In this document: positions 1 through 64,000 of the stretch, one piece after another
Layout of the letters: every line of letters begins with the position of its first letter
How positions within the stretch are numbered: the first letter of the stretch is position 1
Source of the DNA: Octopus vulgaris
Taxonomy: Eukaryota
Direction of reading: 5' to 3'
Assembly (NCBI GenBank): GCA_951406725.2
Contig: OX597814.1
Coordinates: 166,656,001 to 166,720,000 of the forward strand
Length of the DNA: 64,000 nt
Position numbers and translations under genes: made by a program
The notes under the pieces: generated by a model
Seen by the model: the letters and a program-made list of their open reading frames with translations, nothing else
Told to the model about the DNA's origin: nothing
Database searches by the model: none

Positions 1-376
1 CGAATATCCGTCGAATGTAAATAATGTACATAATTCCTCATCTCTTAAATATAGAATTGAAAATGCTATTAAATTAAATAAACAAAACTAAATATATACC
101 ATCTATACATACAAATTATAAAGAATAAGCTAAAATATAATTTAAAAGGTACTAGCAAAATTCATAGCTATTTCCATACATGCAATAAAGACAGCCACTG
201 CACTGTGGTGTTGGGTAATATCCTGACTTGTGTATATAATAATAATATGCACATGCTTGAATGCCTTCAAATTTAGCAATGAATGTCTTCTGTGATATGC
301 AGTCCCCTAGTTACTATATATCACACAGTGATACATAATCAGTAGGGGGTTGAAACAAAATTTCTCTGGCCTGATA

Positions 377-675
377 TCTTTATATATAAAAGTGAAGTTG
401 TGTGTCTGTCTCCTATGATTTAGATTCCTAACTACTCCCACATTTTGCGGTGCAGTTTAACCAAAACCGGGTACCTTATAGTCGTGATTCATATCGAGCC
501 CTTCTGGGTATTAGCGCGCGTCTACAATGAGTCTACGATTTAAAAAAAAATTTACCATTATTTTTTCCCATTTTGAATGCATTTTTTTGCTATTATATAA
601 GGGAAGTAACTCTCTAAAAATGCTTATATAGTTATTTCCCTTACAAACCCGAGCAACGCCGGGCGATACTGCTAG
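377..675 (+). mobile_element. Non-autonomous Helitron
   Basis: Starts TC after an A, ends CTAG before a T, and has a GC hairpin (CCCGAGCAACGCCGGG) ~10 nt before CTAG. No TSD. A near-identical copy lies at 41771-42046. Confidence 0.85.
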
Positions 676-1032
676 TTACACATAAGTACATTAAAAAAAA
701 GAGGCTTCAATCATAGCAAGGGGATATTGGAAAAAAGTTATAGTTCAAAAAGTTTGAAAAGCTTTGATCTAAACCATATACATCTTTCAAGACCAATGTC
801 AAATACCACATGCGGATATTGATTTTAAAAAATACCTTACAACAGAACTCACTACTTTACGTGTATACTACGAATAATATATTCAAAATATTTTGAATAT
901 AATTCAAAATCAAATCATTTTTACTCAATATCTACTTATTTCAAATCAGATAGGATTCAGATCAAACAGCATTGTCCAAACTCTTGTAATATTGAAAAAT
1001 TGATACCAAAAGAATTTCAACTTTATTATAAA

Positions 1033-1619
1033 CTAGCAGTATCGCCTGGCATTGCTCAGGTTTGTTTCGACCCTTTAGTATTGGAATTTTTGAAAAGTAA
1101 AAATTTTGCATTATGTAGCTTGTTATTCTCTTTAAGTGAACATTTTTCTGGTTGAAATACACCAAAAAAATGGTGACACAGCAGTCAAAAAATCGTAAAA
1201 ATAGGAATTTTCATAGAAAAAAAGCACCTTTTTGATGTAAATAATTTTTGGTGTTAACATGGTCTAAGGAAGGAAGAGCAAGCCTTCTTCTATCATACTC
1301 TCAATTTTGGTCAACTTGCGCCACAGGGTCTCGAAGGAGATAGTGTTACTTGAAGGCTACCAAACCTGCTATACACATCATCATCATTGTTCGACTGTGG
1401 TCGAGACAATGGAATTTACTATGTTACACCAGACTTCACGGTCCATCATAGCATTATGGAGGTCCTGTTGCTGGATGCCTGTATCCCTGGAGATTACATC
1501 AGAGTAGGAGAGAGTGCGCCCTCTGGTATCGCGAGCAGATGGCTTCCAGAGGAGAAAGTAGGGATTACCTCATTTTCAGCTGCCATACACAGACAACTTC
1601 AGCTTTATATATATAGAGA
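1033..1619 (-). mobile_element. Non-autonomous Helitron (related subfamily) interrupted by an RTE LINE
   Basis: The reverse complement has the same 3' end (hairpin...GATACTGCTAG|T) and a similar 5' end (A|TCTCTATATATATAAAGCTGAAGTTG) as 377-675, with a different body. Confidence 0.75.
1378..1579 (-). mobile_element. 5'-truncated RTE-like LINE 3' end
   Basis: Encodes ...LLWKPSARDTRGRTLSYSDVISRDTGIQQQDLHNAMMDREVW..., has a (TGA)n tail and a TSD CTGCYATACACA (1366-1377/1580-1591). Same family as 62929-63224. Confidence 0.85.
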
Positions 1620-3016
1620 TTAAGTCTTCTGACACCAACCTGCCAGTAACTGCCTGTGGTTTATGATACAAAAATTCATTTTAAAATGTTCATATCTAAA
1701 TTTTTTAAATTCCTTCATAATTTTATGAAAGAACCCATTTTGTTATGTTCTAAACTCTAACTTATATTGAAAAAGGTAGGTAAATGACAATTTAACTGTA
1801 AATTCTTCGTTATATTCAAAATCAATTTCAACACACAAGCATGTTTCACAGGAAATACAGATATCACCATCATTTAACATGTTTTCCATGCTGGCATGGG
1901 TTGGATGGTTTGACAGAAGCTGGAGAGCCACAGAGTTGTGTCAAGTGTCAATGTCAGCTTTCATATGCTTTTTATGGTTTGGTATCCTTCCTAAAGCAAA
2001 CCACTTTACAGTGTACATATATATATATATATATATGTGTGTGTGTAAAGTAGGCTTCTGCACATTTTATATCAACCAAATTCTGTTGATAGTTTTATTG
2101 ATTAATCTGAGGCTATGGTAGAAGACACTTGCTCAATGTGAAGTAGAATTGAACTTGAAACCACATGATTGTGAAGCAAACATCTTAACCATACAACCAT
2201 GCCTACATCCATTGATAAATTAGTAGATGACTTCATTTGTGATTAGCAAGATGTCTGAAATCAATTCTTTTATATCTATTGAATCAGTAATCTTGTTTCT
2301 TAAATTTCCTTCTCTAGTAGCATAGCAGTTAACAGCATAGAAGGGAGGAGATTCTCTAGCATGTTCGACAATGATGTTCACTTGGTCAGCCAAAGTTTTA
2401 GCTTCCTTATCTTTCTGCAATATTTGTTAATCAATATATTGTCAATGTGCTTAGCTGTTTGTCAAGCATTAATATATTTCTCTAGGAATGGTAGGTAAAT
2501 AAGTAGAAAGACAAGTGTAAGTTGACAGAGCAATTATGCAACAGAGGAAAGAGCATTTGTATGGAAGATAGCTAGATTGTGCAAATAAAGACTTAACATG
2601 TAGAGGAAAACCAACCATTACTCACAAGCAAGTGTGGCTTCTTATCATCACCATCATTTTAGCCTCCACTTTTCCATACAAGCATGGATGGAGCACAGTT
2701 TCTTGAAGCAGAATTTCTGTGACAAGATGCCCTTCCTGTTGCGAACCCTCACCTGTTTTCAAGTTATACTGCCCCATGACTAGAAGATTGCAAATGAAGA
2801 TCACTGCTTACATAATGAATCACACTAATTTACAACTATTCCATGATGTCAAGGTAAGGAAACAATAAAACACACACACACACACATATACATACAATAG
2901 GCTTCTTACAGTTTCTGTTCACCAAATCCACTCACAAGGCTTTGGTCAACCCTGATTATTTTAGGTGCCTTAGTAGACATAGCCACCCTCTCAACCATCC
3001 CACTCATTATCTAATA

Positions 3017-3701
3017 CAGTGGTTCTCAACCATTTTTTTTTCCTGTGGACCCCTTTCATTTCTGTTTTACTCTACTGGGCCTACATAGCCATTTGAAGTT
3101 TTAAAAAAAAATCCCATTACATTTTGATAATTAAATATCATTGCTGCTGAGACCCCCTTCAGTCATGACTGACCATGGGATTGCACCTAGAAAGTTACCC
3201 TCCCAGGCACGAGTCCAGGCCAGGTTGTTTACGGAAGACCAGCAGTCGCCCATGCATACCAGCCTCTCCTCTCCACACCACCAGTGTTATCCAAGGGAAA
3301 GGCAAAGGCAGATACAGCTTGGCACCTGTGACATCACAACTCATTTCTACAGCTGAGTAAACTGGAGCAACGTGAAATAAAGTGTCTTGCTAAAGAACAC
3401 AACACACAGCCTGGTCTGGAATTTGAACACACAACCTCACAATTGTAAGCTTGACGCTCTAACCACTGAGCCATGCACCTTCACTAAATATCATTAGGAA
3501 TTGTATAAAAAAAAAGATTTTTTTTTTACTAGGAATTGTATAAGAAATTATACAATTAGGATTTGTATAAAAAAGGAAATTTTTTAAATATCTCGAGTAT
3601 CGTAGCAGTATAAGTGTAAGTGATTTATTGCCCATAATTTTTAACAACAAAATCTTACATAGACCCTGAAGGGCCATGTGGACCCTTATTGAGAACCACT
3701 G
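3017..3701. mobile_element. hAT-type MITE carrying a nested SINE
   Basis: TIRs CAGTGGTTCTCAA / TTGAGAACCACTG; degenerate 8-bp TSD (ATCTAATA/AACTGATA). Confidence 0.65.
3143..3484 (-). mobile_element. tRNA-derived SINE, family C
   Basis: A-box-like TGGCTCAGTGG head, GTGTTCTTTAGCAAGACACTT core and TSD TAAATATCATT. Other copies at ~8300-8452, 58568-58890 and 60165-60405. Confidence 0.8.
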
Positions 3702-4699
3702 AACTGATAGAACATCAAAGATGTGATAGCTGGAGAGAGTGAAGGCTGCACGAGTATTTGGTCAGTACATATTCCATATGAGTAGACTTGTCGAAATGTG
3801 AAATGAAGTGCTATGCTGAAGGCCTTAATGCTCCACTTGGCCTTAATGCTCCACAATACAGAAATAAAATCAATGGAAATTGTCATTTTTGCTCTTTAGC
3901 TCCACATCATCTCTCATCAAGTGGACCTGTGATAAAAGGCATTCCATTCATGACCATCCCATGATAATAATGATAATGGTTTCAAATTTTGGCACAAGGC
4001 CAAACATTTGGTGGGTTGGGGGAATAAGTCAATTACACTGGTTCCAGTGTTTAACTTCTACTTATTTTATCAACCACAAAAGGACGAAAGGTAAAGTTGA
4101 CCTTGACAAGCCTTCAGCTCAGTATGTAAAGATGGACAAAATGCAGCTGAGCATTTGGCCCAACATGCTAACAATTCTACCAGCTCACTGCCTTAACAGC
4201 AACAACAATAACAACAACTACAACAACAACAATAATAATCCTTTTTACTAAAGGCACATAGCAAGACTGAAGCTTCCACCTCGGTTCACTGATTATGGAC
4301 AAGCCGGTACCCATTGTGGACCACTGGTCACCAGCAACAATTGCTGTGAGACAAGTGGAATAATAATACCTTCTACTATAGGTATAAAGCCTAAAATTTT
4401 GGGAGAGGGGGCAAGTTGATTACATCAATCCTAGTGTGCAATGTTGAGGAAAGGGTTATTAGTCAATTAAATTAACCATAGTACTTGACTTTGCACTTCA
4501 TTTATCAACCTGAGAAGGATGAAAGGCTGAGTGGATCTTGGCAGGATTTGAACTCAGAGTATAAAAAAAAAAAAGAGAAGAAATAACTACAAGCAAAAGA
4601 GCAAAAGAGTACCAAAGAAGTAATTTCGTAATATAAAGGGAAGAAAATGTGGCAGTGTCAGGGGTTACAATTTAGTGTATTCAGGAATGTGGTGTGGGA

Positions 4700-6420
4700 C
4701 AATGGCACCATGGAAGTAAAGTTATGATGGTGCCAAGGTAGCAGATCTAGATAAGTGATGCAGCAATACCAGCTATAAAATGTGGGACAGCTAGACAAAT
4801 ATTGTGATGGCACAGAGCAGAAATATGGTTATGGCCATGGTGGAGATGTTGGATATGTGCCATAGAGATAATGTGGTGCAGCTAGAGAAGGGATGTTGTG
4901 ACCTCAGAAAGACAATGGTGTGGAATAACACAAATAATGTTGTAATGCCAGGGGAACAAGGTATTGTTAGTAATACAGAAGCAGTAATTTGCAATACAGA
5001 AGTTATGTGGCAACACCATCAAAGCAATTAAGTGATTGCAGCAGCAGAGCAATGTGATAGCAACATAGAAGCAATGGTTAAAAGCACAGGAACAATATGA
5101 TGGTCGCAGAGAGGCAATGTATTAGAAATGGGAACCACTATGGTGGCAAGAGAGAGGTAATGTAATATCAATACAGAAGCAATATAGTAGCAGCATAGAA
5201 GCAACAGTAAAGCAGTATTTGTGCAACAGTGAAGCAATGTGATAACAACGTAACAACAATGTGGTATCAACATAGAAGCAATATATATGCAATACAGCAT
5301 AGAAGCAATGTAGTAACAACAGAGAAGCAATATGGAATCAACAAAGAAGCAATATATGAAGCAACAAAGAAACAAAGTGGTAGCAACAAAAGAGCAATGT
5401 GATAACAACATAACAGCAATGTGGTATCAACATAGAAGCAATATGAAGGGAGAGAAAAGCAATGTGATAGGAATGGAGAAGTAATGTGGTAGCAACAGAG
5501 AAGTAATGTAGTAGGAACAGGAAGAACTATGGTGGCAACAGGGAGGCAATGTAATAACAACACAGATGCAATACAGCATCGAAGCAATGCAGTAACAACA
5601 GTGAAGCAATGTGGAATCAACACAGAAGCAATATATGAAGCAACAAAGAAACAAAGTGGTAGCAACAAAAGAGCAATGTGTAATAACATAACAGCAATGT
5701 GGATTCATCATCATCATCATCATCGTCATCGTCATCGTCGTTTAACGTCCGCTTTCCATGCTAGCATGGGTTGGACGATTTGACTGAGGGCTGGCGAACC
5801 AGATGGCTGTACCAGGCTCCAATCTTGATCTGGCAGTTTCTACAGCTGGATGCCCTTCCTAATGCCAACCACTCCGAGAGTGTAGTGGGTGCTTTTACGT
5901 GCCACCAGCACGGGGGCCAGTCAGGCAGTACTGGCAACGACCACGCTCGAATCTTTTTATGCATGCCACCAGCACAGGTGCCAGTAAGGTGATGCCGGTA
6001 ACGACCACACTCGACTGGTGCCTTTTACATGCCACTGGCATGGAAGCCAGTTAGCCGCTCTGGCAATGATCACGCTTGGATGGTGCTCTTAGCACCCTAC
6101 TAGCACAGGGCTCAAGTGACAGTAAGGCGACGCTGGAAACGATCACACTTTAATGGTGCCTTTTATGTGCCATTGGCACGGAAGCCAGTTCGCCGCTCTG
6201 TCAACGATCACACTCGTATGGTGCTCTTTGCACCCTGCTAGCACGGATACCAGTCATTGAATTTGATTTTGATTTCATAGAAGTAATATAAAGCAACAGA
6301 GAAGCAATGTGGCAGCAAGAAGGAATGAGGTAGCAACAGAAAGGCAGTATATTTGCAACAGAGAAGCAACATAGTAACAACATAGAAGCAATGTGGTATT
6401 AACAGAGAAGTAATGAATTT
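4700..6420. repeat. Degenerate minisatellite (GAAGCAATRT/CAACA-rich, ~20-nt unit) interrupted by a SINE
   Basis: Recurrent AGAAGCAAT(G/A)T motifs and a ~100-bp internal duplication (about 5330-5425 vs 5610-5702). Confidence 0.75.
5706..6277 (-). mobile_element. SINE-like repeat, family D ((GAT)n tail, internal ~60-bp repeats)
   Basis: Shares the conserved GGCGTTAGGAAGGGCATCCAGCTGTAGAAAC...CCAACCCATGCTAGCATGGAAAGCGGACGTTAAACGATGATG segment with 9205-9590, 20455-20983 and 57141-57710. Confidence 0.8.
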
Positions 6421-7379
6421 CTGCCAATATTGAAGTAAAAAAAGTTTACCAAGTGTACATAATACTATTCTACAGTTATGCTGTTTTAAAATATAAAAAG
6501 TATGAGTAACCAAAGATGGTGTCGTTGAAAATAGTAGAAACAGCTAAAACCTATTAAAATATTCAACAGAACTCATCAGTAGTCGGAGGCTTTGCTGCAT
6601 TGTTTACACAAACTGAATTAACAAATAAAACATTAACAGAAATTTGTCTAGATGAGATATGCTTCTGAAGAAGTGCATCTGTTTCTCTGTAAGTTTTTAT
6701 GTACTTACTAGCACACACATACAGATATACACAAACACACAGAACAAATTTGCATACACGCAAATATGCATATAATTTTTCAAGATATAAGCTAGTTATG
6801 TAAAGTGATGTAGCAGTGTTAGTTTTTCAGTTTCTTACAAATGTAACCGTAGCAGCACATGCACACATACACTTCAGTTCTTTTTTTTTTTGTTTTTTTT
6901 TTAAGGCTTAGTTAAAGGAGGGAAAACAGCATCCATGAACCTTTATAGGGCTTCTGAATTAGTGCAAAAAAGTGAAAGTTATCTTAAAATAACCTGGAGA
7001 CATGGGCTGATTGTTTGCTGGCTTGAATGACTTGGTTGAATGACCAAATCCAAGCTTCTCTGCTAGTTCCTGAACAGTTACAATGGGATTTCGTAGGTTT
7101 AAGCATGTATTCACCCAACTCATGCCATTATAGAAGAAGAGATGTAAAATGAATGAAATACACAATCCCTGTTTCACTTAATTTTGATAATTATCAATAA
7201 TTTGAAAATACTTAATGAAATAATTAAATTTATTATATTTACTTTTGTGTAAGTTGCACTCATAAATAAGTCACACCCCTAATTTAGGGTTAAATCTTAA
7301 TACGAAATTTGTTGCCTCCATATTCAAATTGGCCCCATGTATAAAACACATCCCAGTTTTTACCATTTAAAATCAAGTT

Positions 7380-8280
7380 TTGAGTCATCCCATAGATAAT
7401 GCGGTTTTTTAAATATTTCTTTTATTTTTCAAAATTAAAATAAAGTTCTTTTTTAATCTAAAATATAGTTTCCTTCATTTTCTACAATGCTCTTCCATCT
7501 ATCTGGTAAACTTGCAATGCCCCTCTTCCAAAATTCACTTGCATGTCATGAAAAATACTCTTCCAGTACTGTTCTGACAATGTCTACAGAATTCATATTT
7601 TTTCCATCCCAATCATTTTGAAGACTGTGGAATAAATGATAATCAGATGGGGCAATGTTTGGTGAATATGATGGGTGGAGCATTGTTTCCCATTCAAACT
7701 GCTCCAGCCTCTGGAATGTCATCCTTGCTGTATGTGGCCAAACATTATCTTGATGGAAGAACACCGTTTATCTTGAAACCAAAGATGGTCATTTTTTCTT
7801 CTAGCGCTGACTTGAATGACTGGTTGAATGACCAAATCCAAGCTTCTCTGCTAGTTCCTCAACAGTTACAATGGGATTTTGTTCCATCAAGGTTTGCAGG
7901 ATGTCCTTGTCAAGCTCTACAGATCTTTGAGGATGGAGCTTGTCTTCTAGGCTGTAGATTCCAGCTCGAAATTTTTGGAACCACCATTGACACTGGCTTA
8001 CGCATATACTGCATTAATATTCTTCACACTTTCTGTTGCATTGTTGCCTTTATTGAACTCATAAAGCAAAATATGTTGAATATGCTCCTTTGTCACTTCC
8101 ATTATAGCTTTGAAAAAAACTGTTAAAATTGAACTGCACTCTTCAAAATTTACACTAAGAATAAGGATAAGGTAAAATTACTACCTGCTTTTATAGCAAG
8201 TTGATGCAAGTAGTTTATCACATGCCCCTCTGACTTTTAGCTCATGCAATTGAAAAAAACTTATTTACGGGATGACCCAA
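7380..8280 (-). mobile_element. Internally deleted mariner (DD34D) transposon relic
   Basis: TIRs TTGRGTCATCCCRTARATAA. The N-terminal HTH region (YEFNKGNNATES...WWFQKFRAG) is joined directly to the C-terminal HQDNVWPH...HPSYSPNIAPSDYHLF; the central DE region is missing. A ~60-bp piece recurs at 7029-7090. Confidence 0.9.
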
Positions 8281-8598
8281 AATAAAATAGTGCCACTCAT
8301 ACACTGTCCATCTCAGGATTACTCATTTTTGCCAATTGAGTGAACTGGGACAACGTGAAATGAAGTGCTTTGTTCAAGAACATGACACATTGCCCAGTCC
8401 AGGAATCAAAACCACAATCTTATGATCATGAGTCCAATAAGCCATGCACCTCTACTTTTATACATGAGTAAATACAGTAAGTATGACACTTCAAAACAAG
8501 AGGTTTCATGTTATAAAACTTCTTTAATGCTAATACCTAATCTTTGGGTACTTTTAACAACATATTTCGTATCATAAGACTAGGGCTGGATTAAGACC

Positions 8599-9047
8599 TG
8601 TAGTGACGCCTGGTTCCAGACGCCATTTTGGGATCTTCATCCATGCATGCGCAGGGATTAGAGCCTTCCGGAAGGCCTGCCAGAAGTCCCTTATGCGCAT
8701 GCGCAGTCATCGGCAGCAGCTAGGCTTGACCGCTATTCTCTCTCTCTTAGCCGCTGCTGCCAACCGAGCCGGATGCAACTTGAACAGCTCCGTGTGGCTG
8801 GAATTCTGAAGGCGATTCACGACTTGGACGAATCTGTGAAGAATGTCTTCACAATTGTGATTAAACCGACTCTGCTGTTTCCGCACCAAGACGATCTGGC
8901 TACCGATTGTCCAGAGATGCAATGCTTGTACAGACAGAAAAATAAATATTGTTATTTGTTCAGAGATTCTTGTTCCTGCTATTTTCCTATCTATGACTAT
9001 GTAAGGAATTGTGAGGCACCCATCAAGTGCCAACCTCACTTCCTACA
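8599..9047 (+). mobile_element. Solo LTR (Gypsy-like)
   Basis: TGTAG...CTACA inverted termini, perfect 4-bp TSD GACC (8595-8598/9048-9051), internal AATAAA at ~8941, GC-rich relative to flanks. Confidence 0.85.
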
Positions 9048-9204
9048 GACCCATAGAGAGGACCTAAGCACATTAAAGATTTTGATGCCCCCATATATAT
9101 GTAATTCAAAATATGAACAATAATAAACCATAAAATTAATTTTTCATTTTCAAAATGAAACAAAACTAACAGTAAGATGGAAAATAATATTTATTTTTGT
9201 ATAC

Positions 9205-9590
9205 TTGTGCCGGTGGCACGTAAAAAGCACCATCCGAACGTGGCCGATGCCAGCGCCACCTTGACTGGCTTCTGTGCCGATGGCACGTAAAAAGCACCAT
9301 CCCAACGTGGCCGATGCCAGCTCCGCCTTGACTGGCTTCTGTGCCGGTGGCACGTAAAAAGCACCAACCAATCGTGGCCGGTGCCAGACTCCCCTGGCAT
9401 CTGTACCGGTAGCACGTAAAAAGCACCCACTACACTCAAGGAGTGGTTGGTGTTAGGAAAGGCATCTAGCTGTAGAAACACTGCCAGATCAGACTGGAGC
9501 CTGGTGCAGCCTCCTGGCTACCCAGACCCCAGTCGAACCGTCCAACCCGTGCTAGCACGGAAAACGGATGTTAAACGATGATGATGATGA
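9205..9590 (+). mobile_element. SINE-like family D copy
   Basis: Tandem GGCACGTAAAAAGCACC repeats followed by the conserved 3' segment and a (GAT)n tail. Confidence 0.8.
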
Positions 9591-9772
9591 TACTTCTACT
9601 TTATTTATACTTGAAAACTCTTATCCTACTTTTTTCAATTGCAAAGTCCTTGAATCAGATCCTCCCTATGATATCATAACCACTTGAATCAGATTCTCAC
9701 TATGACACCATGACCACTTTGAAATTATATTTCTGATTGTATAAACCACTTTGAATATTATTTTAGCAAATT

Positions 9773-9990
9773 TAACCTTTTAGCATTCACATTATTCTGT
9801 TAAAATTAATGCTTATTTATTCACATTGATTTGAATTAATCATGAATTATCTCATAGCTATGAGATTTTGATGAGGTAACCTAATTTTTAGAATATTGTA
9901 GGGTTGGTTTGAGAGGCCAGATCTGGCCAGTTTGAACATAAAACAGCGGAAATATTTTGCCCATATATGGCTGGTATAAATGCTAAAGTG
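9773..9990. mobile_element. piggyBac-type MITE (TTAA-CCCTTTAGC family)
   Basis: TTAACCYTTTAGCATT...AATGCTAAAG termini. Other copies at ~15917-16142, 17913-18523 (SINE-interrupted, ends AAAGGGTTAA) and 25984-26200. Confidence 0.65.
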
Positions 9991-10224
9991 ATTTTTTTTG
10001 TACTGTAAACCATTTACCATTCCTGTGGCGCCCTCCTTCTCTTGATGCCCTAATAACATGCTTATTTTGCTTGCATAAAAACCCTTGTTTTATAATACAA
10101 AATAGAAGCTGCTAAAGGCTACCAAGTGCCAGGCTTTGGTGTTAAACCAGGTGATGGATGAATTCTATCACATGAATTCTATCACAGGAATGGTCCGTTC
10201 ACTTAAGCTTCCAATCCACTTTCT

Positions 10225-10425
10225 TACTACACACAGAGGGGACAAACAAACAGATTAAGTTGATTACATCAACCCCAGCGCATAACTGATACTTAATTTA
10301 TCGACCCCAAAAGGATGAAAGGCAAAGTCGACCTCAGCGGAATTTGAACTCAGAACGTAAATACAGACGAAATACCGCTAAGCATTTCGCCTGGCATGCT
10401 AACGTTTCTGCCAGCTTGCCACCCT
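10225..10425 (-). mobile_element. tRNA-derived SINE, family B
   Basis: GAGCTGGCAGAAACGTTAGC head, GAGTTCAAATTCC B-box and GCCTTTCATCCTTTCGGGGTCGAT core (resembles the MetaSINE domain). Further copies at 17300-17530, 18592-18820, 24420-24640, 40913-41145 and 58393-58918. Confidence 0.8.
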
Positions 10426-10719
10426 TCCAATCCACTTTCTTCCAACCAAATTTCACTCACAAGGTTTGGGTCAACCTGAAGCTATGACAGAAGATACCAT
10501 GCAGTGGAATCAAACCCAAAAGCACATAGTTGTGAAGAATCTTTTTTTTTTTATGCAGCCAAGAATGTGGCTGTGAGAGAATCCAAACGAGAATTCTGAA
10601 TCTCAACATTTAAGCCTGTATTTTCATGAGATGGAGATGAATATCACAGTTTTAATTTTAATAAAAAGTTACTTAGTTACTCATCTAATTTAGGGAGCCT
10701 GCCTCTGCATATGATGTGA

Positions 10720-11045
10720 GGAGGGGAGGGAGGAAGGAAAGAAGGAAGGAAGGAAAAATGGAAGGAAGGAAGGAAAAATGGAAGGAAGGAAGGAAGGAAG
10801 GGAAAAAGGAAGGAAGGAAAAAAGGAAGGAAGAGAGAAAGACAGGAAGGAAAGAAGGAAGGAAGGAAGGAAAAAAGGAAGACAGGAAGGAAGGAAAGAAG
10901 GATGGAAGGAAGGAAGGAAAGAAGGAAAGGAAGGAAAGAAGGAAGGAAGAGAGAAAGACAGGAAGGAAGGAAGAAAGGAAGGAAGGAAGAAAGGAAGGAA
11001 GGAAGGAAGGAAGGAAGGAAGGAAGGAAGGAAGGAAGGAAGGAAG
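10720..11045. repeat. (GGAA)n compound microsatellite
   Basis: Direct observation; it explains the R/K/E/G-rich ORFs. Confidence 0.97.
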
Positions 11046-11446
11046 GGCCAGATACAGAAAGAGATAGAAACAGACAGACAGAGAAAATACTACTAAACTG
11101 GTAGAACTTTATGGCTCATCTTCATATGGGTTTGCTGGCTATAAACAATGGTTAAATTAACAGTGTGTTTGGTTTGCAATCCACTGTGAAAGCATGTCCA
11201 GGTTTCTTCATATGTCTTGAGATATTTCACAAGCTTTGGAAAGAAAAGGCTCACTGAAACTGTCATTTGTTTCCAGTTTTCTGCATAAACATGCCCAGGC
11301 TGTTCGTCATTCAACAGACTGGGAAATTAATTCCTCATTCAGAAACAAGCAGGGTTTGGTGTCAGGAAGGACATCCAGTCACAGAAAACTTTTGTCCCTG
11401 TGTACAATCATCTGACCCATGCAAGCATGAAAAAGTAAACGTTAAA

Positions 11447-11468
11447 ATGATGATGATGATGGTGATGA

Positions 11469-11502
<34 letters not shown>

Positions 11503-11538
11503 GGTGGTGGTGATGATGATGATGATGGTGATGATGAT
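11447..11538. repeat. (ATG)n/(GTG)n trinucleotide repeat (SINE D tail)
   Basis: Direct observation; follows ...AAACGTTAAA. Confidence 0.9.
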
Positions 11539-12974
11539 ATTCTGTTGTCATGTTGCAGAAGTTAAGCATCATCACCATTTTAATGTCCACTTTTCCATGC
11601 TCAAATGGGTTGGATGGAATTTTGTTGAGGCAGATTTTCTACAGCCCGATACTCTTCCTGTCACTAACCCTCAAATATTTCCATGTAAAGTAATATTTCC
11701 CCATGACCAGACATGTTTTTGCAGAAGACTGAGAATAAAGGACACTGTGCTTACATGATGAAAACATTTGTTTACAACTATCATGTGATGCCAAAATAAG
11801 GAGACAGTAACACACACACACATATACAGATAGATAGATAGATAGATAAATGGATAGAGGACTGGCTTCTTGCAGTATCCATCTACCAAATCCACACACA
11901 AGGCTTTGGTCAGCCTGGGGTTAAAGGAAAAGACATTTGTCCAAAGTGCCATACAGTGAGATTGAACTTAAAATTTTTATGGTTGGGAAGCAAACTTCTT
12001 ACCACACAGCCACACCTGCACCTAAGAATACAAATAAATAATGTAAACCTTAACCTTATACAAAAATAACTGGTGGGCAACAAATTTCTTCTCTTTCTTT
12101 GACTATCGGTTCACTTTTAATCGGTGACATTTAGATTTCATCGATTATTACATAAACTAATAATTACACAACTCTTTTGATACTAAAGCCCACGAGACTG
12201 CTTCTGGTTTTATGATGTGTAACCTCTTGTTTCAAAGTGTCATGTTTAAATTAAAACCTTTAATCTCAATTTCATGTGAAGAAGTTTTGTCACGATATCT
12301 TCTAAGCAGCAGCTTAATAAAGAAAAAAAAAATTAATTATATTACCAAATCGCTCCAAATTATAGGTTATTAACGAAATTAATTGAAACATATGGATAGT
12401 GTATAACATTTATTTTACATCTGTTTTTCTATGCTAGCATGGGTTAGACGAATATGTATAACTGTAGCATTGTTTTAGAGCTGACTATTCTTCTTGTTGC
12501 TAATTTTTAACTATTGTTCAAGTGAGTTTTTATTCAGCTCATCTTTGAAAATACAAATTTGTTGACAGGGAAATGACAACAGGGATGACTGTCCATAATT
12601 CAGCAGTTTTTCTTGTGGTTGCATTTTTCATATAATTTCAAAATACAAAGTATTACTCAGATACATCCATGCATACACACACATACACAGACACACACAC
12701 AAATACAAAAACACATACATATCGTGGCTTGCTCAACACTGACATGTCACGCATTATAACAATGTACTTCATCATCTGCATGATTGGCATACCTCGCTGA
12801 CTGCTTTTCTTTATTTTGCACACAGACCATGACACAGAGGGGGACGGCACAAGGACAGATAGAACACCACAGTGGGGACACAAAACATAAAACGAATGAA
12901 TGAAATGGATAATAATTAATGAGGATGTAATGGCTACTTGAACCCCACCCTCAAGCAGTAACATTTAACTGTTT

Positions 12975-13343
12975 TTTTACTCTTTTACTTGTTTCAGTCA
13001 TTTGACTGTGGCCATGCTGGAGCGCCACCTTTAGTGAAGCAAGTTGACCCCCAGGACTTATTCTTTGTAAGCCAAGTACTTATTCTATCGGTCTCTTTTG
13101 CCAAACCACTAAGTTACGGAGACGAAAACACACCAGCATCGGTTGTCAAGCGATGTTGGGAGGACAAACACACACAAACACATATATATATACACACATA
13201 TATGCAATGGGTTTATTTCAGTTTCCGTCTATCAAATCCATCCACAAGGCTTTGGTCAGCCCGAGGCTACAGTAGAAGACACTTGCCTAAGGTGCCACGT
13301 AGTGGGACTGAACTCGGAACTTACACACAGCTACTCCTATGCC
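12975..13343 (-). mobile_element. tRNA-derived SINE, family A (nested in the ORF1-only element)
   Basis: GGCATAGGAGT...GTTCAGTCCCACT...GGCACCTTAGGCAAGTG head, internal (TA)/(TG) tract and ...AAATGACTGAAACAAGTAAAAGA tail. Confidence 0.85.
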
Positions 13344-13477
13344 TTTTTATAAAAAGTTTTTATATCATTTTTTTTCCTCTTTTCCTTTTTAGCATCATAT
13401 ATGTAGTCTCTTCTAACAAAATTTTAAAAGTTTACTCACGCTTTACATGTTTGTGCATGGCTTCAAATCTACATAAT

Positions 13478-14697
13478 CTATAAAAGGTCATCAAACTCTA
13501 CCTCCACTCCCAATGGGTCTATGTTGGTTCCAAACCTTTCTTTTAATTTTCCATACCTCTCTATTACTATGCCTTTTGTATTTTCTGTGTAAAGCTCCGC
13601 TGGTAATTTTACTCTAATTACCGATTTGAATTTGGTTATTTTCCTTTATATCGTCGTACTTTTTGTAAATGTTACCATATTCCATTTATTTTTCCTGGGC
13701 TTTTTAACTGTTGTTTCTGTGGTGAACTTGCGTTGTCTGGGTAGGTTTCCTTTTGCTGGTGATGCTGGTGGAGATGTGAACCAAATAAGCTGTGCAATGT
13801 CCATTTCACTCTCCTTTTTTTTTTTTGGACTCTTCGGAGGTGAGTTCACTAAATCTTTTCTTTTTCTCCTGGTCACCTCTGTAAATGCTTCCTCTGTGCA
13901 TTTCTCACTTACTAGGGCCGCCACTTCAACACTCTACTCCTGCTGGCTTTCCTCGTTTTTACTGTCTCTTTGGGGGCACCTTATTCTAATGTGTCCCTTC
14001 TCTCTGCATTGATAGCAGGTTGGTAGTCTTCCTCCCATACCACCCTCAACCTTATATCCTCCAGCAGAATCACCTCTTCAGTGATTTTGTTCAAATCTTT
14101 TTGTCCAACCTGAATGACGATTTCCAGGCCATATCCCCATCAATATACCTTCTTTGTCCTTGTCACCTTTAAAATTTTGGTGTCCTCCTCAGTTTTATGC
14201 ATTATGGCTGCCACCAGCTATGCTTCTTTGATTTCTGGGGGTACCCTGCCTATTCTAACTCTGGCAGCCCTATTGCCACAGTAGGTTGGCAGGAGTACCC
14301 ATTTCTTGTGTCCTGAGCGTCACAGTGGCGTGATTTATTGCCTCCTGTTTGTTGGCAAACCTCACCTCCACTGTGCCATATTTTCTGCCTCTTGTGTAGA
14401 ATGTTGTCAGGTTCTTTATCTCCTAAAGACATTCTTCTGTTGCTTCTACTGTGACGATTTTGATTTTCTTGGTAGTTGTAGATAGTGTTCTGTAAAAGAC
14501 TGTTCGCTTCATTGTATTGGTTGTCACTTCTTCTGGTAGGGTCAACTTGATCTCTCCTTCTGAATCAGCCTGTTATACTCTTTCAGATTCTTCTGCTCAA
14601 TTTTGATTTCTTGTACTTCTAGTGTATCTGTAGTTGTACATTTTCCAGCCGCTGAAGCATAACTCCTGACATGTGCTGGAACTGGTTCACAATCCAT
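13478..14697 (-). pseudogene. Decayed gag-like ORF1 with CCHC zinc knuckle
   Basis: About 400 codons with stops and frameshifts: MDCEPVPAHVRSYASAA...RGRKYGTVEVRF...GRLPTCYQCREKGHIRIRCP...FTEVTRRKRK... The CX2CX4HX4C motif is at ~13976-14017; SYA and F-x-x-V-x-RRK motifs are typical of LINE ORF1p. Confidence 0.8.
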
Positions 14698-16467
14698 TTT
14701 CTCTTTTTTTTTTTCCCTTCGCCCCAAATAGGGAAGAAGGTAAACATAAAAATCACAAATCTGCAGGCAAAAACAGTAACGGTATTTTACAAATTCAACA
14801 ATTTAAATCATAGGTTCACGCTCGCAGGAGACCCTTCAACAAGTATATAACAAAGCACAACACGACTTACATCAACTGGAATCAAAAATGATTTAACACT
14901 AACAAAAATACCTCGCAGACTGACACCACTTGTTGTGTCTGTCCACTATTTATTTATAGTGGAACAGCCCACTTCTCTCACTCGGGGATATCCTCCACAA
15001 CATCTCCCCTTTTGAGATTATTTTCTTTACACAGCATTATATTCCCCCATTTTTTTTCTTCTTCACACAGCATTATTATATATATATATTTTTTTTTTAT
15101 ATTCCATTTCTTTTTCTTCCACGCACAATTTTTTTTTCCCAGAATGCCCCAGGTAGTACTGGCTCTACATTCTTACCAGTAGCACTACGAACACATGGCA
15201 ACCTGACTGAAATCCTTCAACGGACATGCATTATTATTATTATTTTTATTTTATTCTTCTTCACACAGCATTATTATATATATATATTTTTTTTTCCACA
15301 TTCCATTTCTTTTTCTTCCATACACAGAATTTTGTTCTCCAAAATGCCCCAGGTAGTACTGGCTCTACATTCTTACCAGTAGTGCTATGAACATATGAGC
15401 GACCTGACTGAAATTCTTCAAATGGAATTTTTTTTTTTTTTTGGTGTCCCACTGTTGTGGAGTGCGTGAAAATTAGAATCCTCGTCAACACTTTTACAAG
15501 GTGAGAGGATTTTTAATATTTTCCACTGTGTGTAGTTCAAATCCTTCAACAGGATTTTTAATATTTTCCACTGAATGTAGTTAAAATTCTTCTTCAATAG
15601 GATTTTAAATATTTTCCCGTGTGTAGTTCGAACCCTTGTCACCACTGTTGTGTTTTGCTTGACACTGATATGTCCCACATTATAACAGCATACTTCGTCA
15701 TCTGAGTGACTGGCCTGAATGGTGTACCTCACCGACTGACACCACTTGTTGTGTCTGTCCACTATTTATTTGTAGTGGAAGAGCCCATTCCTCTCACTCA
15801 GGGGTGTCCTCCACAATACACATATATATATATAAAACAGGCTTCCATACAGTTTCCATCAACTAATTTCTTCACAAAGCATAGCTCATCTCACAGCTAT
15901 AATACTAGAAGACATTTAATCCTTTAATGTTCAGATTACTTTGTCAAATATAATGCTTTTTATTCAAATTATTTTTAATTAATCATCATGCATTATTTTA
16001 TAGCTTTGAGGTATTAATGATATGATTGCTTATATTTAGAATGTTAGTGTAGGTTAAGTGTGAGAGGTTAGATATGGCCAGTTTGAATGTAAAACAGAAT
16101 ATTTGAGCTGGATTTGGCTGGTTTAAATGCTGAAAAGGTTTAGGTGCTGTGCAGCGGGACTGAACCTAAAATCACATGGCTGCAAAGTAAGCTTCTTAAC
16201 CACACAGCTTAACCATGCTTATTTCATTATAAATATTCTTTCATTCTTTTACTTGTTTCAGTCATTTGACTGTGGCTATACTGGAGCACCACCTTAAAGG
16301 ACCTTTTAGTTGAAGAAATCGACCCTAGGGCTTATTCTTTGTTAGCCTAGTACTTATTCTATTGGTCACTTTTGCCGAACTGCTAAGTTACAGCAACATA
16401 AACACATCAATATCAGTTGTAAAGTGATGGGGGGGGGGGACAAACACAAAGACACACACACACATGA

Positions 16468-16498
<31 letters not shown>

Positions 16499-17938
16499 GC
16501 AGGCTTCTTTCAGTTTTCACTCACAAGGCTTTATGTTCAGGAAAGGAATAAATCAATTTGGCACACTTTTCCAGTGGCCATTGTTGTTTATAGCAGTACA
16601 ATACAATAGGGAGATTTTTGCAATGGTTGTTCAACCTGCTGAAAATAGCAGCTAAATCTCCCTTAATTCACACTTTGCCTTTTTAAACTATGAAAAGACA
16701 CATTAAATACTCTTGTCTTCCATACACCTAAAATGGCAGAGTTGGCTGGCCACAACTGAAACACCTTACATCACAGAGCTTGATCAGGATTGACCTGTGG
16801 TTAAACACCACCATCACCACCAAAAATCATTTACATTTCAAACTATTGAGTGGGTATGAGACATTTTGGAACAGCCATTTTGGCACCACCTATTTGGTGT
16901 CACTGATTCTATGCCAACTTATATGACATCAGACATTAATCTTAATGTTTCATTTTAATGACTCCCTTGTTGGCTTCTCTCTCTCACACACACTCTCTCT
17001 CTCTCTCTCTTTCACTCTCTTTCTCTCTCTTTGTCTATGTGGGTGAGCATCTAGTTATGTTTGTATGTATGTCTAATGTCTCTCCCTCTCTCTGTCTCTC
17101 TCTTACTCTCTCTATTGTCTTAAGATTAGGATACATTTAGTGACATCATTATTGAGCAGATTTAGATTACAACAAAAGAAATAATTAGCTCTTATTTGGA
17201 ACAATTAATTTACATGTTGTTAACATGTCAGAGGACCAAGATATGTGATGCACTGCTGTACTCAAGAAGACCTACTCACCACAACAGAATTGAGATCCTT
17301 AAGGCACCGAGCTGACAGAAACATTAGCACACCAGGTGAAATGCTTAACAGTATTTCGTCTGTATATAATTCTAAGTTCAAATTCCGCCGAGGTCCACTT
17401 TGCCTTTCATCCTTTCGGGGTCGATGAATTAAGTACCAGTTGCATACTGGGGTCGATCTAATCGACTTAATCCATTTGTCTGTCCTTGTTTATCCCCTCT
17501 GTGTGTAACCCCTTGTGGAAAGTTAAGAATTGAGATCCTAAAACCATGGTGCCATGTAAAAAGTACCGGTGCTGATGCCACATGAAAAGCAACCAGTACA
17601 TTCTGTAAAGTGGCTGGACTTACGAAGGGCATCCAGCAGTAGGGACCAAACCAAAACAGACAACAGAACCTGGTGTAGTCCTTGGCCTTGCCAGTACCTT
17701 TTTATGTGGCACCATCACCAGTGCGTTTTACTTTGTACCTTGGTTTTAGGATAACAATTCTGTTGTGGTAGGCAACTCTTCTTGAGTACAGCAATACACC
17801 AGTAGCTTAAGTTTCAACAGGAGCAAAGGGTGCAAACATTTTAAAAAATATGATAAATTTCTTTTTAAATGTGTCATGTTAATTTGAAACAGTTAAAACA
17901 TCTGGGGTACTTTTAACTCTTTAGCATTCATATTACAT

Positions 17939-18072
17939 AGGCATAGGAGTGGTTGTGTAGTAAGTAACTTGCGTGGCACCTTGGGCAAGTATCTTCTACT
18001 ATAGCCTCGGGCCGACCAAAGCCTTGTGAGTGGATTTGGTAGACGGAAACTGAAAGAAGCCTGTCGCATATA

Positions 18073-18121
<49 letters not shown>

Positions 18122-18325
18122 ATGTGTTTCTCCTCCTTCCCCCCAACATCACTTGACAACCGATGCTGGTGTGTTTACGTCCCCGTAACTTAGCAGTTTG
18201 GCAAAAAAGTCCAATAGAATAAGTACTAGGCTCACAAAGAATAAGTCCTGGGGTCGATTTGCTTTTACTAAAAGGCGGTGCTCCAGCATGGCCACAGTCA
18301 AATGACTGAAACAAGTAAAAAAGTA
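17939..18325 (+). mobile_element. SINE family A, inserted in a piggyBac-type MITE
   Basis: Matches the family A consensus; the MITE halves flank it. Confidence 0.85.
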
Positions 18326-20454
18326 AAATGTAAAGCTTATTCATTCACATCATTTTGAATTAATAATGCATTATCTCATAACTCTTGAGATTTTGATGAT
18401 GTGATTGTTTTTTCTTAGAAAGACATTGTAGGGTAGGTGTGACTGGCCAGATCTGGCCAGTTTGAACTTAAAACAGGTGAAATATTTAGGCCGAATATTG
18501 CTGGTTTAAATGCTAAAGGGTTAAATGAACACCTTAGGGTTTCACAAAGATACTCTTTTTGTTAAATTTTATGTTAAAAAAACCTAGTCAGTAGGTGAAC
18601 TGGCAGAAACGTTAGCACGCCAGGCGAAATGCTTAGTGGTATTTCGTCTGCCGCTGTTCTGAGTTCAAATTCTGCCAAGGTCAACTTTGCCTTTCATCCT
18701 TTCGGGGTCGATTAAATAAGTACCAGTTACGCACTGGGGTCGATATAATCGACTTAATCCGTTTGTCTGTCCTTGTTTGTCCTCTGTGCGTTTAGCCCCT
18801 TGTGGGTAGTAAAGAAATAGGTAGGCAGGATAAGCAAGATTGGTAAAATGACCAGCAAAACACCTTGCAGTGTTAAGTTTCATTTCTTTATGTTCTAAGT
18901 TCAAATACCAATAAGGCTGACTTTACCTTCCACATGATGGGTGGATGGAAGACAAAAGTTAATACAAGCATTTGTCAATCAAATACTGGAATCGATCATA
19001 AAAATACTCTCCCAGAAAACGAATGTCCTTGTCCCTAAAAATCAATATCATAACCCAGTTTCTCTGTGTTGTTGTTTTTTTTTAAATTCTATTCCATTCT
19101 ATATCTTTTGAACAAAAGACTTCTTTAAATATCTAACCAAACATGAGACATGGCAATTAAAAGAATAATTTTACAATTAAATTTTCAAGATTCATGACCC
19201 AAATTTTTGACAATATTATTTTTTTTACAGTAACATTTATGACTATTCATTAAATGTACAATAACATATTGAGCTTAATAAATAATTTAAAGAAAATGAA
19301 AATGAAAATTAGCCAAAACCTGACTCGCCTTTAGTTCAGAGAAATAGATAACAGCCAAAATATTTCATTTAGAATAACAGAATAGCACAATAAATGTTTA
19401 TTAGAATGGGGAAGAATATTTTTAAAAATGTTAGTAAAATAAAACTGTATAATAATGAGGAGGGGAGAAGTAAATGGGGTTAGAGTGTGAGGCTAGGGTC
19501 ATGTTCAGTATTAGGATAAGATTCAGTCAAATCCAGGAAGAGAAATTCTCTAATGTCTCTGGCACCATGCTGTCTACTGCTAGAGTTAACATGGCTTCTC
19601 TATAGTCTTTGTAGTCATACAAACACACTTACACATACACACACATATATACGTGTACACATTCATGTGCATACTGATGCACAACCTAACAGATACAGAT
19701 AGCACACACACACAAACACGCATATACATGCACATACATCAGATACATGCGCATGCAAACATACTTCAATACTCTCACAGGCAGAAGAGAAAAAAAATAC
19801 AACATCTCTGCCAACAATATTATCAGTTCTTACAGCAGTAATGATACAGACTGTCTCATGCTAGACTTGATGTCTACAGAAATATCCAGTGTGGTGGACT
19901 ACAATACTAGTTTTCAAAAGAACACTCTGCAATACTTGTAGACATAAGTATATATGAAGCAACAGATATATACATGTGTGTATGTATGTATGAATGAATA
20001 TATGAATGTATGTGAATGTGTGTGTATGTGTGTATGTGTTTATGTGTGTGTGTGTGTATGTGTGTGTTAGTGTGTGTGTTCCTTAGAATAAATAGCCATA
20101 GTTAGGTAATTCTTTGTGCCTTGGGAGAAAGAAGAACAAATAATGAATTAAATTATCAAGGAGTTCAAGTGCGATAGAGAAAAACTTATAAATGACGGCA
20201 AACAGAGAATGAAAAAACAGCAAGATGGGTTGACATAGTTGAAATATTGAGCTTTAGAGGAAAAGAAAACATAAAACAAGCAAACAAAAGAAAAAAAATC
20301 ATGAGTAACTCGAAGATAAGAAAACTTGACTCAAAATTCAAAAGGAAATTAAATTGCTAAAATATATAAAAATATGACTAACTTCGTTAGAGCAATCAGG
20401 TTGTTGAGACAGATGAAATTGATGGTCTTAGACTGAACAGTGGTAAATTTGCAT

Positions 20455-20948
20455 GCGAAGACCTGTTGAAGCAAGTGAAATCGAAATCGAAATCAAATTT
20501 GATGACTGACATCTGTGCTAGTGGAGCGCTAAGAGTACCATACGAGTGAGATCGTTGCCAGAGCAACAAGCTGGCCTCTGTGCGAATGGCACGTTAAAAA
20601 CACCATTCAAGTGTGATTGTTACCTGCGTCGCCTTACTAGCACTTGTGCTGGTGGCACGTGAAGAAAACATACGAGTGAGGTCATTGCCAGTGCCGCTGG
20701 ACTGGCTCCTGTGCAGGTGGCACATAAAAAGCACCATTTGAGCGTGGCCGTTGCCAGTACCGCCTGAATGGCCCTCGTGCCGGTGGCACTTTAGAAGCAC
20801 CCACTACACTCTCGGAATGGTTGGTGTTAGGAAGGGCATCCAGCTGTAGAAACTCTGCCAGATCAGATTGGAGTCTGGTGCAGCCATCTGGTTCGCCAGC
20901 CCTCAGTCAAATCGTCCAACTCATGCTAGCATGGAAAGCGGATGTTAA

Positions 20949-20983
<35 letters not shown>
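20455..20983 (+). mobile_element. SINE-like family D copy
   Basis: Reverse-complement counterpart of 5706-6277 with a (GAT)n tail. Confidence 0.8.
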
Positions 20984-20984
<1 letters not shown>

Positions 20985-21439
20985 TGATATGTTAACAGGA
21001 CACTGAACAACAGCTTCCTTCTACAGATATACCTATCAGTGGTGTAAGTAAAACCTGAATGAAAAATATTCAGTGGTAGTGCTGCACCAATCTAATTAGA
21101 AATAGATGTGTAGTGTGGTTCATTCGTTCCTTTAGGTGTTCCAACTCGAAAGTTGTAGCCATACTGGGGCATGGCCATTCATGTTGTTGTGGAGATCCTG
21201 GGGAAGGAACCCAGTGTTTTTCGCATGCTCTATACTACTGAAAGACAGTATTGAAATTGAACCTTCTTCAATAAAATCAACAGATCTCAAATTTTAAACA
21301 GGGCAGTTGAATAAGACTGATCCAGTTTGTAACTGGTACTATATTCTATCGACCGCCCCCCCCCCCCACACACACACACAGATGAAAGCAAAGTTGACTG
21401 AGACAAGATATGAAATCAGAAAGTAAAGAAGTGTAACTA

Positions 21440-22718
21440 TTGGGTTGGCAACTAAGTTCCCGCCGTTTTTTTAAATTTTGGAATTTATTGCATTTTTAAA
21501 TTTTGGAATCTATTTTTTTCGAAAATTCTATTTTTGAATCATTTTGGAATCTATTGTTTTGTTTTGTTTTCTAGTTAATTTTTGTTTATTTTCAGATCAT
21601 TTAAATGGAATGTCAAGTTAAGAAAAACAAGCATTTTCGACACCACCTTCTTTTTGCTTTTAATCAAGGTTCTAAGGCCACTAAAGTTGCTCGTGACATT
21701 TGTGCTGTGTATAGAGAGGGTGCCATAGCTGAAAAAAACCACTTATGATTGGTATGCCAAGTTCAAAAATGGAAATTTTGACCTCAAAGACACACCTCAT
21801 TTTGGCCGTCCAATTGAGTTCGATGATGAGTGATTAAACCAACTTTTGCACAAAAATTCTTGTCAAACAACAAGGGAACTGGTAGAGGAAATGGAATGCT
21901 CCCACAGTGCTGTAGAGAAGCATCTTCACTTGATGGGAAAGGTTCAGAAGTATGGAGCATAGGTTCCACATGCTTTAAGCGATAACAACAAAAATCAACG
22001 GGCCACAATCTCCGCTGGTTTGCTTGCTTGTCACCGCTCAACTCATGGACACAAGCAATGATTTCTTTACCAAATTGTTACTGGTGATGAAAAATGGTAC
22101 CTGTACAACAATATGAAGCAGCGTAAGAAATGGCTTAGCCCTGGTAAACAAGCGACACCACGCATGAAACAAGATATTCATCCGCGTAAAACGATGTTGT
22201 GCGTATGATGGGACGAGGAAGGGATTATCCATTACGAATTGCTTGAACGGAACCAAACGGTCAATGTGGAACTCTATGTTCAACAGATGGAATGACTCAA
22301 CATGGCTATTCAAGAGAAAAGACCTAATCGGCAGCATGGAGTTCTTCTGTTGTATGACAACGCCTGCCCTCATATCGCCAATATGACCAAGGAAGCCATT
22401 CAAATGCCTGGCTGGGAAATGCTGCCACACCTGCCATACTCTCCTGATTTGGCACCAACGGATTTCCATCTCTTTCAAATGCTATGCGCAGAGTGTCATT
22501 CAATACTGACGCAGAATTGAGAGCTTAGTTGGATCAATTTTTCGAGTCAAAATCGGGTGATTTCTACCAATGAGGTATTGAAAATCTTGTTGAACGTTGG
22601 AAAGAGGTTGTAAACAACAAGGGTGAATACATTATTAATTAATTTGTTGTTATTTTTTATTAAACTTTTAAAAAATTTAAATTTTAAAAAAATGGTGGAA
22701 ACTTAGTAGCCAACCCAA
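21440..22718 (+). mobile_element. Full-length decayed mariner transposon
   Basis: TA TSDs; TIRs TTGGGTTGGCAACTAAGTT / AACTTAGTAGCCAACCCAA; ~1.28 kb. Confidence 0.95.
21605..22643 (+). pseudogene. Mariner DD34D transposase pseudogene
   Basis: Motifs (W)VPHAL, IVTGDEKW, HPRKTMLCV, LLYDNACPH and LPYSPDLAPTDFHLF; several in-frame stops and frameshifts. Confidence 0.93.
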
Positions 22719-23289
22719 TAGTGTAATCCATGCTGTCAAATGCTCCACTGATTTTTCCCACCCAGCACCCAAGCAAAAGCAATAATGTTTTCAAATCTTG
22801 GGACAAGGTTAGCAAATTTAGGGGAGGGGTAAGCTGATTACATCAACCCCAGTACTTGATTGGTACATTATTTTATCAATCCAGAAGAGTCAAAAGGCAA
22901 AGTAGACCTTGATGAAATTTGAACTCAGAATGAAAAGTGTTGGGAAGAAATGCTGCTAAGCATTTTGTCCAGTGTACCAAAGACTCTGCTAGCTCATTAC
23001 CTGAATAAGTAATAACAACAATAGTTTCAAATTTTGGCACAAGGCCAGAAATTCTGGGAGTGGGGTAAGTTGACTACATCAACCCCAGTGCTCAACTGGT
23101 GCTTATTTTATCAACTCCAAAAGAATGAAAGGCAGATGTAAACACATACGAAATGCCACTAAGCATTTTGCTTAGCATGATAACGTTTCAGCCTTAACAG
23201 TAATAATAATAATGGTTTCAAATTTAGGCACAAGTTCAGCAATTTTTTAGAAAGAAGGAGATTAGTTGATTATAGTGGCTCCAATATTT

Positions 23290-23479
23290 AACCCTTTCTG
23301 GCTCTGTAGTACAAATGTCTTGTTTTCATAAGTTTTGAATTAAAATCTGTCACCAAACCTTTGTCACAATTTATGTTCCTAACACTAGCTAAATGATTAC
23401 TTAAGTTATTTTACTAAATTATTTGTTATATTTAAAGTAATTGAGCATCTCAAAATAAATACAGTAACGAAAGGGTTAA
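23290..23479. mobile_element. piggyBac-type MITE (second family)
   Basis: TTAA|CCCTTTC ... GAAAGGG|TTAA termini. Confidence 0.6.
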
Positions 23480-23639
23480 TTGGTACTTTATTTTATTGTC
23501 ACTGAAGGGATAAAAGGCAAAGTTGAAATCAGATTTGAATTTTGGATGTGAAGAGCCAGAAGACAGACCACAAGGTATTTTGTCAAACTCTACCCATCTT
23601 GCTGCTTTAATATTATTAAAGCAGCAAGATGAGTAGAGT

Positions 23640-23932
23640 TTCTATTATTTGCCACAGGGGCATCAGATGAAGGGGACATTACAAGGACAATTTACAGTTT
23701 GAGTGTGGACCTTACATAAAAAATGAAGGGAAAAAAGGGAAAGAAGAAGGAAATGTGATAAAAAGTATACATAGTATACAAAATACGAACACATGGATGA
23801 TGCAGTCATTCTAATACAACAGAGCCTGAAACTAGGGCCAATAAAGGAACCCCACAGGCCCAGTATCACTTTGACAACCAAGGACACCAGCCCTGACGAT
23901 CTACAGGTGCATACTTAGAGTAGTTCCATTAA
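23640..23932 (-). mobile_element. 3' end of a Tx1/L1-type LINE
   Basis: Last ORF2 codons NGTTLSMHL* (compare [10 protein letters not shown] at 55324). The 3' UTR ends GTCCTTGTAATGTCCCCTTCATCTGATGCCCCTGTGGCAAATAATAGAAA. Confidence 0.65.
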
Positions 23933-24646
23933 TAATAATTCTTTTTATTGTAAGCACAAGACATGTAATTTTGGGGGAAGGGGCTAATAGATTATATTGA
24001 ACCCAGTGTTCAACCGGTGCTTATTTTATTAACCCCCGAAAGTATGAAAGGCAAAGTCAACCTTGGAAGCATTTGGACTCAGATTGTACAGATGGATGAA
24101 ATACCACAAGGTATTTCATCTGGCATGCTAACTATTCTGCCAGCTCACCTTATTATTATTACTACTACTACTACTACTACTACTACTATAATCAAGGCAG
24201 TGAACTGGTGGTCGTTAGCATGCCAGGCAAAATACTTAGTGGTGTTTTGTCTGCCACTACATTCTGAGTTCAAATTCTCGCCGAGGTCAACTTCGCCTTT
24301 CAGGGTCAATAAATTAAGTACAGTGAAACACTGCGGTCAATGTAATTGACTTAACCCCGTCCCCCAAAACTTCAGGCCTTGTGTCTATAGTAGAAAGGAT
24401 TATTATTATTATTATTACTATTAAGGCGGTGAGCTGGCAGAATCGTTAGCATACCAGGCGAAATGCTTAGTGGTATTTTTGTCTGCCACTACTACGTTCT
24501 GAGTTAAAATTCCGCTAAGGTCGACTTTGCTCTTCATCCTTTCAGGGTTGATAAATTAAGTACCAGTGAAACACTGAGGTCAATGTAATCGACTTAGCCC
24601 TTCCCCAAAAATTTCAGGCCTTGTGCCTATAGTAGAAAGGATTATT

Positions 24647-24677
<31 letters not shown>

Positions 24678-25199
24678 AACAAAAGATTGTTGTAACTGTT
24701 ATGTCACACGTATTGAGAAAAGAACATTGTTGCTGTGAAATTTCTTTCTTTTTCCCCTTTATTTTCTTCTTCTTTTTTCATGTTTCTTTTCTTTCCTTTT
24801 TCTCTCTGTCATCCATCCCCCTTTTTTCTGTCACATGACTTCATAAATGAACAATCCGGTGTCTTTATTCTAATGGCCTACCAATGTATACAGTGAGTTT
24901 CTTTGCCCTAGGTGTTGGGAAGACACTTGGCAAGAAATGGAAACAAAATTGAAAGAAGAGGATAATGATAATAATAACAATCCTTTCTACTATAGGCACA
25001 AGGCCTGAAATTTGGGGGGGGGTTAGTCAATTATATCGACCCAAGTGTTTCACTGGTATTTAACTTATCAACCCCTAAAGTCAACCTCATGAGAATCTGA
25101 ACTCAGACTGTAATGACGGCTAGAATGCCACTAAGCATTTTGCCTGGAATGCTAACAATTCTGCCAGCTCGCCACCTTGATGATGATGGTAATAACCAT

Positions 25200-25752
25200 A
25201 ATTATAATAATAATAATAATAATAATAAATGCTCTGATGCAGTACCAGACAGTGGCTCTCATGTCTCCTGATCTTAACTGATTGAAGTGTTATCATGTAC
25301 ATTGGTTTGTCTTGGTATAAAAGAAGGGCTACAGCAAATATTCTGCTCAATACCACAGATTTGCTTGTCAGTTGTTTGACCTTAACCAGTTGACCATGTC
25401 CCTTAGTGGTTGACGATATGTGCATCTCTGATCATGAGCAGAAGTAGTGGGGGAGCATCATAGCCATGTGTTGAGTGGGATTCCTTGTGGTTTGGATAAT
25501 TCACCTTTGGAAACACGAGTGATTCGTTCAACATCCTTAAACAATCCTTATTCAAGGACCTTTTGAGCGGGATAGGCTACTCGACCAGAAGAAAATTCTA
25601 ACTGGGCCCCAACTGCAAGGTCATGTGCTGTTTATCTTGATATGAGATCACCATGTCGCGCACATATGGTTGTGATGCATGTGCCTGGTGTACCCGTATC
25701 AGATGGGTAGTCATGATGGGTATACTGGGCTTCGTATATTTTACCCCAGTGA
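25200..25752 (-). mobile_element. Probable non-LTR retrotransposon 3' fragment with (TTA)n tail
   Basis: GC-richer block abutting a (TAA)n run. Family not identified. Confidence 0.4.
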
Positions 25753-26297
25753 AATATCTATCAGGAGGGGAAAAGTTGATTATGATTATATCATCCCCAG
25801 TTCTCAAATGATACTTGTTTCATCAACCACAAAAAGATGGAAAACAAAGTCACTCTTTAACACAAGACCTCACATTTTGTAGTAGGGAGTTTATTTAGGG
25901 TCACTTGAATCAGCTCAAGTATATTACTGGTTTTATTTTATCATGGCAGGAAGGAATAAAGGGCAAAGTCAGTCTGGCAGGATTTAACCCTTTAGCGTTT
26001 AAACCAGCCATAGCTGGCCAAAATATCTGATCTGTTATATATGTTCAAACTGGCCAGATCTTACCTACACTAAAATGTCATTTTAAGCATAAACAATCAT
26101 ATCATCAAAATCTCAAGGCTGCGAGATGATAACTCATGTTTAATTCAAAACAATGTGAATAAATAAACACCACATTCTGAATTTAACACTAAAGGATTAA
26201 ATTCAGAATACAAGGAGAGAGAGAGACAGAGAGAGACAGAAACAGAGAGAGGGAAAGAGAGAGAGAGAAAGAGCATCAATTCAGATGTGCTAACATT

Positions 26298-26712
26298 TCT
26301 TATTTCTTTATTGCCCACAAGGGGCTAAACATAGAGGGGACAAACAAGGACAGACAAACGGATCAAGTCGATTATATCGACCCCAGTGCGCAACTGGTAC
26401 TTATTTAATCAACTCCGAAAGGATGATAGGCAAAAGTTGACCTCGGCGGAATTCGAACTCAGAATGTAGCGGCAGACGAAATACTTATTTCTTTATTACC
26501 CACAAGGAGCTAAACATAGAGTGGACAAACAAGGAGAGACAAATGGATTAAGTCAATTATATGGCCCCCAGTGCATAACTGGTACTTATTTCATCGACCC
26601 CGGATGAAAGGCAAAAGTCGACCTCGACAGAATTTGAACTCAGAATGTAGCAGCAGACAAAATACTGTTAAGCATTTGGCCTGGCGTGCTAACATTTCTG
26701 CCAGCTCGCCGC
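26298..26712 (-). mobile_element. SINE family B head-to-tail dimer
   Basis: Full unit plus a headless unit joined at AAAGAAATAA|GTATTTCGTC; flanking TSD ATGTGCTAMCATTT. Confidence 0.85.
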
Positions 26713-27049
26713 AGAAATGTGCTACCATTTGTCACTCGACAACCACTCCTTCCCTACAATAATGATGATGGTGATAATCAACATTTAAGAATCAGAAGAC
26801 ATTATTAAAGACAGAATTATTATCTTGTCATAGAAAAAGTACATAATCTGAAGCATGTATTAGTGCAATCAATAGTGTATATACCTATGAAATAAAATCA
26901 TTAAAATCAGAGAAACAACAGAAACTCAACTGAAGCAATGAATGTGATAGAAATTTCTTTCTTTTTTTTTTTTTTGATTTATAAAAATAAAGTGAATGTA
27001 GATAAAACAAAACTGAGACTTCTTGATGGATCTATCATAGGCAAATTAT

Positions 27050-27450
27050 AGAAGTGGCTGTGTGGTAAGTAGCTTGCTTACCAACCACATGGTTCTGGGT
27101 TCAGTCCCACTGCATGGCACCTATAGTCTTCTACTATAGCCTCGGGCTGACCAAAGCCTTGTGAGTGGATTTGGTAGACGGAAACTGAAAGAAGCCCGTC
27201 GTATATATGTATATATATATGTGTGTGTGTATATGTTTGTGTGTCTGTGTTTGTCCCCCAACATCGCTTGACAACCAATGCTGGTGTGTTTATGTCCCCG
27301 TAACTTAGCGGTTTGGCAAAAAAGACCGATAGAATAAGTACTAGGCTTACAAAGAGTAAGTCCTGAGGTCGATTTGCTTGATTAAAGGCGGTGCTCCAGC
27401 ATGGCCGCAGTCAAATGACTGAAACAAGTAAAAGAGAAAGAGAAAAGAGA
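27050..27450 (+). mobile_element. SINE family A
   Basis: Consensus match. Other near-complete copies at 31231-31643, 33575-33940, 38465-38865, 39846-40228, 45648-46040 and 50110-50420. Confidence 0.85.
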
Positions 27451-27704
27451 GAATATTAAGATGTATGAAGGTGGAAAGCTGGCAGAATCGTTAGCCTGCA
27501 CTGCAGGATGCTTAGTGGCATTTTGTCTGTCTGTATTATGAGTTCGAATTCCACAGAGGTTGAGGTTGTCTTTCATCCTTTCAGGGTCAATAAAATAAGT
27601 ACTATTTGAGCATGGTACCTTGAGCTAGTGTTTTCTACCATAGCCCTGAGTTGATCAGTGACTTGTGAGGTGGGTGAATTTAGTAGGTGGAAACTGTGTG
27701 GAAA

Positions 27705-27874
27705 CACTAGTGTAGCTAGAGTGTGTGCCACCTAGAGCGGCCCTTCAGTTTTCCATTCCCAGGCCCCCAACAAGAAAATGCATATTGCCTACAGCAGACC
27801 CAAAAGTGGTGTCGCCCCCATAAAAGTACCACCTGGGGTGGATTACCCCTCTATCCTCTCTAGATATGCTAGTG
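27705..27874. mobile_element. hAT-like MITE
   Basis: TIRs CACTAGTGTAGCTAG / CTAGATATGCTAGTG; perfect 8-bp TSD TGTGGAAA. Confidence 0.75.
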
Positions 27875-28118
27875 TGTGGAAACTTGTTATATATGTGTGT
27901 GAGTCTGTCTGTCTGTCTGTCCACTCCACTGCATAACAACCAGTGTTGGTTTGTTCATGTCCCTGTAACTTAGCAGTTCAGGAAACAAGGCCAACAGAAT
28001 AAGTACCAGTCTTGAAAAAGATAAGTATTGGGGTCAATTTGTTTCATTAAACCTGTTAAGGTAATACCACTATATTCCAGTGACTGAAATAAGTAACAGG
28101 TAAATGGTAAAACGTACA

Positions 28119-28966
28119 CAGTGTTATTCAAATAGAATGAACCAATTTCATTACGCAATATTTTAATAAGGAAAAGCAATAGAAAACTCCAGCTAAGTCA
28201 CAAGTATTTACTCACAATCAACTTTATTTCCTGGCTTACAAATGTTCAATGTGGCCACCACCTGCAACACAGGTAACATCAATGCTATAAGAGAATTCCT
28301 TCCAGACATGTATCTGCTTGGCCTGTGAGATCCCCAGACCTCACCGTGTGTGATTTTTTTCTTGTGGAGATATGTAAAAGATTGTGTTTATGTTCCACCA
28401 CTACCCACTAAGCTCAATGACCTTAAACATTGAATAATATCAGTGATCAATTCAATGGATCGTGATATGCTGACATGTGTCTGGGGTGGGGGGAATTCTT
28501 TTATCGCATTGATGTTGCCCCATGCTACAGATGGTAGCCACATCTGGAAATAAAAGTTGAACAGGAACTAAAATGAACAGGAAATAAAAGAAGAAAACAC
28601 TTGCTCAAGGTGCCACAGAGTGGGACTGAACCTGAAACCACATGGCTGCAAATATGTGGCTCTCATATAGATGAACAATACTAAGCACACAGACATATAT
28701 TAAAGCAAACAAGAACCATCTGGTATGGGCACTGGAAATGCTGGATCATCTGATTTCAACCTACTGTGTTTCTTCAGTTTAGTTAGTTTTTTTAAACATA
28801 ACTTAAAAGATATAATATAAAGTTTATTATATATATACACAAAGAATGAATAGGAAATAAAAGCTGATTGTGAGTAAATACTTGCGACTTAGCTGGAGTT
28901 TTCTATTGCTTTTCCTTATTAAAATATTGAGTAATGAAATCGGTTCATTCTTTTTGAATAACCCTG
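28119..28966. mobile_element. Tc1/mariner (DD41D/rosa-like) derivative with long inverted ends
   Basis: ~110-bp inverted arms (CAGKGTTATTCAAA...) and an internal WPVRSPDLTVCDFFLWRYVKDCVYVPPLP fragment at 28320-28545. Confidence 0.8.
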
Positions 28967-29384
28967 TAAATAGGCATAGAATCTAACTGAATCTAATCAG
29001 TAGAAAGAAACAGTGATAAAAAGTCTAAATGACTGCAATTTTTGCTTATGTATAAGCCAAGTGTAGCAGGATGATAAATAAGTATAGTGTAGCAATAGTA
29101 ATAAATTCAGCAGTAAGTGGGAAATGTTTCTTATCTCTATGTGATGTTTGGTGAAAAGATTAAGTCTCTAACTGAAAGAATAAACCAAATAATAAATAGG
29201 GAAATTTTACAATAATTGGCAGCATAAGACATGCAAACAACCACTTGATGTATGAACCAATAAAGGGGCCTTTATGAAGATATGTCAAAAAAAAAAAAAA
29301 GAGATCAAAGGTTCTTCCCAATGTTGGTTTCATGGCTTTTTATGACATATATATTCCCCACCCAATCTGTAGAAGCTCATCATA

Positions 29385-29434
<50 letters not shown>

Positions 29435-29437
<3 letters not shown>

Positions 29438-29680
29438 CCCAAAGTGTACTGTATTATATATCCATTACAGCCAGCCAATCTTACCAATCAGTTTCGCACT
29501 AGGGATTCAACAGAGTGTTAGGTAACAATCCAATTATGTAACCCTGCACTCATCAGAGGTAGCCAATAAGAGCAGGGTTACATGATCAGATTGTTACCCA
29601 ACAATCCATTGAATCCCTAGTGCAAAACCAATTGGTAAAACCTTCTGTAATGGATATAAGATATTGTACCTTTCAGATAA
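29435..29680. mobile_element. Foldback MITE
   Basis: Nearly full-length palindrome (~110-bp arms, e.g. GCACTAGGGATTCAA/TTGAATCCCTAGTGC), flanked by TA. Confidence 0.8.
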
Positions 29681-30192
29681 TATACCCACTCTATTAACAG
29701 ATATACAAGTGCTTTTTTTCCTGACTATGGACTCTAAGGCAACGCAAACTCACACACACATATGTATGTACGTGTATTGTGTTCTTGTCTTTGTTCCCCA
29801 CCACCACTTGACAACTGGTATTGGTTTGATTACATCCCTGTAACTTAGGAGTTTGCCAAAAGAGATAGTAGAATAAGTACGAGATTTTAAAAAATAAGTA
29901 CTGAGTTCAATTTGTCCAGTTAAACCCTTCAAGTTGGCTGCAATCCAATGACTGAAACAAGTAGAAGATAAATACTATTTTCACAACACTGTTTAACCAT
30001 TAGTATAAAGATTACTGTTTCTTACACAAACATTAAGCTTGAGAAGTTGTAACATGCATGGTTGTTGTTACTGCTGCTGCTGTTTAACCCTAGGTCAGCC
30101 CTGACTGAACAAACTAACAATCAACAACATTTCTGCAATTGATTAACATTTGCTGTAACAAGTCATCCAGCATGGTTAATACACATGGATAG

Positions 30193-30482
30193 TTGTTTGT
30201 TCCTTCTTGAGCCATAGGGCTGGTTTCCCAGTTTCCTTGGCGTATAGGTTCCCCACCTGGACGGGATGCTGGTCTGTTGCAGGTGAGCTGCAAGACGCAG
30301 GAGGAAAGAGTGAGAGAAAGTTGTGGTGAGAGAGTCAGCAGAAGTTCACCATTACCTTCTGCCAGAGCTGCGTGGAGCTTAGGTGTTTCGCTCATAAACA
30401 TACACTTCGCCTGGCCAGAGATTCGAACCCACGATCCCTCGACCGCAAGTCCGCTGCTTTAACCACTAGGCCATGTGCATCC
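30193..30482 (-). mobile_element. tRNA-derived SINE, family E
   Basis: TGGCCTAGTGG A box, GGTTCGAATC B box, 12-bp TSD ACACATGGATAG. A related head lies at 59745-59865. Confidence 0.8.
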
Positions 30483-31393
30483 ACACATGGATAGAGCAGT
30501 CCTGAATGGCTCCTTTTAGGGGTATCTAGGATTACATTATATCTAATGTATTCTTTATTTATTTAAGACTATAGCATGTGACTTGAGAAATATTCACTTG
30601 CTATTTCTAGCAGCCATGTAGATGCTCCCTTGCATGTAGATGCAAAGGATGTTGTTAGTAATGTGAAAATAATAATATGATTTCAACTGGAAATTCAAAC
30701 TAAGTCACAGACTTAGCTTACACCTCTATCACATCTGACATATGTAGAGATCATTAATAATTAATAATGAGTAAAAATAATTGCTTTTGATATCACACAC
30801 ACAGAAAAAAGGAGTGGAGGAAATAACACTCTGTCAAGTACTTAATTGTTAAGGTTATCTATGATTTGAAAGTATATTTGATGGTGATATACAATTAGTA
30901 AAAGCTGCAATCAAAGTTGACACTGAAGAAAACACCTTCAGTAACTTTATGGAAATGCAAAAACAAACATGCTGGTGTTTTATAACTGCAAGAATTAACC
31001 AGTGAGTCAACTTCTGAAAAAACATGTAGAGCCAACAGAGGTGTTTTTAACAGGGCACAAAATCTAGGAATCATCATCATTCCAAGAAAATACAGTCCTT
31101 ATTTTTGCCAAAACAAATTGGCTGGTATTTTACATCTGTAAAAGTTAACCAATGAGTCAACCTCTGAGAAACATGTTGAACCTCCTGATGTGTTTCTAAC
31201 AGGGGCCAAACCCTAAAAATATTTTCTCGATAGGCGTAGGAGTGGCTGTATGGTAAGTAGCTTGCTTACCAACCACATCGCTCCGAGTTCAGTCCCACTG
31301 CGTGGCACCTTGGGCAAGTGTCTTCTACTATAGCCTCGGGTCGACCAAAGTCTTGTGAGTGGATTTGGTAGACGGGAACTGAAATAAGCCTGT

Positions 31394-31460
<67 letters not shown>

Positions 31461-32116
31461 TTGTCCCCCCAACATCGCTTCACAGCTGATGCTGGTGTGT
31501 TTAAATCCCCGTAACTTAGCGGTTTGGCAAAAGAAACCGATAGAATAAATACTAGGCTTACAAAGAATAAGTACTGGGGTTGATTTGCTCGACTAAAGGT
31601 GGTGCTCCAGCATGGCCGCAGTCAAATGACTGAAACAAGTAAAGATGTAAACTCATGGTACCTAAGCTAATAGTTCAATATTTTTCTTATTTACTTTTTT
31701 CACCTCTACATTTTTTTTTCCAAAAGCTAAACTTGTAACTGGGAAGTGAAACTAATACCCGTTTTGTTTGATAGATAAAGTTGATTGTGTACATTAAACT
31801 TGTTCAAACACCCAGCAAACAGTAAATGAACCAATCTCTAACCAATTAAGGAATTAAAACTCAATGTAATGCATGTCTAACAAATATGGAGATATAGGCA
31901 CAAGTGTGGCTGTGTTGTGAGAAGCTTGCTTCCCAACCACATGGTTCTGGCTTCAGTTCAACTGTGTGATACTTTGGGAAAATGTTCTACTACTATAGCT
32001 TTGGGATGACCAAAGCCTTGTGAGTGGATTTGGTAGAGAGAGACTGAAAGAAGATCTGTGTGTGTGTCTTTGTATCTGTGTTAGTCCCCACCAGTGTTTG
32101 ACAACTGGTGTTGGCT

Positions 32117-32330
32117 CAGAAAATTACTATTTGTAAATTTCCCAATGAGAGGTATTCAGCAACAGTACTCTAAAGTAAAGATTATTTGCCAACATAACAC
32201 GAAAGTCCTGGATTAGAACGACATTGTGTCGTATAGCCAACTGGAGACGATGTCTCCTGGGGCTAAATTACAGCAATATTCGTCCTAAACCAAGACTGCC
32301 ATGTTATGTTGGCAAGTAATTTTTACTCTG
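32117..32330. mobile_element. Foldback element with 9-bp TSD (MULE-like MITE) inside SINE A
   Basis: TSD GTGTTRGCT (32108-32116/32331-32339); ~75-bp inverted arms between 32170 and 32330. Confidence 0.65.
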
Positions 32331-33109
32331 GTGTTAGCTTGTTTACATCCCTATAATTTAGCAGTTTAGCAAAAGAGACTGATAGAATAAGTACCAGGCT
32401 TTAAAAAAAGTACTGGGGTTGATTCATTCAACTATATACTTTTCACAGTAGTGCCTCAGCATGGATGCAATCTAATGATTGAAACAAGTAAAAGATAAAA
32501 GGTATAATGCAAAGAATTCGCATTGGTTCTACCAAAACACATTGAGTTTGGTTACATTTAACAACTAGAATAAGCATGAAAAGAGGAAAAAAAACTAAAA
32601 AAAGTTCATTGTGGATCAACCATAATTATACCTCTAAAAATTAACTCATTTAGGAAGTACACATGTTCTTAAGAAAATAATGTCCAGCAAATAACAACGG
32701 TACCGATCAGAAAGAGAATATGGACAAAGAGAGATTTACAATGAAAATTCCTTTTATTATAAAAAAAAACCCAGAAATATTACATGAAATTAAGTTTTAT
32801 GTATTTAATGTAACATTCCGAACTTACACAATAGTATTAGCGTGACATACTCCGTGCTAATAAGATTTTCATCTTTAAGTTAATTTTATCTTCAATACAA
32901 TATTTCAATAGTTTTACCAATACCACACACACATGCACGCATTAGAACCAACAGCTCGGCTCTCTGGCATTTTTTTTCTGTCATTGTTTCCATCTAGTAA
33001 CAATTGTTTTACCAAAATAAATCAGGAAGAAGGTGGTTTTTTCTAAAGCTTAATGTTGTGATTATAAAAATATTAAAATTGGAAAAGGGGAAAACGATAT
33101 AAATTAAAG

Positions 33110-33337
33110 GGTACTACTTAAGAAGAGTGGTCCCGGTGCGCGCACTCGCTCATCCACTCACTCTAGCTAGTTGTGACTAGTCGATCCTAGAACAACTATC
33201 TAGCAAAGTAAATAAAACACAAAATAAATAATTTTCTTAAACAAAGTAAATAAAACAAAAACACAAAGTAAGGATCGACTAGTCATGACTAGCTAGCGCG
33301 GATGCGCGCACCGGGACCACTCTTCTAAAGTAGTACC
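33110..33337. mobile_element. Merlin-like MITE
   Basis: ~33-bp near-perfect TIRs starting GGTAC, further internal inverted blocks and a perfect 8-bp TSD AATTAAAG. Confidence 0.8.
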
Positions 33338-34232
33338 AATTAAAGAAGAGTAATAATTGTTGTTGCTTAGCTCCATGTCAAACCTATGAGTAAAAGTATT
33401 CCACCCATGACCACTCCGTCTATGTTCAAAGGTATTTAGCATTTACATTATCCAGTAAAAAGTAGCTGGGATGAAATTTGAAGGGGATTTGGATATCATT
33501 TCTAGCAAGACGAGCAGCCACGTTGATGATCCGTTGTTGACCCGGAAAAAGAGAAACATTTGTTTATCTTTATTTTTTACTTGTTTCAGTCATTGGACAG
33601 CCACGCTGGAGCATCACCTTGAAGTGTTTATAAATTAAATAAATCTCCCCTAGTACTTATTTCTTTTATTCTTTCTTTCTTATGTCTCTTTCGCCGAACA
33701 GCAAGGTAACGGGAACGTAAACAAACCAGCATCGGTTATCAAGAGGGGTCAGGAGACACAGACACACATAGATAGATAGAACAGGGTTATACACGGCTTC
33801 CATCTACCAAACTCATTCACATTGGTCGGTCCGGAGCTACAGTAAAAGACACATGACCAAGATACCACGCAGTGGGACTGAACCACTGAGCACGTGGTTG
33901 CTAAGCGAGCTTCTTAACCATTCAGCCGTGCCAATGCCTATGTTGAATGCAGTTAATAAATATATATATCTCAAGAAACATCTTAATATTCCAATTAACT
34001 CGCAAAGACACAATTATATTGTTCAGTGATATCACCTAACTGAGCATAATAATTATTAACTGCTATTATGGTGCCGTTAACTTTGCTCAGTACTGCTCAT
34101 GTCTTGCGGAGTCAGTCAACTGAGTCAATAATGTGACATCACTAAAAGCTCAGAGATTTGTGTTGCTTTCTAAATGAAATTGCCGTTGATATTGATGATG
34201 ATGGTGGAGATGGTAATAATAATTCCTAATTG

Positions 34233-34287
<55 letters not shown>

Positions 34288-34844
34288 GGGGTCGATAACA
34301 TAAAGTAAATACTGAGTCGATGTAATCGGGTACCCCAAAATTGCTGGCCTCGTGGAAAATTTTGAAACCATTATTATTGGTTGTATATCGTTGTGATTTA
34401 ATCCTCAATGTCTTGGGTCCTTGTGGCGAGAAAAGAAATGTCCGCCTCCTCCTCATCATCATCATTATCATCACCATCATCATCATGGTTATTATTATTG
34501 TGTGTATCTATTTTGTGTAATCAAATAATGGGATGAAGGGAACTAATTTGGAGATATAGGACATACAATAGCTATTATATAGGTAGATAACTTGTTGATC
34601 GAAATTAAAAGGAGAGAGTAAGATATAGAGATTCATAAAGAGAATGAAATGAAAGGCTAATAGCATATAGGATATCTTCAAATAAAATATATAGCGAAAG
34701 TAAGGAGTGAGAGAATAAATTGATTATAGAATGAAGAAAGAAAATACAGAAAGGTATGAGAAGAAAAGACAAGAAGAAAATAGCATATAGAAGGAGAAAA
34801 GGAATCGGAGAAGTAAAGAATTACAGACGAAATAGAAATTTTAC

Positions 34845-35130
34845 CTGAAGAAAATAGAATAATCCGGGGTGAATCGGGTGGACTTAATATAAGGGTAAGG
34901 GAGAGAATATAAGAGGAAGGAGATTCTTATAATAAAGGGAGAAAAAGAGGCAGCAGGTAGAATCTGAGAAAAAAAAAAGAGACAAAGAGAGAAGGGAATA
35001 TGGATACCCACCCGAAAATTAAGATTATGTAATTTAAGCAGCAGCACTGCCAAATCCCATTGAATATAAATAAACAACCTCTCGTTACAGTTGTCAGTTG
35101 ACAATCAGGAGGGCAAGCGAAAAGGCTTCG
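34845..35130 (-). promoter_or_regulatory. Putative non-coding first exon/promoter of a minus-strand gene
   Basis: CpG-retaining, repeat-poor zone. Minus-strand donors CAG|GTAAAA (~34845) and CGG|GTGGGT (~35011), followed by a pyrimidine-rich tract. Confidence 0.35.
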
Positions 35131-36467
35131 CCAAAAAAAAGTTATCTAAATGTTAGTTGATCGATTACAGTAACACACACACACACACACACACATATAT
35201 ATTATATAATCTTATGCTATATTATATTACATTATATTTATCTGTCACTGAATTTCTCTAACAGGGTAGGTTCACAAATTAAAAGAGATGAATGAATGAA
35301 ACTGATAATGTTAAGTTCTCGTTGAACTCAGCGACAAACCGACTTTCGATCGCTTGTTGGAATTAACCCTCACGTTAGCTAACGCTGTTTGGGAAAATTT
35401 TTAACATCACGACGCTCTAAGTTACATTAACTAGATGGGAGTCATTTATTAGGTTTTTAACTACATTTGTATATTTTCTTCGTCTGAGTTCACATCTAGA
35501 TGCTTTACGTTTTTTGTGTTCTATCCCATTGGCAAGAGTGGCATCTATTTATACTGCTCAGTAAAATAACCATTTACAAAATGAATGAGATGTACTTGTC
35601 CCTAAGAAAGAAATTATTTCGATCATCACCACCAAGTTTATTACTACAATATAATATTAACCACTACAACGAACGATGATATACTTTATATAAATAATTT
35701 TAAAAATTGGAATTAATTGCTACAAAATGATTTAATTCAACTAGAAAGAGGGTGGAGTATAAATTAAATTGGACTGTTTTAATACGCCTTATGATAATAA
35801 TAGAAAGAAAAAAATAATTTAAAATTCAGGAAAACAAATAAACTATACAGATAAGAGTCGCTAAAGTCACAAACAATTAGGTCAACAAACTTTGTTCATC
35901 CATACATTGTTCATTTTCGAGTAGGGTGTAACAATATCAGAGCAGACGTGTTAATTGAAAAAGCAGGTTACATAAAAGCGGGAAATGAGTAGAGCGGTAA
36001 TAATTTTATTTCATACATTGTCATATGGTATAAGGCCGGGTCAGAGACAATGTAGTTAGTTAATTACACGTAAATATGATAGAATTATGTTAGGATATTT
36101 TTATATTGAAAACCAAAACTAAAAGGCGTGTATAAAATTTAATAATGGTTGAAACAAACTTAGAATCATATATGTAACAAGTTTAATTTTGCTGCTATCG
36201 ATAAAAATGAGTACCTGTAATATACTATAATCGAATCCATCGAATCTGCTGAAGGATTGAGATACATTGAAGTAATACACATCGATATGTGCATAATGCA
36301 TAAGTTTTTATGTATACGTGTGTATATGTGTGCATATGCATAAGAAAAGAAGCTACTAGGTATATTTCATTATGTAAACAAACTAAACTTGAAAAACATG
36401 CAACAATGAAGTAAGTGCACGATCTCTACGATAGGTACTTCAATAAAATGTTCTTACACACACGCAA

Positions 36468-36845
36468 AAGGCGACGAGCTGGCAGAAACGTTATCACGTC
36501 GGGCGAAAGGCTTAGCAGTATTTCGTCTACCGCTACGTTCTGAGTTCAAATTCCGCCGAGGTCGACTTTGCTTTTCATCCTTTCCGGGTCGATAAATTAA
36601 GTACCAGTTATGCACTGGGGTCGATGTAATCGACTTAATCCGTTTGTCCCCGCTGTGTTTATCCCCTTGTGAGTAGTAAAGAAATAGGTATTTCGTCAGC
36701 CGTTACGTTCTGAGTTCAAATTCCGTCGAGGTCGACTTTGCTTTTCATCCTTTCGGGGTAGATGAAGTAAGTACCGGTTACGCACAAAAGTCGATGTAAT
36801 CGACTTAATCCCTTTGTTTGTCCCCTCTGGGCAACAGAGAAATAA
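36468..36845 (+). mobile_element. SINE family B head-to-tail dimer
   Basis: Junction AAAGAAATAG|GTATTTCGTC; ~22-bp TSD AATAAAATRTTCYTACACACAC. Confidence 0.85.
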
Positions 36846-39800
36846 ATAAAATATTCCTACACACACAAACATAGTTACACGTTATACACACTTAACTATC
36901 AAAATCAATTTCTCAGCGGTTTGCAACATAGGCACAAGATCATAATTTGCTGTAATAAAAATTATTTGACATGGTCAAAACACCTGGCCATAGTAGTAAT
37001 TCATCAGAGACCCAAGTGAAGACTAACGAGTGACACACACACTCGACTGATAAACGAACATAAATATTAGACAAATCTGCTGAAAGTCAATACAACACCT
37101 TATTAGTTTATTTGTTGTTTATGTATGCACACATGCATACATTCAAAGATATATATCTTTGTTTTATCTTTCTTTCATTTATTTCAGACATTGGGCTTTG
37201 GCCATGCTGAGGCACCGTCTCAATGGGTACTTTTAGTTAAACAATTCAACACCACTTATTCTTTTTCTTTCACCGAACCGAAAGTTACAGGGACATAAAC
37301 AAACCAGCACTGGTTGCTAAGCGGTGGGAGACAGACACAAACACACACATACTATGGGATTTTTTCAGTTTCTGTCTACCAAATCCATCCACAGGGCTTT
37401 GGTTGGCCCAAAGCTTATAGTAGAAGACACTTGTCTGTGGTACCATGCAATGGGACTGAACATGACACCATGTAATTCAGAAGCAAACTTCTTACCTCAC
37501 AGTCTGCACCAACATGGAGTGTGTGTGTATATAACAAACATATATGCATGCATATGCATACGTATACATGCACACATGGGTGCAGGCATGAATATCATTG
37601 CACATGTGGATTTTATTACATGCTAAAATTTTCGAATGTTTTACATATTTTCACACTACCTTTGATTGCCAGTGACTAATTGATTAGGCATGTTCTTTCT
37701 GCTTTTGTGAAACCCAGCTTTGCAAGACAGGAGCTGAGACAGTTATTCATGTAACTAAACAGTTCAATAATTATAGATAGAAACTTATTTGCAAGTTGGC
37801 AGAATCATTAGTACACCAGACTCAATGCTTAGTGGCATTTCTTCCAGCTCTTTACATTCTGAGTTCAAATTCTTCCAAGGTCAACTTTATTTTCCACCCT
37901 TTCGGAGTCAACAAAATCAGTGCCAGTCATGCACTAGGGTCAATGTGATGGACCTGCCCCTTCCTACAAAATTTCAGACTTTGTACCTTTAGTGGCAATA
38001 GTAATTACTGTATAGAAATCTAAAGCTACTGTAAGAAGAAACCATGTAAGTATACATTCATACTTCCATATTATGTGAATATTTGACAAAATGCAAGAAA
38101 AGTCACCAAATAGGAACAGAAAAACTTCAATAAAATGAGTGGCTAATAAGGATTTTTCTTTTTTTTTTTTTCATTTTTTAAAAAGATTTTGTGTAAAACA
38201 TGCATTTACTTTTTCCACACACGAGTAAATGCCATTATGCAAATGTGTTGTGACTATGTACAAAAGTCACATAAAGTCACTTAATAAACCACTTAAAATA
38301 TTACTTAATTCCTTCATGGCATTTAAATGAAATATGACATCTTTTCCCATGACATTATTTCCATACGACACACCACACATTTACAAACACAAAATATTAC
38401 AAATTATATAAAGGGCAATAGGTAAGCAGAATCAATGGAGAAAATGATTTGCATTTTTCTTACACGTAGAAGTGGCTGTGTGGTAAGTAGCTTGCTTACC
38501 AACCACATGGTTCTGGGCTCAGTCCCACTGCGTGGCTTCTTGGGCAAATGTCTTCTGCTATAGCCTCGGGCCGACCAAAGCCTTGTGAGTGGATTTGGTA
38601 GACGGAAACTGAAAGAAGCCTGTCGTATATATGTATATATATGTGTGCGTGTATGTTTGTGTGTCTGTGTTTGTCTCCCTAGCATTAATTACTTGACAAC
38701 CAATGCTGGTGTGTCTATGTCATTACTTAGCGGTTCGGCAAAAGAATCCAATAGAATAAGTACTAGGCTTACAAAGAATAAGTCCCGGGGTCGATTTGCT
38801 CGACTAAAGGTGGTGCTCCAGCATGGCCGCGGTCAAATGACTGAAACAAGTAAAAGAGTAAAGAGAGTTGAATACCACCAAACTCAACTTTGCCTTGTGG
38901 TTCTACTAACTTACTTCCTTCAAAATAGCTGGCCTTGTATCTAAAGTAGAAACAATAATTATTATTTGGCAGAATCATTAGCATGTCAGACAAAATGTTC
39001 CACAGGATTTCTTCCAGCCCTTTTTGTTCTGAGATGTTATGCTCCTATATACCTTAACGTTGTCCTCCATCCCTTTGAGGTTGAAATACCCATCCTGGAC
39101 TGGGGCCAATCTAATCGATTAACTCCTTCCCTTCAAAAATACTAGCCTTGTGCCAAACTTTGAAATGATTTTAAGGCAGCTAACTGGTGGAATTGTTAGC
39201 ACGTAGGACAAAATGCTCAGTGAGCTTCCAGCTCTTTATGTGTTGAGTTCAAATCACACCAAGGTCAACTTTGCTTTTCATCATTTCGGTGTCAATAAAA
39301 TGAAGTACCAGTCAAGTACCAGAAATGATGTAATCAGTTAATCACCTTCTCCTAAAACTGCTGGCCTTGTACCAAAATTTGAAACAATTATTATTATTAC
39401 TACTGCAACTACATGTGAATGTAGTCCACTCACAATACTCACTTTTGATGCTTACCCAACTTCCCCTATGCTATATTCACAATATACAAAAGTATTATTA
39501 CTTTCTGGTATAGTAAGTACTTATTTTTTTATATCTTGTCATTACATTTTCAATATTGTCTCAAAAAGAGAACAATAAAAAGAAACAAGAGAGTGATTGG
39601 TGTTAAGAAGGACATTTATCTTCAGAAGTCAAGCCAAAATGGACTGGAGCCTGGTGCAGCTCTCCAGCTTACCACTTCCAATCAAACCATCCAACCCATA
39701 CTACCACGGAAAACAAACAGGTGCTAAAAAGAAAATAATAATGATAGCAAGTCAAAGCAGAGTGATAATTAGGCAATGTGGACAAACCACCTGTAAAGTA

Positions 39801-41224
39801 TAGGAGAATTTTGATTCATATGTTTAAAAAATATCCAAATGGATATTCTTTTATTTGTTTTGTCATTTGACTGTGGCCATGCTGGAGCACCACCTTTAGT
39901 CAAGCAAATCAACCCCAGTAAGCCTAGTACTTATTCTCTCTTGCTGAACCACTAAGTGATGGGGACATAAACACACCACCATCGGTTGTCAAGTGATGTT
40001 AGGGGTACAAATACAGACACACAAACACACAAACATATACATATCTACACACACACACACATACAACAAGCTTCTTTCAGTTTCCGTCAACCAAATCCAC
40101 CCACAAGGCTTTGGTCGGCTCAAGGCTATAGCAGAAGACACTTACCCAAGGTGCTACGCAGTGGGACTGAACCTGGAACCATGTGGTTTGTAAGCAAGCT
40201 ACTTACCACACAGCCACTCCTGCGCCTATGTTTCTGAGATTTGGATAATTTGCAAGAAATTTTGAAAAAATAATAGCAGGTAAACTTAAGTTGGTGATCT
40301 TTTAATTTAGGACATCACTTTCACTTTCTTCACAGTTATCATCGTTTTCTTGAGTAACTAACAATGAGATTTTAGATTGTTTTCTCAATTGTAATTGGAG
40401 CCAACTTGTTTGTTACATGCTTGAAATATTATGTGTTACTTCTTCATTTTTTTTGTAGTCATACACACGTGTGTGTGCACATAGGTGTATCTGTGTTTGT
40501 TTAAACATTAGTGTTTCTCCAAAAGTTATTGAGTTATAAACAGTCGTTATTGTTATCACTTCCTCTGTCAGTAAATCATCCATTGGCTTTGTGCTTTCAA
40601 AAGACATGTGGAGTAAGAGAGCCCTTACTTGAAAAACAAGTGAAAGTGAGTGACAGGAAAGGCATCTAGCTGTAAAAATGTCTCAGTAATATACATTTAT
40701 TTAACCCAAGGGTTCTCGACCACTTTTATCTGTGGACCCCTTTGATTACTATTTCATTTTGGTGGACCCACATAACCAATTGATGTTTAAAAACTACTTT
40801 TATATAAACTTCTTTCAAAATTCTTATTTTGTTTTTCACACATTAACTTGTGTAGGTTGAACTATATAAAACATTAGAGAAAGAAACCTAGCTGTTTTTT
40901 GCAATATATACCTATTTCTTTACTACCCACAAGGGGTTAAACACAGAGGGGACAAACAAGGACAGACAAACGGATTAAGTTGATTATATCGACCCCAGTG
41001 CATAACTGGTACTTATTTAATCGACCCCGAAAGGATGAAAGGCAAAGTCGACCTCAGCGGAATTTGAACTCAGAACATAACGGCAGATGAAATACGGCTA
41101 CGCATTTCGCCCGGCCTGCTAACGTTTCTGCCAGCTCGCTGCCTTGAATCACATTTATATTTTTATGAAGAAACAATTGATAGTGGCTCAAGTTGCTTTT
41201 ACCATAAGCTTTCCTAAGTTAATA

Positions 41225-41353
41225 CAATTCTATATTAAAGCGATGCGGAATTATGTACATTATTTACATTATTTACATTTGACGGATATTTGTCCTCATC
41301 TAGTTTGTTGTTAACACAACATTTCGGCTGATATACCCTCCAGCCTTCATCAA
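41225..41353 (-). mobile_element. Penelope-like terminal repeat fragment with a hammerhead-like motif
   Basis: TGATGA-AGGCTG-loop-CAGCC-GAAA. The downstream part of the same family is at 1-60 (+). Confidence 0.55.
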
Positions 41354-41379
41354 TGTTATCATCATTATTATTATTATTA

Positions 41380-41515
41380 CGAGTTTGATTCCAGGCACAC
41401 ACAACTCAACATCACCTTGGAGGATGCAGAGCGGTGGGACAGACAGCAATGGCAAGCACTGGTGGACCTGGTCGGCTCTACGCATGATGATGACTCTGGG
41501 ACCACTAACTTGGAA
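41380..41515 (+). mobile_element. RTE-like LINE C-terminal relic
   Basis: QLNITLEDAERWDRQQWQALVDLV resembles the RTE ORF end (..A.DR..WR.LV); followed by GATGATGAC. Confidence 0.5.
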
Positions 41516-41770
41516 TGACTCCATCTCCATCCAGCAAGAGCATGAAGCCAAGCTGACACCATAACACACATAAACATGTATATACACACACAGGCATACA
41601 TTCAAATGTATGTGAATCTGTGTTGGTTGATATATATATATATATATATATATATATGCTTTATTTGTGGGTTAACAAGGCTACTATTGTTTCATGCTGA
41701 GAGAAATCTCAGCCACTATCAAGTCTGCCACATGAGACATTGGTGAAAGTCTCCATCTTGGATGACAACA

Positions 41771-42046
41771 TCTTTATATATAAAAGTGAAGTTGTGTGTC
41801 TGTCTCCTACGATTTAGATTCCTAACTACTCCCACATTTAGTGGTGCAGTTTAATTAAAAGCGGGTATCTTATAGTCATGATTCATATCGAGCCCTTCTG
41901 GGTATTAGCGTGCGTCTACGATGAGTCTATGATTTAAAAAAAATTTACCATCATTTTTTGCTATTATATAAGGGAAGTAACTCTCTAAAAATGCTTATAT
42001 AGTTATTTCCTTTACAAACCCGAGCAACGCCGGGCGATACTGCTAG
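41771..42046 (+). mobile_element. Non-autonomous Helitron (second copy)
   Basis: A|TC...CTAG|T with the 3' hairpin; small internal deletion relative to 377-675. Confidence 0.85.
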
Positions 42047-42228
42047 TTTAATATAAATACAATTTCCATCTACCAAATCCATTCTAAAGGGTTTGGTCAA
42101 TCCGAGGCTATAGTAGAAGACATTTGACCAAGGTACCACTCTGGGACTGAACCCAAAACCATGTGGCTGAGAAGTAAACTTCTTACCACACAGCCTGTGC
42201 CAAATAATATTTATATATACAAGTATAT

Positions 42229-42267
<39 letters not shown>

Positions 42268-42569
42268 CATGCAGTAATCTCTCGACTATCATAGATGTTA
42301 TGTTCCAAAAGACCCCTTGATAGGTGAAAATCCAGGAAGTAGAAACAGTACTGTACTGCATATTTTTTTTTATTATTTTTATAATTTGTATATATCTATT
42401 TTATTATAAATGCAAAACAACATCACAGAGGAATCGACATAGGCTTGAATAATAAACTGCGATAGGTGAACCGTGATAAGGCAAGGGATTACTGTATACA
42501 TACATATATATATATATATATATATTTCTCTTATTCTCTCTCTCTCTCGTGGCTCACACATGACCATCG

Positions 42570-42995
42570 TTCATCTTTCTTTTCCTCACATGACCATCTT
42601 TCTTTTCCTGCACGGACGTTCAAAGGACTGGACGATTTTTTTATTTCTCTCTTCTATCTTTCCTCTTTGCAAGGAAAATATTTCTGCCAGCATTACTATT
42701 TTTCTCTCATTCTAGTCTAACGAGCCTTTGTGTTTGTTCAATTTCCTTGTATGTCTCCACTATCCTGGTTTTGTTCCCATATTTGACCCTCCATAAATCC
42801 AAAATTTTATTTTAGAATTTATCGGAGCAACTGTCTTTGAAGACTCATATTGTCACTGAATGCTCGAAATGAGGAGTAGATAGAGAGCTGACAACTGATG
42901 ACGGGTCTTTTCTCTGTCTACTTGTCTTGTTTCCATTGTTTTCTCCCGTTGTTTACATATTTCATGTTGTTTACACAGTTGGTGATGTCTTGTAC
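42570..42995 (+). repeat. Interspersed repeat (Penelope-like, tentative)
   Basis: Homologous, inverted, to ~62000-62450 (GGAGCAACTG...CTCATATTGTC...GCTCGAAAT...GACAACTGATGA). Confidence 0.5.
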
Positions 42996-43009
42996 CAATA
43001 ATATGCATA

Positions 43010-43170
43010 TCACTAGCCACTAAACCTTTTTCTATTTTCTCTCCCTGTTTATTTCTGTGTTCCTTTCTGTTGAAGAGCGTAGGCTCAAAACATAAAAGAC
43101 CTTCTCACTTCCTGAGTGTTAAACTAAAACTAATACATCTGTTTGTTGTTTACACACCCGTCTTAGTTTT
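43010..43170 (+). repeat. Short repeat with a minimal hammerhead-like motif
   Basis: CTTT-CTGTTGAA-GAGC-GTAG-GCTC-(G>A)AAAC-RTA-AAAG. A copy lies at 44975-45140, with fragments at 44460-44550 and 45370-45500. Confidence 0.55.
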
Positions 43171-44421
43171 TTATATATATATATTCACATATTGTCAGTA
43201 TATCATAGACCTGAAAACGAAGTACACTCTAAAGTATAGAGCAGTAATGTATTTACATGCAGTTAAATATATGTCCACTCTTAGAGTGACCAATGGTTTC
43301 ACATCCATGAAGTGCTTAGGCTCTATGGACAACTCGTCAGACTCTAATGGCAGAGGGAACATAACCACTCTTCAAACTGGAGGTAGAAAACTGCTGAAAT
43401 TACTGAATAAAATTCTGTTTGAACTTATGTGTGTGTGTGTGTGTGTGTGTGTGTGGATGTGCACACGCGCATTGGATGTGCATAAACTTGGTCATGTTTC
43501 AAAATAAGCACTGGCCCAGGCCATATCTAACTTGATACCACCACCTGGTAACTTCTCAAAGTTAAGTTTAAGTCATGTTTGTGTTTTAAGATAACTTATC
43601 AGAAATGTATTTGTTGACCAAAACATAATATATTAAAGTATCCTTTATCCTTGTATCCTTTCAGAAGAATTTGTCCAGATACCATTTTAACATCATCAGA
43701 TCCTTTTTCTTTGTGAATTTGTTTTAGGATAATGTTAAATGTAGTTGGGCCAACTGAAAATAAAATAGTTGTCACAATTATTTATATGCTTTGAGCCTGA
43801 CTTTTGTCTATGAACATACGGCACATGGTCCTAACCTCAGGTGATTTTTAAACTGAATGCTATGATCATTTGGGTAGTCACAATAGTTTCCCCAGAAGTG
43901 AATAGACCAGTGGTTTTCAATAGGGGCCCATATATAATTTGCTGTTAAAATTTATGTGCAATATATTAGACATACATCTGCAATACACATATTATGCTTT
44001 ACATATAAAATATATTAATATATGGGACAAGAACGCAAAACATCCAGACTGTTGGGTGATACAAGAAAGGGACAACAAAACATCTAGATAGACGATACAA
44101 AGTAAAACAAGGACGGGTCATTCGGAGTTTTCTTTCCTCAGTCAAGTTCCAGATTATCTATGCAATTTCGGCTGGTTATACTCGAGATTGCTCCAATCTG
44201 GCCAGCCCCAAGGAAAAACTACGCTAAGAGCATTAGATTCCTTGGAAGAAAGCAGCGAATGTATACGAAAACAAAGATAGAAAAACCGGAGAAAGTTACA
44301 CAAATACTAATAACAGGTGTCTTTCGACTGAGGACGAATTAAATTAAGCTGGCGTGTGTGGAAATAAAGCCTTACAGCAGGGATACAATATTTCACAGGC
44401 ACAGGGAAGAATATAGATGTT

Positions 44422-44455
<34 letters not shown>

Positions 44456-44551
44456 TTCCCTTCTTTCCTGAGCGTCAATAATACTTTAATTGTTCCACGT
44501 CCTGCGTTGCTGTGTTTTTTTCTCTTTTTTTCTGTGTTTTCTTGTTTGGTT

Positions 44552-44597
<46 letters not shown>

Positions 44598-45608
44598 AAA
44601 TATCAATAGGTACAGTATATCGAAATGGTTGAGAATCTGTCTCACAACCAAAAGTCCTTAGGCATTTTCTACAGTCTCAAGTCACTCCAGATTAGGTGGA
44701 TAGTGCCTGCAACACAGATAGTATTACCTTGTCTCACACACTGTCATGCTGATACTCCCTGATACTGTATACACAAGACTGGAATGCTTGGCTATTTGTA
44801 TATTAATTCAGGAGCAGGTAAGTCAATTGACTGAACAATGAATCCTTGTTGCCAAACAATGGGATCCACCACCATGTATTTAGATAACACACACATACAT
44901 ATGAATATGTATAATAATATATGTAATATCAATATAATATATATATATATGTATATGTCGCCATGATAGATTGTTAGCCACTACACACATTTTTTTCTCT
45001 CCTTGTTTTTTCTGTGTCCCTTTCTGTAGAAGAGCATAGGCTCAAAACGTAAAAGACTTTTTCTATTCCTGAGCGTTATACTAATACATCTGTTTGTTCT
45101 GTACACCACCTGTCTTTGTCTTTTGTTTTTTTCGTAAACTCTCCCTATATATATATAAAATATATTTATAGGTGCAAGCATAGCTTTATGTTTAAGATGC
45201 TTGTTCCGCAGCTATGTGGTTTTAGATTCAGCCCCACTGCATGTTATCTTAGGCATGTTTTTTTCTATAGCCCCAGGCCAACCAATACCTCATGAGTGGA
45301 TATGGTAGAAGGAACTGTGCAGAAGCCCATTGTGTGTGTGTTTGTGTATAACACATACTGTTGGTGATTTTTTCCCCTTCTTTGAACTTTTCCTTTTCCT
45401 TTCCAACAACGAGGTATGCTCAAAACATCAAAAACTCTCTCTTTTTACTGAATGTCAAACTAATACATTCCATGTGTACATCCTCTTGTTGTTTGTTATT
45501 GTTATTTCTAATGTTCATTTATTCGATTTGAATATATATATATATATATATATAGTCCAACCCATGCTAGCATAGAAAGTGGATGTTAAACGATGATGAT
45601 GATGATGA

Positions 45609-45649
<41 letters not shown>

Positions 45650-46860
45650 GGCTCAAGTATGACTGTGTGGTAAGAAGCTTGCTTCCCAACCACATGGTTC
45701 TGGGTTCAGTCTCACTGTACGGCATCTTGAGCAAGTGGCTTCTATTTTTATAGCCTTGGGCTCACTAAAACCTTGTGAGTGGATTTGGTAGATGGAAACA
45801 GAAAGAAGCCCGTTGTGTGTATGTGTGTGTGTCTTTGTATCTGTCTGTCTCTTACCATCAGTTTGCAACTGGTGTTCTTGTGTTCACATCACTGTAACTT
45901 GACAAAAATGACCAATAAAAGTAACAGGTTTACAAACAAAAAAAAAATGTCAAGACCTGGAGTTGATTCATTTGATTAAAAATTATTCAAGGCAGTGCCT
46001 CAGCATAGCTGCAGTCTAATGACTGAATCAAGTAAAAGAAAGATATCAGTCAAACAAATCTCTGAGTTGTCAGTAACTCAAGAGGAGTTTACCACAAACA
46101 GTTTTGCTATGATTAAAACAAATATCAATAATGCTTAATCATCTCTATATTTCTTTAATAAGAATTGATTCTTAAATTTTAATTGGGGTATGTGGATAAA
46201 TTAAATACAGACAGGAAGGAAAAGAAAGAAAATACTATTTTATTTACAATATGCATAATTTAGGGCTAATAATGAATAAGTCCAAGGCCTCCTTAAAAGC
46301 AGGCCACCATCATCTCCCAGTCAAGGCAATGTATGGAGCCTCAGCATAGAACCCCTATATAAATGTCACCATGTACATAAATTAGCAATGGGCTCTGAGA
46401 TCCATGGAGCTCCTGGGTAACTTGCCATTTTGCCCATGCCTTAAGATAGCAATGCATTGGTTACTAAATGGTTGCTCAACTTGGAAGAAGCAGTAGCAAA
46501 ATCTTCCTTAAATAAAGCCTACAGTTTAAAACTGTTTGAAAAGAACAAAGAAGTACACAATACTTATCATGGAGCTTGAGACACAAATAAAACTGAATGA
46601 CCATGAGATGGAATGCTTTTGAACATAGGTCTGTTCAGTCAGATCTGGCCTGCAACTGGCTAAACACTATCTGCTAGATGTTCAACTATTTACTATGTTC
46701 ATCATATATATATAGGTTATGAGAGGTAATGGTGTCATTGAGACCCAAAGGTGTCAAGTAATGCTGAATAAGTGCTATAAATAGACAAAAGTTAAGTTCC
46801 AAGTTCAGTGATTTTGCGAATAAGGGGGTCAACGTTGGTCATATGTCAGCGTGTGTATAT

Positions 46861-47180
46861 AAAAAATTTTTTTCACAATAAGATAAAAAAGAAATGCTGG
46901 GTAGATTTTAGAACATTTATAGATAGGTCTTACAGCTGTTTCCAGGATATTTATTAATTATATCCCTTCATCGGAGATAGTGTGAGAAGATGGTTAAGTA
47001 ATAGTTAACTTAGATATGAAAATTATATGTAAATTAACTATTACTTAACTATCCTCTCACACCGTCACCGATGAAGGGATATAATAAATATCCTGCAAAC
47101 AGCTGTAAGACCTTCTATCTATAAATGTTCTAAAACCTACTCAGCCTTGGTTTTTTATCTCATTATGAAAAAAATTTTTT
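46861..47180. repeat. ~320-bp foldback with a hammerhead-like motif in each arm
   Basis: ~150-bp inverted arms; CCGATGA-AG-GGATAT/ATATCC-TG-GAAAC-AGCT-GTA. Confidence 0.75.
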
Positions 47181-48342
47181 ATATATATATGGCTGAGTTT
47201 CAGAATACTCGCCCACATGAGTTGGATTTTCTCTTTTTGAAAGGAGTTTTCAATTTTTTTCACCACACCTTCAGAATGATGAGGTGGGGTGAGAACCTTT
47301 CCGAAAAAGATTTTTAAAATCCCAAAATTTTTTTAACATCAACTTACACAAAATACCAACCACCACTAAAATGCTTTTTTTTTTTTTCCGATTGGTTTTA
47401 GTCATCTGGTTGTATTTCAGATCCTTGAAACCCTTCCAATTCACATTTAGAACGAAACAAAAATTCTTAATTCCCACTTTCCATCTACCTTTCACAATTA
47501 AAATAAATTAATAAATAAAACACACAAGTTGATTGCATGCGAAATAAAATTAGAATTTTGAAAATTTAAAACGATAATTTTAGTCAAATATAGAAAATAT
47601 TTTTAATTGTATAAATATCTCCTCCTATCCCCTTTCTAGCTTATAACAAGATTATTGTGGCAATATCTTGCCCTAAGTAAAACCTTATATTATTTTTTGA
47701 CTTTTTGTCATATGTAAAAATTTAACTTGAAAATTTTGTCAACATATAAATAAGCTAAGAAGTATTATATAGTCTTGCTTTTCTCTTAATTTATTATTTT
47801 ATGTCCTTTAGAAAGAAGTTTTTATATAATGACAAGAGTATAAAAATAATGAGAATAAAAAAAAAAATTCATTTTAATCGTGAAAGATATGGTGGAGGAA
47901 GGGTTAAGAACTTTTGTTTTGTTTTAAAGGCGAAATCCGAGCATTTCAGAAAGTGGAATAAACATTTAATACAATAAAATGACTAAAAGTAACGAGGAAA
48001 AAACTTTTATGGTCATTGCTCTCTTTTTGTGTGTGTGTGTGTGGGGGGGGGGTGTTATGTCGGAGTGAGAGGGGGCTTTTAAAATACACGGATTTAAATT
48101 TGGATAACATGTTTCAGAATATGGAATATAAATAAGAAGCTAGGTGGTGATAGTTGTTGTCAAGGAATGAGAGGAGGGGGAGAAGTAATGCAACGTTTAA
48201 AAAATTATGGATTAAATTTATTTATTTATTTTTTATTTTTTTAGAAAGGCTACCTCAGGATTTTGGAAAACATTTGGTGGTGAAAAAAAAAAATGAATCA
48301 GAAAACTCCGAATTATTTTAGTGAGCTCCGCCAAACACAGAG

Positions 48343-48830
<488 letters not shown>

Positions 48831-50759
48831 GCATACTGAATATGAAACTGCTGTCGCAAAAAATGCATCGAATATAAATAAAATTTATATTTACTGGGCC
48901 TTAACGACAATTATATGACCTAAGTCGGGCCTTTAAAACACTATATGTATAGTATTTATACATACTTGTGCGTGTGTATTCATTCATACATACACAAAGA
49001 AGCACAAACCGGAAAAAAAAACAAAACAAGAATACTCAGGTGTGCGAGAGAGAGAGAGAAAAAAGGTAGGATATTTATTTAAAAGAAATAAAAGAAAGAA
49101 TAGCTTGTACATGTGTGTCCAAGTGCAAAACTATATTTATCATGTAGTTTCATTGGGTAAATCTGAACTAATACCATATTTCGTTGTGACAAAATAATTA
49201 CATGCATGAAATAAGAGATTTTTGTTCTCAGTTTGCAAATATGAAACACTCGCTCGCGCGCAAAACACATGAGCGGGTGCAGACATGTGTATGAGTGTGT
49301 GTACGGGCACATTTAGCGGTATCACATTTCTACGTAGGCAAACACAAATAACGCAAACCGAGCCAACCAGGGGTGGCTTCTGTGTGGTTGCACGATCTGC
49401 TAGAAATAGCAGCGAATTTGCAACCTACTCGTTTTTGAGAAAATTACGAATACATTGACTGGATAATGTGTAATCCTGCAAAACCCTAAAAAGATGGAGT
49501 GTCTGTGATCGTAGATCTACTCAATCCGTATTGACCTGGGACTTAAACAACTTAGTACATAATGTAAGAAGTGTGTGTGTGAATATGCGCGTGGTAAAAG
49601 ACTAAACAATACAAAATTTGGAAACATACGGTGAACAAAAATAAAGTCACCGAAAAAAACTCTTAGCATTAATTGATGGAAAAGTTACGGAATAATGTTA
49701 TATTAAAATACCATAAATAATAGTTTAACAAACTGATTAAACAAATATTTTAACTTATTTATTAATTTGACAATACATGACTTGTACACAATATAATGAA
49801 TGGCTTAACACGAAAATAATCATGTTTTAATCAATATCTTAAAATCAATAAAACCAAAAAACAGATATTTCAGTCATTCATTCAAGTTTACCAGTAACTT
49901 ACTTTTTTTTAACATAGTTTATCCGGAAGAAAATCCAAAATAACAAATATAGACATGATACCATGGCCACGGGGTAATTAATACACACATATTTGAAATA
50001 GAATATGCTGTTCAAGATTAAATCAGATCTATTAAAAACTTAGAGACTTTTTAACTGCACGAATTGACTGTGTGTCTATTTGTTCGGCAGTCCGTCTCTC
50101 TCTCTCTCTCTTTTCTTTTGTTTCACTCTTTGGGCTGCGGTCATTCTGGGGCACCGCCTTGAAGAATTTTAGTTGAAGAGGTTTAGTTACAGGGATATAA
50201 ACAAACCAACACCAGTTATCAAATACAATGGGACACACACACACATACATACATGATGGGCTTCTTCTAGCTTCTGTCTACCAAATCCAATTAGAAAGCT
50301 TTAGTTGGCCCTGGGCTATAGTAGAACACACTCGCCCAAAGTGCCGCACAGTGGGATTGAACTCAAATCATGTGGTTGCGAATCAAATCTCTTACCACAC
50401 AGAGCGACACCTGCACAATAAAGATAAATATTCAATGCATAAGTGCAAAAGAGTCAAGTAAACGGTTCGTCACTGCAATCCATCAACGGGTTATCAACAA
50501 TACAAGGTAACTAATGTGTATTTATTTATTTAGCATTTTTGTTTTCTAGAACATCAGCCGAGTGAGTAAAACGAACCAACTACAACTGGGAATAAAATAT
50601 ATTTTACAGCGCTAACCAGCTATTCATAATATCCACATATAAGCATACGTAATTGTTTATAAACATATAAACTGGCTGGTGTCTTGTATGGAAGAGATAT
50701 TTGGTTCAAAAGCTGAAAGAATAGAGCACCTTCTAGCAGCCTATTACTTTCAAAATATT

Positions 50760-52500
50760 ACTAAAGTATTGTCGATATCGTCGTCATCATCATCAATAAC
50801 ATCACTATTATTAACATGATTATCACTATCGTATATATCATCGTGGTTTTGATAAATTTATAATACTCACCAATATCGTAATATCATTACCATCGGCATC
50901 ACCATCAACAGCTTTACCACTGCCATCATCTTCAATATTATTGTAGCCTTCGTCGTCGTTGTCATCATCATCATCATCATCGTCATCGTCATCATCACCG
51001 TTAGTATATCCAACAATATCATCATCATCATCTATTATTTTTCTAACTTAAAAATGCTAGCAGATGTAGTTACATTATAAATAACTTGTTGCCGTTTTGT
51101 TGTTATTGCTTTAGTTATCAACATTGTTATGGTGGTTGTGTTTGTTGCTGCCGTACCTGTTGTTGTTGTTGTTGTTGTTTATGGTAGTTAGTAGTGGTGG
51201 TGCTGGTGCTGGTGGTGATGAGGATGATAATGATGATAATGATGAAGATGACGTGTGAGATGTGATTTGAGATGCTCTGTCACGTCCTCACTGACAAAGC
51301 AGGATAAATAGTCAGAGTGGCAGTGTTTTGTCCAAGCGTTTAATACAAGCTACGATGGTATTAATAGTCTCCGCAGTGCAAAGTAACATCCGAGCACCGA
51401 GCCAGACACACCAGCAGTATTCTAGTAGTAGTAGTAGTAGTATAGTAGTAGTAGTAGTAAGTGTCTGCCTGCCTGGAAGCAATCTCGTACATATCAGATA
51501 GCTATTGTTGTTGTTGTTGTTGTTGTTATTGTTATTCTGTGGGTCGCACTTCCGACAATTTCCTTTTGATGATGGTAAAAGAGAGAAGAGGTGGCTGCTG
51601 CTACCATTACTACTGCTGCTACCGATACTACTACTACTACTACTACTACAACTACTACTACTGTCACAGCAGTTAAATCCTTCATCGTAGTTTTAAGGGA
51701 ACAGGTGGAATCGTCGTTAGAGATAGCGAACAAGTCGTTGAATATGGATTCAGGTGCTCGGAAAAGTCGAAGACCGAGACATACAGACCGCCACGCGCTC
51801 ACATGTAGCTGATATACACGTACATGCACACCATACATGATGCATACATACAATATACATGTATATATTGGCAAAAAAAGTAAAAAAAACAGCTCAGCAT
51901 ATAGATAAAAGAATACTTACACAAACATCCATACAGTTACAGGGTGACGGACAGACCCCGTGATAGTCCCACAAGCGCCAAGTAAACATAGATATATATT
52001 TATGCATGTATATATTATATACACAGTTGACGACGTAGCTTTTATCTTTACGAGACAGACAGCTCGCTCGTCTGAACTTTCAGACATACACTCACACATA
52101 CATACATACACACACTCACGCACTCACACTATTACACAGACTCCCTCACACTTACACTCTCTCTCACACACACGTTTCTACTACTCACACATTTGTACTC
52201 ACGCACATGCACTCGCTCGCACGTGCACATAGGTTGTAACGTACACACACACACTCATATACTAAAAAGAACAACAAGTACAAGAACAGCCACAATACTG
52301 GTTATAAACAAGAGTTTGTCGATCAGTTAAAGGAAATTACAAGTGGCTGGCTTGTAATTTCACCGACAGCATTTGTAGCAGTAAGCCATCGAGTTATTGG
52401 TGTGATTCTCTTATAAGTAAACGACCATCGTCTCCGTGGCTCCTGCGATTAATTGCGATGGCAGTGGTGGCAGCGGTGGTAATAATAATGCTTAATAGTA
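50760..52500 (-). promoter_or_regulatory. Putative 5' UTR/promoter region rich in trinucleotide repeats and CpG
   Basis: No SINEs, many CpGs, (CAT)/(TTG)/(TAG)/(CTA) tracts; minus-strand donors TGT|GTAAGT (~51921) and CAG|GTACGG (~51157). Confidence 0.35.
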
Positions 52501-53140
52501 ACGGCGTAGTGTTTCTATAATGACTATAACAAGGTTTGTGATTGCTAACTAGAGAAGAGTCTCTGAATATTATGAATAACGGATAAAAAGAAGGAAAAAA
52601 ACAAGGTAGGAAGACAGAGAAAGAACTATATATTAGGTGTAAGGGAAAGACTGATTTAGAAAGAGTAAACAAACCATATGAATGGTAAGAGCGAAACAAA
52701 AACAACGGTTGCTATTATAAAATAGCGTGTGATGCACTCGGCCAGACATAATCTGTTTCGTCCGATAGCAAGCAAAAAAGTGTTACTGAGTGGCTTTTGG
52801 GATAAAATTAACTGTTTGGTTATTTTAATTGGGTAACATATTAGATGCTATGATGTTTGTTCCCTCCTTCCTCGAGGATATTAGCGGCGTAAGCGAAATG
52901 GAAAGGACTTAACTGAAAATGGATGGAAACCAAGTACGATGTATGAAATGAACGTGTGTTTGAAACAGAGGACTTGCCCGATGTCATTCCATGTGTAATA
53001 TACACACATACATACACACACATATGTGTAGCTGATATAGAAGCAATGACATAACGATACATCCGAGTTTGTTTTCTTTCTCGTTAATATATTTGTCACT
53101 GACCCCGTCGCCGACAGTGTATTATATACTTTAGCGCACG

Positions 53141-53238
<98 letters not shown>

Positions 53239-53360
53239 TTATCCATGTATATATATACATATTCATATGTATATATGTATATATATTCATATATATTTAT
53301 ATATTCATATATATATATATATAGTCATGTGTATGTATGTATGTATGTATGTATGTATAT
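53141..53360. repeat. (TATC)n and (TA)n microsatellites
   Basis: Direct observation. Confidence 0.95.
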
Positions 53361-54073
53361 ACATATCTAATCATTTGTGTGTATTTATATTTATATACAT
53401 ACATTTGTATGCCTACCCATTCATGTTTATCAGATTTGTTGTTTAGCTTTTGGACGGATGTTGTTCAGTTGCCGCTCCAGACACGACCACTGTGTTTTTT
53501 TATTCTCTCATATACAGTATAAAGGTATGAGTTGAAGGATATTTACCTGGTATTTCTAGCATATCGAGGGATCACAAAGATACTCTTAGCTTTATCATTT
53601 CACAGATGTTCGGAGACGTGGATATACCTAGATAAAATATAAATGTACTTAGGTACATTTATGACAAACTTAAGAATAACTTTCCAGCAAAACTATATAA
53701 TTTAAAAAATCTGAACATCGCTATCTAAATTTTATTTTATTTATTTATTTTTGTTTTTTCTTTTGTTTTTTGTTGTTGCCAGGTTTATATTATGTTCCTA
53801 TTTGAACAGAACGGGGTTTGATTAAGGGTGTTCCGTATATAACCATCCAATCCTTTATCCGACAGTTGTATATGAAGAAATACTTCATCATCCAATTAAC
53901 TAGCACCCTCCTATTTCAAGATTAGCTGAAATTTCAGGTAGATTTGGCTGTTATATCTAGGAGTCGAATACTTTCATTGACAATTCTTTGTTACACACAC
54001 AAGCACCTATTTGTATATAAGGTGTGCATATGTGTGTGTGAATATATATATATGTGTGTGTGTGTGTGTATGT

Positions 54074-54121
<48 letters not shown>

Positions 54122-54620
54122 GCATGAATACACACACGTGTGTATGCATATGTTTATGTATATTATAGGAAAGTTAAGTTGTCTGTGACAATGGGAAAAA
54201 TAACGAATGCATTCGATAAAATGATCTCAGAGTTAAGAACCTTAATATCATTTCTTTATCGTAGAAATCAGGCGACAGACACATCGTCAGACAGTCTGGC
54301 TTACTCAGCTCGGTTTATAATCAAATAGAGTCTGAAGTTAACGTACAACCAGGCTGTCTGTTTGAATACAGGACTTGTAGGCAAGTTTCTGCAACAGTGT
54401 CGAATATCTGAGAACAATCTGTTATTGTAATGTTGATAAAGATGAATTTATGTATAACTACATATACAATAGCACAATCTTACCGCTTCCGATACTTCTA
54501 GACTTCTAGATTTATTTAGGAATCCCAGTGAGGATTACAATTTGAATTCTTCCACATAGGATTAATGTAATGGTTATGTGAAGGAAACATCCATTGCCAA
54601 GCAAAAGCCTTCTTTCTGTT

Positions 54621-55707
<1,087 letters not shown>

Positions 55708-57137
55708 CATATCTATCTGTTTATCTACCTGTCTGCCTGCTAGCCTGTCTGTCTCTTTGTCCTACCTACCTTAATTTCTCATGTGAGCCCAAATGAGGGA
55801 GCCTCTATGTGGTCGCTCGACTTGCAAAAAATAACACCCAAATCTTCAAATCACACTCTACCGTTTTAAAAAGAACAGTAGATAAAATTATCCTGTTTTC
55901 CATGTAGATGGCATAAAGATGGGATTGCCACAACCGGAATGTCTTTGATAACAGGTTTAATCGACTAGGGTTGAACTGGAGTTAAACAGCAACAATAAGA
56001 TCTCTCTCATACAAAGCCAACGAGAGTTTTCACGTTGTCGCTCGTCAGAAGGCACATGACGTAGCGGTTGGGATATTGGGCACACGATCGTCAGGTCGTG
56101 GGTTCGGTTCTCGAACTAGGCATAACATTGTGTCCTTGAACAAAACAGTTAATTTCATATTACTTCGCCGACTCAGCTAAAAGTGAGTACCAGAAAAAGC
56201 TGAGAATGTGATTAAGCCAATGAAAGACTGGCGCCCCGTGCATTGGGAGTAAGATATTGTTTTGTACCCTCACGCGTTTAAATATCACGGAAATTGGAAC
56301 CAGTTCTGTCCTAAGAAGCCTGTAGGTTCAATGTAAGCTTTAACTTAAAAGATTTTTTTTTTTAATATTAAACTTTGAAAACCATGATTCTAGCTAAAAT
56401 GTATCTCAATATACGAGGAATGTCATGGTTAGAATGTCTTTGATCATAGATGACTCGGAGCTAAACAAACCTCAAGTCTTCTACTCTTATTCATTAACAG
56501 TACGGTTCACCAGGTAACTCGTGTATCTCAGAGGTACATGAATTAGCCTGGCCTTCCATAATAAGAACCATCAAAAAGTAATTAACTCTGTTGCTTCCGA
56601 ATGGGTTATGGATATCAATCTCTGTAGCCTCTGTATTAAAACCTACAAAATCCATACCCCTAATACAGTACCTTCCATTGCCAATCGCAATTGGACTAAG
56701 CGCCACCATAATACATAATTTATAATTAAAAGAGGAAAAAAAAACACAGTTGAAGCAATCATTTCTTTTGTACTAATTGTGACCAACAATTGCTTGACCT
56801 TGGAATGCGAAGCTGTAACATGAAACGACAGATATATTCATAAATGATTGAAACCCAGTATCAATGCGAGAGTAAATTACATCATATAAGTTGTTTCACT
56901 TAACTATACTACTGTGCATTGTTATTCATAAGTGGACAATAACAATAACAACAACAGCAACAACAACAAAAATACTGAAAAAATTATCTATTTGTCGTTC
57001 TTTCTCTTTCTCTCACTTTATGTATGTACATACGCGTGCATGCATATATATATACACGTATATATGTATGTATTCTCTCTTTCACTTGTTTCAGTCATTT
57101 GACTGTGGCCATGCTAGAGCACCACCTTTAGTCAAGC

Positions 57138-57140
<3 letters not shown>

Positions 57141-57170
<30 letters not shown>

Positions 57171-57710
57171 TTAACGTCCGCTTTCCATGCTAGCATGGGT
57201 TGGACGGTTCAACTGGTGTCTGGGGAGCCCGAAGGCTGCACCAGGCCAGTCAGATCTGGCAGTGTTTCTACAGCTGGATGCCCTTCCTAACGCCAACTAC
57301 TCCGAGAGTGTAGTGGGTGATTTTATGTGCCACCGACACAGGTGCCAGACGAGGCTGGCGAACGGCCACGCTCGGATGGTGTTTTTATGTGCCACCGACA
57401 CAGGTGCCAGACGAGGCTGGCGAACGGCCACGCTCGGATGGTGTTTTTATGTGCCACCGACACAGGTGCCAGACAAGGCTAGCAGACGACCACGCTCGGA
57501 TGGTGTTTTTATGTGCCACCGACACAGGTGCCAGACAAGGCTAGCAGACGACCACGCTCGGATGGTGTTTTTTATGTGCCACCGACACAGGTGCCAGACG
57601 AGGCTGGCGAACGGCCACGCTCGGATGGTGTTTTTATGTGCCACCGACACAGGTGCCAGATAGGCTAGCAGACGACCACGCTCGGATGGTGTTTTTATGT
57701 GCCACCGACA
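57141..57710 (-). mobile_element. SINE-like family D copy with an expanded 62-bp minisatellite
   Basis: Six-plus 62-bp units at 57320-57710; (CAT)n tail; inserted in a SINE A relic. Confidence 0.85.
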
Positions 57711-58392
57711 CATCGGTTTGATCAGCTAAACCCTTCAAGGCAAATTCCTGGTATGACTGTAGGCCAATGACCGAAACAAAAGAATACAAGAATCGGTTAA
57801 AGATTTTAAATTAATAGGAATGATCCCATGTCTCGAAGCAATACAATTTGAATCACATGAAAACACTTCATGGTTTACTGGTTGAAGCGAAAATTTTCGG
57901 TAAATACCATCAGAATGGTTGCAGCCACCACCCTTGCAAAGGTGATGAAGGGCACATCACATGATTTGATCATAGATACACGGTGTCTGGAAAATAAAAA
58001 TGACTCGATGATTAATTACGTTTGGACTAATAAAAAAAGTCATTCTTTGTGTTTTGTCATGGAGAAAATTTCTCGATGTTGACAATGGAGTAAATACACT
58101 AGAGTTGAGCAACTTTCATAAATTTACAGGTATATCTGATATATACGCATAAACATTGGCGTAGAAGGTATATATTAAACATTTACTCATTAAAATATAG
58201 GGAATGATACACTAAACAAAATAAGATAATGCACATGAAGTGATGTTCTGAGTTAGCGAACATCCAGAATGGACTGGAGCAAAAGAACTAGTAATGTGTG
58301 TGATTGTGTGTGTGTGTGTGTGGTCAGTAGTTCATATATCCGAAAACGAAACACACCTTAAAGCATTAAAGCGATAATATATTTTGGGGGAA

Positions 58393-58918
58393 TTAGCGGT
58401 ATTTGGTCTGCCGTTACGTTCTGAGTTCAAATTCCGCCGAGGTCGACTTAGCCTTTCGTCCTTTCGGGGTCGATTAAATAAGTACCAGATATGCCCTGGA
58501 GTTGATCCAATCGTCTTAATCCCTTTGTCTGTCCTTATTTTTTCCCCTCTATGTTTAGACCCCTATGGTGAGGGCGCGTGGCTTAGTGGTTAGGGCATTC
58601 GGCTCATGATCGTAAGGTTGTGAGTTCGATTCCCGGCGACGCGTTGTGTCCTTGAGCAAGACACTTTATTTCACGTTGCTCCAGTCCACTCAGCTGGCAA
58701 AAATGAGTTGTACTTGTATTTCAAAGGGTCAGCCTTGTCACTCTCTGTGTCACGCTGATTATCCCCGAGAACTACGTTAAGGGTACACGTGTCTGTGGAA
58801 TGCTCAGCCATTTGCACGTTAATTTCACGAGCAAGCTGTTCCGTTGATCGTATCAGCTGGGACCCTCGTCGTCGTAACCGGCGGAGTCTTTTTAGACCCC
58901 TATGTACAATAAAGAAAT
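58393..58918 (+). mobile_element. SINE B with a nested SINE C (58568-58890)
   Basis: Outer TSD ATATATTTTGGGGGA; inner TSD TTTAGACCCCTATG. Confidence 0.9.
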
Positions 58919-59117
58919 AAATATATTTTGGGGGAAGTTAAAAGTTATAACCGGGCAAAGAGTGTCTATTGGTAACTGACCGTTACGTATTTCTTTCTCC
59001 TGAAGCTTAAGCGCCTTCAACTATTTGAGACTGACGAGTCGCCTATAGTGCTAAGCACTTTATGGGTGCGAAACTAATGGTCACTCTATAACTGGCCATA
59101 GCCTTTAACTTCCTAAA

Positions 59118-59148
<31 letters not shown>

Positions 59149-59595
59149 TGTATGTATGTATGTATGTATGTATGTATGTATGTATGTATGTATGCATGTA
59201 TGTATGTATGTATGTATGTACTGTTAAATTATATTCGGGTAAAAACCTTGTAGAATGCTATGCAAAGCACATCCGCAGTTATTGGGTTTCTGATTCGGGG
59301 TATGCATTTTCACACTGAGTGAAATAATGGTAGGATCTAACGAGGGTCTTATTTAAGCAATCGCTTGAGGAAGTGCATTTTCCACCTTGGATGTATGATA
59401 ATGGTTACACAACATCTCAACGATGTACTACTCGTGTAAAAATGTATCGAAACAGTTGTGGTGATTTTAAATAAAAATGGTCGATCCTTCCATTTTCAAT
59501 CATTTCCCCCCCTCTCTCTCTCTCCCTCTCTCTAAATATATGTAGCTGTGTATGTGGTGTATGTGTGTTTGTGTACATATGTGTATGTGTGTGTG

Positions 59596-59628
<33 letters not shown>

Positions 59629-59897
59629 AATAAAGATACATTACATTTCAAAAATTACCCTAAAACATTGTCTTGTACACTGTATGAATTAATCTGTGAG
59701 CTGACGCTTGTAGTGTTATGCAAATTAAACTGACCAGTAAGCTGAGGGGAGATGCAATGGCCCAGTGGTTAGGGCAGCGGACTCGCGGTCGGAGGATCGC
59801 AGTTTCAATTCCCAGACCGGACGTTGTGTGTGTTTATTGAGCGAAAACACCTAAAAACTCCACGAGCAATGCCGGGTGAACAAACACAGACACAAAT

Positions 59898-59983
<86 letters not shown>

Positions 59984-60716
59984 GTCAGGCTTCCTTCAGT
60001 TTCCGCCTACCAAATCCACTCACAAGGCTTTGGTCGGCCCACGCAGTGGGACTGAACCCGGTTGAATTTGTTATACTATTCTTCAATCCCTTTAATTCTC
60101 TATATCATTTCTATTCTGTATACGCTGGACCTTTTTACAGGTATGCATATATAATAAAATAATAAATGCGCCCTTTTAAAGCCTAGCGTGGCTCATGGGC
60201 CCGGTTTCAATGGCGTACGTGTTCACCAGCTGGACGGGACGTCAGTCCATAGCAGCGTTACTCATTTTTGCCTGCTGAGTGAACTGGAGCAGCGTGAAAT
60301 GAAGTGTTTTGCTCAAGAACACAACGTATCGCCCGGTCCTGGAATCGAAACCACAATCTTACGATCATGATGTTGACACCCTAACCACTAAGCCATGCGC
60401 CTCCACTATATGCATATATATATTCTTTGTATTTCATGTACCTAATATACCTCATTTATTGATCTGTCTAACTTACTTATCTCTATATTTACTTCAATAT
60501 ACGCTCAAGTTTAAATCTCTTGAGCATTTACTAAGTGTATTTTATAAGTGTATTCTATAAGCGTATTCTTTCAGTTTCCACCTACTAAATGCAGTGACAA
60601 GGCTTTGGTCGGCCTAGGACTGTTGTAGAAGTCACGTAAAGTGTCACACAGTGGGACTAAACCTGGGACAGTGTAGTTGAAAAGCAAACTTTTTATCACA
60701 CACTTACGCCTCTGTT

Positions 60717-60754
<38 letters not shown>

Positions 60755-61234
60755 CGCTTCATAAATATCTATAAGCGACAATTCTCTCTTTGGACAGAGA
60801 TAAGATATCCTTTCTCTGACGAAGATGTTCAAAAAAAAAAAAAGAAAAAAAACCTTCGAAACTAGTCAAGTTGATCTTGCTATTTTCGGTCTACGAAGAA
60901 TTAAAACCTATGGTGTAACAATTCTGTTTACTTTTCACAGCGAGACTAAAATCATATGTTTATTAAACACAATGTATACCTTACATTTCAGCTGTCGATA
61001 TTGTCTTAGAGTTGTTGTTTGTGACTCTAATATCATTTCCTATCACGTAGAATACATAATTTAACAAGCCACCAACGTGGCGGCACTGACTGTAATAGAC
61101 TAAAGTCAACCAGAGAATGAGCATTTGAAAAAAAATGTCAATTAATTGCCAGTCAGTCTGCGATTAGGCGGCCATGAGATGCGACTGGCGCCAAATTATG
61201 CTTATGGAGTCTCGCGGGAGTGGATGTGTTTTCC

Positions 61235-61302
<68 letters not shown>

Positions 61303-61313
61303 ATTTCTCTCTC

Positions 61314-61376
<63 letters not shown>

Positions 61377-61720
61377 ACAAATGTGTATATCTATCTATCT
61401 ATCTATCTATATTTATAGATAGATAGGTATAGATATGTGTGTTTATATATATGCATGCATGTGTATATATGTATGCATACAGATATATGCATATATATGT
61501 GTACATACATCCATACACATATATTGTACATATTTATGTGTCGAAGTATTATACACACACGCATATATGTATGCATGTATAATATGTTCGAGTGTATATA
61601 TTTTTATTAACGTATATTGATACATTTATCTATAAATATTCAGAAGTAGATACATATATGTATGCAATGAGACATCCTTTTGTGCATACAAATTACATAC
61701 ATATACATACATACATACAT

Positions 61721-61793
<73 letters not shown>

Positions 61794-61865
61794 ATATATA
61801 TACACACATAAGATAAACTTTGAAATGGATGAGTAGCGTTCAATCATATAATAAAATAATATAAT

Positions 61866-61905
<40 letters not shown>

Positions 61906-61980
61906 GATTGAACGCTACTCAAATACATATACATATACATATATATGCACGTATATACATATATGTATGTATGCATATAT
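61235..61980. repeat. Microsatellite cluster ((TTTC)n, (TA)n, (CA)n)
   Basis: Direct observation. Confidence 0.95.
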
Positions 61981-62928
61981 GGATACAGGACGTCACAAAA
62001 CGTAAACAACATGAAATACTAAGACACACTTTGGTATGCGAACAACGAGAGAAACAAATGGAAAACAAGACAAGTAACATAAAGTTGGACCCTTCATCAG
62101 TTGTCGGCTGTCCATATACTCCACATTTCGAGCAATTAACGACAATATGAGGCTTCGAAAAAGCAGTTGCTCCCGCGAACCAAAAAAAAATTTGGGATTT
62201 GCGGAGAGTCAAAGTTGGTAACAAAAATAGGACAGTGAAGACATACAACAAACCAAACGAAAGCAAACATGGAGAGCCGTTAAGCCAGGCGAGGTAAGGT
62301 TGCGAATGCTGGAGGAATGGAATATTGTCTTTGACAAGAGAAAATATAGAAGATGAGACAGATAAGAATGCGTCTAGTCTGTAAACCAGACTGAAAGGAA
62401 AGGAAGATGAATATTTGAGGAAAAGAAAGATGGACGATGGTCAGGTGTGAGCAACGAGAGTAAAGGAGAAAGATGAAGAGAGAGACAGGTAGAAAACGGT
62501 GAAGGGGAGAAAAAAGAATGAGAGAGAAAAAACGAAATGGAAGAGAGAGAACAGTACAGAGTAGAGTCGCATCAAAATCATTAAGATAAACTTACTTTGA
62601 AATGGATGCGTAGCAGGGACATAGGAGATGCAAGTCGTGAGAAGGAATAAAAAAGATGCTACACAGACGGTAGTCGAACCAAGAAAGAAAGGTCAGGCTT
62701 GGCGGAACACCGGTCACGTGGAAGGAGAGGAGAGAGATAGAGGCAGGGGGATTGAAGAATTAGGGAGGAAAAGAGAAAAAGAAAGGAAAGGGACAGAATG
62801 AAGTAGAAAAGGAGGGGAAGGCCAAGATAGGGGGAGCGAGGAAAAGAAAAGTGGAAAGAACGAAGAAAGTGTGAAGGGGGCTAATAGAAAGAGTAAGAGA
62901 GTCGTACAGAATTTAGATGTAAATATGT

Positions 62929-63224
62929 CATCATCATTCATCATTGTTCGACCGTGGTCGAGACAATGGAATTTACTATGTTACGCCAGACTTCACGGTC
63001 CATCATAGCATTACGGAGGTCCTGTTGCTGGATGCCTGTATCCCTGGAGATTACATCAGGGTAGGAGAGTGTGCGCCCTCTGGTATTGCGAGTAGATGGC
63101 TTCCAGAGGAGAAGAGTAGAAATTACTTCTTTTTCAGCTCTACAACAATGTCCAGCAAACTGGACTCTCCTACCTTTCACAAGAGATGACACAGATGGTA
63201 GTTTCCCATATATTTGCATTTTAA
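62929..63224 (-). mobile_element. 5'-truncated RTE-like LINE 3' end
   Basis: RRVQFAGHCCRA...LLLWKP...RGRTLSYPDVI...AMMDREVWR C-terminus, (TGA)n tail and TSD GTAAATATGT (62919-62928/63225-63234). Confidence 0.9.
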
Positions 63225-63574
63225 GTAAATATGTACTTACATACAGGAGTCCCAAAATGTATCTATGTCGCTAAATGTATAAAAAAGAATGCAAAAATGG
63301 AACAAGAACGTAACAGGCGACAACAAAACATATGTGTGTGTGTGTGTGTGTGTACAAAATTTTCCTGGAGTTTTCAAGCATTCGCAGTTTCACTGATCAG
63401 AATGGGTGGTGCTTTTGTGAAGATGGAGAATCGGCACTGATGATTCCAGAAGATTGGTGTAAATGGCTCTTCCACCTCTCTTTTGTCCGTCACCGTGAAC
63501 CAGTCTGTTTCATGAGTGTCATCAACTCCAATTTATATATCGCCATTTTTTGAACACCCTTCATCTGAGAAAGG

Positions 63575-63960
63575 TTACCCAACTTTAGTCCAACAGATAG
63601 ATCTGCCGTTTTTAGCTATCTATAACGTCTGAGAACTAGGATTCAGCTCAAAGGTCACTCTAATTTGCATAATAATGCATGTTAAGGAGTGGAAGAGAGC
63701 AACTGTGGAAAATCTTCGCTGTACATTGCAATCGATTCATAAAGGAAAAATTCCTTCGCTTTAAAAGTAGTCGAATGCTATCTTAATTTATGAGAAGAAT
63801 GACACGGAACATCTGAGAAATTCGTTCCATATGCCTTTTGTCTCATCTTTACAAGCTGTTTATAAAGACCATAGTCACCAGATTATCGAGGCATCAGGAG
63901 CAAACAGCCCGAGGAGCAAACAGGTTTTCGGAAGAACTACAGTACGATTGACCACTGTAA
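63575..63960 (+). pseudogene. Decayed RTE-clade reverse transcriptase fragment
   Basis: MLRSGREQLWKIF...ILIYEKNDTEHLRN..ICLLSHLYKLFIKTIVTRL...QPEEQTGFRKNYSTIDH, matching RT domains 0-2 (NYRPISLL / EQAGFR..ST.DH); contains stops and frameshifts. Confidence 0.85.
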
Positions 63961-64000
63961 CATGACATCTATGACGAGCGAAAGAGTATAAGTTGCCTCT

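Follow-up and report, generated by a model that had tools for sequence, protein, structure and literature searches.

Does the position at which one mobile element has split another reflect chance or targeting, and, if targeting, could the element that was entered also lend its promoter to the newcomer? The question is raised by a locus in the window (the whole stretch of 64,000 nucleotides of Octopus vulgaris DNA analyzed here), in which a non-coding LTR element (a TRIM), lying on the minus strand at 15818-12720, has its 3′ LTR interrupted by an ORF1-only retroposon, or half-LINE. A 14-bp duplication, CAGTC(N)GCGAGGTA, brackets the insert. The parts of the locus are, in the direction of the elements:

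15646..15818, minus strand: 5′ LTR, 173 bp, uninterrupted; starts TATTGTG (decayed), ends CACAACA; contains the empty target CAGTCGGTGAGGTA
15634..15644, minus strand: PBS TGGTGACAAGG, a CpG-decayed form of TGGCGACGAGG
15014..15633, minus strand: TRIM interior, non-coding, consisting of repeats with 45-bp and 200-bp units; common to other copies
15003..15013, minus strand: PPT AAAAGGGGAGA
14923..15002, minus strand: first, U3-like part of the 3′ LTR, beginning TGTTGTG at 15002, with TATAAATAAATA at 14958-14947
14909..14922, minus strand: 5′ copy of the 14-bp site (CAGTCTGCGAGGTA), beginning at the Inr-like TCAGT; likely donor-carried
12804..14908, minus strand: ORF1-only Tx1/L1-group retroposon, ~1.75 kb without its SINE; 5′ UTR, ORF1, 3′ UTR and tail
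13443..14697, minus strand: ORF1, broken by stops and frameshifts
12979..13343, minus strand: SINE, 365 bp, a later insertion in the retroposon 3′ UTR
12790..12803, minus strand: 3′ copy of the 14-bp site (CAGTCAGCGAGGTA)
12720..12789, minus strand: remainder of the 3′ LTR, R/U5-like; 9 bp deleted, terminus decayed

The host element

A preliminary description of this DNA had proposed a TRIM-like LTR element whose 3′ LTR is split at its Inr-like TCAGT, and the paired ~170-bp LTRs, the PBS, the PPT and the coordinates of the split bear this out. Both LTRs read TA(T/C)AAATAAATA and then TCAGTC. The termini given there, TGTTGTG/CACAACA, are right for the 3′ LTR start and the 5′ LTR end; the other two have decayed here, to TATTGTG at the 5′ LTR start and CCACGATA at the 3′ LTR end. 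The interior has no coding match and consists of repeats, as described: the 200-bp unit is present 1.9 times (15051-15421) and the 45-bp unit 2.9 times (15506-15637). The PBS had been read as CpG-decayed, and the undecayed form is indeed kept in two other copies (L274 and L249). The U3 part of the split LTR is 90% identical to its own 5′ LTR versus 69-85% to other copies, and 9 bp of the LTR are missing directly after the insert. A clean 5-bp TSD is absent around the window copy. A Ngaro-like split-repeat reading was dropped because of the TG..CA ends, the PBS, the PPT and the 5-bp TSDs of the element. An Rfam search of 12500-16000 reported nothing at gathering score, including any tRNA- or 5S-derived LTR sequence as in TRIMp3 (Cassandra, Helenus, Ajax).

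The proposal that the TRIM is a real paired-LTR element holds elsewhere in the genome. An LTR search gave 264 candidates, of which 40 were scored. Paired LTRs occur at L002/13, L003/6, L007, L009, L011, L023, L232, L233, L237 and others, and 14 of 28 start/end pairs have an exact 5-bp TSD; four more have it with one mismatch, and five of the ten pairs without a TSD begin, as read by eye, at a 3′ LTR. By these TSDs, the TRIM integrates independently. For the PBS, a putative match to tRNA-Ser(GCU), one pattern search returned 0 matching primer tRNA genes. The same PBS lies upstream of gag-pol-like coding DNA at two loci (L134, L160), and RNase H-coding DNA is present in further LTR families that have it. 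As excerpted, PMC10886601 describes TRIMs by short paired LTRs, a PBS, a PPT, no coding capacity and a size under or near 1 kb, and the octopus element resembles them in all of these. Mag-lineage Gypsy elements, in the excerpted text of PMC3286476, have 5-bp TSDs, ~150-200-bp LTRs and internal tandem repeats, all shared by the octopus TRIM; it differs in that no autonomous gag-pol element with the same LTR was found beside 20 extended LTR loci. The PBS and the 5-bp TSD are consistent with a Mag-lineage relationship.

The ORF1-only retroposon

The retroposon tail ends in AATAAAGAAAAG, with no poly(A). Its ORF1, the only protein that it encodes and one of RNA-binding type, is composed of an N-terminal region shared with autonomous LINE ORF1, a CCHC knuckle, a charged linker and a conserved ~85-aa C-terminal domain, and is 32% identical (E 4e-27) to the ORF1 of a young APE-RT-zf LINE of the same genome. 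That relative has the same kind of tail, and the best PDB match of its ORF2 is human L1 ORF2p. In the close family the tail follows directly after ORF1, with no ORF2; over the superfamily, an ORF2 lies within 3.5 kb in 5 of 108 loci, and in three of these five it belongs to the next tandem element. The marks of TPRT are present (10-20-bp TSDs, 5′ truncation, AATAAA or A-rich ends). With a LINE-homologous ORF1, then a tail, and no ORF2, the half-LINE is an ORF1-present non-autonomous LINE, similar to HAL1. It is not HAL1 proper, which is of vertebrate/mammalian L1 ORF1 origin; the closest LINE ORF1 is the CCHC-type ORF1 of the octopus genome itself.

The Tx1 label of the half-LINE and its relative is our presumptive one, based partly on features of that clade. 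Searches with the relative's sequence returned no named Tx1 reference. The label also draws on the L1-Tx1 families listed for O. vulgaris (PMC13282606). All copies of the retroposon family are old: their identity to the window copy is ~70-91%, and most are broken. The SINE, abundant in the window, is missing from most other retroposon copies. The only database homologs of ORF1 found are two Octopus bimaculoides proteins. Folded without an alignment, ORF1 reaches a pLDDT of 36; the C-terminal domain model reaches 84, and its best Z of 5.5 is to common alpha/beta folds, with no Foldseek match at E ≤ 0.001 and no convincing Pfam or PDB sequence match, such that the model is uninformative about function. 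The 3′ tail shows no stable folding (z = +1.6).

Three autonomous families were checked, and none of them supplies an ORF2 partner specific for the site CAGTCRGCGAGGTA. In all 20 loci shown, the first has (TCTA)n behind it; the second is not at the TRIM LTR site, and the third is in a TRIM LTR in 1 of 30 loci. Among 94 ORF2 C-terminal matches, only L244 is truly at the TRIM LTR site. Two further candidates were set aside: L273, whose own tail is already complete ~140 bp earlier, with the truncated tail of a half-element behind it, and the RT after ORF1 at L156, which from its motifs we take to be a Penelope-type insertion.

One site, entered many times

The sequence CAGTC(T/A)GCGAGGTAT is found twice, at 14922-14908 and 12803-12789. 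The preliminary description counted 15 bp for the duplication; we count 14, because at position 15 most targets have C and most element 5′ ends have T. It also suggested site-specific targeting of the LTR, to be tested on the flanks of the other ORF1-only copies. In loci picked by element sequence alone, the junction is at the LTR motif in 25 of 29 cases at the 5′ end and in 23 of 31 distinct cases at the 3′ end; the script gave 24 of the latter, but L067 is in a different LTR, and 8 of the 31 are away from the motif. Two exact junction patterns have 19 and 25 genomic matches, and their reversed-pattern controls have 0. Since most other ORF1-only copies occupy the same LTR site, the half-LINE targets one 14-bp LTR site. 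This fraction lies above the >20% of flanks by which a repeat target is called in the Tx1 clade, as stated in the excerpts of PMC4494074.

Filled sites (10 of 25 intact ones) are seen in 5′ LTRs, 3′ LTRs, solo LTRs and in tandem, and the insert is in the sense orientation at every junction seen. The retroposon enters after the TRIM, into either LTR, into a solo LTR, or ahead of an earlier copy. The site is used by several divergent ORF1-only families (L255, L256, L258, L259-261, L262, L264).

Could these loci descend from one ancient insertion multiplied together with its LTR, by TRIM reverse transcription or by segmental duplication? The filled LTRs do belong to elements with 5-bp TSDs of their own, and there are a few near-duplicate loci (L035/L036, L253/L254, L374/L391). 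But LTR copying equalizes the two LTRs, and in five elements (the window, L274, L272, L271, L270) one LTR is filled and its partner empty, while in L265 both are filled by different elements. It is also opposed by the tandem arrays and by the use of one site by five or more unrelated ORF1 families. The mixed pairs already contradict this explanation, and we give it almost no credence. The mixed filled and empty pairs, the different 5-bp TSDs around different host LTRs, and U3 parts that match their own partner LTR (0.90 in the window, 0.89 in L274) indicate separate insertion events. In L272, U3 has a closer match at another locus (0.84) than in its own partner LTR (0.78), and a 22-nt duplication with private variants in L265 resembles a plain DNA duplication.

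The 5′ copy of the site and the TATA-like motif

The two copies of the site are not equivalent. G at position 6 is found in 0 of 22 5′ copies, whereas 11 of 26 3′ copies have it (p = 4e-4), as do 26 of 52 empty LTRs; C or T at that position is found in 6 of 22 5′ copies versus 0 of 26 3′ copies (p = 0.006). As the G that is common in targets never appears in 5′ copies, the 5′ "TSD" is likely to be carried in the element's RNA.

A script places a TATA-like motif at −38..−26 in 13 of the 22 TSD-bearing elements that it counts as non-tandem; with three tandems taken out by eye, the figure is 12 of 19, against a background of 9.6%. The interval was picked after seeing the data, and the loci represent only ~8-9 target families; the adjacent interval, −51..−39, also has 6 TATA-like matches. 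The targets of sister families are other LTRs and what we presume to be hammerhead repeats, ~30 bp downstream of TATA-like motifs that read TATAAAA, TATAAAG or TATATAG, without AATAAA. The hammerhead label rests on a CTGATGA..GAAA core recognized by eye, because Rfam gave no hammerhead match in 8 sister loci. In one such target (L400), a half-element and an ORF1+ORF2 element have one common TSD. In many TRIM LTR copies the AT-rich motif reads GATAAATA. Seven of the 29 5′ junctions are tandem, and have no TATA 30 bp upstream.

As a side observation, two contigs of one study, presumably of RNA runs, end near the element 5′ end; they were not counted, as contigs cannot show a start.

What is recognized, and where does the RNA start?

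The explanation we favor, with some confidence, is that an ORF1-only Tx1/L1-group retroposon repeatedly enters one 14-bp site of the TRIM LTR, probably by TPRT with a borrowed ORF2, and that its transcription probably depends on the promoter of the LTR, 30 bp upstream. Promoter borrowing would agree with the spacing and with a 5′ copy carried by the donor. RNA polymerase II would start at the TCAGT of the LTR, and the RNA would therefore begin with the 14-nt site. ORF1p would co-assemble with the ORF1p/ORF2p of an autonomous partner, which would recognize the Tx1-type 3′ tail, and the endonuclease would nick the bottom strand at the site start. The cDNA synthesis would finish in the RNA's copy of the site and anneal to the nicked top strand, giving a precise 5′ junction with donor variants. 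Such annealing between RNA and target has a precedent in SART1/R1Bm (PMC7265360, in excerpt). Each new full-length copy in an LTR would again be behind a promoter, and with the site rebuilt at both ends, arrays could grow.

The same targeted TPRT could proceed with no promoter capture, if specificity came from a partner endonuclease reading DNA only, the element having an internal promoter with site-like first bases and the LTR being a safe multicopy landing place. Target choice in Tx1 has been attributed mainly to the endonuclease (Kojima 2015, PMC4494074, in excerpt), each autonomous family here has its own 3′ flank, the tandem junctions have no TATA at the expected distance, and, were the site part of the element's own 5′ end, the 5′ copy would be donor-carried in this case too. 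On the other hand, unrelated targets (several LTR families and two or three hammerhead repeats) are alike in TATA-like spacing and not in sequence, and the orientation is always sense; we consider this explanation rather unlikely. Another possibility is that the site is the polyadenylation (R/U5) border of the LTR and not its start, elements being drawn or primed via 3′-end processing and no promoter being captured. According to the excerpted PMC3601003, Mag A LTRs have a clear AATAAA and no conserved TATA, Mag-type LTRs keeping the former better, so the AT-rich motif may be a poly(A) signal; in the window copies AATAAA overlaps it, 26-28 nt ahead of CA. However, the GATAAATA of many copies and the AATAAA-less sister targets do not fit, and the donor-specific bases of the 5′ copy are left unexplained. 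We find it very unlikely.

Promoter borrowing could be taken further. It is possible, though we doubt it, that the octopus half-Tx1 elements are a promoter-less superfamily homing on the start sites of other retroelements, with the RNA, carrying the host's first ~14 transcribed bases, re-finding and rebuilding the start site; target choice would then be partly inherited through RNA, hosts could be switched without a new endonuclease, and, at ~40% of intact sites filled, the host TRIM would be silenced.

Significance and comparison with known systems

As an ORF1-only element that fills ~40% of the sites at a single base position in the LTR of a second transposon, the octopus half-LINE is a clear case of parasitism on a parasite. 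Should the start-site reading be true, one rule (~30 bp behind a TATA box) covers a superfamily with many unrelated targets, and gives a testable route to how Tx1-type specificity is kept or switched: by sequence reading of the endonuclease, by pairing of the RNA with its target, or by tethering to the pre-initiation complex, a question that bears on the use of site-specific LINEs as gene-insertion tools. In practical terms, automatic octopus repeat libraries are likely to join LTR halves to half-LINEs.

Tx1 targeting of LTRs in crocodilians, half-LINEs such as HAL1, and precise transposon insertion in frogs and crocodilians are already published. The literature searched, with most subscription journals and Repbase reports outside it, held no paper describing the octopus half-LINE/TRIM case. 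Two crocodilian families, Tx1-8_Crp and Tx1-4_AMi, prefer specific LTR retrotransposons, and other Tx1 elements target transposons (Tx1L in Tx1D, Tx1-Mar, Tx1-9_AMi), as given in the excerpts of PMC4494074. The likeness is that of a Tx1/L1-group non-LTR element with a fixed transposon preference, LTR elements included. In contrast, the octopus unit lacks ORF2, its host is a non-coding TRIM, several families use one site, and that site is a single 14-bp position at an Inr-like motif, with a TATA-like motif ~30 bp ahead of it; the text compared does not give the insertion point within the crocodilian LTRs. In the same excerpts, transcription from the flanking target is proposed for SINEU-3/SINEU-2 in Mariner-N4_AMi. 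These are also non-autonomous passengers, on a target used by Tx1 families as well, but they are non-coding, with snRNA-derived heads, and their host is a DNA transposon.

ORF1-present non-autonomous LINEs (HAL1, HeT-A and Ag-Sponge) are described for the L1, Jockey and CR1 clades in the excerpted PMC5786205. They share with the octopus element the order of 5′ UTR, ORF1 and 3′ tail, the lack of ORF2, and a presumed mobilization in trans; the octopus element differs in being related to its genome's Tx1-type LINEs and in being site-specific in an LTR. The HeT-A promoter comes from the 3′ UTR of the upstream neighbor (PMC5537684, in excerpt). That of the octopus element would come from a foreign LTR.

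In R2, the RNA anneals at the 5′ junction. R2 is also co-transcribed with its target, as cited in the excerpts of PMC4494074. R2, R1Bm and SART1 (PMC7265360, in excerpt) resemble the proposed octopus case in the annealing of a target-matching RNA at the junction and in the reliance on target transcription, but they are autonomous and reside in rDNA or telomeres, and for the octopus element the evidence is an asymmetry in base composition and not an experiment.

The TRIM host

On the minus strand of the window, the 3′ LTR of a TRIM (a non-coding element with paired LTRs) is split by a half-LINE, an ORF1-only retroposon. The two copies of a 14-bp LTR motif starting at an Inr-like TCAGT, the site, flank the insert.

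Features of the locus
15818-15646, minus: 5′ LTR of the TRIM, 173 bp
15644-15634, minus: PBS of the TRIM
between PBS and PPT, minus: non-coding TRIM interior, with 45-bp and 200-bp repeats
15013-15003, minus: PPT of the TRIM
directly after the PPT, minus: first 80 bp of the 3′ LTR
14922-14909, minus: 5′ copy of the site, CAGTCTGCGAGGTA, last 3′-LTR bases before the interruption
12803-12790, minus: 3′ copy of the site, CAGTCAGCGAGGTA, where the 3′ LTR resumes

The interruption is 2.1 kb long and holds an element of 1.75 kb whose ORF is broken and whose tail ends in AATAAAGAAAAG; a SINE within its 3′ UTR is a later arrival. Pieces near-identical to this locus are present in contigs of three organisms, in two of them with the 3′ junction, so that the insertion, judged by sequence, is old. 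The window also has tandem arrays with units of 22, 67, and 62 bp (5224-5702, 9206-9427, and 57316-57712).

The host of the insert is a TRIM. Across the 2.8-Gb genome (264 candidates in the LTR search, 40 scored), the same interior is bracketed by paired LTRs at many loci. The preliminary description took it for a TRIM-like LTR element, and this is borne out by an exact 5-bp TSD in 14 of 28 start/end pairs, with one mismatch in four more; five of the remaining 10 begin, in our reading, at the 3′ LTR. The window copy lacks a clean TSD. Its PBS had been proposed to be a decayed form, and the undecayed TGGCGACGAGG is indeed present in two other copies (L274 and L249); some other LTR families also have the TRIM's PBS, there followed by Gypsy-like coding DNA. 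In TSD length (5 bp), in the shortness of its LTRs, and in having repeats inside, the TRIM resembles Mag-lineage elements (PMC3286476). Bivalves are among the animals in which TRIMs have been described (PMC10886601). The 20 LTR loci that were extended yielded no autonomous element with this LTR, and a genome search yielded no matching tRNA gene.

The insert and its relatives

The insert is a half-LINE. A genome search with ORF1 gave 13,901 candidates, and among the 108 loci examined ORF2 sequence lies within 3.5 kb in five, three of which show the ORF2 of the next element in tandem. The ORF1 family has a CCHC knuckle and a conserved C-terminal domain of ~85 aa (L151:2350-2628; window about 13650-13443, minus) with a well-folding model (47-sequence alignment, pLDDT 84) and no recognised family; searches found no family or clear fold match for it, and tblastn did not detect it in autonomous ORF1s. 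It is a candidate targeting or oligomerisation domain. Protein homologues were returned from Octopus bimaculoides only.

The insert's ORF1 is 32% identical to that of an autonomous LINE in this genome; this LINE is young, and its ORF2 (1149 aa, APE-RT-zf) is closest, among solved structures, to L1 ORF2p; insert, LINE, and an abundant SINE have a common tail type. We take the insert's group to be putatively Tx1-type, a name given from its general features and from a listing for this species. That listing (PMC13282606) has L1-Tx1 families for O. vulgaris. A published list of ORF1-only LINEs has members of the L1, Jockey, and CR1 clades (PMC5786205).

A young autonomous LINE family (L191-L210, e.g. 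G000:C15:16245945-16254945) has ORF2s ~98% identical between copies and (TCTA)n directly 3′ in all 20 loci. Its copies have a common ORF2, but their 5′ UTR/ORF1 N-terminal regions are of at least two kinds, which suggests ORF1 swapping. The abundant SINE with the half-element/Tx1-type LINE 3′ tail occurs in the window at 17478-17520, 18765-18820, 26355, 26540, 40967, and 58527; its 3′ flanks are varied, and thus it is not site-specific.

Targeting of the LTR site

Site-specific targeting of the TRIM LTR, earlier put forward as a possibility, is real. Among loci found by element sequence alone, window included, 24 of 31 distinct 3′ junctions fall at the site motif by script, and 23 of 31 once L067 is dropped, a locus in another LTR family that the script had passed. 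At the 5′ end the count is 25 of 29 (18 after LTR U3 and seven after another element's tail). The eight off-site 3′ junctions comprise three in other LTR-like sequences, one tandem, and four unassigned. A pattern search with the site and downstream LTR bases gives 25 matches (control, 0). Of these, 10 are filled, and the 15 empty ones include two duplicates. Filled sites are seen in 5′, 3′, and solo LTRs. The site is used by more than one lineage: several divergent ORF1-only families are inserted there, and so is a 5′-truncated ORF2-bearing LINE (L244, G000:C9:91422720-91423155; one of 30 loci of its family).

In sister families the TSDs measure 10-20 bp, and the insertions lie in LTRs of other Gypsy-type elements or immediately 5′ of hammerhead-like cores. 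By script, 13/22 non-tandem elements have a TATA-like motif (7 or 8 of 8 positions) whose start is 26-38 bp upstream, or 12/19 after three tandems were taken out by eye, against a background rate of 9.6% and 0, 6, and 1 matches in neighbouring intervals; the 26-38 bp interval was picked after the data were seen, and the loci come from about 8-9 target families. TCAGT agrees with an Inr consensus given for LTRs, but in Mag A LTRs it is AATAAA, not TATA, that is conserved (PMC3601003), and for that reason the site is no more than a likely LTR transcription start.

Hammerhead-like cores (CTGATGA...GAAA) of two or three repeat families have other ORF1-only families inserted just 5′ (L152, L153, L155, L166, L167, L341; L165, L342, L362, L387, L393; L367, L400); at L400 a half-element and an ORF1+ORF2 element have one common TSD. 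Half-elements also lie in further Gypsy-type LTR families (L134, L148, L160, L157, L339, L371, L395, L105/L108/L149), about 27-35 bp behind TATA-like motifs, and some of these hosts keep gag/pol-like coding remains. At L384, within a SINE array, a half-element sits a few bases inside the SINE head.

Junction asymmetry and mechanism

The two copies of the site differ. Position 6 is G in 26/52 empty LTRs and 11/26 3′ copies, and in 0/22 5′ copies (p=4e-4); it is C or T in 6/22 5′ copies vs. 0/26 3′ copies (p=0.006). In three elements the empty partner LTR reads G at this position and the 5′ copy reads T (in the window) or C (in both L274 and L272); in two of the three the U3 just upstream best matches the host's own partner LTR. 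The simplest reading is that the element RNA would start with the site, and that the 5′ junction would receive the RNA's version of it. At another filled TRIM, L265, we find instead what looks like a plain local duplication.

The order of events is TRIM integration, then site-specific sense insertion and tandem growth. Could the insert have multiplied by LTR-borne copying? Five elements have one LTR filled and the partner empty, and in L265 the two LTRs hold different elements, so copying along with the LTR is excluded, and we hold this explanation to be highly improbable. We lean instead to a joint mechanism in which the half-element would be transcribed from the LTR start, undergo TPRT by a borrowed ORF2p, and have its cDNA end anneal to the target. 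No ORF2 partner for the TRIM site was found among the autonomous LINE families and ORF2 matches examined, although the sister hammerhead site at L400 has both a half-element and an ORF1+ORF2 element. Specificity purely from an endonuclease, the half-element having an internal promoter, is a rather unlikely alternative. That the target is a poly(A) site seems improbable.

Comparison with known systems

The octopus half-LINE/TRIM case is real, and the literature searched holds no description of it. Some Tx1 families are reported to prefer LTR retrotransposons, and the same paper proposes that a passenger can be transcribed from its flanking target (PMC4494074). Like those families, the half-LINE goes into LTR retrotransposons; the present case adds a TRIM-LTR branch with high occupancy, together with the common TATA spacing and the asymmetry between the 5′ and 3′ copies.

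Follow-up and report, generated by a model that had tools for sequence, protein, structure and literature searches.

The minus strand of the window (the whole 64-kb stretch of Octopus vulgaris DNA analysed) carries a dead, decayed copy of an ORF1-only element derived from a LINE, together with a short LTR element that surrounds it. The features are given below in minus-strand order.

15666..15818, minus: second host LTR, 153 nt, uninterrupted, with the empty target site inside
15003..15665, minus: interior of the host LTR element, largely tandem repeats (units of 200 nt and 45 nt), with no sign of coding
14908..15002, minus: interrupted host LTR, 5' half, TG at its start, preceded by a purine tract (15003-15015)
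14908..14922, minus: 5' copy of the target-site duplication (TSD), within the host LTR, 14/15 identical to its partner; the motif recurs at other copies
12804..14907, minus: ORF1-only LINE-derived element, a dead, decayed copy
14698..14907, minus: 5' UTR, beginning with a T run; many copies share this 5' end
13478..14697, minus: decayed ORF1, ~406 codons long and broken by 3 frameshifts and 5 stops; its predicted parts include a charged linker and a C-terminal stretch that is conserved
~13976..14017, minus: single CCHC zinc knuckle
13344..13477, minus: 3' UTR, portion preceding the SINE
~12976..13343, presumably minus: nested SINE of a very abundant family, a later insertion absent from other family copies
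12804..12975, minus: remainder of the 3' UTR plus the conserved tail; AATAAA and a short A-rich run come last
12789..12803, minus: 3' TSD copy, paired with 14908..14922; the motif recurs at other copies
12740..12803, minus: interrupted host LTR, 3' half, CA at its end

Regarding ORF1, it extends from an ATG at 14697 to a stop at 13478 (1220 nt by three-frame translation, with the five stops in-frame), and its one knuckle scores 21.7 bits with the Pfam zf-CCHC model, above the cut-off of 20.8. The 3' UTR amounts to ~306 nt once the SINE is removed; the SINE has 21 additional matches inside the 64-kb window, its flanks are joined directly in other family copies, and its orientation is one that we take from its tRNA-like head. 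These measurements agree with the earlier note on this DNA, which had described a 5' UTR, a ~400-codon CCHC ORF1 relic, ~300 bp of 3' UTR interrupted by a nested SINE and a tail whose quoted sequence is present in the element. As for its "clean 15-bp TSD", the length holds, but the duplication is not clean, with 14 of 15 bases matching.

The same note had reported no endonuclease or reverse transcriptase (RT) between the TSDs, and none was detected in the element when intact ORF2 proteins from this genome were used as tblastn queries; among the window matches listed for these proteins, all lie at ~54770-55300. Pieces of ORF1 are matched with 0-3 differences by contigs of four public DNA runs (four organism codes), and one such contig spans the 3' junction with 0 differences; therefore, the element is not an assembly artefact. 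None of the contigs listed from public DNA runs spans the entire element, and no RNA run containing it occurs among the sequencing runs listed.

The ORF1-only family and its protein

At least 54 matches to the element were found in the genome (40 of 489 candidates scored), many of them near full length and with 71-83% identity. The earlier note had proposed a non-autonomous family, to be recognized by the same ORF1-to-tail junction in many copies and refuted if the other copies carried ORF2. ORF1 and the 3' UTR join the tail directly in 17 of 29 other loci, the remaining 12 ending earlier. Regarding ORF2, 130 ORF1 cores at least 43% identical were considered, and 23 were left out for short flanks; behind all 107 cores kept, which correspond to 106 distinct loci because the window copy was counted twice, no ORF2 start occurs within 1.7 kb, while the same test was positive behind 21 more distant cores. 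The family thus lacks ORF2, as proposed. Two pairs of near-duplicate loci were noticed (L028/L029 and L140/L322).

A dN/dS analysis of ORF1, also suggested in that note, gave values under 1 for 1877 of the 1880 pairs that could be measured (90 ORF1 rows); among the 27 closest rows, N/S was 0.08 of neutral for shared variants and 0.86 for singletons. ORF1 evolved under purifying selection, which supports the supply of ORF1p in cis. In the 90-row set the singletons came out at 2.76, an artefactual ratio that arises because synonymous codon types run out; no conclusion was drawn from it.

As for its relationships, family ORF1 is 29-40% identical, end to end, to the ORF1 of intact APE-RT-zf-RVT LINEs of the same genome, elements that have the common tail motif and mostly 15-bp TSDs; its named homologues are octopus proteins only. 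The predicted fold of a relative (locus L121) contains two RRM-like domains and one CCHC knuckle, with a best Z of 8.6 that is near the level of a common arrangement, and the same architecture is predicted for the window ORF1. Given this homology and the predicted RRM-like fold, ORF1 groups with LINE ORF1 and not with LTR-retrotransposon gag, the other outcome that the earlier note had named as a refutation. ZCCHC3-like RNA-binding domains in ORF1 are linked to Tx1. An Atlas lead pointed to such domains (0.89); the Pfam ZCCHC3 RNA-binding model matched 0 of 20 ORF1 proteins, and in a profile comparison with fish ZCCHC3-type ORF1 the alignment was confined to the knuckle.

Target site and host LTR element

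The element is flanked on either side by half of a single short LTR, an observation absent from the earlier note; absent too is the site-specific insertion into this LTR, the most distinctive trait of the element. Of the 30 best tail matches, counted by eye, 24 end at a single site in the ~152-bp LTR of a short LTR element that is non-coding, and the other six end elsewhere, against a background rate of 0.0022 for the target motif. The automatic flank count, 22/31, takes in loci from the junction search, and automatic tail and TSD finding miscalled some rows; the by-eye count is the one used here. Insertion is sequence-specific. Commonly, one of the two host LTRs is interrupted, variously the upstream or the downstream one (window, L007, L013 and L045), and empty, uninterrupted host LTRs are common. 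Several ORF1-only families form head-to-tail stacks at this site, and two families are stacked within one LTR at L249, L253, L254, L256 and L260.

The host LTRs are TG...CA direct repeats of ~152 nt, and an internal start follows 10 of the 18 parsed; a 5-bp TSD was found by script at 2 of 8 other parsed LTRs, and at 2 more by eye after register correction. The purine tract is present at L062, L068 and L082 as well as in the window, and a primer-binding-like site was also encountered. By these sequence features, the host is a TRIM-like LTR element: it is like TRIMs (PMC3532108) in its short LTRs, short non-coding interior and many solo LTRs, although no named family was identified for it. The target is not a known RNA gene family, since Rfam on 12400-16600 gave nothing near the gathering score.

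Probable enzyme donor, clade and rival explanations

The candidate donor of the missing enzyme is a LINE family with ORF2 (L343-L348 and L377), whose copies are all decayed. It emerged from a search with DNA spanning the junction, whereas 19 and 12 matches to exact tail-plus-site patterns included no true partner. The same host LTR holds 6 of 6 copies that match both the ORF2 end and the tail, and L377 is full length, with 5526 nt between TSDs. Over 56 bases, the partner tails are identical to that of the element at 37-42 positions and nine other LINE tails at 29-37, so that the ranges meet at 37/56. ORF2p borrowing is supported by this full-length LINE family, whose tail is the most similar and whose target is shared, and it is the likely enzyme donor. 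L210 was rejected as a partner; the LINE there carries a tail of its own, the matching tail belongs to a separate short copy behind it, and no other match spans both.

Partner ORF1 is only ~33% identical to family ORF1, and a clade of 16 sampled ORF1-only rows with L377 alone was rejected (p-AU 0.003); hence, the family did not arise lately by deletion from this partner and represents an old lineage. A clade of 18 ORF1-only rows with L377 was not rejected (p-AU 0.07), and these 18 rows and L377 form one side with L381 and L382, weakly supported (64/89). A single origin of all ORF1-only rows was not rejected either (p-AU 0.33), so no case is made for several origins.

With high confidence, the window element is a dead copy of a many-copy, LINE-derived ORF1-only family with a fixed LTR site, which likely uses the endonuclease and RT of a Tx1-like LINE with the same site. 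In the mechanism that we propose, a source copy would be transcribed, and ORF1p translated from its RNA would coat and chaperone that RNA in cis; the conserved tail would recruit the partner ORF2p, whose endonuclease would nick both LTR strands ~15 nt apart. Target-primed reverse transcription would then insert the copy and duplicate the site, and the duplicated site could be reused, giving head-to-tail stacks of different families.

It is hardly conceivable that the ORF is instead the gag of the flanking LTR element, even if its CCHC knuckle and its position between LTR sequences would suit one: a gag would show a capsid-type helical fold and sit between two intact LTRs, whereas this ORF is predicted to be RRM-like, can be aligned over its whole length with LINE ORF1 proteins and lies within one LTR, split with a TSD, of a kind that is commonly empty. 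The identity as gag was rejected on position, homology and fold. Very improbable, too, is a single ORF2-deleted LINE copy that entered an LTR and was then copied along with the host element, or by segmental duplication, without activity of its own. Most copies do occupy the identical position of the same repeat, and the few near-duplicate loci would fit; however, usually only one of two LTRs is hit, upstream or downstream, different families and an autonomous LINE are stacked at the site with TSDs between them, purifying selection is not expected on the ORF1 of a passenger, and related ORF1-only subfamilies occupy other targets. Passive copying is contradicted on these grounds.

A doubtful alternative to the same-site partner is that there is no dedicated one: a loose tail motif would serve many Tx1-like ORF2s, and the LTR site would reflect the enzyme then abundant. 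All LINE tails examined share the GTCC...AATAAA motif, the tail identity ranges touch, 6 of 30 tails finish at other sites, and L130 combines the tail type of one subfamily with the target of a different one; against this, 24 of 30 tails are at one site despite numerous intact LINE families with other flanks, and the family found at the LTR site is also the one with the most similar tail.

As for the clade, the elements are likely Tx1-like. In the RT tree, whose rows are all other than named Tx1 or L1 references, the octopus RTs are grouped in a single clade, with coral and fish relatives around it. Their two-ORF layout (APE, RT, C-terminal zinc domain and CCHC ORF1) is that of the Tx1 clade and occurs in some L1-clade elements as well. 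That they belong to the L1 clade proper, as an invertebrate HAL1 rather than a derivative of Tx1, is unlikely. A local ORF2 has human L1 ORF2p as its best match in PDB (E 5e-70), in a list without a full Tx1 ORF2 as competitor, and no named Tx1 proteins were recovered; on the other side, the named protein closest to ORF2 comes from a fish and carries CCHC and ZCCHC3-type RNA-binding domains. Mammalian L1 ORF1p consists of coiled-coil, RRM and CTD, and the octopus ORF1, with its CCHC knuckle and a predicted pair of RRM-like domains, is unlike this layout, so that the element is not a HAL1 in the strict sense. The preference for a target sequence, present here, is described for many Tx1 families, including other transposons as targets (PMC4494074).

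Comparison with known systems

The octopus family has the traits of the ORF1-only LINE type (HAL1, HeT-A and Ag-Sponge): a LINE ORF1, no ORF2, dispersed copies with tail and TSD, and purifying selection. HeT-A forms head-to-tail arrays at a special target. HAL1 is said to go back to Smit (1999) and Bao and Jurka (2010). According to PMC5753468, PMC3627910 and PMC5786205, mammalian HAL1 (half-L1) encodes ORF1p alone, keeps the 5' and 3' parts of the LINE, has long maintained its ORF1 coding capacity and needs ORF2p in trans. The octopus element is like HAL1 in being ORF1-only, with LINE 5' and 3' parts, lasting ORF1 coding capacity and a presumed need for ORF2p in trans; it differs in its invertebrate host, its ORF1p with two predicted RRM-like domains and CCHC, its site-specific insertion into a mobile element, its head-to-tail stacks and its likely Tx1, not L1, ancestry. 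HeT-A (Drosophila, Jockey clade) and Ag-Sponge (Anopheles, CR1 clade) are ORF1-only non-autonomous LINEs according to PMC5786205; they are of other clades, and the octopus target is an interspersed LTR, not chromosome ends, with no evident host benefit.

Transposon-targeting Tx1 elements, i.e., Xenopus Tx1 in Tx1D, crocodilian Tx1-Mar, and Tx1-8_Crp and Tx1-4_AMi in LTR retrotransposons, insert sequence-specifically into mobile elements, LTR elements included, as the octopus element does (PMC4494074). They are autonomous, whereas the octopus element is without ORF2, and their direct counterpart is the partner family L343-L348 and L377. SINEU-3 rides Tx1-Mar, with its partner's target, a ~16-bp TSD and tandem copies with the TSD between them (PMC4494074); the octopus element is likewise non-autonomous, on its likely partner's transposon target and in tandem with the TSD between, but SINEUs are non-coding with an snRNA-derived head, and the octopus element encodes its own ORF1p. 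ORF1-only LINEs and transposon-targeting Tx1 elements are thus known separately; no publication joining the two was found, and families of this kind may appear in the supplementary material of PMC13282606 and PMC4494074.

The ORF1-only parasitism of LINEs thereby reaches another lineage, which is likely Tx1 and is site-specific. The target site is a fingerprint of the borrowed enzyme, which makes testable a question raised by HAL1, namely why ORF1p has to come in cis while ORF2p can be borrowed; a second testable question is whether ORF1-only lineages outlive their partners by switching. We see an even chance that one ancient octopus ORF1-only clade, independent in its evolution for long enough to saturate its synonymous sites, survives by switching site-specific Tx1-like partners, the subfamilies differing in tails and in hosts (LTR, palindromic repeat and SINE head), each host being also hit by an ORF2-bearing LINE. 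If so, a protein-coding element would be parasitic on LINEs that are themselves parasites of other mobile elements, and the clade would offer a natural series for finding what in the tail and ORF1p decides which ORF2p is recruited. Finally, a large class of octopus repeats would escape RT-based LINE annotation; a first look at the octopus genome gave 13,900 ORF1 candidates, some share of them autonomous.

Anatomy of the window copy and extent of the family

The window copy and the repeat that hosts it comprise the following features (window positions):

12804–14907, minus strand: LINE-derived ORF1-only copy
12789–12803 and 14908–14922: flanking repeats, identical at 14 of 15 bases
210 nt at the 5' end of the element: 5' UTR
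14697–13478: ORF1, ~406 codons, with 3 frameshifts and 5 stops
~12976–13343: SINE, nested within the 3' UTR of the element
15666–15818: upstream host LTR, empty and unsplit

Regarding its anatomy, the relic of about 400 codons described in the earlier note was confirmed, with one CCHC knuckle that exceeds the Pfam cut-off; the 3' UTR, estimated there at 300 bp after removal of the SINE, measures ~306 nt, and the 3' end carries the tail quoted in that note. The 15-base flanking repeats exist too, but the duplication, which the note had called clean, is not fully so. As for endonuclease and reverse transcriptase, reported as missing, intact ORF2 proteins of the same genome used as queries found no match inside the element. 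Contigs from four public DNA runs, with four organism codes, matched pieces of ORF1 with 0–3 differences, and one public-run contig spanned the 3' junction without any change. Elsewhere in the window, 54770–55300 is a 3' ORF2 fragment belonging to the same group of LINEs; its identity to the locus L189 reaches 70%.

A DNA search of the genome, with 40 of 489 candidates scored, gave 54 matches to the element; the ORF1 region joins the tail directly, SINE absent, in 17 of the 29 other loci fetched, reproducing the predicted junction, and the remaining 12 end before reaching the tail. A protein search with ORF1 yielded 13,900 first-look candidates, of which 143 were scored. The loci collected by then comprised 184 distinct ORF1 cores, 130 of them with ≥43% identity to the natural stop-free ORF1 of L006, a family member. 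Leaving out 23 with less than 1.7 kb of flank, an ORF2 start followed the core in none of 107 (one being the window copy seen twice), so that the lack of ORF2 is a family trait and not a one-off deletion; the same test was positive behind 21 cores, each <43% identical to L006, and 16 more distant cores (<43% identity) likewise lacked ORF2. The sampled ORF1-only copies are old, because the median nearest-neighbour identity among cores is 86% and hardly any pair exceeds 95% (one besides the duplicate, likely a segmental copy). Six protein homologues were found in public collections, five of them from Octopus bimaculoides.

The target site and its host

Insertion of the family is site-specific. 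Among the best 30 tail matches, judged by eye, 21 enter the same downstream sequence directly, 3 enter the same motif of 14–15 bases and then another element, and 6 run into other sequence; a looser rule places the motif at 0.22% of randomly drawn window positions. The site lies ~80 nt inside a 152-nt repeat that starts with TG and ends with CA, often has a primer-binding-like sequence downstream, has a purine tract upstream when it is the second of a pair, and is flanked by 5-bp TSDs in some solo copies; these features identify the repeat as an LTR, belonging to a short, non-coding LTR element, and no Rfam family accounts for the target. In the window the element splits the downstream host LTR, and at five loci (L249, L253, L254, L256 and L260) a single LTR contains a stack of two different ORF1-only families, separated by a TSD.

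The host LTR element (12740–15818) is seemingly undescribed, and some of its copies form LTR-interior-LTR-interior runs (for TRIM elements, see PMC3532108). Two short non-coding derivatives retaining 5' and 3' ends alone occupy the same LTR site, one of the ORF1-only family (L045:1437-1660) and one of the candidate partner LINE (L290:950-1520).

Ancestry of ORF1 and selection on it

The genome holds many intact LINEs whose ORF2, of ~1130 aa, has APE, RT and zf-RVT domains, and their ORF1 aligns end to end with that of the family, at 29–40% identity over the core. The predicted model of L121, an intact ORF1-only relative (mean pLDDT 63, core 67–88), has two alpha/beta domains and one knuckle; domain 1 resembles RRMs (nucleolin, Z 8.6, rmsd 2.3, 75 aligned), domain 2 resembles RRM- and ACT-like folds (Z 7.3–7.7), and tandem-RRM proteins take the top Foldseek ranks. 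Alignment and predicted fold thus identify the protein as a LINE ORF1p rather than a capsid gag, the alternative that the earlier note had raised. Kinship with ZCCHC3-type ORF1 proteins is tentative: its atlas score was 0.89, Pfam gave no ZCCHC3-type hit against 20 ORF1 proteins, and in profile comparison the match was confined to the knuckle.

A careful 37-row tree, from which 7 long or doubtful rows were excluded and in which the main clade was reduced to 16, places the main ORF1-only rows on one side with support 94/93 and no autonomous row among them, and a quick tree of 67 rows concurs; the AU test does not reject a common origin for the full ORF1-only set (p-AU 0.33). A second ORF1-only group (L002:3590-4399 and L185), with ORF1 and tail like those of other autonomous families, possibly had a separate origin.

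The proposed dN/dS check revealed purifying selection: of 1880 measurable, non-independent pairs from 90 ORF1-only rows, 1877 had a ratio under 1, and the median fell from 0.55 where dS was low to 0.17 where it was saturated. Within the closest 27 rows, once-seen variants, 20 stops among them, reached 0.86 of the neutral ratio vs 0.08 for variants common to at least 3 (Fisher p 1.7e-34), the contrast predicted if selection acted in transposing lineages and neutral decay followed. Source copies had a functional ORF1.

A candidate partner and known systems

Where 3' ends join the LTR (30 distinct junctions), the sequence upstream contains ORF1 in 17, neither ORF in 12 and an ORF2 end in 1. With that ORF2 end as query, six copies were recovered whose match extends through the tail; every one lies in the same LTR, 5 of them directly at the motif. 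L377 is complete, running from LTR half, TSD, 5' UTR, ORF1 and ORF2 to tail, TSD and LTR half, with 5526 nt between its TSDs. These copies are 74–89% identical among themselves, a divergence similar to that of the ORF1-only family, which fits overlapping activity. Over the last 56 bases, their tail and four ORF1-only tails match at 37–42 positions; for nine other LINE tails the figure is 29–37. The ORF2-bearing family is likely the partner of the ORF1-only one. Since its ORF1 is only ~33% identical to that of the family, and a clade made up of L377 and the main ORF1-only rows, with nothing else, is rejected (p-AU 0.003), the family is an old lineage with the partner's tail and target, not a recent deletion of this partner; a deeper sister relation is not rejected.

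LINEs insert by target-primed reverse transcription. On established LINE biology, ORF1p would act in cis and ORF2p would be borrowed, the tail perhaps assisting its recruitment; two endonuclease nicks would yield the TSD of 14–15 bp, which would restore the target site and let further insertions stack. The endonuclease is described as the main determinant of target choice (PMC4494074).

Non-autonomous LINEs with ORF1 are given in PMC5786205 as HeT-A (Jockey), HAL1 (L1) and Ag-Sponge (CR1), with none for Tx1 in the text consulted; HAL1 and its long-retained ORF1 are treated in PMC5753468 and PMC3627910. The family resembles HAL1 in its ORF1-only way of life, and the Tx1 families of PMC4494074 in targeting another mobile element, two of those being in LTR retrotransposons; the non-coding SINEU-3 uses such a target too, in tandem copies (PMC4494074). 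In octopus, L1-Tx1 families have been counted in one species (PMC13282606, ORF1 and target sites being absent from its main text), and the portions of PMC10294476 covered hold nothing on ORF1-only or site-specific families. A literature search limited largely to open-access main texts, with neither Repbase nor Dfam included, found no family that is at once ORF1-only, site-specific and Tx1-like. In an RT tree built without named Tx1 or L1 references, the octopus ORF2 proteins, putatively of the Tx1 clade, form one clade amid coral and fish relatives. The family is real and well supported: a HAL1-like way of life is joined to Tx1-like targeting of another mobile element, with an identifiable, likely partner.

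Related ORF1-only elements, mostly of 1.6–1.9 kb with TSDs of 13–15 bp, end at several other recurring sequences. One of these subfamilies targets a palindromic, MITE-like repeat (L398, L399, L406, L411), with insertions at 26 of 30 loci: 16 have ORF1 upstream, 9 neither ORF, and 1 an ORF2 end with a different tail, a single data point that would support partner switching.

Two further LINE arrangements were observed. A young family with near-identical 3' ends (L349-L356, L379, L381, L382) inserts at one position inside the abundant SINE, 7 of the 8 ends examined (related L350 included) entering SINE sequence and the eighth the same motif. At G000:C2:73046133-73068136 (L177), five LINE copies lie head to tail at ~5.4 kb spacing, with a TSD between units and an open frame of 1140 aa in three copies.
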